A stretch of DNA of 64,000 bases from Truepera sp. (lineage in GTDB: Bacteria; Deinococcota; Deinococci; Deinococcales; Trueperaceae). The notes beneath the pieces are model-generated. The model did no database searches. It was not told the DNA's origin and was given only the letters and a program-made list of their open reading frames with translations. The DNA lies in NCBI GenBank assembly GCA_965218435.1, contig CBDCKW010000009.1, forward strand, positions 3,232,001 to 3,296,000, given 5' to 3'. Made by a program: the position numbers and the translations under genes. This document shows, piece after piece, positions 1 to 64,000 of the stretch. The number at the start of each line of letters is the position of its first letter. Within the stretch, counting starts at the first letter, position 1.

Positions 1-741
1 CGGGCGGCTTGTGGCCAATTCAAAATCGGGTGAGTCGCTCGTAGCCGCCTGCGTCCCGGTCGCTAAGACCTCCCAAGCAGGTGAGGCCGTCCCTGCGGGT
101 GTCGCCGTTACTCCGGCTGTCTCGAGCCCTGGCCGCACCACGAGCGTGGTGTTACGGTAGTCACCCAAGCCGTTGGCCTGCCGGGTGCGGTCACGGATTT
201 CGGCGAGCGCAGTGACGACGACCGGCCCACGGGCCTCGAGGTCTCGCCCAAACACCTCAGCTTCAGCGCGTGTCAAGCGCCCGAGGCCGAAGAGTTTGTC
301 CGGCCGTTCACGCGGCACGACCCGGCCTCTAAAACCGGCGTCAGCTTGGCCGAGAAGTGTAAACCACAACTCGCCGTCGAAGTAAAGCACGCCCTCGACC
401 GCTTCGTTCGTCGTCACCATCAGGTCGGTTGAAAAGGGTAGGGCCTGCACCACGACCGGCGCGTTGCCGAGGGGCGCAACCTCTTGCTGCAAATAGGGTT
501 TGCCCTCGATTAAGAGCGCACGCGGTACGCTCAGCGGGTCGTCCGACGTACCTTTCGTCAGTTTCAGCTCGCGCCCGCCGACGCTCAACGTGGTTGGATC
601 ACCGTAAAAGTAGCCGTAGAGCGATCCACCTTGAGGTGTGTAGAGGGCAACGTCATGTAAGACCGGGGCGCCCGCCTGAAACGACGGTAGACAACCCGTC
701 AGCAAGAGCGGCAAGAGAAGAACAGCCTTAAACTTAGACAT
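1..741 (-). CDS. Lipoprotein, 3' end outside the window (possibly PrcB-family)
   Basis: Read manually from ATG 741: MSKFKAVLLLPLLLTGC (lipobox LTGC), open to the window edge. Missing from the ORF track because no stop lies in the window. Confidence 0.75.
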   Translation of the reverse strand, partial: MSKFKAVLLLPLLLTGCLPSFQAGAPVLHDVALYTPQGGSLYGYFYGDPTTLSVGGRELKLTKGTSDDPLSVPRALLIEGKPYLQQEVAPLGNAPVVVQALPFSTDLMVTTNEAVEGVLYFDGELWFTLLGQADAGFRGRVVPRERPDKLFGLGRLTRAEAEVFGRDLEARGPVVVTALAEIRDRTRQANGLGDYRNTTLVVRPGLETAGVTATPAGTASPAWEVLATGTQAATSDSPDFELATSRP

Positions 742-822
742 ACTCGAACCTAATCATAAGGCCACTTTAGCATCTTTACGCGTGAGCTTTTTTGAGGGTT
801 CGCTGGCGCGTTAGATTAGACT

Positions 823-2556
823 ATGCACCGGTTTCTTGTAGATAAGTGGCTTTGGGCGTTATTTGGGGCACTGTTTATATTTCCCTGGGCGGTAGCCGCC
901 AAACTACACCCCTTTGAAGTCATCGTCGTTGGGAGCGAACCCGAAGGGGTGACAGCCGCCGTCGCTGCCGCCCAAACAGGTGCCAAGACGCTCCTCGTCA
1001 CCGAAGATGCACGCGTCGGTGGGCTGTTTGTCTTAGGCGGCCTCAACTCGCTCGACCTGCGCCCTTACGAACTCGTCCAGCGTGGGCTTTTTGCGCGGTG
1101 GTGGACGCTCGTCGGACGCGGCGCAGCGTTTGACACAGGGCGGGCAGAGAGGGCGTTCGAGACATTACTGAGGAGCGCAGACGTTACGGTGCAGTTGGAT
1201 GCGCCTTCGGTCTCTCCTGTGATGCAGACAGGGCGGGTCGTCGGAGTACACGCCGGACAAGAAACATTTACAGCCGCTCAAGTCGTTGACGCGACCGCCG
1301 ACGGCAACCTCGCCGCCGCTGCGGGTACAGCCTATACGGTTGGCTTCAGCTCGTTGGGAGTGGGCGAGCGGATGGCCGATACGCTGGTGTTTCGCCTCGA
1401 GAACCTGGACTGGGCAGCCCTGGTCAAAAACGTCCGGGCAAGAGGCGGCGCTTACGCGCAGGTCAACGGCAACGCGGTGTGGGGCGCATTTGACGGGTTT
1501 CCAGCCGCGTATGAAGCTGAGCAAAAAGGTGTGCGGCTCCGCGGCCTCAACTTGGGACGGCAGGCGGACGGCTCGGTGTTGGTCAACGCGCTGCTCGTTT
1601 ACGGCGTTGACCCGGCCAGTCCCGCGAGTGTCGCGGATGGTCTCAAGCGAGCGAGGCTCGAGGCTCCCCGGATCGTCCGGTACTTGCGGGCGCTGCCGGG
1701 GTTTGCAGGCGCAACCTACGGCGGCGTCGCTGAGCGGCTTTATATCCGCGAGTGGCGACACTTCAACACGCGCTGCACGCTTTCTATGGACGACACGTTA
1801 GCTAACGTCGTGAGGCCAAATGACGTGGTCGCAGGAAACTATCCGCTCGACGTGCAAACTCTGACGCCCGGTGACGACGGCTACGTTTACGGCGTCCCGG
1901 AGGTTTACGGCGCACGGCTCTGCGTGGCGCTGCCAAAAAACCCGGACAACCTTTGGATATTAGGTAAAAGTGCCGGGTACGACCCACTGGCGGCAGCGTC
2001 GGCAAGGGTCGTTCCGTTCGGGATGGCGCTCGGTGAAGCGGTCGGGATTGCGGCGGCGGACGCGGCGCAGAGCGGCCGTTCAGCGTCGGCTTATGCAGGA
2101 AACAGTCAAGCGGTAGCGAGAGTACGCGAGCAGTTGGAGGTCAAGGGCGCGTATCTGCCCGTGGTCAAACCCAGAGCCCCGACCGGCCCGGTCCAGCACC
2201 CCTACTTTGAGGCGTACCGCACGCTGCGCCGTAAAGGGCTGGCACTCGGCGGCTACACGAACGACCCAGGCTTGGACGAAACGATGCCTGCGCTCGGGTT
2301 TTTATACCTGCTGAGCAACGTCGGCACGCGGTTTTGGCATGATGATACGCTTGGCGCAACGTTGCTAAGCGAGTTTCCCGACCTCAGCGGCGACCTCACG
2401 CCGGATTTAGCTTTGGAGCTGACCCACGCGGCAAGCTGTGCGCTGAGGGCTTGTCGTTCTGCTTGGGAGGTTTGGAGTACAAAGCCCCAAACTGTACTCA
2501 CGCGCGGCGAAGCCTACGCGCTGGCGGCGAAACTTGCGACGCTAAAAGGAGATTAG
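823..2556 (+). CDS. FAD-dependent oxidoreductase with N-terminal signal or TM segment
   Basis: VIVVGSEPEGVTAAVAAA Rossmann variant, VVDATADG, LYIRE and ASARV motifs. TAGATT -10 lies 5 nt before the ATG. Confidence 0.85.
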   Translation: MHRFLVDKWLWALFGALFIFPWAVAAKLHPFEVIVVGSEPEGVTAAVAAAQTGAKTLLVTEDARVGGLFVLGGLNSLDLRPYELVQRGLFARWWTLVGRGAAFDTGRAERAFETLLRSADVTVQLDAPSVSPVMQTGRVVGVHAGQETFTAAQVVDATADGNLAAAAGTAYTVGFSSLGVGERMADTLVFRLENLDWAALVKNVRARGGAYAQVNGNAVWGAFDGFPAAYEAEQKGVRLRGLNLGRQADGSVLVNALLVYGVDPASPASVADGLKRARLEAPRIVRYLRALPGFAGATYGGVAERLYIREWRHFNTRCTLSMDDTLANVVRPNDVVAGNYPLDVQTLTPGDDGYVYGVPEVYGARLCVALPKNPDNLWILGKSAGYDPLAAASARVVPFGMALGEAVGIAAADAAQSGRSASAYAGNSQAVARVREQLEVKGAYLPVVKPRAPTGPVQHPYFEAYRTLRRKGLALGGYTNDPGLDETMPALGFLYLLSNVGTRFWHDDTLGATLLSEFPDLSGDLTPDLALELTHAASCALRACRSAWEVWSTKPQTVLTRGEAYALAAKLATLKGD

Positions 2557-3279
2557 ATGCTGGCAGTTATCGCAGATATTCACGGAAATTTAGCGGCGCT
2601 CGAGGCCGTTCTAGCCGACCTCAAACAAACAAGAGCAGACCAACTCGTATGTTTGGGTGATGTGGCAAGCTTTGGACCACGGCCGCGTGAAACGCTAAGG
2701 CGCATTCAAGAGCTTGAGTGTCCGGTTGTGATGGGCAATGCAGATTGGGAATTATTAGATGAGTCTACCCGTAAAGCACTCAAAACTTTGGATGTCACTT
2801 TTTTTGACCTTGCGACTTGGTGTGCCGAACAACTTACGGACGCTGACCAGGCGTTTATCCGGACGTTTCAAAAGACGGTGAGGCTCGAGCTTGATGGCCT
2901 ACCCGTCCTCTGTTTTCACGGCTCCCCAAACTCCTACAACGATGAAATTGTCGCTACTACGCCGGACGAGACGCTCGCCGAGTTCTTTCAGGAACATGCC
3001 CCACTTATGTTTGGCGGCCACACGCACACCCAACTTCTCAGACGCTACCAAGACCTAACCTTTGTCAATCCCGGCAGCGTCGGTTTACCTTTTGAAGTGT
3101 TCCCTGACGGAAGCGTCCGCAACCCGGCCAGGGCTGAGTACGCGCTGCTCGAGGTTGTGCAGGGACAACCAAGCATAATTTTTAGACGCGTTCCTTACAA
3201 TCTAAAACCGCTTTTAACAACAGCTAAAACGAGCGGGATGCCCCACGCTGAAACGTGGAGCGCCGACTGGTCAGACTAA
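2557..3279 (+). CDS. Metallophosphoesterase (calcineurin-like)
   Basis: DIHGN, LGD, GNAD, FHGSP, GHTH and NPGSVG motifs. Confidence 0.9.
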   Translation: MLAVIADIHGNLAALEAVLADLKQTRADQLVCLGDVASFGPRPRETLRRIQELECPVVMGNADWELLDESTRKALKTLDVTFFDLATWCAEQLTDADQAFIRTFQKTVRLELDGLPVLCFHGSPNSYNDEIVATTPDETLAEFFQEHAPLMFGGHTHTQLLRRYQDLTFVNPGSVGLPFEVFPDGSVRNPARAEYALLEVVQGQPSIIFRRVPYNLKPLLTTAKTSGMPHAETWSADWSD

Positions 3280-3284
3280 ACCAT

Positions 3285-4478
3285 TCAGGCCAACCCACTT
3301 TTTAGCACCCCGATAAACTGCTGCGCCGTGCGCCCCGAATACCCGTTCCCCCATTCGGCAAAGCGGATAGCTTTGGCCTCTAAGTCGCCATCTATCACGC
3401 TGTCGCGTTCAGCAAGTCCCCGGACAATCTCCAAGTAGCGCCGCTGCGTCGCGTCTGGAAAGGTCAAGACGAGACCGAAACGGTCAGACAGGGCCAGACG
3501 TTCGTGCTGCGTATCCCAGGCGTGAACATCGTCGTTTAAGGGGTCGGGCCGTTCGGAAAACCGCTCCGACACGAGGTGACGGCGGTTACTCGTGGCGTAG
3601 ACGAGAGCATTCTCGGGTCGCCCGCTTAAAGCGCCTTCCAGCAATGATTTAAGCGGCCCGTAGGCGCGACTCCCGGCTTCAAAAGAGAGGTCGTCAACAA
3701 AGAGTAGATAAAAATGCGGTCGCCCGCGAAGCGTCTCTAAAATGGTCGGTAAGTCGCTCAAGCTTTCCGGCACGACCTCGACAAAGCGTAAGCCCGCTTC
3801 GGTGTAGCGCCCGCCCAAACTCCGCAGCGCGGTAGATTTGCCGCTCCCGCGCGGGCCGTAAAGCAGCGTGTGCTGGCCGCCGCGTCCGGCTAAAAACGCT
3901 TCGGTGTTGGCGTCAAGACGCTCGAGCTGCTTCTCTAAGCCAACGAGCCGCTCAGCCTTAGCCCACGCCGGGTGGGAGACGCCGTGTAGCGCCCCACCCG
4001 ACCAACGAAACGCCGGAAACCGGGCTAAATCGCCGGTACCGTTCTGACGGTAAGCCTCGAGCAATTTCTTCAGTACAGCGTCAGCGTCGGCAGAGCTGAG
4101 CAGTTTGGCAAAAGCTTGCACCTTGTCGGTAATGCGGCTTAGGTGCTCGAGCGGCGGCAGCTTATCGCCTACCACATCAGCGACTTCACCCTGCCAATCG
4201 CGGCGCAACGAGGGTAAGAGCGCCGTAAGGTCACGCCGCGCCCCGGCTAATAAACCTTCTGGAATTGGGCTGGCGGCTCGGGCCAGCGCCGACTCACCGT
4301 AAAGCAGCCCGGTTGCCGCAGCCCCGTAAAGGTCCGTGTGTCCGGCTTCACTTAGCGCAGCGTAAAGCTCGGCGTAAGCGTCTTCAACTTCGGCGGCGTT
4401 CCGGCCCAAAATGACCTCCGCCAGCTTTCGCAAAGCCTGTGCCCACGGCTCTCGCCACAAGTCCCGCAAGACGTACAT
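3285..4478 (-). CDS. DUF815-type AAA+ ATPase
   Basis: GPRGSGKS Walker A, FVDDLSFE, YATSNRRHL, LSDRFGL and SGRTAQQF. Confidence 0.9.
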   Translation of the reverse strand: MYVLRDLWREPWAQALRKLAEVILGRNAAEVEDAYAELYAALSEAGHTDLYGAAATGLLYGESALARAASPIPEGLLAGARRDLTALLPSLRRDWQGEVADVVGDKLPPLEHLSRITDKVQAFAKLLSSADADAVLKKLLEAYRQNGTGDLARFPAFRWSGGALHGVSHPAWAKAERLVGLEKQLERLDANTEAFLAGRGGQHTLLYGPRGSGKSTALRSLGGRYTEAGLRFVEVVPESLSDLPTILETLRGRPHFYLLFVDDLSFEAGSRAYGPLKSLLEGALSGRPENALVYATSNRRHLVSERFSERPDPLNDDVHAWDTQHERLALSDRFGLVLTFPDATQRRYLEIVRGLAERDSVIDGDLEAKAIRFAEWGNGYSGRTAQQFIGVLKSGLA

Positions 4479-5440
4479 TAGTCAGCCCTTTCTGGGATAG
4501 ACGCCGTTATAGACCCCGTGTCCACCTCAGCAACAGGGTCAACCTCAGCAACAGGAGCAAGACGTGCCTGCACGTCCGGCAGAGCGCGGCGCATTGCCCG
4601 TGCGCCCGCCGCCGCGCCCGCTGCCGCGCGGTGCAGGTCCCACCAGGCGATAGGCGGGTCCACCCGTAACAGGAGCACATCAGGCAACGTCATCAGCTCT
4701 TCTAAAGGGTCACGCGTGTACGACGCGCCCGCCCGCGCGAGACCGCGTAAAAGCGTCCCGTAGGCGTGCTCGGGCGCACCTAAAAACCGCTGGTGCCACC
4801 TCTGCCCGGTAGCTGAGGCGTGAAAGGTGCGAAACCGCTGAACTAGCCGCGCCTGTTCTACCGCGATGCCCGTATGCACCCCGAGGACAAACTGCGCTTC
4901 AGCTAACAGGGGCGTCACCGGTACCGGCGAGACGAAACCGCCGTCAATCAGCAGACGGCCTTCGACCTCGAAAGCCCGAGTAATTCCCGGCAGAGCGCAG
5001 CTCGCCCGAACTGCCCGCGCCAAGGAGCCGCTATAAGACTCAGGGCGCAGCACGACGAGTTCGCCGGTATGAATATCGGTACAGGTGATGTGTAAGGGCA
5101 CCCTGAGGTCGGCAAAGGTCGCGCCGTGAAACACGGTGCGCTCGAGCCACCCTTCAATGCGGCCCCCCTCAACGAGCGCCGCCCGGTGCAGGCCAAAATC
5201 CAACCCGTGCCGCCACACCTCGCGCGCCGGAAAGGTCTCCGCCCACGCCCAAAGCTTATCCGCGTCTTCGTAAAGCGCGTAGTGCGCGGCGATCAGCGCC
5301 CCGAAACTCGTTCCCGAAAGGACTTCCGGTGAGAGTCCGGCGTCAGCTAAAACTTTAAGGACGCCGACGTGCGCGAAGGCCCTGGCAGTGCCGCCGCCTA
5401 ACGCCACGCCGAAACGGTGTGAGATGGGCTCGAGCGGCAT
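4478..5440 (-). CDS. Patatin-like phospholipase
   Basis: GGGTARAFAHVG, GTSFG nucleophile elbow and DGG motif. Confidence 0.9.
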   Translation of the reverse strand: MPLEPISHRFGVALGGGTARAFAHVGVLKVLADAGLSPEVLSGTSFGALIAAHYALYEDADKLWAWAETFPAREVWRHGLDFGLHRAALVEGGRIEGWLERTVFHGATFADLRVPLHITCTDIHTGELVVLRPESYSGSLARAVRASCALPGITRAFEVEGRLLIDGGFVSPVPVTPLLAEAQFVLGVHTGIAVEQARLVQRFRTFHASATGQRWHQRFLGAPEHAYGTLLRGLARAGASYTRDPLEELMTLPDVLLLRVDPPIAWWDLHRAAAGAAAGARAMRRALPDVQARLAPVAEVDPVAEVDTGSITASIPERAD

Positions 5441-5530
5441 TCCTCACTTTATCAAGGATGTTCCGGTGGGCACGGTCAATTTACAGCAGCGCAGCCGAAC
5501 TGTCATACGAGCTCAGTGAAAACTTTAGTA

Positions 5531-5556
5531 GGTAGCAATTATGCTAAGCTGCTACC
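5531..5556. promoter_or_regulatory. Probable vapBC autoregulatory operator overlapping the -10 box
   Basis: Inverted repeat GGTAGCA-N12-TGCTACC enclosing TAAGCT (5545-5550), directly before the antitoxin frame. Confidence 0.55.
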
Positions 5557-5805
5557 ATAAAACAGGTCAATCTTAAAAGCGACCGCGTAGCCGGGTTGCT
5601 CGAGCAACTCACCCGGCGAACGGGCGAAACCAAGGTGGACGCGGTTTCCAGGGCGCTCGAGGAACGGCTACAAGAGTTGAAGGCGGAAGACCGTTCAGAA
5701 CGGACGTTGACTTGGTTGGCAACAGCCGTTTGGCCGAACTTTACTGAAGCGCAGCGCGGCCACGCCCCCACGAAAGAGGAGCCGGAGGAACTGCTCGGGT
5801 TTTGA
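5557..5805 (+). pseudogene. vapB: VapB-type antitoxin (Rv0623-like) with ATA at the expected start codon
   Basis: Frame reads (I)KQVNLKSDRVAGLLEQLTRRTGETKVDAVSRALEERL...EELLGF. ATA 5557 lies 6 nt after the -10 box, and the stop overlaps the vapC ATG. Confidence 0.7.
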
Positions 5806-6191
5806 TGGTCGTTGACAGCAGCGTCCTTTTGTAAATCCTTTTTAGAGAACCCGGTGCTGAAGCAGCCGTCGTCAGTTTAGGTCGAGTGCCCGGCTTAATG
5901 ATGGCGTCGCCGACGCTGCTGGAAACAGAGACCATTTACGGCTCACGGCGCGGGTTTACCTCAAGTGAGGTTGCAGAGCTGACACATCGTCTCGGTATCG
6001 CCTTGCACCCGTTCTCTGCCGAGCATGTCATGGAGGTGAAGCTGGCTTGCGCCCGCTTTGGTGAGGGGCAGGGGCATCCGGCGCAGCTCAACTTTGGTGA
6101 CTGGATAAGTTACGCGCTGGCTAAGGTAGCAGGACAACTCCTCGCCTTTAAGGGAGAGGACTTCAACCTGACCTCGAGGTTTTCAAACTAG
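5805..6191 (+). pseudogene. vapC: VapC PIN-domain toxin with a premature stop
   Basis: MVVDSSVLL*ILFREP with in-frame TAA at 5832-5834. HPAQLNFGD-x-ISYALAK and FKGEDF PIN motifs follow. Confidence 0.85.
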
Positions 6192-6197
6192 GCTAGT

Positions 6198-6701
6198 TCA
6201 TAATATATGCAGCCGCGCCAGCGCGTAAGCGTCAACGAACGCCCCGTCCCGAAACGCGTACTGTTGCTGCGTACCTTCACGGACAAAGCCGAACTTTTCA
6301 TAGAGTTTGATCGCTGGAAGATTATCGGTATAAACCGTAAGTTCTAAGCGGGTCAGCTCGAGCCAGTTATCAGCCAGCTCTACAGCTGCCGCCATTAAAG
6401 CAGACCCCACGCCTTTACCCTGCCAATCGTCCCGCACCGCCATCCCGAGCGAGCCGACGTGACGCCGCCGGGGTCTCGAGGCCGTTTGCAGCCCTAAATT
6501 TCCAACGACCTCACCTTCGGCGCAGGCCACCAAACTGTAAAAGTCAAGCGGGGGGTTCTCGAGCTTTTTACGCCAACTTTCAGCTGACGGGTACGGCAGT
6601 TGCATCGTGCCCCGGATGACCTTAGGACACAAAAAGATTTTGTGAAACGCTTCAAAGTCGCTCGGTTCGGTGTGACGCACGGTGATGTTCTCACGGGTCA
6701 T
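6198..6701 (-). CDS. GNAT N-acetyltransferase (YhhY/AaaT-like)
   Basis: RRRHVGSLGMAVRDDWQGKGVGSALM and AIKLYEKFGF. Confidence 0.9.
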   Translation of the reverse strand: MTRENITVRHTEPSDFEAFHKIFLCPKVIRGTMQLPYPSAESWRKKLENPPLDFYSLVACAEGEVVGNLGLQTASRPRRRHVGSLGMAVRDDWQGKGVGSALMAAAVELADNWLELTRLELTVYTDNLPAIKLYEKFGFVREGTQQQYAFRDGAFVDAYALARLHIL

Positions 6702-6876
6702 ACCTCATCATAGCCGAGGCCGGGACAGGTATGTCAGCGTTCAATAACCCTGCGGCGGTCGGTCATCTAAAGAGTAGTCGAATTCGGTCATCACAGCAGG
6801 TTCTACTCGTCTACCGGGCACAACAAGTCTTTATTTGCCCACATAATTGTTTGCCGCATCGCTGCGCCGCCCCCGC

Positions 6877-8031
6877 TTAGTCCAGCTTGCGTTTGAGGTC
6901 GTGCTGCGGTCTACCGCGCGCCCGAAAAGCCCTCAACTGCCTACGGCTTAACGGTACAGCGGCAAGAACGACCGTTACACGGCCCTCTAAAAACCGCTTG
7001 AACGCTCTAGCATACCGCTGTTCAATCGCCCGGTCTAACAAGTAAGCGAGCACGAGCATTCCGAGCACCGTGCCCCAGAATAAGACGTGAGGGTTTACGG
7101 TGGGGTAAGCCGCGTTAAAGATCATGTAGCCGATATTTTGGTGAATCAGGTAGAGCGGGTAGGTCAGGGCTCCCAAAGTCACCCAGTTGACCTCTGCGAG
7201 CCGCCCGGTTCGGCGCAGTGCTACGGCGACGAGGAGGACAAAAAACACCGAGATAATACCCGCGGTAACGTATGGGCTGAACTCCGTGTGATACTTCGCC
7301 TCGAGCTTAGGAATATCACCCAGCGCGTGATAGAGCGCGACCATCCAGGCTGCGCCGACGAGTCCTAGCCGCGTGGACGTCAGCCCACGAGAACGGATCA
7401 AAAAGCAAAAGGCACCGGCGATAAAGAGGGGCGAATAGTCGGTGATGAGCAAAAAGCCGAGTAGCGGTACCGGAGCGAATACAAGCACCACGCTCGCAAC
7501 CAGCCATAAGGTAAGCAGCAGCTGCGTCCGCCCCAGCTGCTTAAAGAGCAAGACAAGCGCGACCAGCGCGTAAAACCGCAGCTCGACGAAGAGCGACCAG
7601 TAAACCCCGTCTACCGAAGGCACCTTGAGAAAGCCGCTGAGCATCGTGAGGTTAACGGCGTACTGCGGCGCTGACACGCTAAAATGCGCTCCGCCAAAGA
7701 GCAAGGTGACGATAAAGGTAAGCGTACAACAAACCCAAAACATCGGGTAGAGGCGGGCAATCCGTGAGGTGGCAAACTTTTTTAAGGAACCGCTCGAGGC
7801 GCTCATCAAGATGACAAACCCGCTGATCATAAAAAACAGCTCGACGCCGAGACTGCCGTATTTGGCGGCGGGCACAAGAAGCGGGTACGGCATGGTGGAC
7901 AGGTCATCGGCAGAAAAGCCCCGAAAAGCGTAGTGATAAAGGACGACCGAAAGTGCTGCTAGAAATCTGAGCAGGTCGAGTTCGCCAACTCTATAAGCCG
8001 CTATAACCTCTGCCGAACGCGTTGTTTTCAT
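6877..8031 (-). CDS. Acyltransferase-3 (OafA-like) membrane O-acyltransferase
   Basis: LDLLRFLAALSVVLYH, GVELFFMISGFVI, RIARLYP, YWSLFVELRFY and TYPLYLIH. Confidence 0.92.
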   Translation of the reverse strand: MKTTRSAEVIAAYRVGELDLLRFLAALSVVLYHYAFRGFSADDLSTMPYPLLVPAAKYGSLGVELFFMISGFVILMSASSGSLKKFATSRIARLYPMFWVCCTLTFIVTLLFGGAHFSVSAPQYAVNLTMLSGFLKVPSVDGVYWSLFVELRFYALVALVLLFKQLGRTQLLLTLWLVASVVLVFAPVPLLGFLLITDYSPLFIAGAFCFLIRSRGLTSTRLGLVGAAWMVALYHALGDIPKLEAKYHTEFSPYVTAGIISVFFVLLVAVALRRTGRLAEVNWVTLGALTYPLYLIHQNIGYMIFNAAYPTVNPHVLFWGTVLGMLVLAYLLDRAIEQRYARAFKRFLEGRVTVVLAAVPLSRRQLRAFRARGRPQHDLKRKLD

Positions 8032-8629
8032 ACGGGTAGGGTAGGGGCCAAACCCGCCTACGCCGCTGCACCCGTCACGTTATCAAGTCCAAGAAACGCC
8101 GTCAGAGACGTAAGTAAAATTGTTCACATCATAGCGTTGGTGTGAAAAAACGTCCGACGCGAACAGCCTTATTAGGCTAGGAAAAACTTTCGGCTAGCTG
8201 TCGGTTGGGGGCTGTCAAGGGGGTCTAAATTTCTGCTCGGCAGCTTAGGAAGGCTTCAGCAAGGTAAAAACGAGGGGTTTGCTACGCCGCCTGAGAAGGG
8301 GCCTTAGCGTAGAGGCTGAGGTTTCGGAAAGAAGGGGCTTGCTCGTCAAAACCGCTTTTGTGGCTTTTTGTACTCGAGTTCTGCCAAGCTTAAGCCGTTT
8401 AAGCGGGGGCTCGGTATTTCGGGTTACTGCTATCTGCGCCTAAGCAACCGACACCTACTTGTGCAGCCAACTACCGTCCAAGGACTGCTCTCAATATAAG
8501 CAGCAGATTTTTTCTAAAGACTTATTCTCCTGTAGCTCTCTACTTTGCGCCATTTCACGCGCCTGTCCCGCTCAAGCCTTAAGCTAATGCTAGCTAAGTT
8601 ACACTTCAGAACGACACACAAGGAGGCCC

Positions 8630-10318
8630 ATGCTAGGCACAGCGGAGATTAAAACGAACGTCGGGAGCGCGCTGCGGCGTATCGGCAAACAAAACGACCA
8701 GGGTGAGACGGTCGGGATTGCGTACTTGGAGCGCGGCACCCTGCAGATGATCCCCGTAGTGCTGCGTGTGCTCGGGTTTATTTTGGTTTTGAGCCTTTAC
8801 TTTTTGCAGCGCCCTCTAGCGGTGTTCGGGGTGGTACCGGGGCTCGAGACCCTAGCCAATACCCGCCTCATTTCGCCGTGGCAGTACGGGCTCGCCATTT
8901 TGATCTACGCCGTTTATTTCGTCGCCACGCTCGTGCGGAGCGGCTTTTTCAAAGGTCAGCCGGGGGTCGAGCTGCACTTTACCAAGCATCAGCGGATTGT
9001 GCGCACGCTTAAAGCAGGCCAGAGCGCACTCGTGGTAGACCCACGGGTACGGCCTTACGCCGCCGTATCCACCAAACCTTTCGTCCTCGACATGCCGCAG
9101 ATCGAGGGCACCACCGGCGACAACATCAGCTTGTCGTATAAAGGGGCGCTCATCGCCCAGGTTGAAGATACCTACCGGCTTGTCGAACGAGGCGGGTTTG
9201 AGGTCTTTTGTACACAGTTAGAAGAACTTTTTGAGAGTGTCATCAAAGACGAGATGCTGAGCATTTCCGCAAGGGATTTTAACCGCTTTCTGGTTGAGCG
9301 GGCGGCGTTTCCGGAGGGTGACGCAGTAGACGAAGAGAGTCTGACCGACCGACTCGCCGATTTGGAGAAAGAAGACCTCAGCCCAGAATTACTCTCAAAA
9401 ATTGCCAGCATCGCTGAACTCGACGTGTCACGGTTTGTACTCGACGAAAGCGGCTCTCCCCGGCGGCGAGTGCTCCTCGCCAAGCTGCAAGACCTCGCCA
9501 GCAGTTACGGCATCACGCTTTTAGACCATCTGCCGCAGGGCAACCTCACCAGCGACGACTATTTGCGCACCTTAGCGGTTGGGCTTGTCTCATCTATCAC
9601 GCGGGTGCGGCAGGCCACCGAGACGCTTAAAGATATCACCGAAGAGGAGATTTCCGAAGAGATTGCCGCGAAGGTCGCGGATGTGAGTTTGGGCGTGTTA
9701 GAGGTCGAGCGCATCATCCGTGAAATTGACGCCATCAAAGGCTCGCTGCAAAACCAGGCGACCGAAACCCAGATTATTCGGGCGCGGCAAGCGGCGATTG
9801 ACAATATCGTCAGCAGCTACCTGATCCCGGCACTGTCGCAAGTTTCGACGCTTAAAGAGCAGGTACGGGCGCGGAGTGTGCAGAGTGCGGGGCTGGAAAC
9901 GTATATTCAAAAACAAGGTGAGCTGTTAGAACGCCTCGAGGCGCAACTCGGCAGTTTACCCCGTGTGAGCCGCGTGGTGACTGACCAAACTGACGTAAGT
10001 CACATGATGCTGCAGGGTGACCTGTTGGGGGCGCTCTTGCAAGAAAGCGACGTGACGGCGGTGCTGCAAGAGTACAAACGGCGCGGGTTTGCCAGATTGG
10101 GGGGCTCAGGTCAGGAGGCGCTGGAGGCGTACAAACTCGATGTAGACGCGCTGATGAGCCAGTTAAGTAGAGCGTTGGAAGACGTGCCGACCGACTCCGG
10201 CACGAGAGTCGAGTACACGCCCGAATCGGTCAAACGCAAGGTCGAGGAGATCACGGCGAAGGCGAGCGTACCGGGCGCTGTTGACCTAGAACGTTACCAA
10301 GAGGAGGCCAGCTTATGA
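8630..10318 (+). CDS. Divergent SPFH/band-7-like membrane protein A
   Basis: AAGGAGG SD. Two TM segments, then GTTGDNISLSY and LQDLASSYGITLLD resembling the SPFH core, then a long helical C-terminus. Confidence 0.6.
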   Translation: MLGTAEIKTNVGSALRRIGKQNDQGETVGIAYLERGTLQMIPVVLRVLGFILVLSLYFLQRPLAVFGVVPGLETLANTRLISPWQYGLAILIYAVYFVATLVRSGFFKGQPGVELHFTKHQRIVRTLKAGQSALVVDPRVRPYAAVSTKPFVLDMPQIEGTTGDNISLSYKGALIAQVEDTYRLVERGGFEVFCTQLEELFESVIKDEMLSISARDFNRFLVERAAFPEGDAVDEESLTDRLADLEKEDLSPELLSKIASIAELDVSRFVLDESGSPRRRVLLAKLQDLASSYGITLLDHLPQGNLTSDDYLRTLAVGLVSSITRVRQATETLKDITEEEISEEIAAKVADVSLGVLEVERIIREIDAIKGSLQNQATETQIIRARQAAIDNIVSSYLIPALSQVSTLKEQVRARSVQSAGLETYIQKQGELLERLEAQLGSLPRVSRVVTDQTDVSHMMLQGDLLGALLQESDVTAVLQEYKRRGFARLGGSGQEALEAYKLDVDALMSQLSRALEDVPTDSGTRVEYTPESVKRKVEEITAKASVPGAVDLERYQEEASL

Positions 10319-11634
10319 GTTTTAGAGACGTCGGTCAGCGTTTAGGCGATCAAGCGAAGGGCGGGCTCGAGGAAATCCTAGACAGCGGCTCGCGTGAAGT
10401 TGAAGCGGCCGTCGGTCGCCGCCTCGACCAGATGCTCGGCGCAGTGAAGCGCAACGTCCAAGAGGGCGACCTCAGCCGCTTTCGGTCGGTGGACGAAGAG
10501 CGTATTTTAAGCTTTGTGCCCGACAAACGCCGCCCCTCAGGGTTGGGACTTTTTACCCTGGGACTCCTGCTGCTGGTTTTACTTCCGGGCTGGCTTAAAG
10601 TTTTGGCCGTACCCGCCCTACTCTTAGGTGTCCTCGTCTTTGCCTGGCGCTATTTGAGCAACGCCCGCGTAGATGTGCCCGACGGTTATACCGGCGTGCT
10701 CTGCCGTTACGGACGACCGCTTGGGGGCCGTCAGGCACATACCGGACGCAACTGGCTCACCCGTTTCGACACCTTTATCCCCTTTTTAGTCTCGCAGCGC
10801 GACCAAGTTGTAGAACTCGAGGACGCCAACTTTACCGCCGACTACGCCAGCATCTCGCTCTCGCAACAGCTCGCCTTTCGCGTCACCGAACCGGCGGTAT
10901 TTATCGAGCGGAGCAGCCCCGGCAACATCATGAAAATCTTGAGCCTTTACGCAGGCTATTTGAACCTGCGCATCATCACCTCGATTGAAGACGCGCGGGT
11001 CAAGTTCAGCGGGCGCGACCGGATTGACAACATTATCGGAGCATTAAACGACAACCTGCGGGAGGGTTACGGCATCGAAATTGTCCGCGGCAGTATGCCC
11101 TCGGCCAATAACGACATCTTGCTCGATTTGGAGGCGATTCGGACGCTGCTTAAAGAGATCGAGGCGATGACCGAGACGCAGCAGGTGCGGGTTGAAGCGG
11201 CCGTCAAACAGGTCGAATCGCAGCTGCGCACCCGCCGTAAAGAGACGCGGAGCCGCGCGTTTGATCTGCAGCAAGCCAAAGTTCGGTTAGATACGAGCGT
11301 CGCCGAGCAGGTCGGGGCTGCCAAACAGACGAGTTTGGTCCGGGCGCGGCAAGAACTCGAGGCCGCCGCCTCAGAGGTGCGCCGCGAACTTGCAACTTTG
11401 GCTGCCAGAGAACAGAAAAACCAGGGTTTACAAGATTCGGTCGAGGGGTTGGAGCTCGAGTTTCGCCTGCGCCTCGCTGAACTTAAAGAGCGCTACGCCC
11501 GTCAGCTGTTACCCGAGCAGATCGAAGTGCTCGCGGTTAAAGGGTTGGGGCCGGGGCTGAGTTTGGGGCGGGCGCTGAGAGAAGCGGGTGGGTTGTTTAA
11601 GGCGTTGCCGGAGCTGGGGGATAAGGACGGTTAA
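10315..11634 (+). CDS. SPFH/band-7 membrane protein B
   Basis: TM hairpin, then VDVPDGYTGVLCRYGRP, FTADYASISLSQQLAFRVTEP and GYGIEIV, then a coiled coil. ATGA overlap with the upstream gene. Confidence 0.75.
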   Translation: MSFRDVGQRLGDQAKGGLEEILDSGSREVEAAVGRRLDQMLGAVKRNVQEGDLSRFRSVDEERILSFVPDKRRPSGLGLFTLGLLLLVLLPGWLKVLAVPALLLGVLVFAWRYLSNARVDVPDGYTGVLCRYGRPLGGRQAHTGRNWLTRFDTFIPFLVSQRDQVVELEDANFTADYASISLSQQLAFRVTEPAVFIERSSPGNIMKILSLYAGYLNLRIITSIEDARVKFSGRDRIDNIIGALNDNLREGYGIEIVRGSMPSANNDILLDLEAIRTLLKEIEAMTETQQVRVEAAVKQVESQLRTRRKETRSRAFDLQQAKVRLDTSVAEQVGAAKQTSLVRARQELEAAASEVRRELATLAAREQKNQGLQDSVEGLELEFRLRLAELKERYARQLLPEQIEVLAVKGLGPGLSLGRALREAGGLFKALPELGDKDG

Positions 11635-11849
11635 GGAGCTGAGCGGCATAATAGGCCGATGACGCTTTCTCAACTTAGCAAAATACCTTTTACACAAAAC
11701 TTGCACCCCTTTTGAAGACGCACCTATTAAGGTTGACAGGCTAAAATAGCGAAAAGCTTTGGCAACAGAAGTCATTATGCAGTTTTTGCGCTCGTTAACT
11801 GCATAAGGCTATATACTTACAGCAGCTAGCAAAAGCGCAAGTGTGTCCT

Positions 11850-12068
11850 TTAGACGGTCACTTCGCAGCTACCTCTTGCATCATACCGCGCACAGTTGAA
11901 CCATAAATCCAGCTGCTGTTTAGAGCTTCCTATCGTGCCATATCTTCTTACACCCTGATCTACAGTTACAACCCCTCTGCACCGAGGACAGACAGCGGGT
12001 TGTGAAGCTAGGTAGCTATCAGCCATCGGACTTATTTCATCCAGACCATAATCCGCTTGATTGTCCAT
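11850..12068 (-). CDS. Small hypothetical protein with a partial Zn-ribbon
   Basis: CPRC...CARY. TACGAT -10 lies 6 nt before the ATG (leaderless geometry). Confidence 0.45.
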   Translation of the reverse strand: MDNQADYGLDEISPMADSYLASQPAVCPRCRGVVTVDQGVRRYGTIGSSKQQLDLWFNCARYDARGSCEVTV

Positions 12069-12470
12069 TGGCTGATCGTAACTGACCTAAAATAGTCGTA
12101 CTGTCGTGAGGCACCCTGATTTGTGTTGACGGGTCGAACAGGTTTGACTATCTCACCCTCGCACCTGAAACGCCAGAACGCGCAGGGCTTTACTGTCCGC
12201 AGTTGGATTTAAGGGCTTCGTTCGCCGAACAATTTTGGCAACGAAGGTGTGTCTCGCCTTCGTCGCTACGCCTTTCCCTATCGACAGCAACGCAATTCGG
12301 TTTAGCAACCCCAGGCCATCATTGAGCCATCTTTTCGGGGCGTTACCGCTAAGCCGAAGCTGCCCTTACCCAGCGACTGGAATCTTCTCATTCTTTCGTG
12401 AACCGCGCCGCTGTTACTCTCGACTAGAAGTCCCGACTTTGTTCGATTATCTTGGGCGTTCGGAGCATAA

Positions 12471-14000
12471 CTACTTGTCTACCGACTTTAAGTCAGACTT
12501 TGCCGGGCCGTTTAGCACCTGCCCGTGGGCGTCGAAACGCGAACCGTGGCAAGGGCAGTCCCAGGTTTTCTCGCCGCTGTTCCAGGCGACCACACAGCCT
12601 AGATGCGGGCAGACCGCCGAGTAGGTGTGGCGTACCCCCGCGTCGTCGCAGTAGACAGCGTGTTTGGTTGAACCAAAGCCGACAACCGCTCCGGTACCCG
12701 GTTCTATGCTGTCGGCGTTGCCCTTTCCCGGTGTTACCAGGTCGGTGTACTGAGCGGCGACGTTGAGAATTTCTTTAGTAAACTCACCCGCAGCTTTAGC
12801 AGGTTTGCGTTCAGGATCGTAGATAAGCGCCCAGGCGTTTTCTTTGCCCATAATCAGGTCGCGGATCAGCATACCCGCGATGGTGCTGTGCGTCATCCCC
12901 ATGCCGGAATCGCCGGTCACGACGTAAACGGCTTCGTCACCAGGGTTGCGGCCGATATACGCAAGGCCGTCAAGTGATTCATAAACCTGGCCCGACCAGC
13001 GGTAGGCGACCCTGCCCATACTTGGAAACCGCTCCCTGGCCCACGCCTCGAGCTTCCCGTAACGCGCGTCGTCGTCGTCGGCTTGACCGGTTTTGTGATC
13101 TTCACCGCCGACCAGCAGCAGCTCGGTCTCGCTACCGTCGAGCGTTTGTACCCTCACGTAGTGATAAGGGTCTTCGGTGTCCCAGTAAAGTGCTTTGGTG
13201 ACGCTACCACGGGGAATCTCAGCGGCGACGACGTAGCTCAGGTAAGGGGCTTGTTTGGTGTGAAGCGCCACGCGGTCGTTGATAGGCGAGTTGGTCGCTA
13301 CGACGACTGCGCTAGCTGTCACCGTAGCCCCTGAGCGAGTTCGTACTCTTGCAGGCTGACCGTCTTGAATCTCGTCTACCGCTGTACCTGTATAGATTTG
13401 ACCGCCACGTGCTTGAATAGCCCCGGCCAGCCCGTTTAGATACTCGAGCGGGTCGAACTGTCCCTGGTTGGGAAAGTGCAGGCACGGCAGCGTGTCGAAG
13501 TTGTCAAGTGGCGCTTTAGCCACGCGCTCTACGTCGGTGAGCCCGACCCGGTGGGCCGCGTCAAGTTCTTCGTCAAGCACTTTCCGCGAACTTCCGGGGG
13601 GAACGAACAGGTAGCCACTGACGCGCTCGAAGGTGCAGTCAATACCCTCTTCACGCGAAATTGCCTCGATCATGTCAACAGCAGCCGTATGGCTGTGAGC
13701 GGCTAGCCGCGCCTTTGCCTCACCGTGAATGCGGATGAATTCGCTGTAACGATCATCAAGGGCGTTTGACAGCTGCGCGGTCGTTCGGCCGGTGTTGCCG
13801 CCGCCAACTGGACCCTTATCGAGAACTACTACAGAACGGCCTTCGCGTACCAATAGGTAGGCGGTGGTTAGTCCGGCAAGGCCCGCGCCAACGATACAGA
13901 CATCGGTGGAAAGGTCGTGCGTGAGTTCGGACGTCTCGAGCAGGTTCTCTGCTTGCGGCCAGCTAGACAGTGTGCGACCGGTTCTTTGAGCGTGGCTCAT
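12471..14000 (-). CDS. FAD-dependent oxidoreductase with C-terminal Rieske [2Fe-2S] domain (YhfW-like)
   Basis: IVGAGLAG and GGEDHKTG. Rieske ligands CPHLGC and WDCPCHGSRF. Confidence 0.93.
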   Translation of the reverse strand: MSHAQRTGRTLSSWPQAENLLETSELTHDLSTDVCIVGAGLAGLTTAYLLVREGRSVVVLDKGPVGGGNTGRTTAQLSNALDDRYSEFIRIHGEAKARLAAHSHTAAVDMIEAISREEGIDCTFERVSGYLFVPPGSSRKVLDEELDAAHRVGLTDVERVAKAPLDNFDTLPCLHFPNQGQFDPLEYLNGLAGAIQARGGQIYTGTAVDEIQDGQPARVRTRSGATVTASAVVVATNSPINDRVALHTKQAPYLSYVVAAEIPRGSVTKALYWDTEDPYHYVRVQTLDGSETELLLVGGEDHKTGQADDDDARYGKLEAWARERFPSMGRVAYRWSGQVYESLDGLAYIGRNPGDEAVYVVTGDSGMGMTHSTIAGMLIRDLIMGKENAWALIYDPERKPAKAAGEFTKEILNVAAQYTDLVTPGKGNADSIEPGTGAVVGFGSTKHAVYCDDAGVRHTYSAVCPHLGCVVAWNSGEKTWDCPCHGSRFDAHGQVLNGPAKSDLKSVDK

Positions 14001-14139
14001 CGCTCACCTCTTTCTGCGTTTGGGTAGATGGTTTTAGCTCAATTTCTAGAGGACGTCTTCACCGTATGAAGAGATACTATAAGCGTGGGAAGCTAGCTAT
14101 AGCTGCGCCTAATCAGGGGAATGTCTGCTACCGGGCTTA

Positions 14140-15153
14140 TCAGTTACGTTTCTCAGCCGCCTGTAAGAGCAGTGTCACAGCCGTAACTCCCGCAGCCACC
14201 GCAAGCGCAGTTAGGAGCGGATGGTTAGCTGCCCCTGTGTAAAGGCTCGAGTCCCTAACCCACCCTTGATAGTCGCCGCGCTCATCTAGGCTCGAGGTCG
14301 GCCGCTCGAGCGAACCTCCGGGGTACTGCACCGGATTGCCTGACTTTTGTTGGTCAAAAAAACCTTTTGTCTCCATCGCCTTGTCGGTCAGCCGCGGCGC
14401 GTAAGTACCGGCAGCCGAAATCATTTTGCCGCCGCTCCCAACAGTCAGGTCGCGTTTAGGCGTTTCGGCACAGTGTAAAATTGCCTCGGCAACCACTTCA
14501 GGGGCGTAAACGGGGGGCGGCAAGGTCGGCTCTTCGTCCAGATAGTTTTTAGCGTGATGTGGATACGGCGTGTCAATGCTCGAGGGTTTAATCAAGGTGA
14601 CTGAAACAGGCGCGTCTTCAGCCTCTAGTTCGACCCGGAGCGCGTCGGTAAAGCCTTTGACGGCATGTTTTGAGGTGGCGTACATCCCTTGCAGCGGAAT
14701 CGCCCGGTCTGAGAGTGCCGAACCGATGTTGATCAGTGCGCCGCCGCGGGTCTTAAGCTCCCGCACCGCCGCCAGCGACCCATAGACGAGTCCCCAGAAG
14801 TTCGTATCAAAAAGCTTGCGGTAGTCTTCGGTACTGCCCTCTAAAAGCAGCGCGAACATCCCTACGCCCGCATTGTTAACCCAAGTATCAAAACCGCCGA
14901 AGCGTTCCTGGGCCGCCCGCACAATACTGTGAACATCGTCTTCGTGACCGACATCGGCGACGGCGTAAACCGCTTCATGACCGGCGGCCTCGAGTTCCTT
15001 GGTAAGCTCCCGGAGGGCGTCCTCGTTACGGGCGGCGAGCACAAGCCGAGCCCCGCGTTTGGCTGCCAACCTTGCTGTAGCCAGACCGATCCCCGACGTT
15101 GCACCGGTGATAACGACAACTTGTTCACTGAGGTTTTTTAGCTTGACGTTCAT
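14140..15153 (-). CDS. Short-chain dehydrogenase/reductase
   Basis: TGATSGIG, NNAG and YATSK, with a C-terminal hydrophobic tail. Confidence 0.93.
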   Translation of the reverse strand: MNVKLKNLSEQVVVITGATSGIGLATARLAAKRGARLVLAARNEDALRELTKELEAAGHEAVYAVADVGHEDDVHSIVRAAQERFGGFDTWVNNAGVGMFALLLEGSTEDYRKLFDTNFWGLVYGSLAAVRELKTRGGALINIGSALSDRAIPLQGMYATSKHAVKGFTDALRVELEAEDAPVSVTLIKPSSIDTPYPHHAKNYLDEEPTLPPPVYAPEVVAEAILHCAETPKRDLTVGSGGKMISAAGTYAPRLTDKAMETKGFFDQQKSGNPVQYPGGSLERPTSSLDERGDYQGWVRDSSLYTGAANHPLLTALAVAAGVTAVTLLLQAAEKRN

Positions 15154-15191
15154 CTTTCCCCTTTACTGTTCAAAACACGCCAGCTACACAG

Positions 15192-16358
15192 TTACGGAAC
15201 AAACACCGCTCTGACACACCCGTCTTCTTTATTTTTGAACATCTCGTAGCCGCGCGGCGCGTCTTCCAAGGAGAAGGTGTGCGTCGCTAAATACGAGGCG
15301 TCGAGTTCGCCTTTGACGGCGTGTTCTAAAAGGCGCGGCAGATACGCTTGCCCGTGTTGCTGGGCGGTACGTACGGTTAACCCTTTGTTGATCACGGCTC
15401 CGAGCGGAAACTTATCCATCAAGCCGTAGACCCCGACGATAGACAGGGTACCCCCTTTGCGACACGCCAGAATCGCCTCGCGTAAGGCCGTGCCGCGGTC
15501 GGTCTCGAGCCTCAGCGCCTGCTTAACCCGGTCGTAGGCGTAACCGACGCCGGTACCGTGCGCCTCCATTCCTACAGCGTCAATACACGAATCGGGGCCG
15601 CGCCCGCCCGTCAGTTCGCGGAGGGCCTCTAAGACCCCCACCTGCGTATAGTTCAAGGTTTCCGCACCAGCGTGGTCTTCGGCCATCTGCAGACGTTCCG
15701 GCAGCCGGTCGATCGCAATCACCCGCGCCGCGCCCATGAGATACGCGCTCCGCATCGCCATCAGCCCTACGCCGCCTGCGCCCCACACCGCCACCGTATC
15801 ACCAGGATGAATGTTGCAAAAGTCCGCCCCCATATAGCCGGTGGGGCCAGCATCGGACAAGAACAGCGCCTGTTCGTTCGTCAAGCTTTCAGGAACGCTA
15901 AAACAGTCCACGTCGGCGTGCGGTACCCGGATATAGTCGGCGTGCGAGCCTGCGTAGCCGCCAAAGGCGTGGGTGTAGCCGTAGATTCCGGCAGTCGGAT
16001 ACCCGAGCAGCGGTTCTTGCAACTCGGCGTTGGGGTTCGTGTTGTCGCATAACGAGTAGAGGTTTTGCTGGCAGTACCAGCAGGTCCCACAAGAGATGAA
16101 GGATGGGACGACCACGCGGTCGCCTTTTTTGACCTTGGTAACCTCGCGGCCGACCTCGACGACTTCGCCCATAAATTCGTGACCGATCACGTCGCCTTCG
16201 CGCATCGTCGGTATAAAGCCGTCGATAAAGTGCAGGTCGGAGCCGCACGTCGTTGACAGCAAAACTTTCAAGATCACATCTTTCGGGCTGACGATTTCAG
16301 GGTCAGGGACGCTTTCGACCCGGAGGTCGTTGACGCCGTTCCATACAAGTGCTCGCAT
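15192..16358 (-). CDS. Zn-dependent alcohol dehydrogenase (formaldehyde dehydrogenase-like)
   Basis: CGSDLH, GHEFMG, structural Zn site CGTCWYC...C and GAGGVG. Confidence 0.93.
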   Translation of the reverse strand: MRALVWNGVNDLRVESVPDPEIVSPKDVILKVLLSTTCGSDLHFIDGFIPTMREGDVIGHEFMGEVVEVGREVTKVKKGDRVVVPSFISCGTCWYCQQNLYSLCDNTNPNAELQEPLLGYPTAGIYGYTHAFGGYAGSHADYIRVPHADVDCFSVPESLTNEQALFLSDAGPTGYMGADFCNIHPGDTVAVWGAGGVGLMAMRSAYLMGAARVIAIDRLPERLQMAEDHAGAETLNYTQVGVLEALRELTGGRGPDSCIDAVGMEAHGTGVGYAYDRVKQALRLETDRGTALREAILACRKGGTLSIVGVYGLMDKFPLGAVINKGLTVRTAQQHGQAYLPRLLEHAVKGELDASYLATHTFSLEDAPRGYEMFKNKEDGCVRAVFVP

Positions 16359-16367
16359 AAAGGCTCC

Positions 16368-17852
16368 TTAGACGTTGCTGCCGCGTCCGCGACCGGACGG
16401 GTTGTGCTCGAGCGTGGGAATCTCCCCGGTTTCGGCGAGGCTCTTAAAGCGGCGTAGGGTTTTACCGACCAGCGTTTTAGGTACAGCATCAAACAGCTCC
16501 GCGGCAGCCTTGCCAAGTGCGCCACCCGGCGGCCTAAACTCGCTGTGCAGCGTTACCACGGTGCCTCTACCTGCGGGCGCAGGTTCAAACTTGATCCAGC
16601 TCTCGTTAGGCAGTTGGGCTCCCCCGAGTGATCCCCAGCGGATCAGTTCATGGGGGCGCTCTTCGGTGACGCGCGTGTCCCACTCGAGACTTTGACCGAG
16701 CGGTAGGGGCAGTCGCCAGTGGCTGGTGCCGTCGCCACTACCTTCGACCTCAGCTACGGGCCGCAGGACCTGTGAGAGTGTGCCGGGCTCGAGCCAAAGT
16801 TTATAGAGCTCTTCAGCTGAGCGCCCAACCGTCAGCGAACGCTCGACCTCCGGGGCGTCAGGTTTTTGCACGTCTCCGCTCCGGTACTTTTGCGACGTTG
16901 GTTTTTCCCGGTGCTGAGCCCGGTAGACTAGCCATCCCCCAACCCCGGCGAGGAGCAGCCCCGCAATGACAGCGTTAGCTGAACCACGCGGTTTCGGCGG
17001 GACGTACCGCGTCCCGTACAGATCAGCCCTGGCAGGCGCGTCAACATAACGGCCGTGAGTAGGAACGGCAAGTTGTCTAAAGTTGGTGGCTAAACTGTGC
17101 AGGTCTCGGCTTAAGCTCGCACCTTGCAGGGCGGGGCCGTGCCCGGTGATAGTGAGCTTAGGCTCGAGCTCTGCCAGCTCTTTTACTGAGTTTTCTGCTG
17201 CCACCCAGTCAGGGGTGTAGTACCTTGGTGGACCGTGCAGTTCCGGTTTTTGTACCGCCGTGGCGTAAGCCGATTCTGCTTTGGTCGTGACAAAGGCGTC
17301 ACCGGTGATCAGCATCCGGTCCGCTTCACGCCATAACGAGACGTGGCCGGGGCTATGACCGGGCGTATGTAGCCATCGCCAGCCCGCCATACCGGGGACA
17401 CTGCCGTCTTCGGGCAACGCTTTTAACCAGCTGCTTACGTCAATCGGCGCTTTGGGGTAAAGACCCGACATACGGGCCATCAGACCACCGCCAACTGAAG
17501 GGTCGGGGGGCGGATAGGCAGACGCGCCGTTTAGATAGGGGTGCTCGAGCCCGTGCGCGTAAATGGGTACGTCCCAGCCTTCAGCAAGTTCTTGGAGCGC
17601 CCCCACATGGTCAAAGTGGCCGTGCGTCAGGATGATCGCTTTGGGTTTGGCATCTTGACCAAACCTTTCCTCAGCGGCATAGCGAATTGCGCGGGCAGTT
17701 CCGGTCAGACCTGCGTCGATGAGCACCCAGTCGGGCTGCTCGGGCAGACCGTAAAAGACGACGTTGACGACGCCCAGCCGTTTGTACACCAGATCCGGTG
17801 TAAGCTGCTGCGTTTTGCTGTCTTGTCCTGTATCTGGAGCAGGTTGTGACAT
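16368..17852 (-). CDS. MBL-fold metallo-hydrolase fused to an SRPBCC (cyclase/dehydrase) domain
   Basis: THGHFDHVG, HTPGHSPGH and GDAF, then a TM linker, then SHWRL...EWD...IRW and LRRFKSLAETGEIPT. Confidence 0.85.
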   Translation of the reverse strand: MSQPAPDTGQDSKTQQLTPDLVYKRLGVVNVVFYGLPEQPDWVLIDAGLTGTARAIRYAAEERFGQDAKPKAIILTHGHFDHVGALQELAEGWDVPIYAHGLEHPYLNGASAYPPPDPSVGGGLMARMSGLYPKAPIDVSSWLKALPEDGSVPGMAGWRWLHTPGHSPGHVSLWREADRMLITGDAFVTTKAESAYATAVQKPELHGPPRYYTPDWVAAENSVKELAELEPKLTITGHGPALQGASLSRDLHSLATNFRQLAVPTHGRYVDAPARADLYGTRYVPPKPRGSANAVIAGLLLAGVGGWLVYRAQHREKPTSQKYRSGDVQKPDAPEVERSLTVGRSAEELYKLWLEPGTLSQVLRPVAEVEGSGDGTSHWRLPLPLGQSLEWDTRVTEERPHELIRWGSLGGAQLPNESWIKFEPAPAGRGTVVTLHSEFRPPGGALGKAAAELFDAVPKTLVGKTLRRFKSLAETGEIPTLEHNPSGRGRGSNV

Positions 17853-17864
17853 CTTTTCTCCTAA

Positions 17865-18239
17865 CTAGCGGCGTGCCGCTTGAACGGACGCCGTTCGTGG
17901 CGTGGTCTGAGTCATCAGTGCAGCCGCAACTTCAAACAAACCCAAAATAAGATGGGGCCAGAAAACGTAGCTGCTAAACCCGAAAAGCCATGGCGAAAGG
18001 GCAAGTAGTACGCCACTAGCTGCATCTAAACCAAGGTGCGTCCCCACCGGTATACGCCGGACAACTCCTAGTTCGTAGTTAGTCAGGAGGCTGTAAATCA
18101 AAGCGCCGACGCCAAGGATGACAGGCACCCAGGTTTCAGCACCAACCCGGTTGAAGTTTAGAAGCCAGGGGGCGGCAATAAGAAACGCCCCGACAAGGTA
18201 GTCGAGTACGCCGTGAACACGGGTAGGGATAAACCGCAT
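17865..18239 (-). CDS. SPW-repeat small membrane protein
   Basis: HGVLDY, APW/SPW repeats, TNYELG and HLGLD. Confidence 0.85.
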   Translation of the reverse strand: MRFIPTRVHGVLDYLVGAFLIAAPWLLNFNRVGAETWVPVILGVGALIYSLLTNYELGVVRRIPVGTHLGLDAASGVLLALSPWLFGFSSYVFWPHLILGLFEVAAALMTQTTPRTASVQAARR

Positions 18240-18262
18240 AGTTTCCTCTCCGGCTAAAACGC

Positions 18263-18296
18263 AAAAGGGAGCCTCGGCGTACGCTGAGACTCCTTT
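18263..18296 (-). terminator. Probable intrinsic terminator after the Mn-catalase gene
   Basis: Hairpin AAAGGAGTCTCAGCGT/ACGCCGAGGCTCCCTTT followed by a T-rich tract on the minus strand. Confidence 0.55.
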
Positions 18297-18311
18297 GGCA
18301 CTAGCAGTTTC

Positions 18312-19199
18312 TTACCTGCCCGTAACCTTGTCGGCGAGGCGCTCGAGCATCGGTTTATCATCCTCTCCTTGAACGCCCTGTTCGGTTTGGGCGTAAGCCT
18401 CAGGTATGGCCGGGGCGAGTTGCGGCTCACCGCCGACGGGCTCGGCGACCCGTTGGCTGTATTCGCTTTTACCGTCAAGGGATGGACCTTCCGTCCAGCG
18501 TCCGTGGGTCAGCGGCTGGCCGTCTTTGGCGGTTGATAAAAAGACGTAGTTGTAATCGCTCAGCTCCTCGTCTTGCGGGAACGAGTTGGGAATCGGCAAG
18601 ACGCCTTCGTAGCCACCGAGCTCTTCAATCACCGCCAGCCACTGTTGTTGGTGCATGGTGTCACGCGCCAGCAAGAATGAAAGCATATCTTTCATACCGG
18701 GATCGTCGGTAAAGTTGTAAAGCCGTGCGGCCAGTGCGCGTCCGGTTGCTTCGGCCATCACATTGGCGTACATGTCAGCGGCGAGGTTGCCACTGCCGAC
18801 GAGAAAAGCGCCGGTAAACGGGACGCCGTTACTGTCGGCGGCCATCGCCCCCAACCCCGACGAAAGGTAGTGACGCGGATTCATCCCGCCGAGGACCGCG
18901 GCTACTGCCGGGTTGTCGTTGGCCGCTTGCTCTTGGAGCGCGGCGTCGGCCCCCTCGAGGTTTAAGGCCACCGCCGTCGCCAGCATCTCGATATGCGCGA
19001 GTTCTTCAGTGCCCGTTTCTAGGAGCATATCGCGGTACTTTTTCGGCCCACGCGAGTTCCAAGACTGAAACAGATACTGTAGCGCCACCCGCATCTCGCC
19101 TTCAATGCCGCCGATAGCCTGCTGCAACAGCTTGGCAAAAACCGGATTCGGGGTTGTGACCTCAACTTTATACTGCAACTTGCCGTCGTGATAAAACAT
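18312..19199 (-). CDS. Manganese catalase family protein
   Basis: Start MFYHDGKLQY after a GGGGAGG SD. GGIEGE, EELAHIEML, ANVMAE and ARDTMHQQQW. Confidence 0.93.
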   Translation of the reverse strand: MFYHDGKLQYKVEVTTPNPVFAKLLQQAIGGIEGEMRVALQYLFQSWNSRGPKKYRDMLLETGTEELAHIEMLATAVALNLEGADAALQEQAANDNPAVAAVLGGMNPRHYLSSGLGAMAADSNGVPFTGAFLVGSGNLAADMYANVMAEATGRALAARLYNFTDDPGMKDMLSFLLARDTMHQQQWLAVIEELGGYEGVLPIPNSFPQDEELSDYNYVFLSTAKDGQPLTHGRWTEGPSLDGKSEYSQRVAEPVGGEPQLAPAIPEAYAQTEQGVQGEDDKPMLERLADKVTGR

Positions 19200-19557
19200 G
19201 CTGCCTCCCCAGGTAACAGTTAGATAACGTTGCGTTTCACTAAGCAAGATAGTTCATCTTTTAGAACGGTATCAGGGTGCACCGCACAGTTTGGTAGAAG
19301 CTCCGGTCGGCTGTTCCAGAACTGGGTTGAGCGTTCGTTAGCAAGCCAGCTGGTTTTGTAGAGGTCGGCGCTACCTAGCTCTTGTCCCCGACTTCTGCCT
19401 AATTCAAATGTAAGAAACGGCCCACTGTAATCAGAGCTAATTACAACGGTAAGGACCAGGCTTAGTTTGATATAAATCTCCTGGCGAACCCTTTTAACCG
19501 TTAGCTGTGCAGGTTTCGCCACGGAGTCGAACTTAAAGGGTACAGGGGGAGGCGGAG

Positions 19558-20061
19558 ATGAAATATCTGGGGAAATTAGGAGTGCTCTTACTAGCACCGG
19601 TCATTGGACTAATCAGCTTTGCGCAGGTTGGTTTTGCACAGGAGACCGATCCGCTCTTCGCAACCGCAGCGGCGCAGAGTGACCTTTACGAAATCACCTC
19701 GTCGAAACTCGCTTTGGAACGCTCAGACAGCCAAGCAGTTCAGGCGTTTGCGCAGAAAATGATTGCTGACCACAGTAAAACGACGGGTGCGCTCAAACCT
19801 ATCGCTAAAGCGATGGGACTGACCCCGCCGAAACAGACGGCAGCAGTTGCGCGGCTCAGCATTGACTACCTGAAAACGCTTCAGGGTGACGCGTTTGATA
19901 CGGCGTACCTCGAGCAGCAAACCGTGTCACACGAAGCTGCCGTCGGTGCGTTTGAAATTGCCTCGAAAACCGCTCAAAACGGCGAACTTAAAGCCTTTGC
20001 ACAAAAGTATCTGCCCGTTATCCAGATGCATTTGAAGATGGCGCAACAGACCCTAAAGTAG
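19558..20061 (+). CDS. DUF4142 exported ferritin-like protein
   Basis: Signal peptide, EITSSKLAL, FAQKMIADH, FDTAY and HLKMAQ. Confidence 0.88.
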   Translation: MKYLGKLGVLLLAPVIGLISFAQVGFAQETDPLFATAAAQSDLYEITSSKLALERSDSQAVQAFAQKMIADHSKTTGALKPIAKAMGLTPPKQTAAVARLSIDYLKTLQGDAFDTAYLEQQTVSHEAAVGAFEIASKTAQNGELKAFAQKYLPVIQMHLKMAQQTLK

Positions 20062-20294
20062 CGACTGTTGGCGTAATGAGTTAGCTAACCTGCGTTCGGG
20101 GTGGCTACCAGCAACGAAGAAGTATCTCCCAAACCAGGAAGCGTAAAGAGCCTGCAGGAGAGATACAGACAGGTCAAAAAAACATTAGCGTAGGCGTCGC
20201 TACAGCAGTCAGGGACGTCAAACGGGTAACTTGTCAGGTGCGAGAGAGAGTTGGTCATGCGTTTTCAGCGTGTAGATTCGCAGAGTACCCCAGG

Positions 20295-21350
20295 GTGATC
20301 TGGTATGTGGTTACTCGTGAGCATTTCAGCACCGTCATTGAATACCTTGCAACTTATGGAGGTGCGTTTGCTGCGCGGCCCCGCGTCTTGTTTTACGATC
20401 AGTTAGCGCGAGCACGGCGGTTACCTAGTGGAACCTACATTTTTTCCGACATCGAGCGCTTGACGCCCGCGATGGCCGAGTGCGCGGCCCACGTATGGCA
20501 GGCTCTTAGCGCAGCCGACACGCAGGTTAGGCTGCTCAACCACCCGACACGTTCGCTGCAGCGATTTGAACTCTTGCGCACGCTTTATAAAGATGGCGTC
20601 AATAGATTTGACGTCTACCAGGTGACCGAGCAGCGCGAGCCCGAACGCTTTCCGGTCTTTATCCGCCGCGAGGAGCACGGTGGTTACGTTTCTCCACTGC
20701 TTACCACGCCCGCCGCACTTGCAGCAGCTATTGATAAGTTGAACCATGATGGACATTCACGAGAGGATAAACTTATCGTCGAGTTTTGCGATACGTCTGA
20801 TGCAAAGGGTATATTCCGTAAATATAGTGCGTTCGTCGTTGGAACACAGATCATTCCCGCTCATATCTTCTTTAGCCCTCACTGGTTGGCCAAGCAGATG
20901 TCAGCCGACAAACACAGTCCGGCTATGCTAGAAGAAGAACGCGTTTATATCTATGAAAATTCGCACGCCGACGCGCTTCTAGCCTATGCACAAAGAGCCC
21001 AGATCGAATTCGGCCGGATCGACTACAGCGTTCTTGACGGCTCGCTGCAAATATGGGAGATTAACACCAACCCACAGTTACCAGTACCCCTTGACCGTTA
21101 TGCGGTGGTGCCCCAGCAGGTGCCCCAATTACACGTTTCAATGCAAAAACTTACTGCTGCTTTGGTCGAAGTGGAACGGCAGGGGCAAGCCAAGGGCAAG
21201 CAGGTCGCTATCTCACCTGAAAAAGACGCTCTGCTGATGTGGGCTAAACGTGGGGTGGGCGTCTTACCGCACCGTTATCAACCAGCAGCCAAACGAGTTG
21301 TAAGGCGTTGGTACCGTGCGGGCGTCGCCTCGTGGCAACGGCGCTTCTAA
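20295..21350 (+). CDS. Hypothetical ATP-grasp-like protein (start uncertain; ORF is open from 20238)
   Basis: FPVFIR, FRKYSAFVVG, FGRIDY and WEINTNP resemble ATP-grasp C-terminal motifs. Confidence 0.6.
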   Translation: MIWYVVTREHFSTVIEYLATYGGAFAARPRVLFYDQLARARRLPSGTYIFSDIERLTPAMAECAAHVWQALSAADTQVRLLNHPTRSLQRFELLRTLYKDGVNRFDVYQVTEQREPERFPVFIRREEHGGYVSPLLTTPAALAAAIDKLNHDGHSREDKLIVEFCDTSDAKGIFRKYSAFVVGTQIIPAHIFFSPHWLAKQMSADKHSPAMLEEERVYIYENSHADALLAYAQRAQIEFGRIDYSVLDGSLQIWEINTNPQLPVPLDRYAVVPQQVPQLHVSMQKLTAALVEVERQGQAKGKQVAISPEKDALLMWAKRGVGVLPHRYQPAAKRVVRRWYRAGVASWQRRF

Positions 21351-21749
21351 TGGCCGCGCTTTAGCAGTTGGCCTTCGGCTGAAAAGCCCTTATCACGGAA
21401 AAGATTTTTGTAACACCGATTGTGGGCTCCATCAAAGGCGCCGGCAACGGGACTTAATGAAGTGTAAATCCGGACTTCGCAGCATCCGTGCTCAATCACT
21501 GCATAAGGGCACGTGCATTTCACACATAGACGTCAGCACTTCAGCAGCTAGGTCGCTGTCAAAATCTGGGCGGCTACTACGGCGTCGTCCTCATCAAGTC
21601 CGTCTCAACTAACGATCCGATAACTCGTCAACCAGCTTGCTGATCCTCCACCCTCACACCTATCGAGCCGCGCTTTCTACTCGTATCGAACCACCAAACC
21701 TGGCTCGAGTGGTTGCCTAACCGCTGATAGAGGCAATTACCAATCGTCT

Positions 21750-22835
21750 TTACCGCCCTTTCGCCCGCCGTGCCCCTTTGATGCGTGTGCGCCTCACTTT
21801 ACTTTCACGCCGCGCCTGCTCGCTCTCACTGGTCCACGCTGCCACCTGCTCGGCTTCCTGGATCAGGCGACAGTAATTGCGGAGGCGTTCGGGATCAAGC
21901 TCGCCTACCTTAACAACAGTTTGCACCGCGCAGCCCGGTTCTTGAGTGTGGGTACAGTCGTGGTATACGCACTCAAGGGCGAGCTCAGTGATGTCGGCGA
22001 AGCCCTCGCTGACGTCGGTTGACCACGCACCGATCTCGTGCAGCCCAGGGTTGTCGATAAGCACGCCACCTCTGGGGAGTACGAACACCTCCCGCCAAGT
22101 TGTGGTGTGCCGCCCTTCATCATCACTAGCGCGCACTGCGCCAGTTGGCGCGACCTCAGTACCCAAGAGGCTATTGATGAGCGTAGACTTGCCTACGCCC
22201 GACGAGCCGATGAGGGCGACCGTCGTTCCTTCACTCAGGTAGGGGGCAAGCTCGCTGAGCGTACTAGCTTCAAGCGCAGTCAGGCTATGGACGGGCACCC
22301 CTGGCGCTACTGCTTCGACCTGGTTTAGGTACCTCGGCACGTCATTGCAGAGGTCAGCTTTGTTCAAAATGACGACCGGCTCCGCACCGCCACTTGTAAC
22401 GGCGGTAAGGTAACGCTCGATGCGCCGGACACTGAAATCCTGGTCGAGCGCGGTCACGATAAAGACGTAGTCGATATTGGCGGCGAGCAGCTGTTCTGTG
22501 GCAGTGGCGCTCGTGGGGTCACGACCGGAGCGGGATACCCGAGAGAGATTGGTTTTGCGCTCGAGCACGTGTTTGAGGACAGCCTTGGAACTACCATCTA
22601 CGGGGGTAACCCCGACCCAATCGCCGACGGTAGGCAGCTGCTGCGGTCCAGCCTGTTCATGACGAAACCGACCCGCTAAGGTGGCCGCTGTCAAACCTTG
22701 CTCGGTCTGTACTCGGAACACTGTCCGTTCCACCCCAACGACCCGACCTAGTACCAAGCCATCGTCGCCAAGAGCGTGAAATTGTCTCTTAAAAGTGTGG
22801 GACCACCCTAGAGCAGCTAAAGTTACTGGTTGCAT
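21750..22835 (-). CDS. rsgA: Ribosome small subunit-dependent GTPase A
   Basis: Circularly permuted GTPase with NKADL, GSSGVGKSTL, GRHTTT and IDNPG. Zn finger CVYHDCTHTQEPGC and OB-fold PTVGDWV. Confidence 0.93.
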   Translation of the reverse strand: MQPVTLAALGWSHTFKRQFHALGDDGLVLGRVVGVERTVFRVQTEQGLTAATLAGRFRHEQAGPQQLPTVGDWVGVTPVDGSSKAVLKHVLERKTNLSRVSRSGRDPTSATATEQLLAANIDYVFIVTALDQDFSVRRIERYLTAVTSGGAEPVVILNKADLCNDVPRYLNQVEAVAPGVPVHSLTALEASTLSELAPYLSEGTTVALIGSSGVGKSTLINSLLGTEVAPTGAVRASDDEGRHTTTWREVFVLPRGGVLIDNPGLHEIGAWSTDVSEGFADITELALECVYHDCTHTQEPGCAVQTVVKVGELDPERLRNYCRLIQEAEQVAAWTSESEQARRESKVRRTRIKGARRAKGR

Positions 22836-22922
22836 ATTTTCCACCGTTCGCGTCAAAAAAAGAGTACTTGGCCACAAACGTCATGACAGCATCGTCAGGA
22901 ACGCTTAAGGCTTGTTGTCTTA

Positions 22923-23966
22923 AATCATCTGCGAAATAGCGCCGAAGGAGTCAAAGGACTAAACTAGCAGGATGAAAGCGAGCCGCTTAAAGAGAAAGCC
23001 CAAGCATCTGTATAACTTCACAGGTTTAAGCGTCGAGCAGTTCAAGTTGCTTAGTAAAGCGGTCGAAGTACGCCTTGCCGAACCAAAAGGCACCCAGGGC
23101 AAATTACGTCAACGTGCAGTAGGCGGGGGACGCAAGGCAGAACTAGGGGTAGAGGATCAGGTTTTAGGGGTGCTGCTGTATTACCGTTTGTACCTGACCC
23201 AGCTGCTACTAGGCTACTTATTCAACTTGGATGATAGTAACGTCAGCCGTTTGATCAGCAAACTTCGACCTGTACTACTTGAGGTTCTCCCCTTACCAGC
23301 GCACGAGACAGTTCTTTTTGGTCAAGCTAAAAGAAAGCGTATCGCAAGCCTAGAAGAACTGCTTGAGCAGCATCCTGAGTTCAAGGAAGTCTTGGTTGAT
23401 GCTACCGAGCAAGAAATCCAGAAACCCAAAGACAAGCAAGAACGCAGAGACAAGTATTCAGGTAAGAAAAAGCGACATACGCTCAAGACCCAAATCACTG
23501 CCACCAACACAAAGCTTATCCTTCATGTGACACGTTCTTTACCAGGCAAATTCAGCGACGTCAACGTCCTTAGAGGTACCGGGGTGTTACGAGCTTTACC
23601 TACGGCTACCGAGGTCCGAGTGGACAAAGGATATGACGGTATTGATAAGGATTTTCCCCATAGAACCTTCCATCAGCCCAGCAAAGCTAGAAGAAACAAA
23701 CCCCTGGACTTCATCCAGAAATGCCTCAACAAAGTTCAAAACAGCCTGCGTTTTCCTGTCGAGCACACACTGGCTCACTTGAAACGCTTTAAGCTCTTAG
23801 CGGGTATCTACCGAGGCCCAAAAGCTGTTTATGATGACACTTTCTTAGCTATCGCGGGGCTTCATAACTTCAGAAAGTTAGATGCTCTGGCTTGGTAAGC
23901 CGACTTAAACCCTTTCTCTAAGCCTAGCTACTTTATTCTGATCGTGTACTTATTTCGCAGATGATT
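22923..23966 (+). mobile_element. IS5-family insertion sequence (ISL2-like group)
   Basis: Perfect 16-bp terminal IRs AATCATCTGCGAAATA (22923-22938) and TATTTCGCAGATGATT (23951-23966), flanked by TA on both sides. Lower GC than the flanks. Confidence 0.92.
22972..23898 (+). CDS. IS5-family DDE transposase
   Basis: N-terminal HTH (GGGRK...YYR), VDATE, YSGKKKRH, DKGY and R-x-x-VEH-x4-LKRF. Confidence 0.93.
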   Translation: MKASRLKRKPKHLYNFTGLSVEQFKLLSKAVEVRLAEPKGTQGKLRQRAVGGGRKAELGVEDQVLGVLLYYRLYLTQLLLGYLFNLDDSNVSRLISKLRPVLLEVLPLPAHETVLFGQAKRKRIASLEELLEQHPEFKEVLVDATEQEIQKPKDKQERRDKYSGKKKRHTLKTQITATNTKLILHVTRSLPGKFSDVNVLRGTGVLRALPTATEVRVDKGYDGIDKDFPHRTFHQPSKARRNKPLDFIQKCLNKVQNSLRFPVEHTLAHLKRFKLLAGIYRGPKAVYDDTFLAIAGLHNFRKLDALAW

Positions 23967-23990
23967 TATTAGTTAAGGAAGGCTCGTGAT

Positions 23991-24077
23991 TTAGCGAAGA
24001 GCGGCATAACGGACGGGGCTACCCAGGAACATGACGCTCCGGCTGGTCCGAGCACGGGGCAGATAAACTTGGTTCAC
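23991..24077 (-). CDS. Putative 28-aa leader peptide upstream of rsgA
   Basis: GTG start 8 nt after AAGGAGGTG, encoding MNQVYLPRARTSRSVMFLGSPVRYAALR. Extended -10 TGcTATAGT at 24118-24126. Confidence 0.55.
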   Translation of the reverse strand: MNQVYLPRARTSRSVMFLGSPVRYAALR

Positions 24078-24480
24078 AGGGTTGACACCTCCTTCGTCGT
24101 GTTGAATCTGCACTGACACTATAGCAGCTCACGTACATCTGCGCGACAGGTAGGCGCTCGTGAGGCCAATGGGTATGGCGTGCGGCGTCACGCCGATATT
24201 CGAGCGCAAGTAGCTAAGCGCTCATCCAGGATGAACCGTTCACTTAAATAAGTTGGGCTTGCACCTGGAGTTTTACAACTCGTCTTGAGCGCAGACAAAT
24301 TGTGCGGCGTATCGGCCCGTTAGATGCATAGCCGAGGCACAAACATCATTAGCAACGGTTTTGGGGCGCGCTCTTCGCGGGATACAAAGCGGGCGTAGAC
24401 TTCCCGGTGTTCCGCCACTACCGGGCGTTAGCTGAGCGCTACCCCGACGCCAAAGGTGGTCGTCAGCCGCTTTCATAACG

Positions 24481-24504
24481 AAAAGCCCCGCGTTACGGCG
24501 GGGC
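24481..24504 (-). terminator. Intrinsic terminator of the lipoprotein gene
   Basis: GCCCCGC/GCGGGGC stem followed by TTTT on the minus strand. Confidence 0.7.
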
Positions 24505-24524
24505 CTCGGTCAAGTCATGAAGGC

Positions 24525-25481
24525 TTAGTCGATGACTTCGATGACCTCTTGCGCCTCTTCGATCAGGTCGGCGGCGGCGAGAGCTTTGATCTTCTTGCCG
24601 CGGTGGCCGCGCACCTCTTTGGCGAACGCCTTGAGTTCCTTGATCGCATCCTTGGCCTTGTTGCAGGCGATAGCGGCGGCGGCCTTATCGAGCTTAGCCG
24701 TGAGCGGCTTGCTGACCGCCTTCGGGAGCTTGAGGGCGTTGACCTTTTGGGTCATCTCGGGGACGAGGTTCTTGAGCAGCTTGACCTCGAGCGCTACGTC
24801 GTCAACCGACAACCCGGCGACGCTCTCGGCCCCGACCGACACGCGGAAAGAAACGGTGTGCGCACCGCCATCGGCAAAGTCGGACACGTCGAACTTGACC
24901 TTCTCGTAGCCCTCGGTGAAGCTCTCGTCGGCGCTTTCATCCTCGTCGTCGAAGCTGGCGGCGGAGAACTGGCGGGATTTGTCGCCCAGTTCATCTTCGT
25001 CCTCGACGTCATCCTGGTCATCTGTAACGGGCTTACTGACCGCGATATAACTGAACATCACCTGGCCGTCAACCAGCGCTTCAAGAAGAGCATCGCCTAA
25101 CGCCTCGTCGTACAGGCGGAACTCGAGGCGAGCCTGGCCTTTGGGGATAGTCACGGTCTGCGATAGCGTTTCGGTCGCCCCTGCGGACGCGCCGAACTGC
25201 GCCCAACCCAAACCCTTATGCGGCTCGCCGACCGGGCACGAGGTCACGCAGAGGACGCTCAGCGGGTCGGCGGTCCAAGCTTTCGCGCCCGGCTCGAAGC
25301 CGCCGTCTTTTAGGATATTGACGGGTTTGCCGTGGCCTTTGGCTTCTTGTTTGGTGGAGGTTAGTCCTGGGCCGGTCGGAGCAGCGTCCATGCTGCCGCA
25401 GGCGGTCAGGGACAGAAGGGCAGCCGGTAGGACGGCCAAACGGAGATGACGGTTGAAAAAGGATGCACGACGAGGAGCCAT
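24525..25481 (-). CDS. Lipoprotein with a jelly-roll-like domain, acidic insert and basic helical (FIMAH-like) tail
   Basis: Lipobox LTAC, NILKDGGFE...W, VDDVAL, and C-terminal LKAFAKEVRGHRGKKIKALAAADLIEEA. Confidence 0.7.
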   Translation of the reverse strand: MAPRRASFFNRHLRLAVLPAALLSLTACGSMDAAPTGPGLTSTKQEAKGHGKPVNILKDGGFEPGAKAWTADPLSVLCVTSCPVGEPHKGLGWAQFGASAGATETLSQTVTIPKGQARLEFRLYDEALGDALLEALVDGQVMFSYIAVSKPVTDDQDDVEDEDELGDKSRQFSAASFDDEDESADESFTEGYEKVKFDVSDFADGGAHTVSFRVSVGAESVAGLSVDDVALEVKLLKNLVPEMTQKVNALKLPKAVSKPLTAKLDKAAAAIACNKAKDAIKELKAFAKEVRGHRGKKIKALAAADLIEEAQEVIEVID

Positions 25482-25742
25482 AGGGGTAGAGCCTTTCGGG
25501 GTGATGTAAAGTCTTACTCCTTTTAGTCTAGGCACCAACTCTTACGGAAAACTTACAGCTCCTTGGGGTGAGCCACTGCGCCGTGTTCAGTCTGCACGCC
25601 AAGGGCAATTGTGTAACGCTACGCCGTGTGTGCGCGCGAGTACTACATACCGACTGAGCGTCCGCTTCTTGCAAGTCTAAATGAAATGAACAGCTTAGTT
25701 TTACGGGGATTAAAGGCGTAACCTGAGATTAGGAGGCAACTT

Positions 25743-26750
25743 ATGGACTACCGCTCACTTGGCCGCACCGGCGTCAAAGTCAGCCCCCTTTGCTTGGGCT
25801 GCATGACCTTCGGAGCCAAAACCGAACCCGACGACGCCTACCGGATCGTCGACCGTGCCATGGACGCGGGCATCAACTTTATCGATACAGCCAATGTTTA
25901 TAGTCGGGGTCGGAGCGAAGAAGTGACCGGGGAGGCGCTTAAACGTAACGGTCAGCGCGATAAGGTGGTGCTCGCGACCAAGGTTCATGGGGTCATGGAC
26001 GACAACGACCCTAACGCACAGGGCAACAGCCGTCGCCACATCATCGCGCAGTGCGAGGCGAGCTTGCGCCGCTTGCAAACGGATCACATCGACCTCTATC
26101 AGATTCACCGGCCGCAGCCTGACATTCCTATTGATGAGACGTTGCAAGCACTCGATGACCTCATCCGCAAGGGGTATGTGCGTTATGTCGGCACCAGCAC
26201 CTACGCCGCCTGGCAACTTGTCGAAGCTTTATGGGTCGCCAAAGAACTCGGTCTTAACCGCTTTATCTGTGAACAACCACCCTACAATCTGCTCGACCGC
26301 CGCATCGAACGAGAATTGCTACCGATGGCGCAAACATACGGATTTGCCACTATTCCTTGGAGTCCGCTGGCGGGCGGACTGCTTACCGGTAAATACAGCC
26401 GTGATACACCGCCACCCGCAGAAAGTCGTTACGGCGATGTGCAAAAAGGTTCACCACAAGAGAAGCGGATGACTGAGGCAGCGTTTGACGTCATTGAGGG
26501 TTTAGAACCACTCATTGCCGAAAAAGGCTTCACCATGTCGCAGTTCGCCCTAGCCTGGTGTGTCCAGCAGCCCGGCGTGACCAGCCCAATCATCGGCCCA
26601 CGAACGATGGAACAGCTCGAGGATAACCTTAAAGCGCTCGAGGTCGACGTTTCAGCTGAGGACAGAGCTAAGGTCGACGAGCTTATTGCCCCGGGACAGA
26701 TGGTCTCACCTTTTTACGAAGCGGCGTTCGGTCCTCATCCGTACCGGTAG
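25743..26750 (+). CDS. Aldo/keto reductase
   Basis: IDTANVY, LATK, DLYQIH and WSPLAGGLLTGKY. AGGAGG SD. Confidence 0.95.
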   Translation: MDYRSLGRTGVKVSPLCLGCMTFGAKTEPDDAYRIVDRAMDAGINFIDTANVYSRGRSEEVTGEALKRNGQRDKVVLATKVHGVMDDNDPNAQGNSRRHIIAQCEASLRRLQTDHIDLYQIHRPQPDIPIDETLQALDDLIRKGYVRYVGTSTYAAWQLVEALWVAKELGLNRFICEQPPYNLLDRRIERELLPMAQTYGFATIPWSPLAGGLLTGKYSRDTPPPAESRYGDVQKGSPQEKRMTEAAFDVIEGLEPLIAEKGFTMSQFALAWCVQQPGVTSPIIGPRTMEQLEDNLKALEVDVSAEDRAKVDELIAPGQMVSPFYEAAFGPHPYR

Positions 26751-26927
26751 TGAAAGTACTCATTAGTTCGGTTCATCGGTGTGATGACATGGATTGAAGA
26801 GGTAATGGTTCAATTACGGATGATGGCACTGCTCTCGGGATTTTAGCGGCGCAGAAACCGCGGCGCTTTTGTAGGCGATAAAAGTTTATCTCGAACCGAC
26901 ATAGCCGCCCACTACGTATCTTTGCAG

Positions 26928-26963
26928 AGCAAAAGCCCAACGCAGTGGTGGGCTTTTGCTTTT
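26928..26963. terminator. Bidirectional intrinsic terminator
   Basis: AGCAAAAGCCCA...TGGGCTTTTGCT between convergent genes. Confidence 0.75.
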
Positions 26964-27019
26964 ACGTAAGAAAGGCTTATTGCACCGTTACACTTTTGCT
27001 GATGACTCTAGAAAAGCTG

Positions 27020-28714
27020 CTAATTTGACGATTGCGCAAGAACAAGTTTTTGAACTTTGCCGGTGTTGCCAGCTGGTCCGGCGTTCTCAGTTGTCAGGAC
27101 ATAGATTTCGCCATTTGAGTCTTCCCCGAAGCCAAGCACAAAAAGCTCGAGGTCAGCTAGTTTTTGAACACTCCATAAGCCGCCAGCGTTGCCGGGGTCA
27201 GCAACAAGAAGTTGCCCTTGAGCTTGGTCAAAAGAAGAACTCCAGTCACCGAAAACATACCGGCCTGAAAGTGCTGGAATTGCGCTGCCACGGTAGACGT
27301 AGCCTCCTGTCACCGAACTTCCTGCAATCGGGCTATCTCCCTGATTAGCAAGGTGCGGATATTCGATGATCGGTAGGGTGAGCGGTTCACCATCCGCGCC
27401 GACCCGGTTGCAGGATTCAGGTGACTGATTAGGTTCTTGTGTCGAAAAGCAGTGTGTGCCCTCGAGGACGTTCCAACCGTAGTTAGCCGGCCCATCAACT
27501 AGATAGACGGCTTCCCATAAATTCTGTCCGTTCGTCGTGACGAAAAGGTTATGGTTTCCGCCCCGATCAAATGACATCCGCCACGGGTTACGCCAACCCC
27601 AAGCGTAGATTTCGTCTGCTCCTTGACGCCCAACAAAAGGATTGTCTTGTGGAATGGCGTAGCCTGGATACCCTCGGTCAACGTCAATGCGGAGGATGTT
27701 GCCAAGCATTGACGTGATGTCTTGACCGTTGCCGATGGGTGGATGTCCAACCGCCACGTCGTCGGCTGCGCCCCCATCACCGAGGGAAATATAGAGGTAA
27801 CCGTCTTCAGGACCAAACGCCAATGCCCCACCGTTGTGATTCATCTGCGGCTCGTCTACCTCAAGTAAAACCCTTTCCGAATTAGGATCGGCGACGTTAG
27901 GGTTGTCCTCTGAAACCATGAATTCAGAGATATGCGCGGTGTGGTTCCAGTTGTCAGGTGCCGAGTCACGGAGCGGCGCGCTGTAGTACACATAAAAACG
28001 ACCGTTGTTGGCGTAGTCCGGGTGAAACGCTAGTCCGAGAAAGCCGCGCTCATCGTACTGTTCGTCTAGGTCGACCATCCGGTCGCTGAGGTCGAGAAAG
28101 GGCTGCTTGCGGAGCTGACCGTTTTGGTTGAGGATATAGATTTGCCCCGTCCGATCAACCACAAAGCGGCGTGCGTCGCCAGCTGGCGAGGTGAGAAATA
28201 CCGGTGAGACCAGCCCCTCCGCGACCGTTTGCAGCCGGACGTTGGGTAACCCCTGACTTCCGCCGGCCGTTTGTGTAGCGGTGGTGTCATCGCCTGATAC
28301 TGTCGTCGTTGCCTCTCCTTGCACAACTTCAGCGCCGCCTTCTGACTGAGCGGTTTCGTCTCCCTGCGTCGCCTGACCGGAACGCTGTTGGGCAACCTGC
28401 TCAGCCGTAACCTCGCCAAAGCTGTTGCCCCAACTCGTACGCTCGAAGGTTGCGACAGCGGCGATCTGTTCGTCCGAAAGCTGATCGCGAAACGCCGGCA
28501 TTCCCGCGCCTCCGTTAAGAATGCGGCTGATGTGGTAGTCGGCGCTCTTCAAGTTTTGGTTGCCTGCTAGAGCTGGGCCTGCTCCCCCGGCACCATCAGC
28601 CCCGTGGCAGGCGGCACACTGCTGATAAACTTGCTTCCCTTCGTTTTGTGCCTGGACAGTTAGAAACCCGGCCACAAATACAGCTGAAACAACTACGGCG
28701 ATTTTGCGCTTCAT
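27020..28714 (-). CDS. Cytochrome c domain fused to a PQQ-dependent sugar dehydrogenase beta-propeller
   Basis: Signal peptide, CAACH and GMPAF, a T/Q/G-rich linker, then ERGFLGLAFHPDY, NHNGG, GDGG and GWRNPWR. Confidence 0.9.
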   Translation of the reverse strand: MKRKIAVVVSAVFVAGFLTVQAQNEGKQVYQQCAACHGADGAGGAGPALAGNQNLKSADYHISRILNGGAGMPAFRDQLSDEQIAAVATFERTSWGNSFGEVTAEQVAQQRSGQATQGDETAQSEGGAEVVQGEATTTVSGDDTTATQTAGGSQGLPNVRLQTVAEGLVSPVFLTSPAGDARRFVVDRTGQIYILNQNGQLRKQPFLDLSDRMVDLDEQYDERGFLGLAFHPDYANNGRFYVYYSAPLRDSAPDNWNHTAHISEFMVSEDNPNVADPNSERVLLEVDEPQMNHNGGALAFGPEDGYLYISLGDGGAADDVAVGHPPIGNGQDITSMLGNILRIDVDRGYPGYAIPQDNPFVGRQGADEIYAWGWRNPWRMSFDRGGNHNLFVTTNGQNLWEAVYLVDGPANYGWNVLEGTHCFSTQEPNQSPESCNRVGADGEPLTLPIIEYPHLANQGDSPIAGSSVTGGYVYRGSAIPALSGRYVFGDWSSSFDQAQGQLLVADPGNAGGLWSVQKLADLELFVLGFGEDSNGEIYVLTTENAGPAGNTGKVQKLVLAQSSN

Positions 28715-29034
28715 CGTGTTCCCCCTAACAAATTGGCGGTAGCCAAACGCAGTGTAACCTTTGTCTTTAGCGTTTTAGTTGGCAGCTCCTAACAGTTGTT
28801 CCGTCTTCCAAGCTCTGATCTGATGATGCGCACTGGGCCAGTCCGGCTTGTGCGTGATTACGGCCCAACTCACGCATAAACCATCCACACGCCAAGCTAC
28901 AGCCAAATGTCGGGCGAACCGAAATACATACCAAGGGACAGACCTGTACACCTCAAAACATATAAATGGCGGCTCTCGAGCCTCCCTCGCACAAGTCCAA
29001 ATCATCCCCGTCCGGGTGATAGCATAAAAGCCTG

Positions 29035-30552
29035 ATGGCAGCGATTTACCAACGTGCGAGACCGATTACGTTTGCTCAAGTCATCGGTCAAGAACACGTC
29101 AAAGCGCCCTTGCAAGCGGCACTTTCTCGGGGCCGTATCGGTCATGCGTATCTGTTTTCCGGGCCTCGAGGCGTCGGTAAAACGACAACGGCAAGACTCT
29201 TGGCAATGGCGGTCAACTGCGAACGAGACGAGAAGCCGTGCGGAGAGTGCGAGTCGTGCCTGCTCGTGCGACAGGGAAATCACCCGGACGTGACTGAACT
29301 CGACGCGGCGAGTAACAACTCGGTTGAAGACATCCGCGATTTACGCGAGAAGGTCTATTTGTCCTCGGTACGGGGCGGGCGGCGGGTATGGGTCTTAGAC
29401 GAAGCACACATGCTCTCAAAATCGGCGTCGAACGCGCTCTTGAAAACGCTCGAGGAACCCCCCGAAGGTCTCGTTTTTGTGTTAGCCACAACCGAACCGG
29501 AAAAGTTGCCACCGACGATTTTGTCGCGGACGCAGCACTTCCGCTTTCGGCGGCTTTCTGAAGGGGAGATTGAGAGTAAGTTGGGGCATCTAACGCAGGA
29601 AGCCAAAGTTGAGGCTGAACCCGGCGCATTGGCCCTCGTCGCCCGCGCCGCTGACGGTGCGATGCGGGACGCCGAATCGTTGCTCGAGCGTCTTTTGGCA
29701 AGTGGCGCGACGATTACGCTCAAAGACACCGAACGCGCCCTCGGTCTGCCGCCGCAGACCCGTATGCAGACGCTTGCTCGTTCTCTGGCTGAACGCGACC
29801 TAAACACCATGCTCGGCGAAGCGAGCGCCCTGTACCGCGACGGGTTTGCGCCGCGTAGTCTGGCCGAACGCCTGACGCTCGAGCTTAGAAATGCGCTCTA
29901 TACGCAAGTTGGCCTCGATGAAGGCTTTTCGCTGACGCTGAGCGAAGACGACCTGCTCCGCACAATTCACGCCCTTGATGATGAGATGGAGCGGTTTGTC
30001 CGTTACGACGACCTGTTTTCGCTCGAGGTCGCCCTGATCAAAGCCGTCAACGCGTTGTCTCAAAACGTGCCCCGCCCGGTTATGGATTCAGCAGCCTCTG
30101 AAGACGTGCAGCCTGCACCGTCTCAGCCTAGACCCCAACCTGCACCTCGCCCCACCCCCCCAGCCTCAACGAACGGCCTTCCCGATTTCGACCCGACAGG
30201 CCGCCCCGCCCCGGTTCGCTCACCCCCTGCGGACGCACAACCCACAAGCACGCCTACACCGGCAGAGCCCATCCCACCTTCTACGCCGGCCACCAAACCC
30301 GACCGCTCCAAAGCCTCGTGGCACACCGTGCAGAGCCGCGCCGGAACGCAGCTTAAGGCGTTTATGCTGCCTGCCAAAGCCGACATCGAAGGGTCAGACA
30401 TCTTTTTGCGTTTTGCCGACACCCACAAGTTTCACTTTACGCAGCTTAAAACTCGGCAAGACGAACTCGCCACGCTGGTTAAAGACGTTCTGGGTGACGG
30501 GTATACGCTGCACCTCGAGGGACCGGGGGAACGCCTTACAAAAAAGTCGTAA
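29035..30552 (+). CDS. dnaX: DNA polymerase III gamma/tau, zero-frame product (505 aa)
   Basis: YQRARP, GPRGVGKT, Zn module, DAASN, DEAHML, NALLKTLEEPP and SRTQ. Confidence 0.97.
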   Translation: MAAIYQRARPITFAQVIGQEHVKAPLQAALSRGRIGHAYLFSGPRGVGKTTTARLLAMAVNCERDEKPCGECESCLLVRQGNHPDVTELDAASNNSVEDIRDLREKVYLSSVRGGRRVWVLDEAHMLSKSASNALLKTLEEPPEGLVFVLATTEPEKLPPTILSRTQHFRFRRLSEGEIESKLGHLTQEAKVEAEPGALALVARAADGAMRDAESLLERLLASGATITLKDTERALGLPPQTRMQTLARSLAERDLNTMLGEASALYRDGFAPRSLAERLTLELRNALYTQVGLDEGFSLTLSEDDLLRTIHALDDEMERFVRYDDLFSLEVALIKAVNALSQNVPRPVMDSAASEDVQPAPSQPRPQPAPRPTPPASTNGLPDFDPTGRPAPVRSPPADAQPTSTPTPAEPIPPSTPATKPDRSKASWHTVQSRAGTQLKAFMLPAKADIEGSDIFLRFADTHKFHFTQLKTRQDELATLVKDVLGDGYTLHLEGPGERLTKKS

Positions 30553-30575
30553 CGGAGCGCCCAGGGGCCGCTCCG
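30525..30575 (+). promoter_or_regulatory. -1 programmed ribosomal frameshift cassette
   Basis: In-frame A AAA AAG at 30540-30546, SD-like GGGGGA at 30525-30530, and GC-rich hairpin CGGAGC-GCC-CAGG-GGC-C-GCTCCG at 30553-30575. Confidence 0.8.
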
Positions 30576-31112
30576 ACCACGCCCCCAACCAACGCACCGA
30601 CTCAACCGGCAAAACAACCCAAACCTGAGAAGCCGGAACCCGTAGCGGACGTAGCACCACCGGTCGCACAATCTACCCTGGAGCCCAGCCCCGCGCACAC
30701 GCCGCTGATGCCTCCTCCTGGTGTCCAGTCAAACGGCACCGTAAACGCACCGCCCCACACACCCGACGAAACCGCGCCGCTGCCACCCGAACCGTTTGCC
30801 CACGAACTGCCGCCAGACTTTTGGGGCGACGACCCTGTCCTCCGCGAAGTGCCTCAACATGCGCCGGACACCTATACTGACGCCGTACCCGCACACATCG
30901 TTTCAGAACAGGCGCAATCAGCACAGGTAAAACCGCTGACAGGTCCCTTACAACGTGACCCCCGCTTCGTCTTACTAACCGAGCTGTTTCCGGGCCAGGT
31001 TACCGATTGGCAGAGCGCCGAAGCTGCCGCTGCACCCGCCCCAGATGACGCCGACGGAGGGCCTGAAACGGTAGACTTAGAAGAAGGTTTGGACGCTGAC
31101 GAGCCCGATTAG
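30546..31112 (+). CDS. dnaX: -1 frame extension of dnaX (tau C-terminal part)
   Basis: Stop-free from 30546 and in frame with ORF 30708-31112. Pro-rich linker followed by DPRFVLLTELFPGQV, resembling tau C-termini. Confidence 0.8.
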   Translation, partial: VVTERPGAAPTTPPTNAPTQPAKQPKPEKPEPVADVAPPVAQSTLEPSPAHTPLMPPPGVQSNGTVNAPPHTPDETAPLPPEPFAHELPPDFWGDDPVLREVPQHAPDTYTDAVPAHIVSEQAQSAQVKPLTGPLQRDPRFVLLTELFPGQVTDWQSAEAAAAPAPDDADGGPETVDLEEGLDADEPD

Positions 31113-31224
31113 ACTCACTACCGCAGGTATCATCCGGAAATGGACGCAACCACTTTCAGCTGAGCTGTCTAACACGCACATACTATAATGCACGTAGTCC
31201 CTCAACGCTTAAAAGGAGCTTTTT

Positions 31225-31536
31225 ATGAACATGCAAAAACTGATGAAAGAAGCGCAAAAAGCGCAAAAAAAGATGCAAGAAGCGCAGGAGCGGTTAGCGA
31301 ACTTGTCGGTCACCGGCAGTGCAGGCGGCGGCTTGGTTACGGCGACCGCTTCGGGTGACGGTGCAATTACCGCGGTCAAGATCGACCCCGGCACCGTTGA
31401 CCCTGAAGACGTCGAGCTCTTAGAAGACCTCGTGATGGCGGCGGTCAACGACGCGCAGCGCAAAGCCAAAGAGCTGCAAGAGACCGAGATGGGCGCGGCG
31501 ATGGGCGGTATGGGCGGCCTCGGGGGGATGTTCTAA
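31225..31536 (+). CDS. ybaB: YbaB/EbfC nucleoid-associated protein
   Basis: GSAGGGLV and DVELLEDLVMAAVNDA, in the conserved dnaX-ybaB-recR order. Confidence 0.95.
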   Translation: MNMQKLMKEAQKAQKKMQEAQERLANLSVTGSAGGGLVTATASGDGAITAVKIDPGTVDPEDVELLEDLVMAAVNDAQRKAKELQETEMGAAMGGMGGLGGMF

Positions 31537-31539
31537 AGC

Positions 31540-32130
31540 TTGAAATATCCACCCGCTCTAACCCAGCTTATCCGCGAGCTGGGGCGACTGCCCGGTATCG
31601 GCCCGAAAAGTGCCCAGCGGCTCGCGTTTCACCTTTTTAATCGGCCCGACGACGAAGTGCGTGGTCTCGCTGAGGCGCTCTTAAACGCGAAGGGCAGTTT
31701 ACGGCAGTGTGAAGTCTGCTTTAATATCACCGACACAGAGCGGTGCGCCGTCTGTACCGACGCGCAGCGTGAACAGAGCCTCATCTGCGTGGTTGAAGAA
31801 CCCGCAGATTTGTTAGCCATTGAACGCTCCGGTGAGTATGACGGGCTCTATCACGTGCTGCACGGCGCACTTTCGCCGATGAACGGCGTGGGGCCGGATC
31901 AGCTGACGATTCAGCCCCTTTTGACGCGCCTTAAAGACGTTGACGAGGTCATCTTAGCAACCGCGACGACCGTCGAGGGTGAAGCAACGGCGATGTACTT
32001 AGCGCGGATGCTTGGCGAGATAAAGGTTCCGACCTCACGTATAGCTTACGGATTGCCCGTCGGGGGCGATCTCGAGTACGCCGACGAAGTAACCTTGGGC
32101 CGCGCCATCAGCAACCGCCGCAGGTTATAG
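31540..32130 (+). CDS. recR: Recombination mediator RecR
   Basis: LPGIGPKSAQRLAF, C4 Zn finger, YHVLHG and EYADEVTL. Confidence 0.97.
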   Translation: MKYPPALTQLIRELGRLPGIGPKSAQRLAFHLFNRPDDEVRGLAEALLNAKGSLRQCEVCFNITDTERCAVCTDAQREQSLICVVEEPADLLAIERSGEYDGLYHVLHGALSPMNGVGPDQLTIQPLLTRLKDVDEVILATATTVEGEATAMYLARMLGEIKVPTSRIAYGLPVGGDLEYADEVTLGRAISNRRRL

Positions 32131-32192
32131 GCTGCGGCTATCAATGTACTGTAAACACGTCTGGAGTTTGCGGCAGCGTGTATAACACCTCA

Positions 32193-32220
32193 TTGACATC
32201 AGCTGGGCACTCTATATAAT
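32193..32220 (+). promoter_or_regulatory. Near-consensus sigma-A promoter of topA
   Basis: TTGACA-N16-TATAAT. Confidence 0.75.
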
Positions 32221-32273
32221 GGCGTGCTTAAGCGTACTTTACTTATTAGGTACGCAGAATCTTAGGAGGCACG

Positions 32274-35216
32274 GTGAGTCAGGCACAAAAAAGAAGCGTT
32301 AGAGGGGGTGGACTGCGCCGACTTGTCATCGTCGAGTCGCCGACGAAGGCCAAGACCATCCGGCGTTTTTTGGGGCCGTCTTACCGTGTTGAGGCTTCGA
32401 TGGGCCACGTGCGCGACCTGCCCGCCTCCGCCGCCGAAATTCCCAGCAGCTATAAAGACCAGGCGTGGGCGCGACTCGGTATCAACGACCGCTTTGAGCC
32501 CATCTATATCGTCCCGGCAAAGAAGAAAAAAGTCGTCAGCGAGCTTAGAGCTGCGCTTAGAGACGCCGACGAACTCTATATAGCCACCGACGAAGACCGC
32601 GAGGGTGAGTCGATTGGCTGGCACTTGGTCGAGGTCTTAAACCCCAAGGTGCCGGTACACCGGATGGTCTTTCACGAAATCACTGAAGACGCCATCCTCC
32701 GGGCGCTGGGCGAAACTAGAGCGATTGACCAGCATTTAGTAGACGCGCAGGAGACGCGGCGGGTGCTAGACCGTTTGGTGGGTTACACACTCTCGCCCTT
32801 ATTGTGGAAAAAAGTTGCGCCGAAACTCTCGGCGGGGCGGGTGCAGAGCGTGGCGGTACGGCTCATGGTCTTACGCGAACGTGAACGCATCGCGTTTGTC
32901 CCCGCGAGCTATTGGGATTTGAAGGCAAGGCTCGAGAAAAATCAGTACGCCTTCGACGCTGTGATGACGCACTTGGGCGGCGTCCGGTTGGCCACGGGCC
33001 GCGACTTTGACGACGACACCGGCAAGCTCAAAGCGGGTCTGACGGCGGGTAAAGACATTTTGCTGCTCGGTCAAGCTGACGCCAAAGGTTTGGCAGATCG
33101 CCTTAAAAGCCAAGCTTGGCACGTCCATAAGGTCGAAGAACGCACCGGCAAACGCTCTCCAGCGGCTCCCTTTACCACCTCGACCTTGCAACAAGAGGCG
33201 AGCCGCAAACTTGGGTTATCCGCTAAGGAGACGATGCGCCTCGCGCAAGGGTTGTACGAAAACGGCTACATCACCTATATGCGTACCGATTCAACCAACC
33301 TCGCGTCCGAGGCGGTCAACGGGGCGCGGCGGGCGGTCGAGACGCGTTACGGCAAAGAGTATCTGAGCCCGAGCCCGCGTTCGTATAACAAAAAGGCCAA
33401 AAACGCGCAAGAGGCGCACGAGGCGATTCGGCCGGCGGGCGGCGACATGAAAACACAAGCGGAGCACGGTCTGGCGGGGCTCGAGGGCCGTCTGTACGAC
33501 CTCATCTGGAAACGCACCGTCGCCACGCAGATGGCCGACGCCGTGCTCAGATTTGTCACTGCGCGGATTCACGTCGGTGAGGGCAAAGCGCAAGCCGAGT
33601 TTCGGGCTTCGGGCCGCACCACCGTCTTCGCTGGCTTTTTCCGCGCCTACGTCGAAGGGTCGGACGATCCTAACGCGGCGTTAGACGACCAAGAGCAACC
33701 GCTTCCTGATCTGCAAGAACAAGACCCGCTCAACTGTAAAAATCTGGACGCGCTCGGTCACGAGACAAAACCGCCCGCCCGTTTTACCGAAGCGTCTTTG
33801 GTCAAACTTTTAGAACAAGAGGGCATAGGGCGACCGAGCACCTACGCGAGCATCATTGATACGGTCATCAACCGGGGCTACGCCCGCAAAAACGGTTCAC
33901 AGCTCGTCCCGACGTTTACCGCGTTTGCGACAAATAACTTGTTAGAGAAACAGTTTGCACAGTTAGTAGACACCGGGTTTACCGCGCAGATGGAAGACGT
34001 GTTAGACGACATCGCGGCGGGTGACCTCGAGGCTGAACCTTACCTCGAGCGCTTTTACCGGGGGCAAGAAGGGTTAGAAGCTCGGACGCAAACGAGCCTC
34101 GCCGAGGTAGACGCTAAAGCCATCTCGACCCTGCACTTCCCCAAATGGGGCGATTATCTGGTGCGCGTCGGGCGTTTTGGGCCGTACGCCGAGGGTGTGA
34201 TAGACGGCGAAACCGTCACCACGTCGCTGCCAGCAGACCTGCCACCTGATGAAATAACGAAGGAATACCTCGAGAAAGCCCTTACAGAAGGCAACGCCGC
34301 CGACAACGTGGTCGGCGCGTTTCCCGAAACCGGCGAGGTGATGATCTTAAAATCCGGTCCTTACGGGCCGTATGTGCAGCTCGGGGACGACGAGCAAGCG
34401 GGCAAACCCAAACGCACGTCGCTCCCGCGCGGGCTCGAGCCGAGCGCCGTCACGCAGGAACTGGCTGCCGGTCTGCTATCCTTGCCGCGCACATTGGGCC
34501 AGCACCCGGATACCGGGAAAGACGTGCAAGCTGCCATCGGCCGCTTCGGGCCGTATGTCAAACACGGCAGCACCTTTGCGTCTTTGCCCAAAGAGGACGA
34601 TGTGCTCAGCGTCGCCTTACCGAGAGCGTTAGACCTCATCACCAAAAAAGAGTTTAAGAATAAGCCGCTCCGCGTATTGGGTGAGCACCCCGAAACCGGT
34701 GAAGACGTCGAGCTGCGTGACGGGCGTTATGGGCCGTATGTTAAACATCAAAAGACGAACGCGTCTTTGACTACGCAGGAGCCGGACACGGTGACGCTAG
34801 ATGAGGCGTTGGGGCTGCTGGCCGAACGCGAACGGACGCACCCAACGAAGAAGGTAACCGGGACGAAAGCTGCCAAAAAATCTACAGGCAAAAAGAAAGC
34901 AGCTCCTAAAAAAGCCGGGGCGAAGACCGCTAAAAAATCCGCAGCTAAAAAATCCGCCAAGAAACCCGCCGGACCCAAAGCCACCCCACGTCAGCTCGAG
35001 CCCTTTTTAGGCGACTTAGACCCCGAAGTGGCCGAGGTGGTGGTGAAGCTCGAGGGGATGCGCGGCGAGCGTGCCCAGGACATCGCCACCGTTGCCGACA
35101 GCGTCGGCATGTCTGAAGAAGGCGTTAAAGCAGCGCACAAACGCGGGATGTTCAAATTGCGAATGGCGTTTGGGCGGGCACGTAAAGACGCCGAAAACGC
35201 GCCCGTTGCCGCGTAG
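32274..35216 (+). CDS. topA: DNA topoisomerase I with C-terminal repeats, Lys-rich stretch and terminal HTH-like domain
   Basis: IVESPTK, DEDREGE, SAGRVQ, ITYMRTDS, QEAHEAIRP and GRPSTY, plus four GR/PFGPY-type repeats. Confidence 0.97.
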   Translation: MSQAQKRSVRGGGLRRLVIVESPTKAKTIRRFLGPSYRVEASMGHVRDLPASAAEIPSSYKDQAWARLGINDRFEPIYIVPAKKKKVVSELRAALRDADELYIATDEDREGESIGWHLVEVLNPKVPVHRMVFHEITEDAILRALGETRAIDQHLVDAQETRRVLDRLVGYTLSPLLWKKVAPKLSAGRVQSVAVRLMVLRERERIAFVPASYWDLKARLEKNQYAFDAVMTHLGGVRLATGRDFDDDTGKLKAGLTAGKDILLLGQADAKGLADRLKSQAWHVHKVEERTGKRSPAAPFTTSTLQQEASRKLGLSAKETMRLAQGLYENGYITYMRTDSTNLASEAVNGARRAVETRYGKEYLSPSPRSYNKKAKNAQEAHEAIRPAGGDMKTQAEHGLAGLEGRLYDLIWKRTVATQMADAVLRFVTARIHVGEGKAQAEFRASGRTTVFAGFFRAYVEGSDDPNAALDDQEQPLPDLQEQDPLNCKNLDALGHETKPPARFTEASLVKLLEQEGIGRPSTYASIIDTVINRGYARKNGSQLVPTFTAFATNNLLEKQFAQLVDTGFTAQMEDVLDDIAAGDLEAEPYLERFYRGQEGLEARTQTSLAEVDAKAISTLHFPKWGDYLVRVGRFGPYAEGVIDGETVTTSLPADLPPDEITKEYLEKALTEGNAADNVVGAFPETGEVMILKSGPYGPYVQLGDDEQAGKPKRTSLPRGLEPSAVTQELAAGLLSLPRTLGQHPDTGKDVQAAIGRFGPYVKHGSTFASLPKEDDVLSVALPRALDLITKKEFKNKPLRVLGEHPETGEDVELRDGRYGPYVKHQKTNASLTTQEPDTVTLDEALGLLAERERTHPTKKVTGTKAAKKSTGKKKAAPKKAGAKTAKKSAAKKSAKKPAGPKATPRQLEPFLGDLDPEVAEVVVKLEGMRGERAQDIATVADSVGMSEEGVKAAHKRGMFKLRMAFGRARKDAENAPVAA

Positions 35217-35235
35217 GTCAAGTCAAGCAGCTACT

Positions 35236-35685
35236 ATGATGTCAATCCTCTTGGGTAGCTCATTTGCAATCATGACCTGCCTGATTGCACTGCTGCATTT
35301 TTACTGGGCAGTAGGTGGGCGTTTGGGCATGACTGCAGCGGTTCCTAGCAGGGGTAACAAACCTTTGTTTACACCAAGTCCTTTAGCAACGGCTTTTGTA
35401 GGTATTGCCCTGTTGCTCTCAGCTGTCGTGTCGCTTCAGTACATCAGAGTTTTAAGCTTACCTTTACCTCGGGGGCTGGTTTCGCCTTGCATGTGGAGTT
35501 TAGGTATCGTCTTTCTCGTTCGAGCTGTCGGTGACTTTAACTATGTTGGATTTTTCAAACGTCAACTGGGTACACGCTTTGCCAAGCTGGACAGCCGGTT
35601 TTACAGTCCTTTGTGTTTACTGTTAGCAACTCTGGTTTTTGGTGCTATTTATACCGTCCCTGCAGCTACTTCGCCGTTTAACTAG
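35236..35685 (+). CDS. DUF3995-like membrane protein
   Basis: LHFYWAVGG, RAVGDFNYVGFFK and D-x-x-FYSPLCL. Confidence 0.8.
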   Translation: MMSILLGSSFAIMTCLIALLHFYWAVGGRLGMTAAVPSRGNKPLFTPSPLATAFVGIALLLSAVVSLQYIRVLSLPLPRGLVSPCMWSLGIVFLVRAVGDFNYVGFFKRQLGTRFAKLDSRFYSPLCLLLATLVFGAIYTVPAATSPFN

Positions 35686-35746
35686 GTGTAGTAAAAGATT
35701 CGAACTCAGTGAGCATAACCGCTATAGCTGCTAGATTGAAGATGGT

Positions 35747-36025
35747 ATGAACGAGTCCGAACCGCTCAACCTCTTAAACCTCGCCAAAACTGAACCGGGT
35801 CGGGCGAAGAGCGCCTTAGCTGAGGGTCTTTCAGTGCAGGCACTAACCGAACCGTTGACGCTTAATCCAACCAAATTGTGGCTCTTGGTGCTCGAGGGTG
35901 AGCTCATCGTTGATTTGCCGCACGGCGACTTCCGCGTTCTTAAGGTCGGGGACAGCGTTTGGTTAGAGGGTCAGGTGACCCTGACCCCGCTGCAACAAAG
36001 CGTTTTTCTCTTTTCTGAAGATTAA
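35747..36025 (+). CDS. Small cupin-like protein
   Basis: VLEGELIVDL...LKVGDS beta-barrel pattern. Confidence 0.65.
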   Translation: MNESEPLNLLNLAKTEPGRAKSALAEGLSVQALTEPLTLNPTKLWLLVLEGELIVDLPHGDFRVLKVGDSVWLEGQVTLTPLQQSVFLFSED

Positions 36026-36034
36026 GTCGTTTCG

Positions 36035-37381
36035 TTACCTAGCCGGACGCAAGAATACCGGACCGGTAGCGTTGACCGCTTCTTCGTAACGCCGCTCGAG
36101 GCGGGCAAAGTCGGTCTCGAGCAAAACCTTTTTGCCGCCTTCACGGAGAAGTTCGGCTTCGTTTAGAAGGGCGCGGCGTAATTCGGTGTTGTCGGTACTG
36201 ACCAAAAGCGTGCCGATAATATCGAGCAAGTGCATCGAAACGAGCATATTGTCGGCGCTGAAGCGGCGAAACTCGCCCAGGGTGTCTTCAACCAAGTTAC
36301 CGAGGTCAATCTGCGGCAAGATGAGCCGGAGGCCGCCCGCTTCATCAAAACGGTGCGACGCGGGTGGTCTCCGCGAAACCATCAGGTGTAGTCCCTGCGC
36401 GATCCGGTCGGCGCAGCGCATCGCGGTCACCGCGTCGTTGACGCCCGGTGACAGCGCACGCAAGGCCATTTCTGAGAGCTGATCGAACAAAAAGTCTAGG
36501 TCGTGCGCGGGGGTACGGCGCGGTCCGAGTGTAAAAAAGTTTGATAGATGCTCGGTTTGGTCTTCCTCTAACACGTTTTTAGGCCACACGAGCGCAACGG
36601 GTTGATCGGACAGCAAAAAGGTACCGGGAAGTTGTAAGCACTGCACCGTCACATTGTGCTCGCCCGCAAAGTTGAGCAACCCGCCCTCGTCTAAGTTTTG
36701 TAGGTAACCGCTGCGGTGCTGCACCAAGGCGACCGCCTGTCCGGTCTGCGGGTCCAGCTCGCGCGGCGTCAGGGTCGCTGGCGCAGCCTCGTCTTCGGGA
36801 GCGGCTTCAGGGTAAAGCTGCCGAATCATTCCCATCAGGTCACCGGCAATCCGCGCGGTAATCGTCGAAGCTTGGATGGATTCGGCGGTGTGGTGGATAA
36901 AGTAGATAAATACCCCGACGTTCAAAAGTGCCAAAACGATAGCCAAGATAATAGACAAGTGCGGGACAAAGGCGGCAACGGTGTCGCTGTCGGTGTGGAT
37001 GGTGCGCAATACGAGCAGACAGTACACATAGGTCGAAACGAACGTGCCGAGCACAATCTGATTGCCCAGGTCGCGCATAAAGTTGCTCAGCAGGCGCGGG
37101 CCGAACTGCCCTGAAGTTAAGGACAACACCGCCAGCGTAATCGAAAAGGTCGTTCCGGCAACGGTAATCATCGAACTCGCTACCGTCGAGACGAGCGAAC
37201 GTGCGCCGTCGGGCTGATTGTAATAACCAAATCCCAGGTTACGAATCGTCTCTAGGCTCAGACTCTGGTCGAGCCGAATCATTAAGGCCGCCAGGACGAT
37301 GGCCCCAAAGGTCATGAGCGACGGCACGAACCAGTAACTCGCACGCAGTGAATCGAAGGTTTTACTCAGCCATTTACGCAT
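36035..37381 (-). CDS. DUF2254 membrane protein
   Basis: SYWFVP, SGQFGPRLL, LGTFVSTYVY, FIHH and ALRALSPGVND. Confidence 0.88.
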   Translation of the reverse strand: MRKWLSKTFDSLRASYWFVPSLMTFGAIVLAALMIRLDQSLSLETIRNLGFGYYNQPDGARSLVSTVASSMITVAGTTFSITLAVLSLTSGQFGPRLLSNFMRDLGNQIVLGTFVSTYVYCLLVLRTIHTDSDTVAAFVPHLSIILAIVLALLNVGVFIYFIHHTAESIQASTITARIAGDLMGMIRQLYPEAAPEDEAAPATLTPRELDPQTGQAVALVQHRSGYLQNLDEGGLLNFAGEHNVTVQCLQLPGTFLLSDQPVALVWPKNVLEEDQTEHLSNFFTLGPRRTPAHDLDFLFDQLSEMALRALSPGVNDAVTAMRCADRIAQGLHLMVSRRPPASHRFDEAGGLRLILPQIDLGNLVEDTLGEFRRFSADNMLVSMHLLDIIGTLLVSTDNTELRRALLNEAELLREGGKKVLLETDFARLERRYEEAVNATGPVFLRPAR

Positions 37382-38372
37382 CGTTATTTTTGCTCCCTGA
37401 TTTGGCTCCTGATCCGCCCAGCAATGCTTGGCGGGAGCGTGGCGCACCACCCGAACCACCCGGCCACCCCTCGCGCTGCTGCGTGCGGTCGCCATCTAGC
37501 TCTTCAGTCTGGTCGTGAAACAAAATCTGCTGGGTTGGGTACGGCAGATCAATCCCGTGCTCGTCGTAAAGCACCCGCTTGATGGCGCGGAGTACCTTGT
37601 CTTGCGCTGCCAGGGTGTCGGCCCGTTCCGAGCGTGCCCACCAGCGTACCCGCAGGGCGATGCTCGAGTCGTCAAACGACACCATCAAGACGTCGGGTGG
37701 GGGTTTTTGCAGTACCCCTTCGGTTTTTGACAGCAGCTCGAGCAAGAGGCGCGTCGCTTTCTCGAGGTCGTCCCCGTAGCCGATCCCGAGGTCGTACTCG
37801 AGCCGCCGCACCTTAAACGCCGTATTGACCGTCACCGAATCAATAAACAAGTTCGAGTTGGGAATCACCACGCGCCGCCCGTCGTAAGTGCGGATAAAGG
37901 TTGCCCGCGTTTCGATACTTTCAACGGTACCTTCAAACTCGTTACTGGTAATGATCTGGTCACCGACCCGGAACGGTTCACGCCAAAGGAGCAAAATCCC
38001 AGCGAAGTAGTTTTGCAAAATGTCCCGAAAGGCAAAACCGATGGCAACACCGCTGACGCCTAACGCGCTCAAGAGACTGCTCCCGTTGACCGTCGGAAAA
38101 GCGATGGCCATCCCTAACAAAAGTCCGGCGAGCAGCACCCCGAGCCGAGCCAGTCGGCTGACCGCTTTGCCGAAGCCGGTGCCACGCGTTGCCCGCAAAA
38201 TCAGCCGCCGTACGAGCCCGGAGAGAAAGTAAAACAACACGAAGACAGCTAGACCGACTAAAATACCCGGCAACAGCTGCAAAAAGCTCTTGTATATTTC
38301 GCCGAGTGCGCTCGTTGTCACCGTAACCTGGTTACCCACGGCGTCGGTCAGGTCATTTGCCGGGGCGCTCAA
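37374..38372 (-). CDS. mscS: Small-conductance mechanosensitive channel
   Basis: GFAFRDILQNYFAG, PFRVGD, IPNS and GIDLPYP. Confidence 0.92.
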   Translation of the reverse strand: MSAPANDLTDAVGNQVTVTTSALGEIYKSFLQLLPGILVGLAVFVLFYFLSGLVRRLILRATRGTGFGKAVSRLARLGVLLAGLLLGMAIAFPTVNGSSLLSALGVSGVAIGFAFRDILQNYFAGILLLWREPFRVGDQIITSNEFEGTVESIETRATFIRTYDGRRVVIPNSNLFIDSVTVNTAFKVRRLEYDLGIGYGDDLEKATRLLLELLSKTEGVLQKPPPDVLMVSFDDSSIALRVRWWARSERADTLAAQDKVLRAIKRVLYDEHGIDLPYPTQQILFHDQTEELDGDRTQQREGWPGGSGGAPRSRQALLGGSGAKSGSKNNDA

Positions 38373-38423
38373 CGGGTTCTCACTTTTTTTGGGTCTCGCT
38401 TCTGGGTTCTCACTTTTGGGCGC

Positions 38424-39200
38424 TCACTCTACCTCGTTGACGGTGATGTTGGGGTTGTCGGCTTTATAGGTCTGCTTAAAGGTGACGGGTTTGCTGCCCC
38501 GAACGCGGATGTTAAGAAACTCGACCATCACCGCAAACGCCATCGAAAAGTAGATGTAGCCTTTGGGGATGTGCTGATGGAGCCCCTCAGCGACGAGTGA
38601 GACCCCGATTAGAATCAAAAATGACAACGCCAGCATCTTGACGGTCGGGTGCCGTTCGACAAACCCGACGATGGGGTTGGCGGCGGCCAGCATGATCAAA
38701 ATAGCGACGATTACGGCAATCACCATAATGGCGATGTCATTGGCCATGCCGACCGCCGTAATCACCGAGTCGAGCGAAAACACCACGTCTAAAACTAAAA
38801 TCTGACCGATCACGGCGGCAAACGAGGCGGCCACCTTTGAGCTTTCGTGGCCCTCTTCGCCCTCGAGCTTGTCGTGAATCTCGCCCACAGCTTTGTAGAT
38901 CAAAAAGAGTCCGCCCGCCAGCAAGATCAGATCACGCCCGGAGATGTCTAACCCTAGAACGGAGAAGAGGGGCGCAGTTAGGCCAACCAGCCACGAAATT
39001 GAAAAGAGCAGCGCGACGCGTGTGAGCATCGCGAGTAGCAACCCGGTATAAACAGCCCGCTGCTGCTGCGCCTGCGGCAGCTTCGCCGCCAAAATCGAGA
39101 TAAAAACGATGTTGTCAATGCCCAAAACGATTTCCAAAGCGAGCAGTGTCAAGAGTGCAATCCAACCCTCAGGGTTGGCCGTCCAAGCAAACCAGTCCAA
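38424..39200 (-). CDS. TerC-family (YgdQ-like) membrane protein
   Basis: TTG start after AAAGGAG. LEIVLGIDN, DVVFSLDSVITAVG and HIPKGYIY. Confidence 0.9.
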   Translation of the reverse strand: MDWFAWTANPEGWIALLTLLALEIVLGIDNIVFISILAAKLPQAQQQRAVYTGLLLAMLTRVALLFSISWLVGLTAPLFSVLGLDISGRDLILLAGGLFLIYKAVGEIHDKLEGEEGHESSKVAASFAAVIGQILVLDVVFSLDSVITAVGMANDIAIMVIAVIVAILIMLAAANPIVGFVERHPTVKMLALSFLILIGVSLVAEGLHQHIPKGYIYFSMAFAVMVEFLNIRVRGSKPVTFKQTYKADNPNITVNEVE

Positions 39201-39333
39201 GAACCTTCTCCTTTCGCCGCGATAGGGGGCAGCGTAAAGGTATTGTAAGCGAGACGCCCACCCAACTTTGGGGATACTCCGCATGGTAAAGCGTAGTGTA
39301 AATAAGGTAGGAGCAACACGGAAAGGAAAAAAG

Positions 39334-40272
39334 ATGGAGACACGGACACTTGGCACCAGCGACCTGCAGGTTTCAGTCGTTGGTTTGGGTTGTAACAACT
39401 TTGGTGGCCGTTTAGAGCTGCCGGAGACCAAGGCGGTCGTTCACGCGGCGCTTGACGCAGGCGTCAACTTTTTTGATACGGCTGACATTTACGGCGGACG
39501 CGGCGGCAGCGAAACGCAGCTCGGTGAGATTTTGGGGTCTGAGCGGCAACATATTATCCTTGCCAGCAAATTCGGTATGAAGATGAGTGACGACGGGAAG
39601 GAGCAGGGTGCGTCGCGCAGCTACATCGTAAAAGCGGTTGAGGGGAGCTTAAAGCGGCTCCGCACCGACTACCTGGACCTCTACCAGATTCATCAACCCG
39701 ACCCGAACACGCCGATTGAAGAGACGCTCGAGGCGCTCTCAGAGCTTATTCAGCAGGGCATGGTGCGCCGCCTCGGTCTGTCGAACTATTCGGCGGAAGG
39801 CATCAGTCAAGCGCAAGACGAGGCGAAACGGCTCGGCGTACCGGGGTTTGTCTCGAGCCAAGACGAGTACAGTCTGTTGGTGCGCGAGCTCGAGACCACC
39901 CTGTTGCCGACCCTGACTGAACAAAGCCTCGGACTCCTCCCTTATTTTCCATTGGCGAACGGGCTGTTGACCGGCAAATACCACGCGGGTGAAGCGGCTC
40001 CCGGTGACGCACGTTTAAGCAGGCGCGGTGAGGGCGACAAATACTTTAACGAAGAGAACCTAGAAACAGTTGAAAAATTGCGGGCGTTTGCTAAAGCTCG
40101 AGACCGGACGCTCTTAGAACTCGCTTTCAGCTGGCTGCTGAGTAAGCCGGTCGTCAGCAGCGTGATCGCCGGAGCGACCAAACCCGAACAGATCGAGGCG
40201 AACGCACAGGCGGCAGACTGGCAGCTCTCCGAAGACGAACTGGCTGAGGTAGACGAGCTTACGGGCGCGTAA
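39334..40272 (+). CDS. Aldo/keto reductase
   Basis: GLGCNNFG, FDTADIY, DLYQIH and PYFPLANGLLTGKY. Confidence 0.95.
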   Translation: METRTLGTSDLQVSVVGLGCNNFGGRLELPETKAVVHAALDAGVNFFDTADIYGGRGGSETQLGEILGSERQHIILASKFGMKMSDDGKEQGASRSYIVKAVEGSLKRLRTDYLDLYQIHQPDPNTPIEETLEALSELIQQGMVRRLGLSNYSAEGISQAQDEAKRLGVPGFVSSQDEYSLLVRELETTLLPTLTEQSLGLLPYFPLANGLLTGKYHAGEAAPGDARLSRRGEGDKYFNEENLETVEKLRAFAKARDRTLLELAFSWLLSKPVVSSVIAGATKPEQIEANAQAADWQLSEDELAEVDELTGA

Positions 40273-40347
40273 AGTACGCAAGGCGCAAAGCCGGATGGTG
40301 TACCGGAAGCTTGTCTAGCCCCTTGCAGAGCGATACGCTGGGTAGCG

Positions 40348-41207
40348 TGAGTGTCAGCGTCGTCAGTCCCAATTTTGAAGTAGCAGCCGCGTCAGTGGTT
40401 GACGCGGCGACACTACTTAGCAAAAAACGCCTGTTTATTTTGGGCGGCGCGGGCCTCAGTACCGAATCGGGTATCCCGGACTACCGGGGGCCACAGAGCA
40501 GCAAAACCCCGCGTAACCCGATGCGCTTTCAGCAGTTCGTCAGTTCCGAAGCGGCGCGGCGGCGCTACTGGGCGCGGAGTTTTGTCGGCTGGCAACGTGT
40601 CGCGGACGCTCGGCCCAACTTGGCGCACCGGGCGCTCGCAGGGCTCGAGGCGACGGGCCGGGTGACGGGCCTGGTAACTCAAAATGTAGACGGGCTCCAC
40701 CAAGCGGCGGGCAGCAAACGCGTCTTAGAGCTGCACGGCAGTCTGGCGGCGGTACGCTGTCTGGGTTGCGGCGCGGTAAGTTCGCGGCGGCAGCTGCAAA
40801 ACAAACTCCGCGAGTTAAACCCTGAGCTGAACTTCAGGCCGCTCGAGCTGGCCCCCGACGGCGACGCCGAACTGCGTGAAGAGCTCGAGGCGACCTTCCA
40901 AGTCCCAGCGTGCCGCTTGTGCGGCGGCGTCCTCAAACCTGACGTGGTATTTTTTGGTGAAAACGTCCCCAAGCGCCGGGTGCTGCGGGCTTACGACCTG
41001 CTCGCTCAGGCCGACGCGCTCGTCGCGGTTGGTACGTCATTAACCGTTTTTTCAGGTTACCGCTTCGTGGTGCAGGCCGTCAAAGACGCCAAACCGGTGG
41101 TGATTATTAACGACGGTGTAACGCGGGGTGACGGCGACGCGGCGCTTAAACTGGGTGGCCGTTTGGGTACGGTGCTCCCGGCGCTTACCACCCTGCTCTC
41201 GCACTAA
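40348..41207 (+). CDS. NAD-dependent protein deacylase (class II, SIRT4-like sirtuin)
   Basis: GAGLSTESGIPDYRG, RRRYWARS, TQNVDGLH, ELHG, two CxxC and KPDVVFFG. The GTG start lies 7 nt after TACGCT. Confidence 0.92.
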
Positions 41208-41310
41208 GCTAAACCTTTACGGCGCACCACCACCTTACAAGCTGGGAATTCGCTGGAAATTTGGGGGTGGGTGTGACATGCTAAACCCCATCAGGTTCAG
41301 GGAGGTTGTC

Positions 41311-42012
41311 ATGGTTGCGTTTTACCGCTTTTTGTTCGTGCTCACGTGCTGCTTGGGCCTCGGCGTCACCTTGGCGCAAGACCTGAAAACGGGTGACGCC
41401 CTGTTTGATGGGGGCGATTACGCGGGCGCAGCCGGGGTTTATCAGCGCGTTTTTGACGCGTCCGGAGACCAAGACGGGGTGGCGCTCTACAAACTCGCCA
41501 ACGCCAAGGTTTACGCCGCCGGACAGACCGAGGGCGACGCAGCCGAAGCTCTCTACGCCGCCGCCGTTACCGCTGCAAAAGAGGCCGTAGAGCTCGTCCC
41601 TGACGACTTAGAAGCGCATATGGCGCTCGTGCGGGCGTGGGGCCGACTGGCGCAGTCTCGCGGGGTGCTCGAGTCCTTGAACCTCGCTACGCTGATGAAA
41701 GGAGAGCTTGACTCTATTTTGGAACGCGACCCCGAGCACGACGGCGCGCTGCACGCCCTCGCGCTCTGGCACCTGAACGTCCCGTGGGTGTTTGGCGGAC
41801 GCACCGACAAAGTGCGTGGGCTTTTCGACCAGGCGATTGCCGTTCACCCGACGGTTTTGCATCACCTCGAGTACGGCGAATCGCTTTTAACTTTGGGCGA
41901 CCCGGCAGCGGCCAAAGCCCAGCTCGAGGCGGCGCTGGCCATGCCTGCCCAAACTGCCGCCGACCGAAACGAACAGGCGAGGGCACAGACGCTGCTCGAG
42001 ACGTCGTTCTGA
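41311..42012 (+). CDS. Exported TPR-like helical-repeat protein
   Basis: GGAGG SD, signal peptide and Ala-rich TPR-like helices. Confidence 0.75.
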   Translation: MVAFYRFLFVLTCCLGLGVTLAQDLKTGDALFDGGDYAGAAGVYQRVFDASGDQDGVALYKLANAKVYAAGQTEGDAAEALYAAAVTAAKEAVELVPDDLEAHMALVRAWGRLAQSRGVLESLNLATLMKGELDSILERDPEHDGALHALALWHLNVPWVFGGRTDKVRGLFDQAIAVHPTVLHHLEYGESLLTLGDPAAAKAQLEAALAMPAQTAADRNEQARAQTLLETSF

Positions 42013-42081
42013 GGGTTACGAACCCGGCGCAGCACCCGCAAAGTAAGAATCTTGTGAGAGTGTTCCCGGTACAGTAACTCC

Positions 42082-42170
42082 AGAAAGCTTCCGCACCTGC
42101 TCTCAACCTCTCCAAGGAAGCTTTCTCCACCTTGTCCCTGCGCTCCCCGACCCCGGCGCAGGGATTTTTT
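42082..42170 (+). ncRNA. Candidate small RNA with two hairpins and C/U-rich loops
   Basis: TACAGT -10 at 42070-42075, 11-bp stem AGAAAGCTTCC/GGAAGCTTTCT, and terminator TCCCTGCGC/GCGCAGGGA-T6. Confidence 0.5.
42135..42170 (+). terminator. Intrinsic terminator
   Basis: 9-bp GC-rich stem followed by TTTTTT. Confidence 0.85.
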
Positions 42171-42422
42171 AGGCGGGTGACCTCGTAGCCCGCCGTCGAA
42201 AAGCCAAAGAAGTTACACAGCTGTTCTTGACGCTTCGCTTCTCTTTAGAGGGTCGGCACCGCATGTCTCATCACACATGTGCGGAACCGTTTTACCTCGC
42301 CTGTGTCGGCGTAAGGGTTTGGACGAACGAACCGAGTCGGCTCAGTGTGCAGCAGGCCATTTTGAAGCTGAAGTCCAGCTGCACTGTGCTCTAAAGCTGG
42401 CAGTAAGATAAAAATTTGCGCC

Positions 42423-42496
42423 AAAAAACAGCCTGCCAAACTCAGTCTGACAGGCTGCTTGTCTCTGCTGCACCCGGTCTGCCCCCACCGGCAGTA
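42423..42496 (-). ncRNA. Candidate small RNA (about 75 nt)
   Basis: TACACT -10 at 42503-42508, hairpin CCGGT-GGGGGCAG-ACCGG, and terminator CAGCCTGTCAGAC...GTTTGGCAGGCTG-T6. No gene ends nearby. Confidence 0.45.
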
Positions 42497-42923
42497 GTGC
42501 ACAGTGTACGGGTTCTCGGCGACGCGAAACAGATACATAAGTACTCAAAAAGTCCTGCAAATGCTTGATTTACGTGCGGTATATGGGTTGACAACCAGGT
42601 TAAAACGCGTTTAGGTTATCACCGCCGGGGGCAGACCGTAGACACGGCGATAACCTAAACCCGTAGGCTCCGGACACTTAAAAGCAGCCGCAACCTAGGG
42701 GTTACCTTATGGAAACCAGCTACGCCAAATATAGGTATTTGCTACGTTTACCCCAGCAAGGTTAAGTCGGGCCGACGACCGGACGGTCTCGAGGGTTTGG
42801 TTTGCTGTCCTCAGCAGTGTAGGGGTCAGCAGTAAAGCGCACTGAAGCCGGGGCGGTTACCAGATAAGAGCGCAGAGAACAGCGAAGCGGCCGTTCAGCC
42901 AGGGGCGGTCGCAGCTTGTCAAA

Positions 42924-42964
42924 GTTATAATGTATCAGGTTGCGATGTATCGTTACGATGTATC
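42924..42964. repeat. Three copies of the 13-mer GTTRYRATGTATC
   Basis: GTTATAATGTATC at 42924, GTTGCGATGTATC at 42939 and GTTACGATGTATC at 42952. Confidence 0.8.
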
Positions 42965-43029
42965 AACCAGAAAGGGTCAAAAGGGCTGCGGTGACCATCG
43001 TCCGTCCGGCTAGTATCTTCAGGGCAACC

Positions 43030-43224
43030 CTAACGAAAAACCCCAAGCAAAAAAACCAAAATGCCCATCGCCAAAAACGCAAACCCCATCAGAATATAGA
43101 CGCCCGCGTGGTTTTTACCGGTAACGATGTTTTCGTCGCGTGCGCCGCTCCGAATCCCGTAGCCCAAAAAGATCAGGCTTACTGCCAGCATCAGCGCACC
43201 GAAAAGCGTATCAAGGTGCTCCAT
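43030..43224 (-). CDS. Small two-TM membrane protein (64 aa)
   Basis: GGGAGGGG SD, TACAGT -10 and two hydrophobic segments. Confidence 0.7.
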   Translation of the reverse strand: MEHLDTLFGALMLAVSLIFLGYGIRSGARDENIVTGKNHAGVYILMGFAFLAMGILVFLLGVFR

Positions 43225-43311
43225 TGTCCCCTCCCACGCTCTACTGTAGAGCGCCCAGGCCAGCGGAACAGGGCGTTGACACGGATTTGGCTGGCGCAGC
43301 TAGCTTTAGCA

Positions 43312-44724
43312 TCAGCCGCGCAGCGCCAGCCGCGCCAGCTTTAAGAGCACCTCGGGCGGCGTACGGAGAAGCTGCGTTCCCTGCGGCTTTTTGGCGGCGA
43401 GCTCTAACCGCCGAAACAGCTCATCAAAAAGCGGTTCGGGCAGGTTAAGCGCCGGGGTCAGGCGCACCGTGCGGCTGGCGTTAAGCGTATAACACGCGTG
43501 AATCCCGGCAAAGTGCAGAGTTCTGAGGGCGAGGGCGCTGCCGAGTTGGGCACTCAGTTCAGCGTCTAAACCGACCCCGGCCAAAGGTGGCAACACCGCG
43601 CGAAGTTGCAACGCAAAGAGCAGCCCCGCGCCGCGCACCGCGCTAAAAAAGTTCGGATAAGTTGCGGCGAGCTGCTCGAGCCGTGCCAAGCCCCGCTGCC
43701 CCAACCGCCGTGAGCGTTCGCTCAACCCCTCGTCTTCGATCAGCTCCAAAGACTTGAGCCCCACCGCCATCGCCAGCGAACCACCGCCAAAGGTATTCGA
43801 GTGACGTTTGCTCGAGAGGCCGCCCAAGAGCCCCCGCATCAGCGGGTGCCGCGCAACCGTCGCGCCAATCGGGACGAGCCCGCCGCCGAGCGGTTTAGCG
43901 AGGGTGAGGATGTCGGGCTCGAGCCCTAACGCCACACTCGCAAAGTCGTAACCACAACGCCCCAATCCGGTCTGAATCTCGTCGGCCACGACCAAAAAGC
44001 CGTGCTTTTGTGCGAGTTCACCGATAAGCGGCAAAAACTCAGGTGGCGGTGTAATAACGCCACCTTCGCCCTGAATCGGCTCGACAAAAACCGCCCCGAC
44101 CGCGTTCCCATGCCGAACGAACGCCTGCTTAAACGCCTCGGCGTCGCCGTAAGGCAGCGTCAGCACGTCACCCCACAAGGGCTTAAAAAGTCCCTGATAC
44201 TCTTGGTTTGGCGTGAGCGACAATGCGCCCAACGTTTTGCCGTGATAGCCACGGGTAAAGTTGATGATTTTTGGCGCACGGGGCCGGTTCGCCCGGACGA
44301 GTTTGAGCGCCGTCTCGACGGCCTCCGCGCCGCTATTCGAGAAAAAGACCTGTGAATCCGCGTGACTCGGGGCGTGCCGAGCGAGCAGCGCGACCAGGTT
44401 GGTCTCGAGCGCCCCCCGCCAAGCCGAGGCCGACTGCTGCGGCAGGCTCATCCCCCGGGTTTCGCGCAAATACTGCTCGACAAACGTGACAAGTGGCGGG
44501 TACAACTCGCCAAAAGGCAGCGCCGCGTACCCACCTGCGTTGATGAGGTGACGGCCGTCCGGGGCGCGCAGCTCCCACGGGCTCAAAACCTCGAACGGTC
44601 CGGCAATCTCTAACGCGTCCAAGACGCGGATCAGGTCACCGTTGCCGTGGGTTACCTCGAGCCCCCGCACCGCCCCCGCCGAGAGCGGCCCGAACAGCTC
44701 AGCGGTACGAATCGGCAAACTCAC
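43312..44724 (-). CDS. Class III PLP-dependent aminotransferase
   Basis: NSGAEAVETALK, YHGKTLG, VEPIQGEGG, DEIQTGLGR and AKPLGGG. Confidence 0.93.
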   Translation of the reverse strand: MSLPIRTAELFGPLSAGAVRGLEVTHGNGDLIRVLDALEIAGPFEVLSPWELRAPDGRHLINAGGYAALPFGELYPPLVTFVEQYLRETRGMSLPQQSASAWRGALETNLVALLARHAPSHADSQVFFSNSGAEAVETALKLVRANRPRAPKIINFTRGYHGKTLGALSLTPNQEYQGLFKPLWGDVLTLPYGDAEAFKQAFVRHGNAVGAVFVEPIQGEGGVITPPPEFLPLIGELAQKHGFLVVADEIQTGLGRCGYDFASVALGLEPDILTLAKPLGGGLVPIGATVARHPLMRGLLGGLSSKRHSNTFGGGSLAMAVGLKSLELIEDEGLSERSRRLGQRGLARLEQLAATYPNFFSAVRGAGLLFALQLRAVLPPLAGVGLDAELSAQLGSALALRTLHFAGIHACYTLNASRTVRLTPALNLPEPLFDELFRRLELAAKKPQGTQLLRTPPEVLLKLARLALRG

Positions 44725-44737
44725 GAGTAAAAACCGC

Positions 44738-45367
44738 TCAGGGCCGGAAGACGGTAACGTTTCCGGCCTGGTCGGTCACGGTAATCTCGATGTCTTTGGT
44801 CGTCTCGAAGGTAAAGGCAATCTGCGCTGCTGGAACGAACGACAACGCCTTATCGCCCGTGGTAATTTTGCTTACCACATCGTTGTCCCGAGCGACGCCC
44901 GAGACACGGGTATTGCCGCCACCCAACCCCTCAACCCCGGTCAGCGTCACCGTTGGCGGTGTACCGTCAATCTCTAAGGGAAACGTCAACGAGGTTTTGC
45001 GGCTGTCTACGTCGGTCACGACAATCTCCGAGCGCCACAACCCTTCACGTACCTGCCGTGGGCGAAACCCAAAATTGATGAGCTTTTTGCCGCGTTCTCC
45101 GGCGTACCCCGGCGCATCTAAAATCTCGGTGCCGTCTACTAAGATGCTCGCTACGCCTACATCGTCCATCGCGTAACCGACGATCTGCAGGTCGCTCTCA
45201 GCCTTGACAGTCGTCCCCTGCGGTTCGGTGATCGTCACCACCGGGGCGAGCGCGTCGCCGCGTCCGGCACAACCCGCGAGTGCCGCCGCCAGCAAGACAA
45301 AAAACGGTAGCCGTAAAGCTAGTTGTTTTAGACGTAATAAATCTCTTCGTAAACCTAGACGTGTCAC
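44738..45367 (-). CDS. Lipoprotein with Ig-like domains
   Basis: Lipobox LAGC, APVVTITEP and TDQAGN. Confidence 0.75.
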   Translation of the reverse strand: MTRLGLRRDLLRLKQLALRLPFFVLLAAALAGCAGRGDALAPVVTITEPQGTTVKAESDLQIVGYAMDDVGVASILVDGTEILDAPGYAGERGKKLINFGFRPRQVREGLWRSEIVVTDVDSRKTSLTFPLEIDGTPPTVTLTGVEGLGGGNTRVSGVARDNDVVSKITTGDKALSFVPAAQIAFTFETTKDIEITVTDQAGNVTVFRP

Positions 45368-45456
45368 CTAGCTAGTTTACGCTACCGGCTCTGCGCCATG
45401 CGTATAAACCTCGAGCCAGACGCCCGTAAATTAGACGCTTAGGTCAATTATCCCCG

Positions 45457-45488
45457 AAATTAAGCCCAAAATTAAGCCTCAAATTAAG
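45457..45488. repeat. AAATTAAG direct repeats with a 12-bp period in a divergent promoter region
   Basis: Copies at 45457, 45469 and 45481. Confidence 0.75.
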
Positions 45489-45711
45489 TTTGTGAAGCTC
45501 GGTAGACACGCCGTTTTAGGCGGTCCTCACCCTAAAGCCGCCAAGTTTGTTAAACTGCACAGAACAGTTTTCAGGTGCATCAGGGCACCGATTCTAGAAA
45601 GGAGGGTCGCTGCTACAGGTGTAGCAGGTAACGTGTAAAGGTTAAAGGGTCCAGCGTACCCATCTTTTGTAACGTAGCTAGATTCAGATAGAGCCAGCCA
45701 AAGGAGTTTAG

Positions 45712-47487
45712 ATGAAAAAACTGCTGCTACTACTTGCCTCACTTGGGCTAAGCACGGGTCTAAGTATAGTGCTCGCCCAAAGCGCCAAGGACACCTACAT
45801 CGAACAGGGTATCGCTGACGTAGATTCCCTCGACCCGGTGCAAGCCTACGACACCGCCTCAGGCCAGATTATCGAAAACGTCTACGAAAAGCTTTACGGT
45901 TATAAAGGCGAAAGCGTCACCGAATACGAGCCGATCTTGGCGACCGATTATCAGGTTTCAGACGATAACCTGACCTACACGTTTGACCTGCGTAAAGGCG
46001 TCACCTTTCACAGCGGCAACCCCATGACGTGTAAAGACGTCGAGTATTCGTATCAGCGTGCGCTCGTCGTCAACCCCGCCGACTCCGGCGCGTGGATTTT
46101 GATGGAGCCGCTAACCGGGTACTACTCGGACGCCAACACTGAACTCGGTGACGGCGCAACCGACAAGCAGTACGCCGACTTTTACAAAAAAATTGACAAC
46201 AGCGTCGAGTGCCCCGACGGTCCCGACGGGCTCACCGTAAAGTTCAACTTGGCCCAAGCCGATCCGACCTTTTTTCCTAAAACGCTCTTTTCTGCCGCCT
46301 CGATTGTAGACAAGGCGTGGGCCGTCAAAAACGGTATGTGGGACGGTACCGAAGCCACCTGGCGCAACTGGATCGGTCAAGACCTGCGCGAATCGTACCT
46401 GCAAAATCACATGAGTGGCACTGGCCCCTACCAACTAGTTAATTGGCAAGTCGGCACCAGCGTGATTGCTGAAGCTTACCCGAACTACTGGGGCGGCGCA
46501 CCTGCCATCAAGAATGTCCAAATTCAAGTCGTTGAAGACCCTGCGCCGCGTATTTTGGCGCTGCAACAGGGCGACGCTGACAGCATCGGGATTGACCGGG
46601 CTCAGCTAAGTCAAGTTCAGGGACAATCCGGTATCACCGTCGAAGACGCCGCCACCGACCCAAGTCTCGACTGGTCATCAGTTAACGTAGGCGCAATCTT
46701 TTTGAACGAAGCGGTCGAGGCCAACAACAACCCCAACATCGGCTCCGGCAAGCTCGACGGTCAAGGCATTCCAGCAGACTTTTTTACTGACGTGAACGCT
46801 CGCAAGTGCTTCAACTACTCGTTTGACCCACAAGCTTACATTGAACAGCTACTTCAGGGCCAGGGTCAACAGATCACTATGGCGCTACCACCTTCGTACC
46901 TCGGCTACGATTCCGAAATCCCAACCTATAGCTACGACCCTGAAGCAGCTGAAAAAGCTTGCCGCGCCGCCTGGGACGGCCAGCTTTGGGAAAACGGCTT
47001 TCAGATGACGCTCGCTTACAATACCGGTAGTGACGTGCGCCAAGCGTCTTTACAAATCCTCAAGTCGAACCTCGAGTTCTTAAACCCTAAATTCCGTGTC
47101 AACGTGCGCGGCATCGCGTGGCCCGACTTTTTAGACCAACGTGGCCAGAACCTCTTACCAGTCTCAGCTATTTCCTGGGTACCTGATTACGCCGACCCTG
47201 ACAACTACATCCACACGTTCTACGCTAAGGGTGGCTACTACGCCGACCAGTCTAGCTTTTCGGACAAGCAGATCAATGAGTGGGACCAAAAAGCGCGTAC
47301 GTCGTTTGATGAGAACGAACGTGTCAAACTCTACAGCCAGATTGGTCAACGGGCCTACGAACTCGCACCCTACGTCCTGACCCCGATAGGTGTTCCTTTC
47401 CTGGTTCACCGCAGCAACTTGCAGGGGACGTACTATAACCCCATGTTGAGCGGTACCTACCTTTGGAAAGCTCTCTCCAAAAACTAA
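45712..47487 (+). CDS. Peptide/nickel ABC transporter substrate-binding protein (family 5)
   Basis: SLDP, YTFDLRKGVTFHSG, GTGPY and WVPDYADPD. Confidence 0.93.
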   Translation: MKKLLLLLASLGLSTGLSIVLAQSAKDTYIEQGIADVDSLDPVQAYDTASGQIIENVYEKLYGYKGESVTEYEPILATDYQVSDDNLTYTFDLRKGVTFHSGNPMTCKDVEYSYQRALVVNPADSGAWILMEPLTGYYSDANTELGDGATDKQYADFYKKIDNSVECPDGPDGLTVKFNLAQADPTFFPKTLFSAASIVDKAWAVKNGMWDGTEATWRNWIGQDLRESYLQNHMSGTGPYQLVNWQVGTSVIAEAYPNYWGGAPAIKNVQIQVVEDPAPRILALQQGDADSIGIDRAQLSQVQGQSGITVEDAATDPSLDWSSVNVGAIFLNEAVEANNNPNIGSGKLDGQGIPADFFTDVNARKCFNYSFDPQAYIEQLLQGQGQQITMALPPSYLGYDSEIPTYSYDPEAAEKACRAAWDGQLWENGFQMTLAYNTGSDVRQASLQILKSNLEFLNPKFRVNVRGIAWPDFLDQRGQNLLPVSAISWVPDYADPDNYIHTFYAKGGYYADQSSFSDKQINEWDQKARTSFDENERVKLYSQIGQRAYELAPYVLTPIGVPFLVHRSNLQGTYYNPMLSGTYLWKALSKN

Positions 47488-47503
47488 AGGCTCTGTATAG
47501 TAA

Positions 47504-47533
47504 AGGGGAAGGGTTCAGCCCTTCCCCTATTTT
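47504..47533 (+). terminator. Intercistronic hairpin after the SBP gene (partial terminator or stabiliser)
   Basis: AGGGGAAGGG/CCCTTCCCCT followed by ATTTT. Confidence 0.7.
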
Positions 47534-47548
47534 GTAAGGAGGGGCCGC

Positions 47549-48571
47549 TTGTTTGCCTTTATCGTTCGGCGCATCTTGTTTTTACCCGTTATCTTCATCG
47601 GCGTTACACTCTTTATCGTTTTACTCATGCAGCTTCTCAGCCCTTATGAACGCGCCGTGACCTTCGTGACCTCAGAGGTGCAGCTCCGCAATATTGACGC
47701 GATTATCGAGCAGTACGGCCTTGATAAACCCTGGTACGTGCAGTACTGGAACTGGCTGTCTCAGGCGCTCCAGGGTAATCTAGGTTTCTCTCGCGTGACC
47801 AATCAACCTGTTTTGACGACGATTGCCCAGCGGCTTCCGAACACCATTGAACTTGCGGTGCTAACTATCATTCCGACCATTGCGTTTGGGATTTGGCTGG
47901 GGACAGCCGCCGCCTTAAACCGTGACCGAGCTATCGACCAGGTTTCCCGGATAACGTCTATTTTCTTTTGGTCACTCCCGACGTTTGTCCTGGCAATTTG
48001 GCTGCTGGTTATCTTTTACGGCGGCTTTAACCTGTTTGGTATCGGTCAGCTGTCTTCAAATTTTTCTAGGGCCATTATCCGGCCCGAGTTTCACCGCTAT
48101 ACCGGTTTTCTGCTCCTAGACTCCCTGGCAAACGGCCGCGTTGACATTTTCTGGAACGCGCTTTTGCACCTTGTCTTACCGGTAGCAACGCTCGTGCTGG
48201 TTATCAGCGCACAGATCGTGCGGGTGATGCGCTCGTCGCTGCTTGATACTTTGACGCAAGATTACGTGCGGACAGCACGGGCTAAAGGACTTTCAGAAAG
48301 GGTGGTTAATCACAAGCACGCACGGCGTAACGCGCTGATTCCGGTTTTGACGCTTTCCGGATTTACACTGGTCGGGCTGCTTAACGGTGCCGTCATTATC
48401 GAAACGATCTTCGCGCTTCCCGGTGTCGGCAAATGGCTGGCAGACGCCGCCGTACAGCTCGACTACGCCGCAGTTTTGGGCGGCGCGGTGTTTGTCGGCG
48501 TTATCGTCGTCGTCGGTAACCTTATCGTAGACATTCTCTACGCGGTGGTAGACCCCAGGATACGGTACTAA
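47549..48571 (+). CDS. ABC permease (DppB/OppB-like)
   Basis: YGLDKP, HLVLP, DYVRTARAKGL and HARRNALIP. Confidence 0.93.
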   Translation: MFAFIVRRILFLPVIFIGVTLFIVLLMQLLSPYERAVTFVTSEVQLRNIDAIIEQYGLDKPWYVQYWNWLSQALQGNLGFSRVTNQPVLTTIAQRLPNTIELAVLTIIPTIAFGIWLGTAAALNRDRAIDQVSRITSIFFWSLPTFVLAIWLLVIFYGGFNLFGIGQLSSNFSRAIIRPEFHRYTGFLLLDSLANGRVDIFWNALLHLVLPVATLVLVISAQIVRVMRSSLLDTLTQDYVRTARAKGLSERVVNHKHARRNALIPVLTLSGFTLVGLLNGAVIIETIFALPGVGKWLADAAVQLDYAAVLGGAVFVGVIVVVGNLIVDILYAVVDPRIRY

Positions 48572-49629
48572 TGGACAACGTCGACCCCAGTACAGCCGGT
48601 GCTTACGCTGAAGACGAAAGGGTACTCGAGCAGGCCAGCTCGAGCGGCTGGTGGCGCTCAAAAGCGATGAAACGGTTTCGGCGCAACCCGCTTGCTATCG
48701 TAGGTGCGCTGCTCCTCATTTCTTTTGTGCTCATCGCCATCTTCGCTGCACCCCTCACCTCGTACCAGCTCATCAATACCCGTAACACGTGCGTGCGTGA
48801 CCTCGGTTTGTCTGCCTCGACGGTGACCGACGTTCGTAACCCGCTTACAGCAGTTTTTTGGCGGGCTGTCGTGTTGCCACCCGCGTCTTGCTTCGACATC
48901 CCCCGCGTGTCTTATTCTCCCATCCCAACGCCCCCGTCAGAAGGTACCTTTTTAGGAACGACCGGCGGCGGGTACGACATCTACTACGGCCTTATTTGGG
49001 GCGCACGTTCGGCGTTTTACGCAGGTATCGCCGTTACCGGTTTTAGTGTTTTGGTCGGCATCATCGTCGGGAGTATCTCCGGATTCTTTGGCGGCTGGGT
49101 AGACAACGCGCTCATGCGGCTGGTAGACATCATCTTTGCCATTCCGGGCCTCGTTCTCGCTATTGTTATCGTTGCTATTTTAGGTCAAGGCTTGACCAAT
49201 GTCATCCTCGCGTTTATGATCTTTGGCTGGGCGGGTTACGCCCGCTTACTTCGCGGCGACGTATTGCAACTTAAAGAGCGAGAGTTCGTAGACGGTGCGA
49301 GGGCTCTCGGTGCGGGCAACGGCCGTTTGATCTTTCGCCACATTTTACCTAGCGCCGTTGGTCCTCTGATCATCGTTGCCAGCTTAGACATCGGCTCGGT
49401 TGTTCTCTCGGTTGCCGCGCTAAGTTTTTTAGGGCTCGGTGCGCCTGTCGGCTACGCCGACTGGGGGCAGATGATCAACTTTGCCCGTGGTTGGTTGCAA
49501 GGACCGCCCGGACAACCCTTTGCCTACTGGTACGTGTCGTTTTGGCCGGGACTGATTATTGTCCTCTTCGTCCTTGGTTGGAACCTTTTAGGCGACGCGG
49601 TACGCGACGTTATGGATGTGCGCGGTTAA
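48571..49629 (+). CDS. ABC permease (DppC/OppC-like)
   Basis: FRRNP, REFVDGARALGA, LSFLGLG and NLLGDAVRD. Confidence 0.93.
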   Translation: MDNVDPSTAGAYAEDERVLEQASSSGWWRSKAMKRFRRNPLAIVGALLLISFVLIAIFAAPLTSYQLINTRNTCVRDLGLSASTVTDVRNPLTAVFWRAVVLPPASCFDIPRVSYSPIPTPPSEGTFLGTTGGGYDIYYGLIWGARSAFYAGIAVTGFSVLVGIIVGSISGFFGGWVDNALMRLVDIIFAIPGLVLAIVIVAILGQGLTNVILAFMIFGWAGYARLLRGDVLQLKEREFVDGARALGAGNGRLIFRHILPSAVGPLIIVASLDIGSVVLSVAALSFLGLGAPVGYADWGQMINFARGWLQGPPGQPFAYWYVSFWPGLIIVLFVLGWNLLGDAVRDVMDVRG

Positions 49630-49645
49630 AGGTTTACCGTAAACT

Positions 49646-50203
49646 TTAGTGCAGTTTAACTGCCGCCGCGTTTTCCCGGTCGAGCTTTTTTTCCGGGAGA
49701 ACGCGGTTTAGTTTGAGGATAAACGCGCTGAGCGCGTAGCTCTGCTCATCGTTAAGCGTCCCCGGTGCGTGCCGGGGCATTGCCGCGCGGACGAACGCTT
49801 GGAGCGCCGCCGCGTTTTGAAACGCGGGCAGCGCGTCCGGGCCATGCAGAGCGGGCGCGACGCCGATAGAGAAGGCGTTGCCAATCGCCGAGCGGCCCCT
49901 GACCGACTCGAAACTGCGGTCACCCATCTGCACTCTCAGCTGAGGGTTGCCCGGTTTATGGCAGCCTTCGCAGTGGCGGTGGTCTTCAGGAAAAGCGAGG
50001 CGGGCCTCGGCGAGTCCGCCGCCTGCGTCCCCATGACAGACTGCGCAGCGTAACGCAAAAATCTGTTTTCCCCTGGTGACTTGGTGCGTAAGAGCTGACT
50101 CGTCTTTCGCCAAAACCTTCGCTCCAGGTTTACCTGCAAAGGACGCGCCCAGCGATAACGCGAGTAAACCGACTACGAAAAGTGTAAAAACCAGACTGCG
50201 CAT
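49646..50203 (-). CDS. Exported c-type cytochrome with two CxxCH motifs
   Basis: Signal peptide, CAVCH and CEGCH, with axial Met candidate in AAMP. Confidence 0.85.
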   Translation of the reverse strand: MRSLVFTLFVVGLLALSLGASFAGKPGAKVLAKDESALTHQVTRGKQIFALRCAVCHGDAGGGLAEARLAFPEDHRHCEGCHKPGNPQLRVQMGDRSFESVRGRSAIGNAFSIGVAPALHGPDALPAFQNAAALQAFVRAAMPRHAPGTLNDEQSYALSAFILKLNRVLPEKKLDRENAAAVKLH

Positions 50204-50229
50204 CTGCTAAGAGTCTACCAGTCCGACCC

Positions 50230-51141
50230 TCAGACCGTCTCGGGCGACCGCTGCCCGCACGGGTCAACGGGCTCACCGCTTTCAATCTGTAACGTCGTAT
50301 GGACGATTTCAAACTTATCGTGTAGCCCGCCGCACGCCTGCTGAATAAGCGGGTTGCTGTCGCCGTTATGTCCCGGAACGATCACGTGCGCCGTCAGCGC
50401 GGCCTCAGTGGTACTCATGGCCCAAATATGCAGGTCGTGAACATCCGTGACCCCGGGCAGACTCTGCAGATAATCGCGTACTGCCTCCGGGTTGATGCCG
50501 TCCGGTACTGCGTCTAAAGAGAGCCGCAGCGTATCCCGGAAAAGCCCCCAGGTACTCCAAAGTACGACCCCGACGATGACTAGGCTGATCACTGGGTCGA
50601 GCCAGTTGGCACCGGTGTAGAGGATCAGGACGCCCGCGAGGAGGACGCCTAACGTCACGAGACCGTCAGCCATCATGTGCAAAAATGCGCCCCGGATGTT
50701 GAGGTCGTCTCGGCCTTTGACAAACAGATAAGCCGTGCCGAAGTTGACGACGAGCCCCACCAGCGTCACCCAGATGATCGCAGCGCCGGAGATGGGTTCT
50801 GGGTTTCGCAGCCGCTGAACCGCCTCCCAAAAAACGATACCCATCGCGCCGAAGAGCAGCAGCGCGTTAAAGAGTGAGGCGACGATGGGCGAACGTTTGA
50901 GGCCGTAGGTAAAGCGTTCAGACGGGGGTTGCTGCGACAACCGCGCGGCGGCCCAGGCGAGAATGAGGCTCAGCACGTCGCTGGCGTTATGGCCAGCGTC
51001 GGCGACGAGACCGAGTGAACCGATAGCTAAACCGACGATGACTTCGACGACGACGTAAGTCAGGTTGAGCCCGATACCCCAGGCGAAGGCGCGGCCGAAG
51101 TTTTGCGGTGTATGTGAATGTCCTGCGTGACTATGTGCCAC
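50230..51141 (-). CDS. czcD: Cation diffusion facilitator (CzcD/ZitB-like)
   Basis: His-rich N-terminus, ADAGHNASD, HMMAD, VHDLHIW and HTTLQIE. Confidence 0.92.
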   Translation of the reverse strand: MAHSHAGHSHTPQNFGRAFAWGIGLNLTYVVVEVIVGLAIGSLGLVADAGHNASDVLSLILAWAAARLSQQPPSERFTYGLKRSPIVASLFNALLLFGAMGIVFWEAVQRLRNPEPISGAAIIWVTLVGLVVNFGTAYLFVKGRDDLNIRGAFLHMMADGLVTLGVLLAGVLILYTGANWLDPVISLVIVGVVLWSTWGLFRDTLRLSLDAVPDGINPEAVRDYLQSLPGVTDVHDLHIWAMSTTEAALTAHVIVPGHNGDSNPLIQQACGGLHDKFEIVHTTLQIESGEPVDPCGQRSPETV

Positions 51142-51166
51142 TAAATCTCCTCTAAAATTATTGACA

Positions 51167-51709
51167 TTAAAAAAACCGTGGAACTTGCTTGCAGTAGCGG
51201 TCGTAGTCAGTGCCGAAACGCTCTCTTAACCAAGGCTCTTCGGTAAAAGGCCATAAGATAAAGAGCAGCGCCCCCAGTAAACCGGGCAGGATGACGAGAG
51301 CTGCATTACTAAACAAGACCAGACCGATAAGAGTGGCAGCGTCACCTAGATATTGAGGGTTGCGGGTGTAACGGTAGAGCCCTGTAGTTGTCAGCTTGCC
51401 TTTAAGCCCAGCAGAGTTAGACGCGCCCAACCGACCAACGCCGGAAAAGGCTAGCAGCAGCCCGCCCGCAAACAAAGGCAAACCGACAACGTAGCGCAGC
51501 CAATCGGGAACTATGAAGCTGTTCCAATCCAGTAGGGCTAGCACTCCAAGAGCTACGAAAACGAAGAGGATGAGCACCCAGACAAACCAGAACTGCGGGC
51601 TTTTCCAACCCGGTGTCGGCCAGACTCTGTGCGCCGGACTGAGGATAGAAATAACCAAGCTGATGCCAAGCGCCAGCTCAGCGGCGAGAGTAAGGTAAAA
51701 AAGCACCAT
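51167..51709 (-). CDS. PEMT/ICMT-like membrane methyltransferase family protein
   Basis: LTTTGLYRYTRNPQY, EEPWL and Y-x-x-YC-x-x-VPRF. Confidence 0.85.
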   Translation of the reverse strand: MVLFYLTLAAELALGISLVISILSPAHRVWPTPGWKSPQFWFVWVLILFVFVALGVLALLDWNSFIVPDWLRYVVGLPLFAGGLLLAFSGVGRLGASNSAGLKGKLTTTGLYRYTRNPQYLGDAATLIGLVLFSNAALVILPGLLGALLFILWPFTEEPWLRERFGTDYDRYCKQVPRFF

Positions 51710-51711
51710 CG

Positions 51712-52020
51712 TTACTGACCGTGTTGAACGTGCTCGAGCCCACACCTGACCAGTTGCTCGACGTGCGCGTCGTCCAAGCTGTAAAACACGTAACGCCCCT
51801 CTTTACGGCTTTTGACGAGCCGCAGCTGCCGCAAATGCCGCAGATGGTGCGAGGTGGCCGACTCGCTCAGCTTGGCCTGAGCTGCCAAATCGGTAACGTT
51901 ATGCTCTCGTTCCGTTAGTGCCGCTAAGATCAGGATGCGTGCGCCGTCGCCCAGCGTGCGGAAAAGTTCGGCCAAAGAGATCGCAGCCCCTTCATCTACG
52001 TGTACCGCTAACTCCGGCAT
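51712..52020 (-). CDS. ArsR/SmtB metal-sensing repressor (alpha5, CzrA/SmtB-like)
   Basis: FRTLGD, SATSHHLR, and alpha5 ligand pattern DDAHV...EHVQH. Confidence 0.9.
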   Translation of the reverse strand: MPELAVHVDEGAAISLAELFRTLGDGARILILAALTEREHNVTDLAAQAKLSESATSHHLRHLRQLRLVKSRKEGRYVFYSLDDAHVEQLVRCGLEHVQHGQ

Positions 52021-52031
52021 AGTTTAGCACC

Positions 52032-52045
52032 TGAACATCTATTCA
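52032..52045. promoter_or_regulatory. SmtB/CzrA-type operator
   Basis: TGAACATCTATTCA (TGAA-N6-TTCA) just downstream of a minus-strand TATAAT at 52054-52059. Confidence 0.75.
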
Positions 52046-52130
52046 TATATTTGATTATAAACCGAGTCTACTTCCCAAGATCAAAGACAACCTTAAAAAC
52101 CGGTAAGTTAGCTGGTTCTGCCGACTAAAG

Positions 52131-52796
52131 CTAAGCCCCAGCAGGGCAGGCGCACGCCTCAGCCGGACAACGCCCTGCCGGACACAGCGCCGGGTGCAGC
52201 TCCCGCCACGCCTCAGTTAGCACCGTAAAAGCCGAACGGAGAAACAGCGCCGTAATCACCAAACTGATCAGCAAGTCGGGCCACACGGAGTGGGTGAACA
52301 CCGTCACACCGGCAGCGAGGATCACGCTGGTGTTGGCCGCGATGTCGTTACGCGAGCAGAGCCAGGTCGAACGCATGTTGATGTCGTCAGCTCGGTGCCG
52401 AGTGAGCAGATAGAGGCACACGCCGTTGGCCGCGAGTGCGACGAGGGCCGTCAGGCCCATCAAACCCGCTTCCGGAGTCTCTGGGACGTGGAGTTTATAG
52501 ATAGCCTGCCCCAAGACCCCGAGGCCGAACACCGCCATAATGCCGCCCTTAAGGAGTGCTGAACGTGCCCGCCAGTGCAGCGCCCGACCGATAGCAAAGA
52601 TACTAAAGCCGTACACCAGCGTGTCACCAAGCATATCGAGCGAATCCGCCAAGAGCGCCACCGACCCGGCCCATAGGCCCATAATTAGCTCGAGGACGAA
52701 CATACCGCCGTTAATCCCCAGCACCGTCCACAGCACTCGGGACTGGCTCTTCTGTAAAGCTTCGACTTCGCAGCCTTTATCTTGGCAACACGACAT
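52131..52796 (-). CDS. Short CDF-family cation transporter with Cys-rich termini
   Basis: LLADSLDMLGD and WLCSRND. TATAAT lies 6 nt before the ATG. Confidence 0.88.
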   Translation of the reverse strand: MSCCQDKGCEVEALQKSQSRVLWTVLGINGGMFVLELIMGLWAGSVALLADSLDMLGDTLVYGFSIFAIGRALHWRARSALLKGGIMAVFGLGVLGQAIYKLHVPETPEAGLMGLTALVALAANGVCLYLLTRHRADDINMRSTWLCSRNDIAANTSVILAAGVTVFTHSVWPDLLISLVITALFLRSAFTVLTEAWRELHPALCPAGRCPAEACACPAGA

Positions 52797-52892
52797 ACCG
52801 GGATTATAGACCTTTGAGCGGCAGGTGTTGGCGGTGGCGCTACCCTTAGGCTGTCCCAGGCGTAGGGACTCGAACTCGTTTTGTCCAAGCGG

Positions 52893-53339
52893 CTAGCTGG
52901 GCACGTAAATAGCCCTGGTCATGAGTCCAACAGCGATAAGCGTAAGCGCAAACCCCAGCAGCGCAAACCGCCGCGCAGGACGGATATCCTTCGTTTCTTT
53001 GAGGTTGCGTAAGGCAGGCCGGAGCGCCCCGTCCCCGATCCCGAGTAGAGCTACCGCGATAACGATACACACGGTGACGATGCCGCCCCACTCCCCTTTG
53101 AACAAACTGTCGTAACCACGCGTTCTAAGAACTAGAATTAGTCCGAAAAAGATCGTGGCCATCCCCGAATAGGTCAGCACGCGTACAGTCGTTTCGGCGA
53201 GGGACTCGAGCCCAGCTGCACCTTTCGCTAAGGCCGGAATCAGGAGAAATGCCAGCACGATATACCCGCCTACCCACAGTGCTCCGCCGACGACGTGACC
53301 GTAACGAATCAGCCACGTTACCGTCGCGGCCAGCGTCAT
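52893..53339 (-). CDS. Hypothetical membrane protein (CopD/DUF2269-like topology)
   Basis: HVVGGALWVGG and four TM segments. Confidence 0.6.
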   Translation of the reverse strand: MTLAATVTWLIRYGHVVGGALWVGGYIVLAFLLIPALAKGAAGLESLAETTVRVLTYSGMATIFFGLILVLRTRGYDSLFKGEWGGIVTVCIVIAVALLGIGDGALRPALRNLKETKDIRPARRFALLGFALTLIAVGLMTRAIYVPS

Positions 53340-53698
53340 GCTCGTCCTTCTAACGCGTCTTGACGGACTGATTGTGCCCTTTTAAGCTGCCGGCTGATGA
53401 GAACTTCACCGATAAACGCGCCCGGTGGACCCCCGGTAAAAACGGTAGCCGCCAAAAACCACCAGCTCCAGAGCCCATCGGTTGCCCCGGTAAAGACCAG
53501 CACCACGAGCGCCAAAAAGTTACCGCCGTGAACCGGGCCGAGGACACTGACCAGCGCACGGTTACCTAGCAGCGACGCGCTGACCAGCGTAACGAGTAAG
53601 AGGGCGTCAGCCAATGCGACCCAGCGTACGAAACGCAACCGGCGTAAGACGGCTCCAGGGTCCGGCACAGATTTAGTCATAAGTTTAGTCATGGTCAA
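53336..53698 (-). CDS. DUF3817-like membrane protein
   Basis: LGPVHGG motif. ATGA overlap with the next gene. Confidence 0.65.
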   Translation of the reverse strand: MTMTKLMTKSVPDPGAVLRRLRFVRWVALADALLLVTLVSASLLGNRALVSVLGPVHGGNFLALVVLVFTGATDGLWSWWFLAATVFTGGPPGAFIGEVLISRQLKRAQSVRQDALEGRA

Positions 53699-53703
53699 AC
53701 CTT

Positions 53704-54216
53704 TCAGAAACGTATAAATACTCGAGCCACCTTCTTAGTCCCACCATCAAGACGTTCGGGAGTCACAATAGGCGTTTGGCGAAACCAGCCAAACACAGGC
53801 GGTGCACCCGTAAAACACCACACCGCAATCACCGGGTCACAAATGGCGCAGCCGAACGAAGAGGGCGCGGCAAAAGGCACGATAGGGTCGCCGTAAAGGT
53901 AGTGCGCGAAATCCCAACAGGTGTGCAGCAACCACGCAGCTCCGATAAACCGGTAGTCGGCCAAGCCCCGAAAAGCGCAGTACGTGATGAGCGTCACAAA
54001 CACGAACTCCCAGACGCCGAAACCACCGCTCAGATACGCGGCTCCGGCACCTGCAATCATCACAGCATTAAACTTTTGCCGCGCCGGTTCTTTGAGTAAA
54101 GAACTCAGAGTGATGTAGAGCAAACCGATAACGAGCGGGGCAAGCCAGTTAGCGAGGTTCAGCACGGCAAGTTTTTGTATAAGCAATTCGGTAAATAGCA
54201 TGGTGTCCTTCAACAC
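53704..54216 (-). CDS. DUF6010-like membrane protein
   Basis: AGAGAAYLSGG, WLLHTCWD and GCAICDP. Confidence 0.7.
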   Translation of the reverse strand: MLKDTMLFTELLIQKLAVLNLANWLAPLVIGLLYITLSSLLKEPARQKFNAVMIAGAGAAYLSGGFGVWEFVFVTLITYCAFRGLADYRFIGAAWLLHTCWDFAHYLYGDPIVPFAAPSSFGCAICDPVIAVWCFTGAPPVFGWFRQTPIVTPERLDGGTKKVARVFIRF

Positions 54217-54224
54217 TTGTAGCT

Positions 54225-54818
54225 CTAACGGGGTTGAGCCGCTTGGATAAGGACTTCAAAACCTTGGAGTGCCACGGCGTCCGCCTCACGGTCACGCATC
54301 AGCCGCTGCATGGTGTGATGCGCGTTGTAAAGACCGAAAAGCTGCCACGCCAACGCTTTAGCATCGGTCTCAGCGCCTAACTGTTTTAGCTCTACCGCTT
54401 CACCGATAACCTGTTGGAAAACGCCGAGCAAACCAGCTAACGTCTCAACTAAATAGTCCCGCACCGCGCCTTCTACCTCATCGAACTCGGCCGTAGCCGC
54501 GACAAAGGGGCAGCCACCGGGCAATCCTGAGCGCGGAGCCCAGCCCAACCAGCGGTCAAAGAGACGGCGTAACCGGGGCAAACCGGGGGGCGCTTGCATG
54601 GCGGGCTCAAGGACTTCACGCCCAGCTAGTGCGGCGGCAGCTTGGAGCAGCTCGAGCTGTAACGCTTCGGACGAGCCGAAGTGCGCGAACACCCCACTTT
54701 TGGAGAGCTTGGCCTGCGCTGCTAACTCACCAATGGTGACGCCCCCAAAGCCGCAACTGCTGACAAGCCCTAAGCCGTGCCGTAAAAGTTGCTGATGCGT
54801 GCGTTCGTATTTCTGCAT
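54225..54818 (-). CDS. TetR/AcrR-family regulator
   Basis: TIGELA...LSKSGVFAHFGS and PGGCPF. Confidence 0.92.
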   Translation of the reverse strand: MQKYERTHQQLLRHGLGLVSSCGFGGVTIGELAAQAKLSKSGVFAHFGSSEALQLELLQAAAALAGREVLEPAMQAPPGLPRLRRLFDRWLGWAPRSGLPGGCPFVAATAEFDEVEGAVRDYLVETLAGLLGVFQQVIGEAVELKQLGAETDAKALAWQLFGLYNAHHTMQRLMRDREADAVALQGFEVLIQAAQPR

Positions 54819-54820
54819 GT

Positions 54821-54853
54821 TGTAAAAATAGCACGAACGTTTTATTTTTGCAA
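54821..54853 (-). promoter_or_regulatory. Leaderless promoter overlapped by a palindromic TetR operator
   Basis: TTGCAA-N17-TATTTT-N6-ATG, with inverted repeat TGTAAAAATA..ACG-AA-CGT..TATTTTTGCA. Confidence 0.7.
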
Positions 54854-55154
54854 GATACAGAGTAGACCGAAGCACGCCAATTTTTGGACATCCAGAAAGA
54901 TTTAACTTTCACCATATGATTCCTATAACAGAAGCAAGAACTGCTGCTGACGACCACTGGAAGGCTAAGCACGAGTCTCGTCACGTAGCTATTTAAGCCC
55001 CACCCACAAAGAACGTTTGCGCTATTTAGATGTCTACCAACGCGTCAGTTTGTACTTGTGAGCTTGCCGAACTCGAGCCCCTAAAGTTAGCTCACCGAAC
55101 GCAAAGGCTGAGGTCGGGTAGCGGTGACAACTTAGTGACTTAAAAAATGAGAAG

Positions 55155-55757
55155 CTAATCTGGCAGCGTCACCGTAAAGACGTTTGAGGTAGTAGCCCCC
55201 GGAGGTAAGTCACACGGGCCAAAAGGGTCTAGGTCGCTCGAGCAAGAACTCGCACTATAACCAAGCTGCATACGGCCCCCAAGTAAGCCGAAGGGTTCTC
55301 CGGTCGCGCCGTCCCACGCATTAGGTCCTGAAATTACAAGCGTGTCAACCCGCTGTTCTTCCGGTCGCACTTCGATAAACTTGTTGTGCCCCACACACGC
55401 CCAATTTGGATTGTACGCACTTTCTTCTTGGGTCAGAGCGCCTACACCATAGATAGGAGACGTATCTTCAGGGTAGCAAAGATCAAAGTAAACCGGGGCG
55501 TCGGTCTGATTGGTATAGGTCAGCAGCAGCGTAACCGTACAGCTTTTGCGGTAACCTTCGCCCTGACAACTTGCAGTGTAGGTAGCTCGGTCGGTCTCGA
55601 GTGATCCGTCAGTGGGAATGGGGTCACGAACCTCAGCAGGCGGCGGTGTATCCGGCCCGGACTGACTCGGCGCAGGCTCAGACGCACACCCTACCAATAG
55701 TGTCAAAACCAATGGTGTCAAAACGCTTGTGACCATCAGTAACTTGTTCGGCCTCAT
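55155..55757 (-). CDS. Hypothetical Cys-rich lipoprotein
   Basis: Lipobox LVGC and six further Cys residues. Confidence 0.7.
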   Translation of the reverse strand: MRPNKLLMVTSVLTPLVLTLLVGCASEPAPSQSGPDTPPPAEVRDPIPTDGSLETDRATYTASCQGEGYRKSCTVTLLLTYTNQTDAPVYFDLCYPEDTSPIYGVGALTQEESAYNPNWACVGHNKFIEVRPEEQRVDTLVISGPNAWDGATGEPFGLLGGRMQLGYSASSCSSDLDPFGPCDLPPGATTSNVFTVTLPD

Positions 55758-55860
55758 AAGGTTTCCTCGGGACGGAAGAAATTTGCCTTAACTTTAGCAT
55801 AACGGCACAAGAAGGCTACATACAGCGCAAAGCCGTATGCAGCACTTAGATAAAGAAGAA

Positions 55861-58590
<2,730 letters not shown>

Positions 58591-58666
58591 GTAGCCTCCT
58601 TGATGAGTAGTTTATCCTAGCCGATTTTGTAGCTAAAAATCTCTGTGTACAAAACGTTTTCGAGGT

Positions 58667-59353
58667 TTACAATGGCGTAACAGCGCCGTAAACGAAAAAA
58701 TCAGCGGTTTTCCCGATACTACTTTGCCACCCTAACGTGGTCAGTTTTGCCTCCAGCTGTTCCGGTTCATAAAACACTTTGACGATGTCAAAGGTTCGAC
58801 CGTCGTCTAAACGCCGCGTTGTTGTCGTTGCGCCTGCACTACCTAGCACCTGATCTTTGGCGGTTCCTGCGGGGGTGTGGCTCGAGTCTATTAAAAACAC
58901 CCGTCCGCAGGGGTTGAGGCACGCCTTTACGGTCGCCCAAAAGCTTGCAAACCGCTCCGGCGGGACGTGCGAGAGCCAGAACGAAAAGAACACCGTGTCG
59001 TACTTTCGCTCCGGTGTCCAGTTAAACAGATCAGCTTGCACGTACCTGATCTTTGCCGACGGCAACCGCGCCCGGTTTAACCCGAGGACTTCGGGTGACG
59101 CGTCTACCGCTGTCAACGAATCCCCATAGTGAGCAAGGTGCTCCGTCCACCACCCCGTCCCACACGCGAGTTCTAAAAGGTCACCGCGCGGCGCGAAGTC
59201 GGCAAGAGCTTTCCCCAACACCTCGACTTCAGCGAACCACTGCGCCCGGTGCGCTTCGCCCCGGTCGTACCGCCCCTGCAGCAAAAACCAAGCGTCGTAC
59301 TCGGACGCCCTGGCCCGGTAATACGCCCGTTGCGACGCCAGTAATTTATCCAT
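58667..59353 (-). CDS. Class I SAM-dependent methyltransferase
   Basis: LELACGTG and FFSFWLSHVP. Confidence 0.9.
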   Translation of the reverse strand: MDKLLASQRAYYRARASEYDAWFLLQGRYDRGEAHRAQWFAEVEVLGKALADFAPRGDLLELACGTGWWTEHLAHYGDSLTAVDASPEVLGLNRARLPSAKIRYVQADLFNWTPERKYDTVFFSFWLSHVPPERFASFWATVKACLNPCGRVFLIDSSHTPAGTAKDQVLGSAGATTTTRRLDDGRTFDIVKVFYEPEQLEAKLTTLGWQSSIGKTADFFVYGAVTPL

Positions 59354-59393
59354 CCACGCCTCCTAATCTCAGTGTGAGGGTAAGCTGCGTGAT

Positions 59394-60038
59394 ATGGAAA
59401 ACCAAAAATCACCCAGCCTGACGATTACCGATCCGGACGCGGCGGCGGCGCTGACGAACCCGAAAACTTTGCGGCAGTTGGAACCCTTTTTGAACCGTGA
59501 ACGCACCGTGCTCGAGGCCGCGCAAGAAACCGGCGTCAAACCCAACACCATGCTGGCGAGGGTTCGCAAATTCACCGAATTAGGGCTTCTCGTCGTTACC
59601 CGTGAGGTGCCGAGAGCCGGACGCGCCGTCAAGCTCTACCGGAGCCGCGCCGAGAGCTTTTTTGTACCGTATGAAGTGACACCGTCGGAAACCTTAGAGA
59701 GTGCCATGCAGGAGCGCGAACGCTATTGGGAAAACCTGCTGAGAAAGAACGTCGTGCGCGTTCGGAGTGAAGATGTCGGGAGCTGGGGTACACGCATCTA
59801 CCGGGACGCTCGAGGCCGCTTGCAGGTGCAGGCCGCCGTAACGCCCGAGCAAAACTACACGCTCTTAGCGCCCGAACGCCCCGCCGCTCTGTCCGCGTGG
59901 CGCGATTCTGTCTATTTAGACTTTGACGATGCTAAAGCCTTGCAGCAAGAGATGTTTGCGCTACTGAAAAAGTATCAGCAAAAAGCGGGGGCGCAGCGGT
60001 ACATTTTTCATTTGGGCTTGGCCCCGATTAGGCCGTAA
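59394..60038 (+). CDS. Winged-helix (ArsR-like) transcriptional regulator
   Basis: HTH TVLEAAQETGVKPNTM and wing RAGRAVKLYR. TAAGCT lies 7 nt before the ATG. Confidence 0.8.
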   Translation: MENQKSPSLTITDPDAAAALTNPKTLRQLEPFLNRERTVLEAAQETGVKPNTMLARVRKFTELGLLVVTREVPRAGRAVKLYRSRAESFFVPYEVTPSETLESAMQERERYWENLLRKNVVRVRSEDVGSWGTRIYRDARGRLQVQAAVTPEQNYTLLAPERPAALSAWRDSVYLDFDDAKALQQEMFALLKKYQQKAGAQRYIFHLGLAPIRP

Positions 60039-60040
60039 CG

Positions 60041-60724
60041 ATGCTTATCTGTTTTGACCTAGACGATACCTTGTTCGACCACGGCAGCGCACAAGAGACT
60101 GCGGCACAAGAGTTTGGTAAGACTTACGGAGACCAATTGGCTGAGTTTAAGGGCACGTTTGCGGACACTTGGCGAGCGGCGGCGGAGAAACACGTCGAAG
60201 TCTTTTTGCGCGGCGACATCTCATTTCAAGAGCAGCGCCGCAGGCGTATTCATGAACTGATGACAGCTGAACTAAGCGACGACGAAGCCGACGAGTTTTT
60301 CAGCTTATACCTTGAAATCTACGAGGCTAACTGGACTTTGTTTGACGATGTGAAAGCTTGCTTAGCGGAGCTTGCTGACATGAAGCCTAGCAGCTATCAG
60401 CTGGGGATTATCACCAACGGTACCGAGACGCAGCAACTTCGTAAGCTGAAAACGCTGGGCATTTCAACCTATTTTGATTTTGTCTTAAGCGCCGATGGCG
60501 TGGGCACTGCTAAACCTCATCCGGCGATGTTTCAACGAGCAGAGCAGCTCACCCGGCTGACAAAGCTCGTTTATATCGGGGACGACCTGGCACTCGACGC
60601 CGAAGCCGCGACTCGAGCGGGTTGGTACGGCGTCTGGCTCGACCGGCGACGTCTCGGCTCATCTACACTCTTGCCTACAATTCATACGTTGCTCGAACTT
60701 CCGGCGCTCATCCGAGAGTTTTAA
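60041..60724 (+). CDS. HAD-superfamily hydrolase
   Basis: FDLDDTL, ITNG, KPHP and IGDD. Confidence 0.93.
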   Translation: MLICFDLDDTLFDHGSAQETAAQEFGKTYGDQLAEFKGTFADTWRAAAEKHVEVFLRGDISFQEQRRRRIHELMTAELSDDEADEFFSLYLEIYEANWTLFDDVKACLAELADMKPSSYQLGIITNGTETQQLRKLKTLGISTYFDFVLSADGVGTAKPHPAMFQRAEQLTRLTKLVYIGDDLALDAEAATRAGWYGVWLDRRRLGSSTLLPTIHTLLELPALIREF

Positions 60725-60801
60725 GCCGCGCTTGGGCTCGAGCCCGAGCAAATCCCACCCTCGTGCTTTAGGTGTTCGCTTTTAGGTATTCGCTACTCGG
60801 T

Positions 60802-61359
60802 TCAGGGCAAAACCAAATCGGTCTCGATGGTTTCGGGTAAGGGGTATCCTAAGGCGCGTCCAAACGCCAGCATCTGTCCTTTATGGTGAGACTCGTGCGT
60901 GACGTTCCTCATGAAGACCCAACGTTGCGTCACCACCGTGCGGCGACCGCTAGCCTTTGTGATCTCGAAGGGGTGATCCAAGTGGTCGAAGGTTTCGAAC
61001 GCCCGTTCCATGAGGTCATTCACCTGGAGAAACTGGCCGCGCATGGCGCTCACATCCGTCAAACGTAGGGTTTCGGCCCGTTCCAGCGCGATGATGGCCT
61101 CTATTCGAGCTGCGTGTGTAGCAACCTCTGCAGGAGGCAAAGCAGCGAGCTGCTGGTAGGGCTCAACCCCCAGACAGAAACGGCCCACAAACCACTCGTA
61201 CATATTCGCTACATGCGCGTGGACGTCACGAAGGCTGCTCGAGGGCAGACCCGGCTGATCTTGCAGGTACACCCGGCTCGGCAAGGATTCCGTGTACTCG
61301 AAGAGTCGTTCTCTCGTGCGTTTCACCCAGTCATACATGAGGGGCAAGGATGGGTCCAT
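60802..61359 (-). CDS. DinB-family protein
   Basis: SLRDVHAHVA and THESHHKGQ. AGGAGG SD. Confidence 0.88.
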   Translation of the reverse strand: MDPSLPLMYDWVKRTRERLFEYTESLPSRVYLQDQPGLPSSSLRDVHAHVANMYEWFVGRFCLGVEPYQQLAALPPAEVATHAARIEAIIALERAETLRLTDVSAMRGQFLQVNDLMERAFETFDHLDHPFEITKASGRRTVVTQRWVFMRNVTHESHHKGQMLAFGRALGYPLPETIETDLVLP

Positions 61360-61426
61360 GCTGGCCTCCTGCGTCACGCTATCATGTTTATCTTTTGCCC
61401 TCCAACCGGACCCCACCCCAAAGACT

Positions 61427-61980
61427 TTAGGAAACTGCAGGACGGTACTCGAGCGCAACGAGTCTGGAGTCAAGTACCTTGCTCTCAACCAGTTCTAGGT
61501 TGATGTCCGGGAGTTCAGCAAAGATCGGCTCCCTTCCCGTAGCTCCGAGAATTTGAGGAAAGACCATCAGCCGCAATCTATCAACCAGCCCGGTTTGCAG
61601 CAGGTTCTTCATCAATGACAGGCTACCTATCGTGCATATGGGATCGCCCGTCTGCCGCTTTAATGCCCTAATCTCATCTAAGTCTGATGCCAATTAAGTC
61701 TGATACCAATGTGGAGTTTGACCATGCCTGCGGTTCTTTTAGGGTTGACCACCAGCTTGGGAAGTTCGTTCATCCGTTTGCTAGGCTCATCAGACCCAGA
61801 CTGTGAGATACCCGCCATCATTTCGTACGTCACCCGTCCCATCAGCAGAATCTGGGGTGTTGCCGATTGTTCGTCAATCCACCGCTCGAGGTCAGGGCCG
61901 AAGTAACCGAAATAGGCGGGAGCACCTTCGCCTAAAGCAAAGCCGTCGAGGGTGATGATATCTGCGACAAACTCTCTTAT
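61427..61980 (-). pseudogene. DHFR-like (RibD C-terminal) pseudogene
   Basis: ATA at the expected start, TLDGF, MGRVTY and GLVDRLRLMVFP. Two frameshifts: one near 61750 and a 16-bp tandem duplication TTGG(T/C)ATCAGACTTA at about 61679-61710. Confidence 0.85.
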
Positions 61981-62047
61981 CTTGATCCTTTCTGGATGCT
62001 TGCGCTGGGCTTTATGAAATCTGCAAACCACGAAACTGTCGGCTGGC

Positions 62048-62632
62048 TCAGTGACGGACGCGGTAGCGGATGTGAGTGGCTTCCGGGGTGTCGATCACCC
62101 GCACAATCTCTAGTTCGGTAGGCGACGGCAACACGTCGAACAGCCGTCGGCCACTCCCGAGCAGCACCGGAATCTGATGGATTTGCAATTCGTCGAGTAC
62201 CCCGGCCTCGAGCGCCCGTTGCGCCGTGGTCGCGCCATGCACCAGCACGTTCCGATCCCCGGCGGCGGCCTTCGCCTGTGCCATCGCGCTAGTGATCCCA
62301 TCGGCGGCGTAGGTTACCAACGGATAGTTCGCGACGGACGGTTCGGGCGGCCGGTGACTGGGCACAAAGACCGGGACACCGTGGTGATCGCCGCCCCAGT
62401 GATCGACCTGCTCCATGGTCCGCCGGCCCACGACGACCGCGCCGGTCGCCTTGCCTTCGTCCAGAAACTGTCCGGCCACTCCGGACGACTGAGTGGATTC
62501 CCCGTCCGGGCCGAATCCGTACCAGTCGTGCAGTCGCATGAAGCCGTCGCCCCCTGGGTTGCCCGGCTCGTCATTCGGTCCCGCGATGTACCCGTCAAGC
62601 GACATCGACATGTAGAGGACAGTCTTTCCCAC
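62048..62632 (-). CDS. DHFR-like (RibD C-terminal) protein
   Basis: MSMSLDGYIAGP, GRRT and LDELQIHQIPVLLGSG. Confidence 0.9.
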   Translation of the reverse strand: MGKTVLYMSMSLDGYIAGPNDEPGNPGGDGFMRLHDWYGFGPDGESTQSSGVAGQFLDEGKATGAVVVGRRTMEQVDHWGGDHHGVPVFVPSHRPPEPSVANYPLVTYAADGITSAMAQAKAAAGDRNVLVHGATTAQRALEAGVLDELQIHQIPVLLGSGRRLFDVLPSPTELEIVRVIDTPEATHIRYRVRH

Positions 62633-62635
62633 GCT

Positions 62636-63130
62636 TCATCTCCTCGCTTCTTGCGCCAAAAATGCCTCGAGCCTGTCCCAAGTTTCGTTCAGTCCCGCTT
62701 CCATGCCCATATCCAGAACGCGCTTAAGCTCCTCAGCCGACCCGAAGACCGTACGGCTGATAACTTTTGTCTCGTCTTCCAGAGCTTCAAAACTAACGGT
62801 GATTTGCAGCTGCGGCGTGCCTTCAAGCACATTGCCGTCACTGTCTACAAAGTTATCTGTATAGGTAATTTTTTCCGGCGGTTGGATGTCTCGGTACACG
62901 GCTTTGCCCCAGCTCTCCTCCCCGCCGGGGCCGCGCATACAGTAGAGCCAAGTGCCACCAGGGCGAAAGTCCAGCTCGCATACAGGCAGCGTCCAACCTT
63001 TCGGCCCCCACCACTGTTTGAGATGTTCAGGTTTGCTGAACGCTTCAAAAACCAGTTCTCGAGGCGCATTAAAAACGCGTTCTACAACGAAAGTGCGGTC
63101 AGTGAGCGTAGCTGCATTATTCTGATTCAT
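62636..63130 (-). CDS. SRPBCC/AHSA1-domain protein
   Basis: ERVFNAPRELVF, WWGP and LDFRPGG. Confidence 0.92.
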   Translation of the reverse strand: MNQNNAATLTDRTFVVERVFNAPRELVFEAFSKPEHLKQWWGPKGWTLPVCELDFRPGGTWLYCMRGPGGEESWGKAVYRDIQPPEKITYTDNFVDSDGNVLEGTPQLQITVSFEALEDETKVISRTVFGSAEELKRVLDMGMEAGLNETWDRLEAFLAQEARR

Positions 63131-63473
63131 CTTTCTTCTCCTTTTGCGGCTTTTGTAAAGCCTCTAGATACTCTTCCAGGCGGTCGAAACTTTCTTCCCA
63201 AAACTGCCTAAACGGAACCACCCAGTCGTAAATCGTTTTTAGGCGCTCGCCGTTGAGCCTATATAAACGCCGCTGACCCGACGTGCGCACTGTAACTAGC
63301 CCCACCTCCTTTAAGACGCGCAGATGTTTGGAAACTTGCGGCTGTCTCGCACCCGTCGCTTCGACCAGTTCGCTCACTGAGCGTTCCCCACCTGCCAGCA
63401 CGTTTAAGATGTCGCGCCGCTGCGCCTCGCCGACAGCGTTAAAAACATCCGAGTTGGTCGCCGAACGTGCCAT
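63117..63473 (-). CDS. ArsR-family regulator (SRPBCC-associated type)
   Basis: QPQVSKHLRVL and FWEESFDRLEEYL. Confidence 0.92.
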   Translation of the reverse strand: MARSATNSDVFNAVGEAQRRDILNVLAGGERSVSELVEATGARQPQVSKHLRVLKEVGLVTVRTSGQRRLYRLNGERLKTIYDWVVPFRQFWEESFDRLEEYLEALQKPQKEKKDESE

Positions 63474-63479
63474 GAATTC

Positions 63480-63509
63480 AGCATATTCTTATATGGGAAT
63501 GTAAGTCAA
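63480..63509 (-). promoter_or_regulatory. Leaderless promoter with a palindromic operator
   Basis: TTGACT-N18-TATGCT-N6-ATG, with imperfect palindrome ATTCTTATATGGGAAT (63485-63500) in the spacer. Confidence 0.7.
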
Positions 63510-63632
63510 GTGAAAAAGGTTCGAAAATTCAACTAGGGCGTTTTGTATTCGCTCGAGGCGCGAGCCCCTACCTTAAACCTGAACTGAGACACCTTTCACG
63601 CATTTTTCGGCCCTAACCGCTATCATAGGCGC

Positions 63633-64000
63633 ATGACCTATAAAGCTACCCTCACCGCACTTGTGCTCGCGCTGGCACTGACCGCTTGCGCTCCCCGAAC
63701 TCAGCCCACCCCCACCGCACGGCCCCCAGCAACCCAAGGACAGCCGGGAACACCGACCAGGCCGAACGCACTCCCTAAAGGCAACCGCGTCCTGACCGAC
63801 CCCGCAGCCCTCGAGGTTGACCGCGCCGCCCGCCAAGCGTTTCACCTGATGGGGCTGGGCTACGCCCGTACGGGAACGTACAGCGTCAACGCTTTGGTTT
63901 CCGACCTCGAGCTCCCCAGCGGCGCACGGTGGGAACTCGAAGACTTGAAGCCCAACACCTATAAGCTCCGCTTTACGTCGGACAATGTACCGGATGTGGC
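63633..64000 (+). CDS. Lipoprotein, 3' end outside the window
   Basis: MTYKATLTALVLALALTAC lipobox, open to the window end. TATCAT lies 6 nt before the ATG. Confidence 0.75.
   Translation, partial: MTYKATLTALVLALALTACAPRTQPTPTARPPATQGQPGTPTRPNALPKGNRVLTDPAALEVDRAARQAFHLMGLGYARTGTYSVNALVSDLELPSGARWELEDLKPNTYKLRFTSDNVPDV

Follow-up and report, generated by a model that had tools for sequence, protein, structure and literature searches.

The dnaX gene of this Truepera genome, and of the family Trueperaceae as a whole, very probably relies on a ribosomal -1 frameshift that makes tau, the longer product, the recoded one; this is a reading of sequence and of its conservation. We put at about 0.88 the probability that a fraction of ribosomes would shift by -1 and make a 692-aa tau, while the others would reach the stop one codon further on, yielding a 505-aa gamma. 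The same pair of products, gamma by standard decoding and a tau of about 692 aa by the shift, had been proposed in an initial annotation, and it is supported on comparative grounds. If this is right, a core replication protein of a whole bacterial family is made only via recoding, and databases store it as a truncated gamma and an unnamed fragment. The elements of the locus within the window (the whole stretch of 64,000 nucleotides that was analysed) are as follows.

29035..30552, + strand: dnaX zero-frame ORF, predicted gamma (505 aa, 55.2 kDa), with AAA+ clamp-loader core, Pro-rich linker and DnaX_C domain
30286..30531, + strand: DnaX_C (PF20964) domain, common to both predicted products; resembles the C-terminal piece of tau from Thermus aquaticus (first half)
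30525..30530, + strand: SD-like GGGGGA, predicted stimulator, 9 nt upstream of the heptamer
30540..30546, + strand: slippery heptamer A AAA AAG in X_XXY_YYZ phase
30546..31112, + strand: -1 frame, predicted tau extension, 188 codons plus TAG; Pro/Ala/Thr/acidic linker with two conserved motifs
30550..30552, + strand: zero-frame stop TAA, one codon past the heptamer
30553..30575, + strand: 3' stem-loop CGGAGCG...CGCTCCG, predicted stimulator, 6 nt past the heptamer, -15.4 kcal/mol
30804..30824, + strand: conserved ELPPDFW motif in the -1 frame; a like motif is in 27 of the 36 shifted tails listed
30957..31001, + strand: DPRFVLLTELFPGQV, C-terminal motif of tau, with the C-terminal tail of DnaE as its predicted docking partner
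31225..31536, + strand: ybaB/ebfC (context), PF02575, E 1.7e-34
31540..32130, + strand: recR (context), PF21176, PF02132, PF13662 and PF21175

The dnaX locus and its two frames

The gene order on the + strand is dnaX-ybaB-recR, and no second full dnaX match is among the matches listed for the source genome. Pfam recognizes PF13177 (E 7.5e-47), PF22608 and PF20964 in the zero frame, the last at aa 418-499 with 26.3 bits against a cut-off of 26.2; this domain also gives a weak match (E 0.041) to residues 17-72 of 4IQJ_M. The codons at the end of the zero frame are CTT ACA AAA AAG TCG TAA, which places A AAA AAG in phase and one codon ahead of the stop, as first annotated. The claim that the -1 frame is open to 31112 holds as well, and the frame is in fact stop-free already from 30498 to the TAG at 31110-12. 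The predicted -1-shifted product has 692 aa and 74.8 kDa, with LTKK joined to VVTER at the junction. In the protein collection the gene appears as two gene calls, one of 505 aa and a separate one of 134 aa starting at the ATG at 30708.

Several other features of the window were recorded. The topoisomerase I gene (32274-35216) is preceded by a perfect TTGACA-16-TATAAT promoter-like site at 32193-32220. No Pfam match at E 1e-5 was obtained for four ORFs of 344-562 aa (within 8630-11634, 20238-21350 and 62177-63211), and a DDE transposase is found at 22972-23898.

The recoding cassette in Trueperaceae

Relatives were collected from 61 genomes and from a contig search giving 38 loci, with L058-L068 omitted as weak partial matches; the nearest titled records are Trueperaceae. 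In the dnaX set nine duplicates were dropped, two loci were swapped for longer versions and five contig-edge loci were set aside, and no full dnaX match was found in genomes G003 and G006. The 71 complete zero frames were sorted on two criteria other than the heptamer, namely family code and the presence or absence of the LFPG motif of the tau C-terminus in the zero frame. This gave 40 split and seven continuous genes in the Trueperaceae clade and 24 continuous genes in four other families; contig fragments from G020 and G026, outside the 40, also show the split cassette. These relatives are kin and not independent samples. Aligning them, which the initial annotation had suggested as a check, showed heptamer, stop and hairpin to be conserved across Trueperaceae. 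A loose search for the cassette as a pattern was discarded as too unspecific to count.

An in-phase heptamer is present in all 40 split genes: 22 have A_AAA_AAG, 17 A_AAA_AAA and one (L053) G_GGA_AAA. It is followed by the stop after one codon in 38 genes, after two in L055 and after nine in L011. In 39 of the 40 genes the Lys pair is preceded by a codon with A in its third position; these codons specify eight amino acids, and the A-ending background is 9-13% (39% for Lys). The string AAAAAAG itself is common, with 23 occurrences in the window, and in-phase A AAA AAG is found 46 times in 1690 crude long ORFs of the genome, where only that of dnaX is one codon before a stop. The L053 variant (heptamer within 2562-2648) has a run of only four A in the same phase, with stop and hairpin retained.

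The SD-like GGGGGA ending 9 nt upstream was also correctly annotated. Its pairing with the source genome's own anti-SD amounts to -8.6 kcal/mol, and no sampled upstream window is equally strong. Most split genes have the element: pairing to the same anti-SD is strongest 7-10 nt upstream, and for 34 of 40 genes it ranks among the best tenth of windows, with weak pairing in the other six. The published SD spacing for -1 shifts is 9-14 nt (PMC5009743). The element partly overlaps a Gly-Pro-Gly protein motif and persists without that motif in L010, L011 and L025.

The GC-rich hairpin was likewise found at the annotated place, 6 nt downstream, and is supported by conservation while not being significant alone: compared with shuffles in four windows its z values are -0.65, -1.78, -1.33 and +0.24, which is unremarkable by itself. 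A stem starts at +7 in 32 of 40 split genes and in 91 of 760 upstream background windows. Within 25 of 40 split genes the two arms pair 7/7, compared with 8% of 600 arm swaps, and with one row per arm type (16 types) none of 2000 permutations reaches the observed arm pairing, in a covariation test where partners are picked by best match and kin are not independent. Compensatory changes are seen at position +10, which is A-U in 11 genes, G-C in 26 and C-G in two. The distance from arm to arm is a multiple of 3 in 36 of the 40. A search of Rfam gave nothing close to the gathering score. That the hairpin is an intrinsic terminator was considered and rejected, as a scan found no terminator-like site on the + strand.

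By analogy with E. coli dnaX, two tRNA-Lys would, in the course of translocation, exchange their pairing with AAA AAG for pairing with AAA AAA, while the hairpin would slow the ribosome and the SD pairing would pull it back. The source genome has tRNA-Lys genes with CUU and UUU, and the arm pattern of tRNA-Lys(CUU) was found in 49 of the 61 genomes. High shift efficiency in E. coli rests on a single tRNA-Lys (PMC5009743), and efficiency on AAG may be lower here because tRNA-Lys(CUU) is present besides UUU. The A_AAA_AAA variants, for which in vitro work within E. coli dnaX gives shifting near 50% (PMC6787027), should be independent of the AAG reader. Heptamer type, judged by eye and from incomplete assemblies, does not visibly track the tRNA-Lys(CUU) pattern. 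In crude ORFs of the source genome AAA exceeds AAG (15977 vs 10524) although the window has 57% G+C, and Lys-Lys pairs favour AAA AAG.

The same layout can be set against other ways in which the two frames might be explained. Transcriptional slippage, where an A inserted into the run by RNA polymerase yields mRNAs that encode tau in normal decoding, would fit the homologous site of sister families, which is an A8-9 run, and also the A7 of fifteen split genes and the A8-9 of three (L024, L040, L055), so some relatives may use both routes. As an account of the Truepera gene we consider it improbable, because the window has A6, relatives' runs are mostly short (at most 7 in 37 of 40) and published cases use 8-9 A (PMC1088944). 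Runs of six A or T number 3022 in the genome, and runs of nine only four. Moreover, L053 keeps a valid G_GGA_AAA with A4 only, and the conserved codon phase, SD spacing and position of the 3' hairpin would be needless for polymerase slippage. The natural variant in L053 is a ready test between ribosomal and polymerase slippage. A gamma accompanied by an independently initiated tail protein is very unlikely; it draws on the separate gene calls of both parts and on the -1 codon lying over the stop, which is CTG, GTG or TTG in 21 of 40 genes, but this codon is GTA, CTA or TTA in the other 19, the window included, and the first Met is missing in 21 of the 40 tails and scattered in the remainder. 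Two proteins would also provide no reason for the heptamer, and in 31 continuous genes the tail is part of one fused ORF. Re-initiation at the zero-frame stop was rejected on the same codons and on the scattered or absent Met.

An assembly indel or a broken gene is largely excluded. The context is a homopolymer, L040, L042 and L054 have further frame breaks downstream of the cassette that resemble assembly errors, and a split dnaX of D. radiodurans (DR_2410/2411) merges in another stock (PMC11219805). Nevertheless, the same break, phase and hairpin recur in 40 distinct genes from many assemblies and in the two contig fragments, and it is this conserved layout in relatives, rather than the Logan contigs, that excludes an assembly error. 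The Logan contigs of runs X1 and X2 span the heptamer with no indel listed, which is a weak check: they are contigs and not raw reads, from one sample that is possibly the source, in none of the listed pieces is the heptamer flanked by 31 nt both before and after it, and run X3 has no cover of the site. A search for RNA data sets that contain the locus listed none. The absence of another full dnaX match among those listed for the genome also speaks against a broken copy. Judged by these alignments, the split dnaX is a family trait and not an assembly error, and the ribosomal -1 shift is the reading that we retain.

The tau extension and the polymerase

Comparisons among four close relatives indicate that the -1 frame is evolving as code: in all five pairs compared its third positions differ most, and of 27 internal gaps 23 have a length divisible by 3. 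An LFPG-type motif lies inside the -1 frame of 36 of the 40 split genes. It is missing from that frame in L014 (contig end), L055 (N gap), and L040 and L054 (second downstream break). In alignments the LFPG motif of split genes falls on the C-terminal end of the continuous tau proteins of sister families. As for the other motif of the extension, ELPPDFW recurs in several continuous Trueperaceae genes.

The structure 4IQJ contains tau bound to Taq Pol III alpha (PMC4703070), and a Thermus-like member of our set matches its chain M on both sides of the A9 site (E 5.8e-48). The window tail itself has no match in Pfam and none in the PDB under E 0.5, including one profile search; a tail profile that contained Thermus-like rows gave a weak match to 4IQJ (E 0.066). 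A 90-residue HMM of continuous C-termini is of no use owing to low-complexity bias; the window tail scores below zero against it. A tighter, outgroup-only HMM has its best match inside the -1 ORF in 25 of 40 genes by script count, which includes L055 as a no-match default and many low scores, the window scoring 4.3 bits.

We also modelled the 52-residue motif region with the tail of the source genome's single DnaE. This complex reached 0.63, compared with 0.21 for the best of three controls; the mark for such models is reached by 116 of 157 solved complexes and by two of 215 mismatched pairs. Contact agreement between runs was at least 82% and partner pLDDT at least 59, and the modelled interface is formed by the motif's LF together with the strand that follows. 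As a similar complex has already been solved, the score may express likeness rather than binding, and the pass may reflect memory of 4IQJ. A tau-like, polymerase-binding C-terminus in the shifted frame, as proposed in the initial annotation, is supported by motif alignment, coding constraint and the complex model together. The C-terminal motif for binding to the DnaE tail is predicted to be present in tau alone, and tethering of the polymerase would then depend on the shift. Genome G028 has several DnaE C-terminal matches, two of them identically scored on different contigs, from either a duplication or a mixed bin.

History of the site and known systems

In three of the other families (f3-f5) a run of A8-9 lies in a continuous ORF just after DnaX_C in 17 of 18 genes. 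All 17 have a -1 stop within 2-10 codons and 15 have a +1 stop within 15 codons, an arrangement that matches the one published for T. thermophilus. Family f2, likely Deinococcus given the 786 aa in PMC11219805, has no run in any of its six genes, which encode 761-802 aa. Within the Trueperaceae clade seven of 47 genes are continuous, five of them without any slip site. A maximum-likelihood tree of the AAA+ core supports the clade with 100/98 and places continuous genes at six positions inside it. In a quick tree of 54 rows the split/continuous label requires seven changes, and a tree constrained to group the split genes is rejected (p-AU 3e-114). With the root placed outside the family, the simplest reading is one gain and about six reversions in Trueperaceae, this direction being inferred; single reverted genomes could be assembly errors.

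Three continuous genes deserve mention by themselves. The dnaX of G017 (L018) has a Thermus-type A9 near aa 477 with near stops in both other frames, and is nested among split genes. In G035 (L012) an in-phase GCT AAA AAA AAG near aa 531 is followed by a -1 stop two codons on, which is the E. coli polarity. The 548-aa gene of G031 (L070) is apparently without DnaX_C and slip site, with the LFPG motif kept.

The Thermus A9 run is very likely homologous to the heptamer of Trueperaceae, in view of the position just after DnaX_C in Thermus-like loci, from which, rather than from T. thermophilus' own gene, the homology was judged. In the initial annotation Thermus had been brought in by analogy; the slippage site stands, but the relation very likely goes beyond analogy. 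We consider it somewhat better than an even chance that the dnaX site acted as an evolutionary switch in Deinococcales, in which an ancestral A8-9 site of polymerase slippage making gamma was replaced at the root of Trueperaceae by a ribosomal -1 cassette making tau, with about six later reversions to A9, to the E. coli polarity or to no site. If this is true, mechanism and polarity are interchangeable at one locus within one order. With the natural allelic series at this site (A9 continuous, A6G/A7/G_GGA_AAA split, reverted, lost), one could test for what reason gamma is retained in bacteria and whether one slippage mechanism can stand in for the other.

The inverted logic of the gene is not new and is already in print. 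In PMC3711429, recoding is described as needed for tau in 17 two-ORF dnaX genes of 12 genera (GeneTack cluster COF_239165634); 12 of the genes have poly-A7-10, and transcriptional slippage is suggested. PMC4066793 names the same cluster and repeats the two-ORF dnaX, and PMC5009743 sets out the reversed logic and gives Chlorobium phaeobacteroides as an unpublished candidate whose signals resemble those of E. coli. The searched text of PMC3711429 and its supplement PDF (Fig. S3 aside) does not mention Truepera. Among openly accessible papers, a search combining Truepera or Trueperaceae with dnaX or frameshift gave only PMC11219805, which treats another subject, and PMC1978522, and no account of this family; subscription papers, GeneTack and bioRxiv supplements may name it. 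If our reading is right, Trueperaceae provide a family-wide, covariation-backed case of ribosomal and not transcriptional recoding in the reversed class, for which the reviews consulted cite only the unpublished candidate.

With the -1 frameshift of E. coli dnaX (PMC5389563, PMC5009743) the Trueperaceae gene shares A AAA AAG, an SD-like element 9-10 nt upstream, a downstream hairpin and, as predicted, gamma and tau from one gene. The initial comparison, three shared elements with the opposite outcome, is thus in accordance with the data: in E. coli the shift leads to gamma, whereas here it opens 188 codons. Further differences are the second tRNA-Lys(CUU) of the source genome in place of a single tRNA-Lys, and a Thermus-type C-terminal domain of tau with no homology to that of E. 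coli (PMC4703070). The dnaX of Thermus thermophilus (PMC1088944), from the same order, has very likely the same site after DnaX_C, and its gamma also keeps that domain and loses the last motif. However, the Thermus tau is encoded without interruption and its gamma arises by polymerase slippage at A9 with stops in both other frames, while the window has A6, short of 8-9 or more A, and its tau is not one continuous ORF. The two-ORF dnaX genes resemble ours in having adjacent ORFs joined by a -1 transition, the gamma stop directly after the site and a tau that needs recoding; here too the second ORF encodes the C-terminus of tau (the direct match to 4IQJ being weak), and the site is conserved across genera, in 40 of 47 complete Trueperaceae-clade genes. 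Unlike in that class, the Trueperaceae sites are mostly A6G/A7 with an SD-like element and a hairpin, which points to a ribosomal shift. The Trueperaceae dnaX would work like the E. coli cassette but sits outside it in polarity and tRNA set, and belongs to the two-ORF dnaX kind; what it adds to the published cases is evolutionary, namely the switching of mechanism and polarity that may have taken place at one site.
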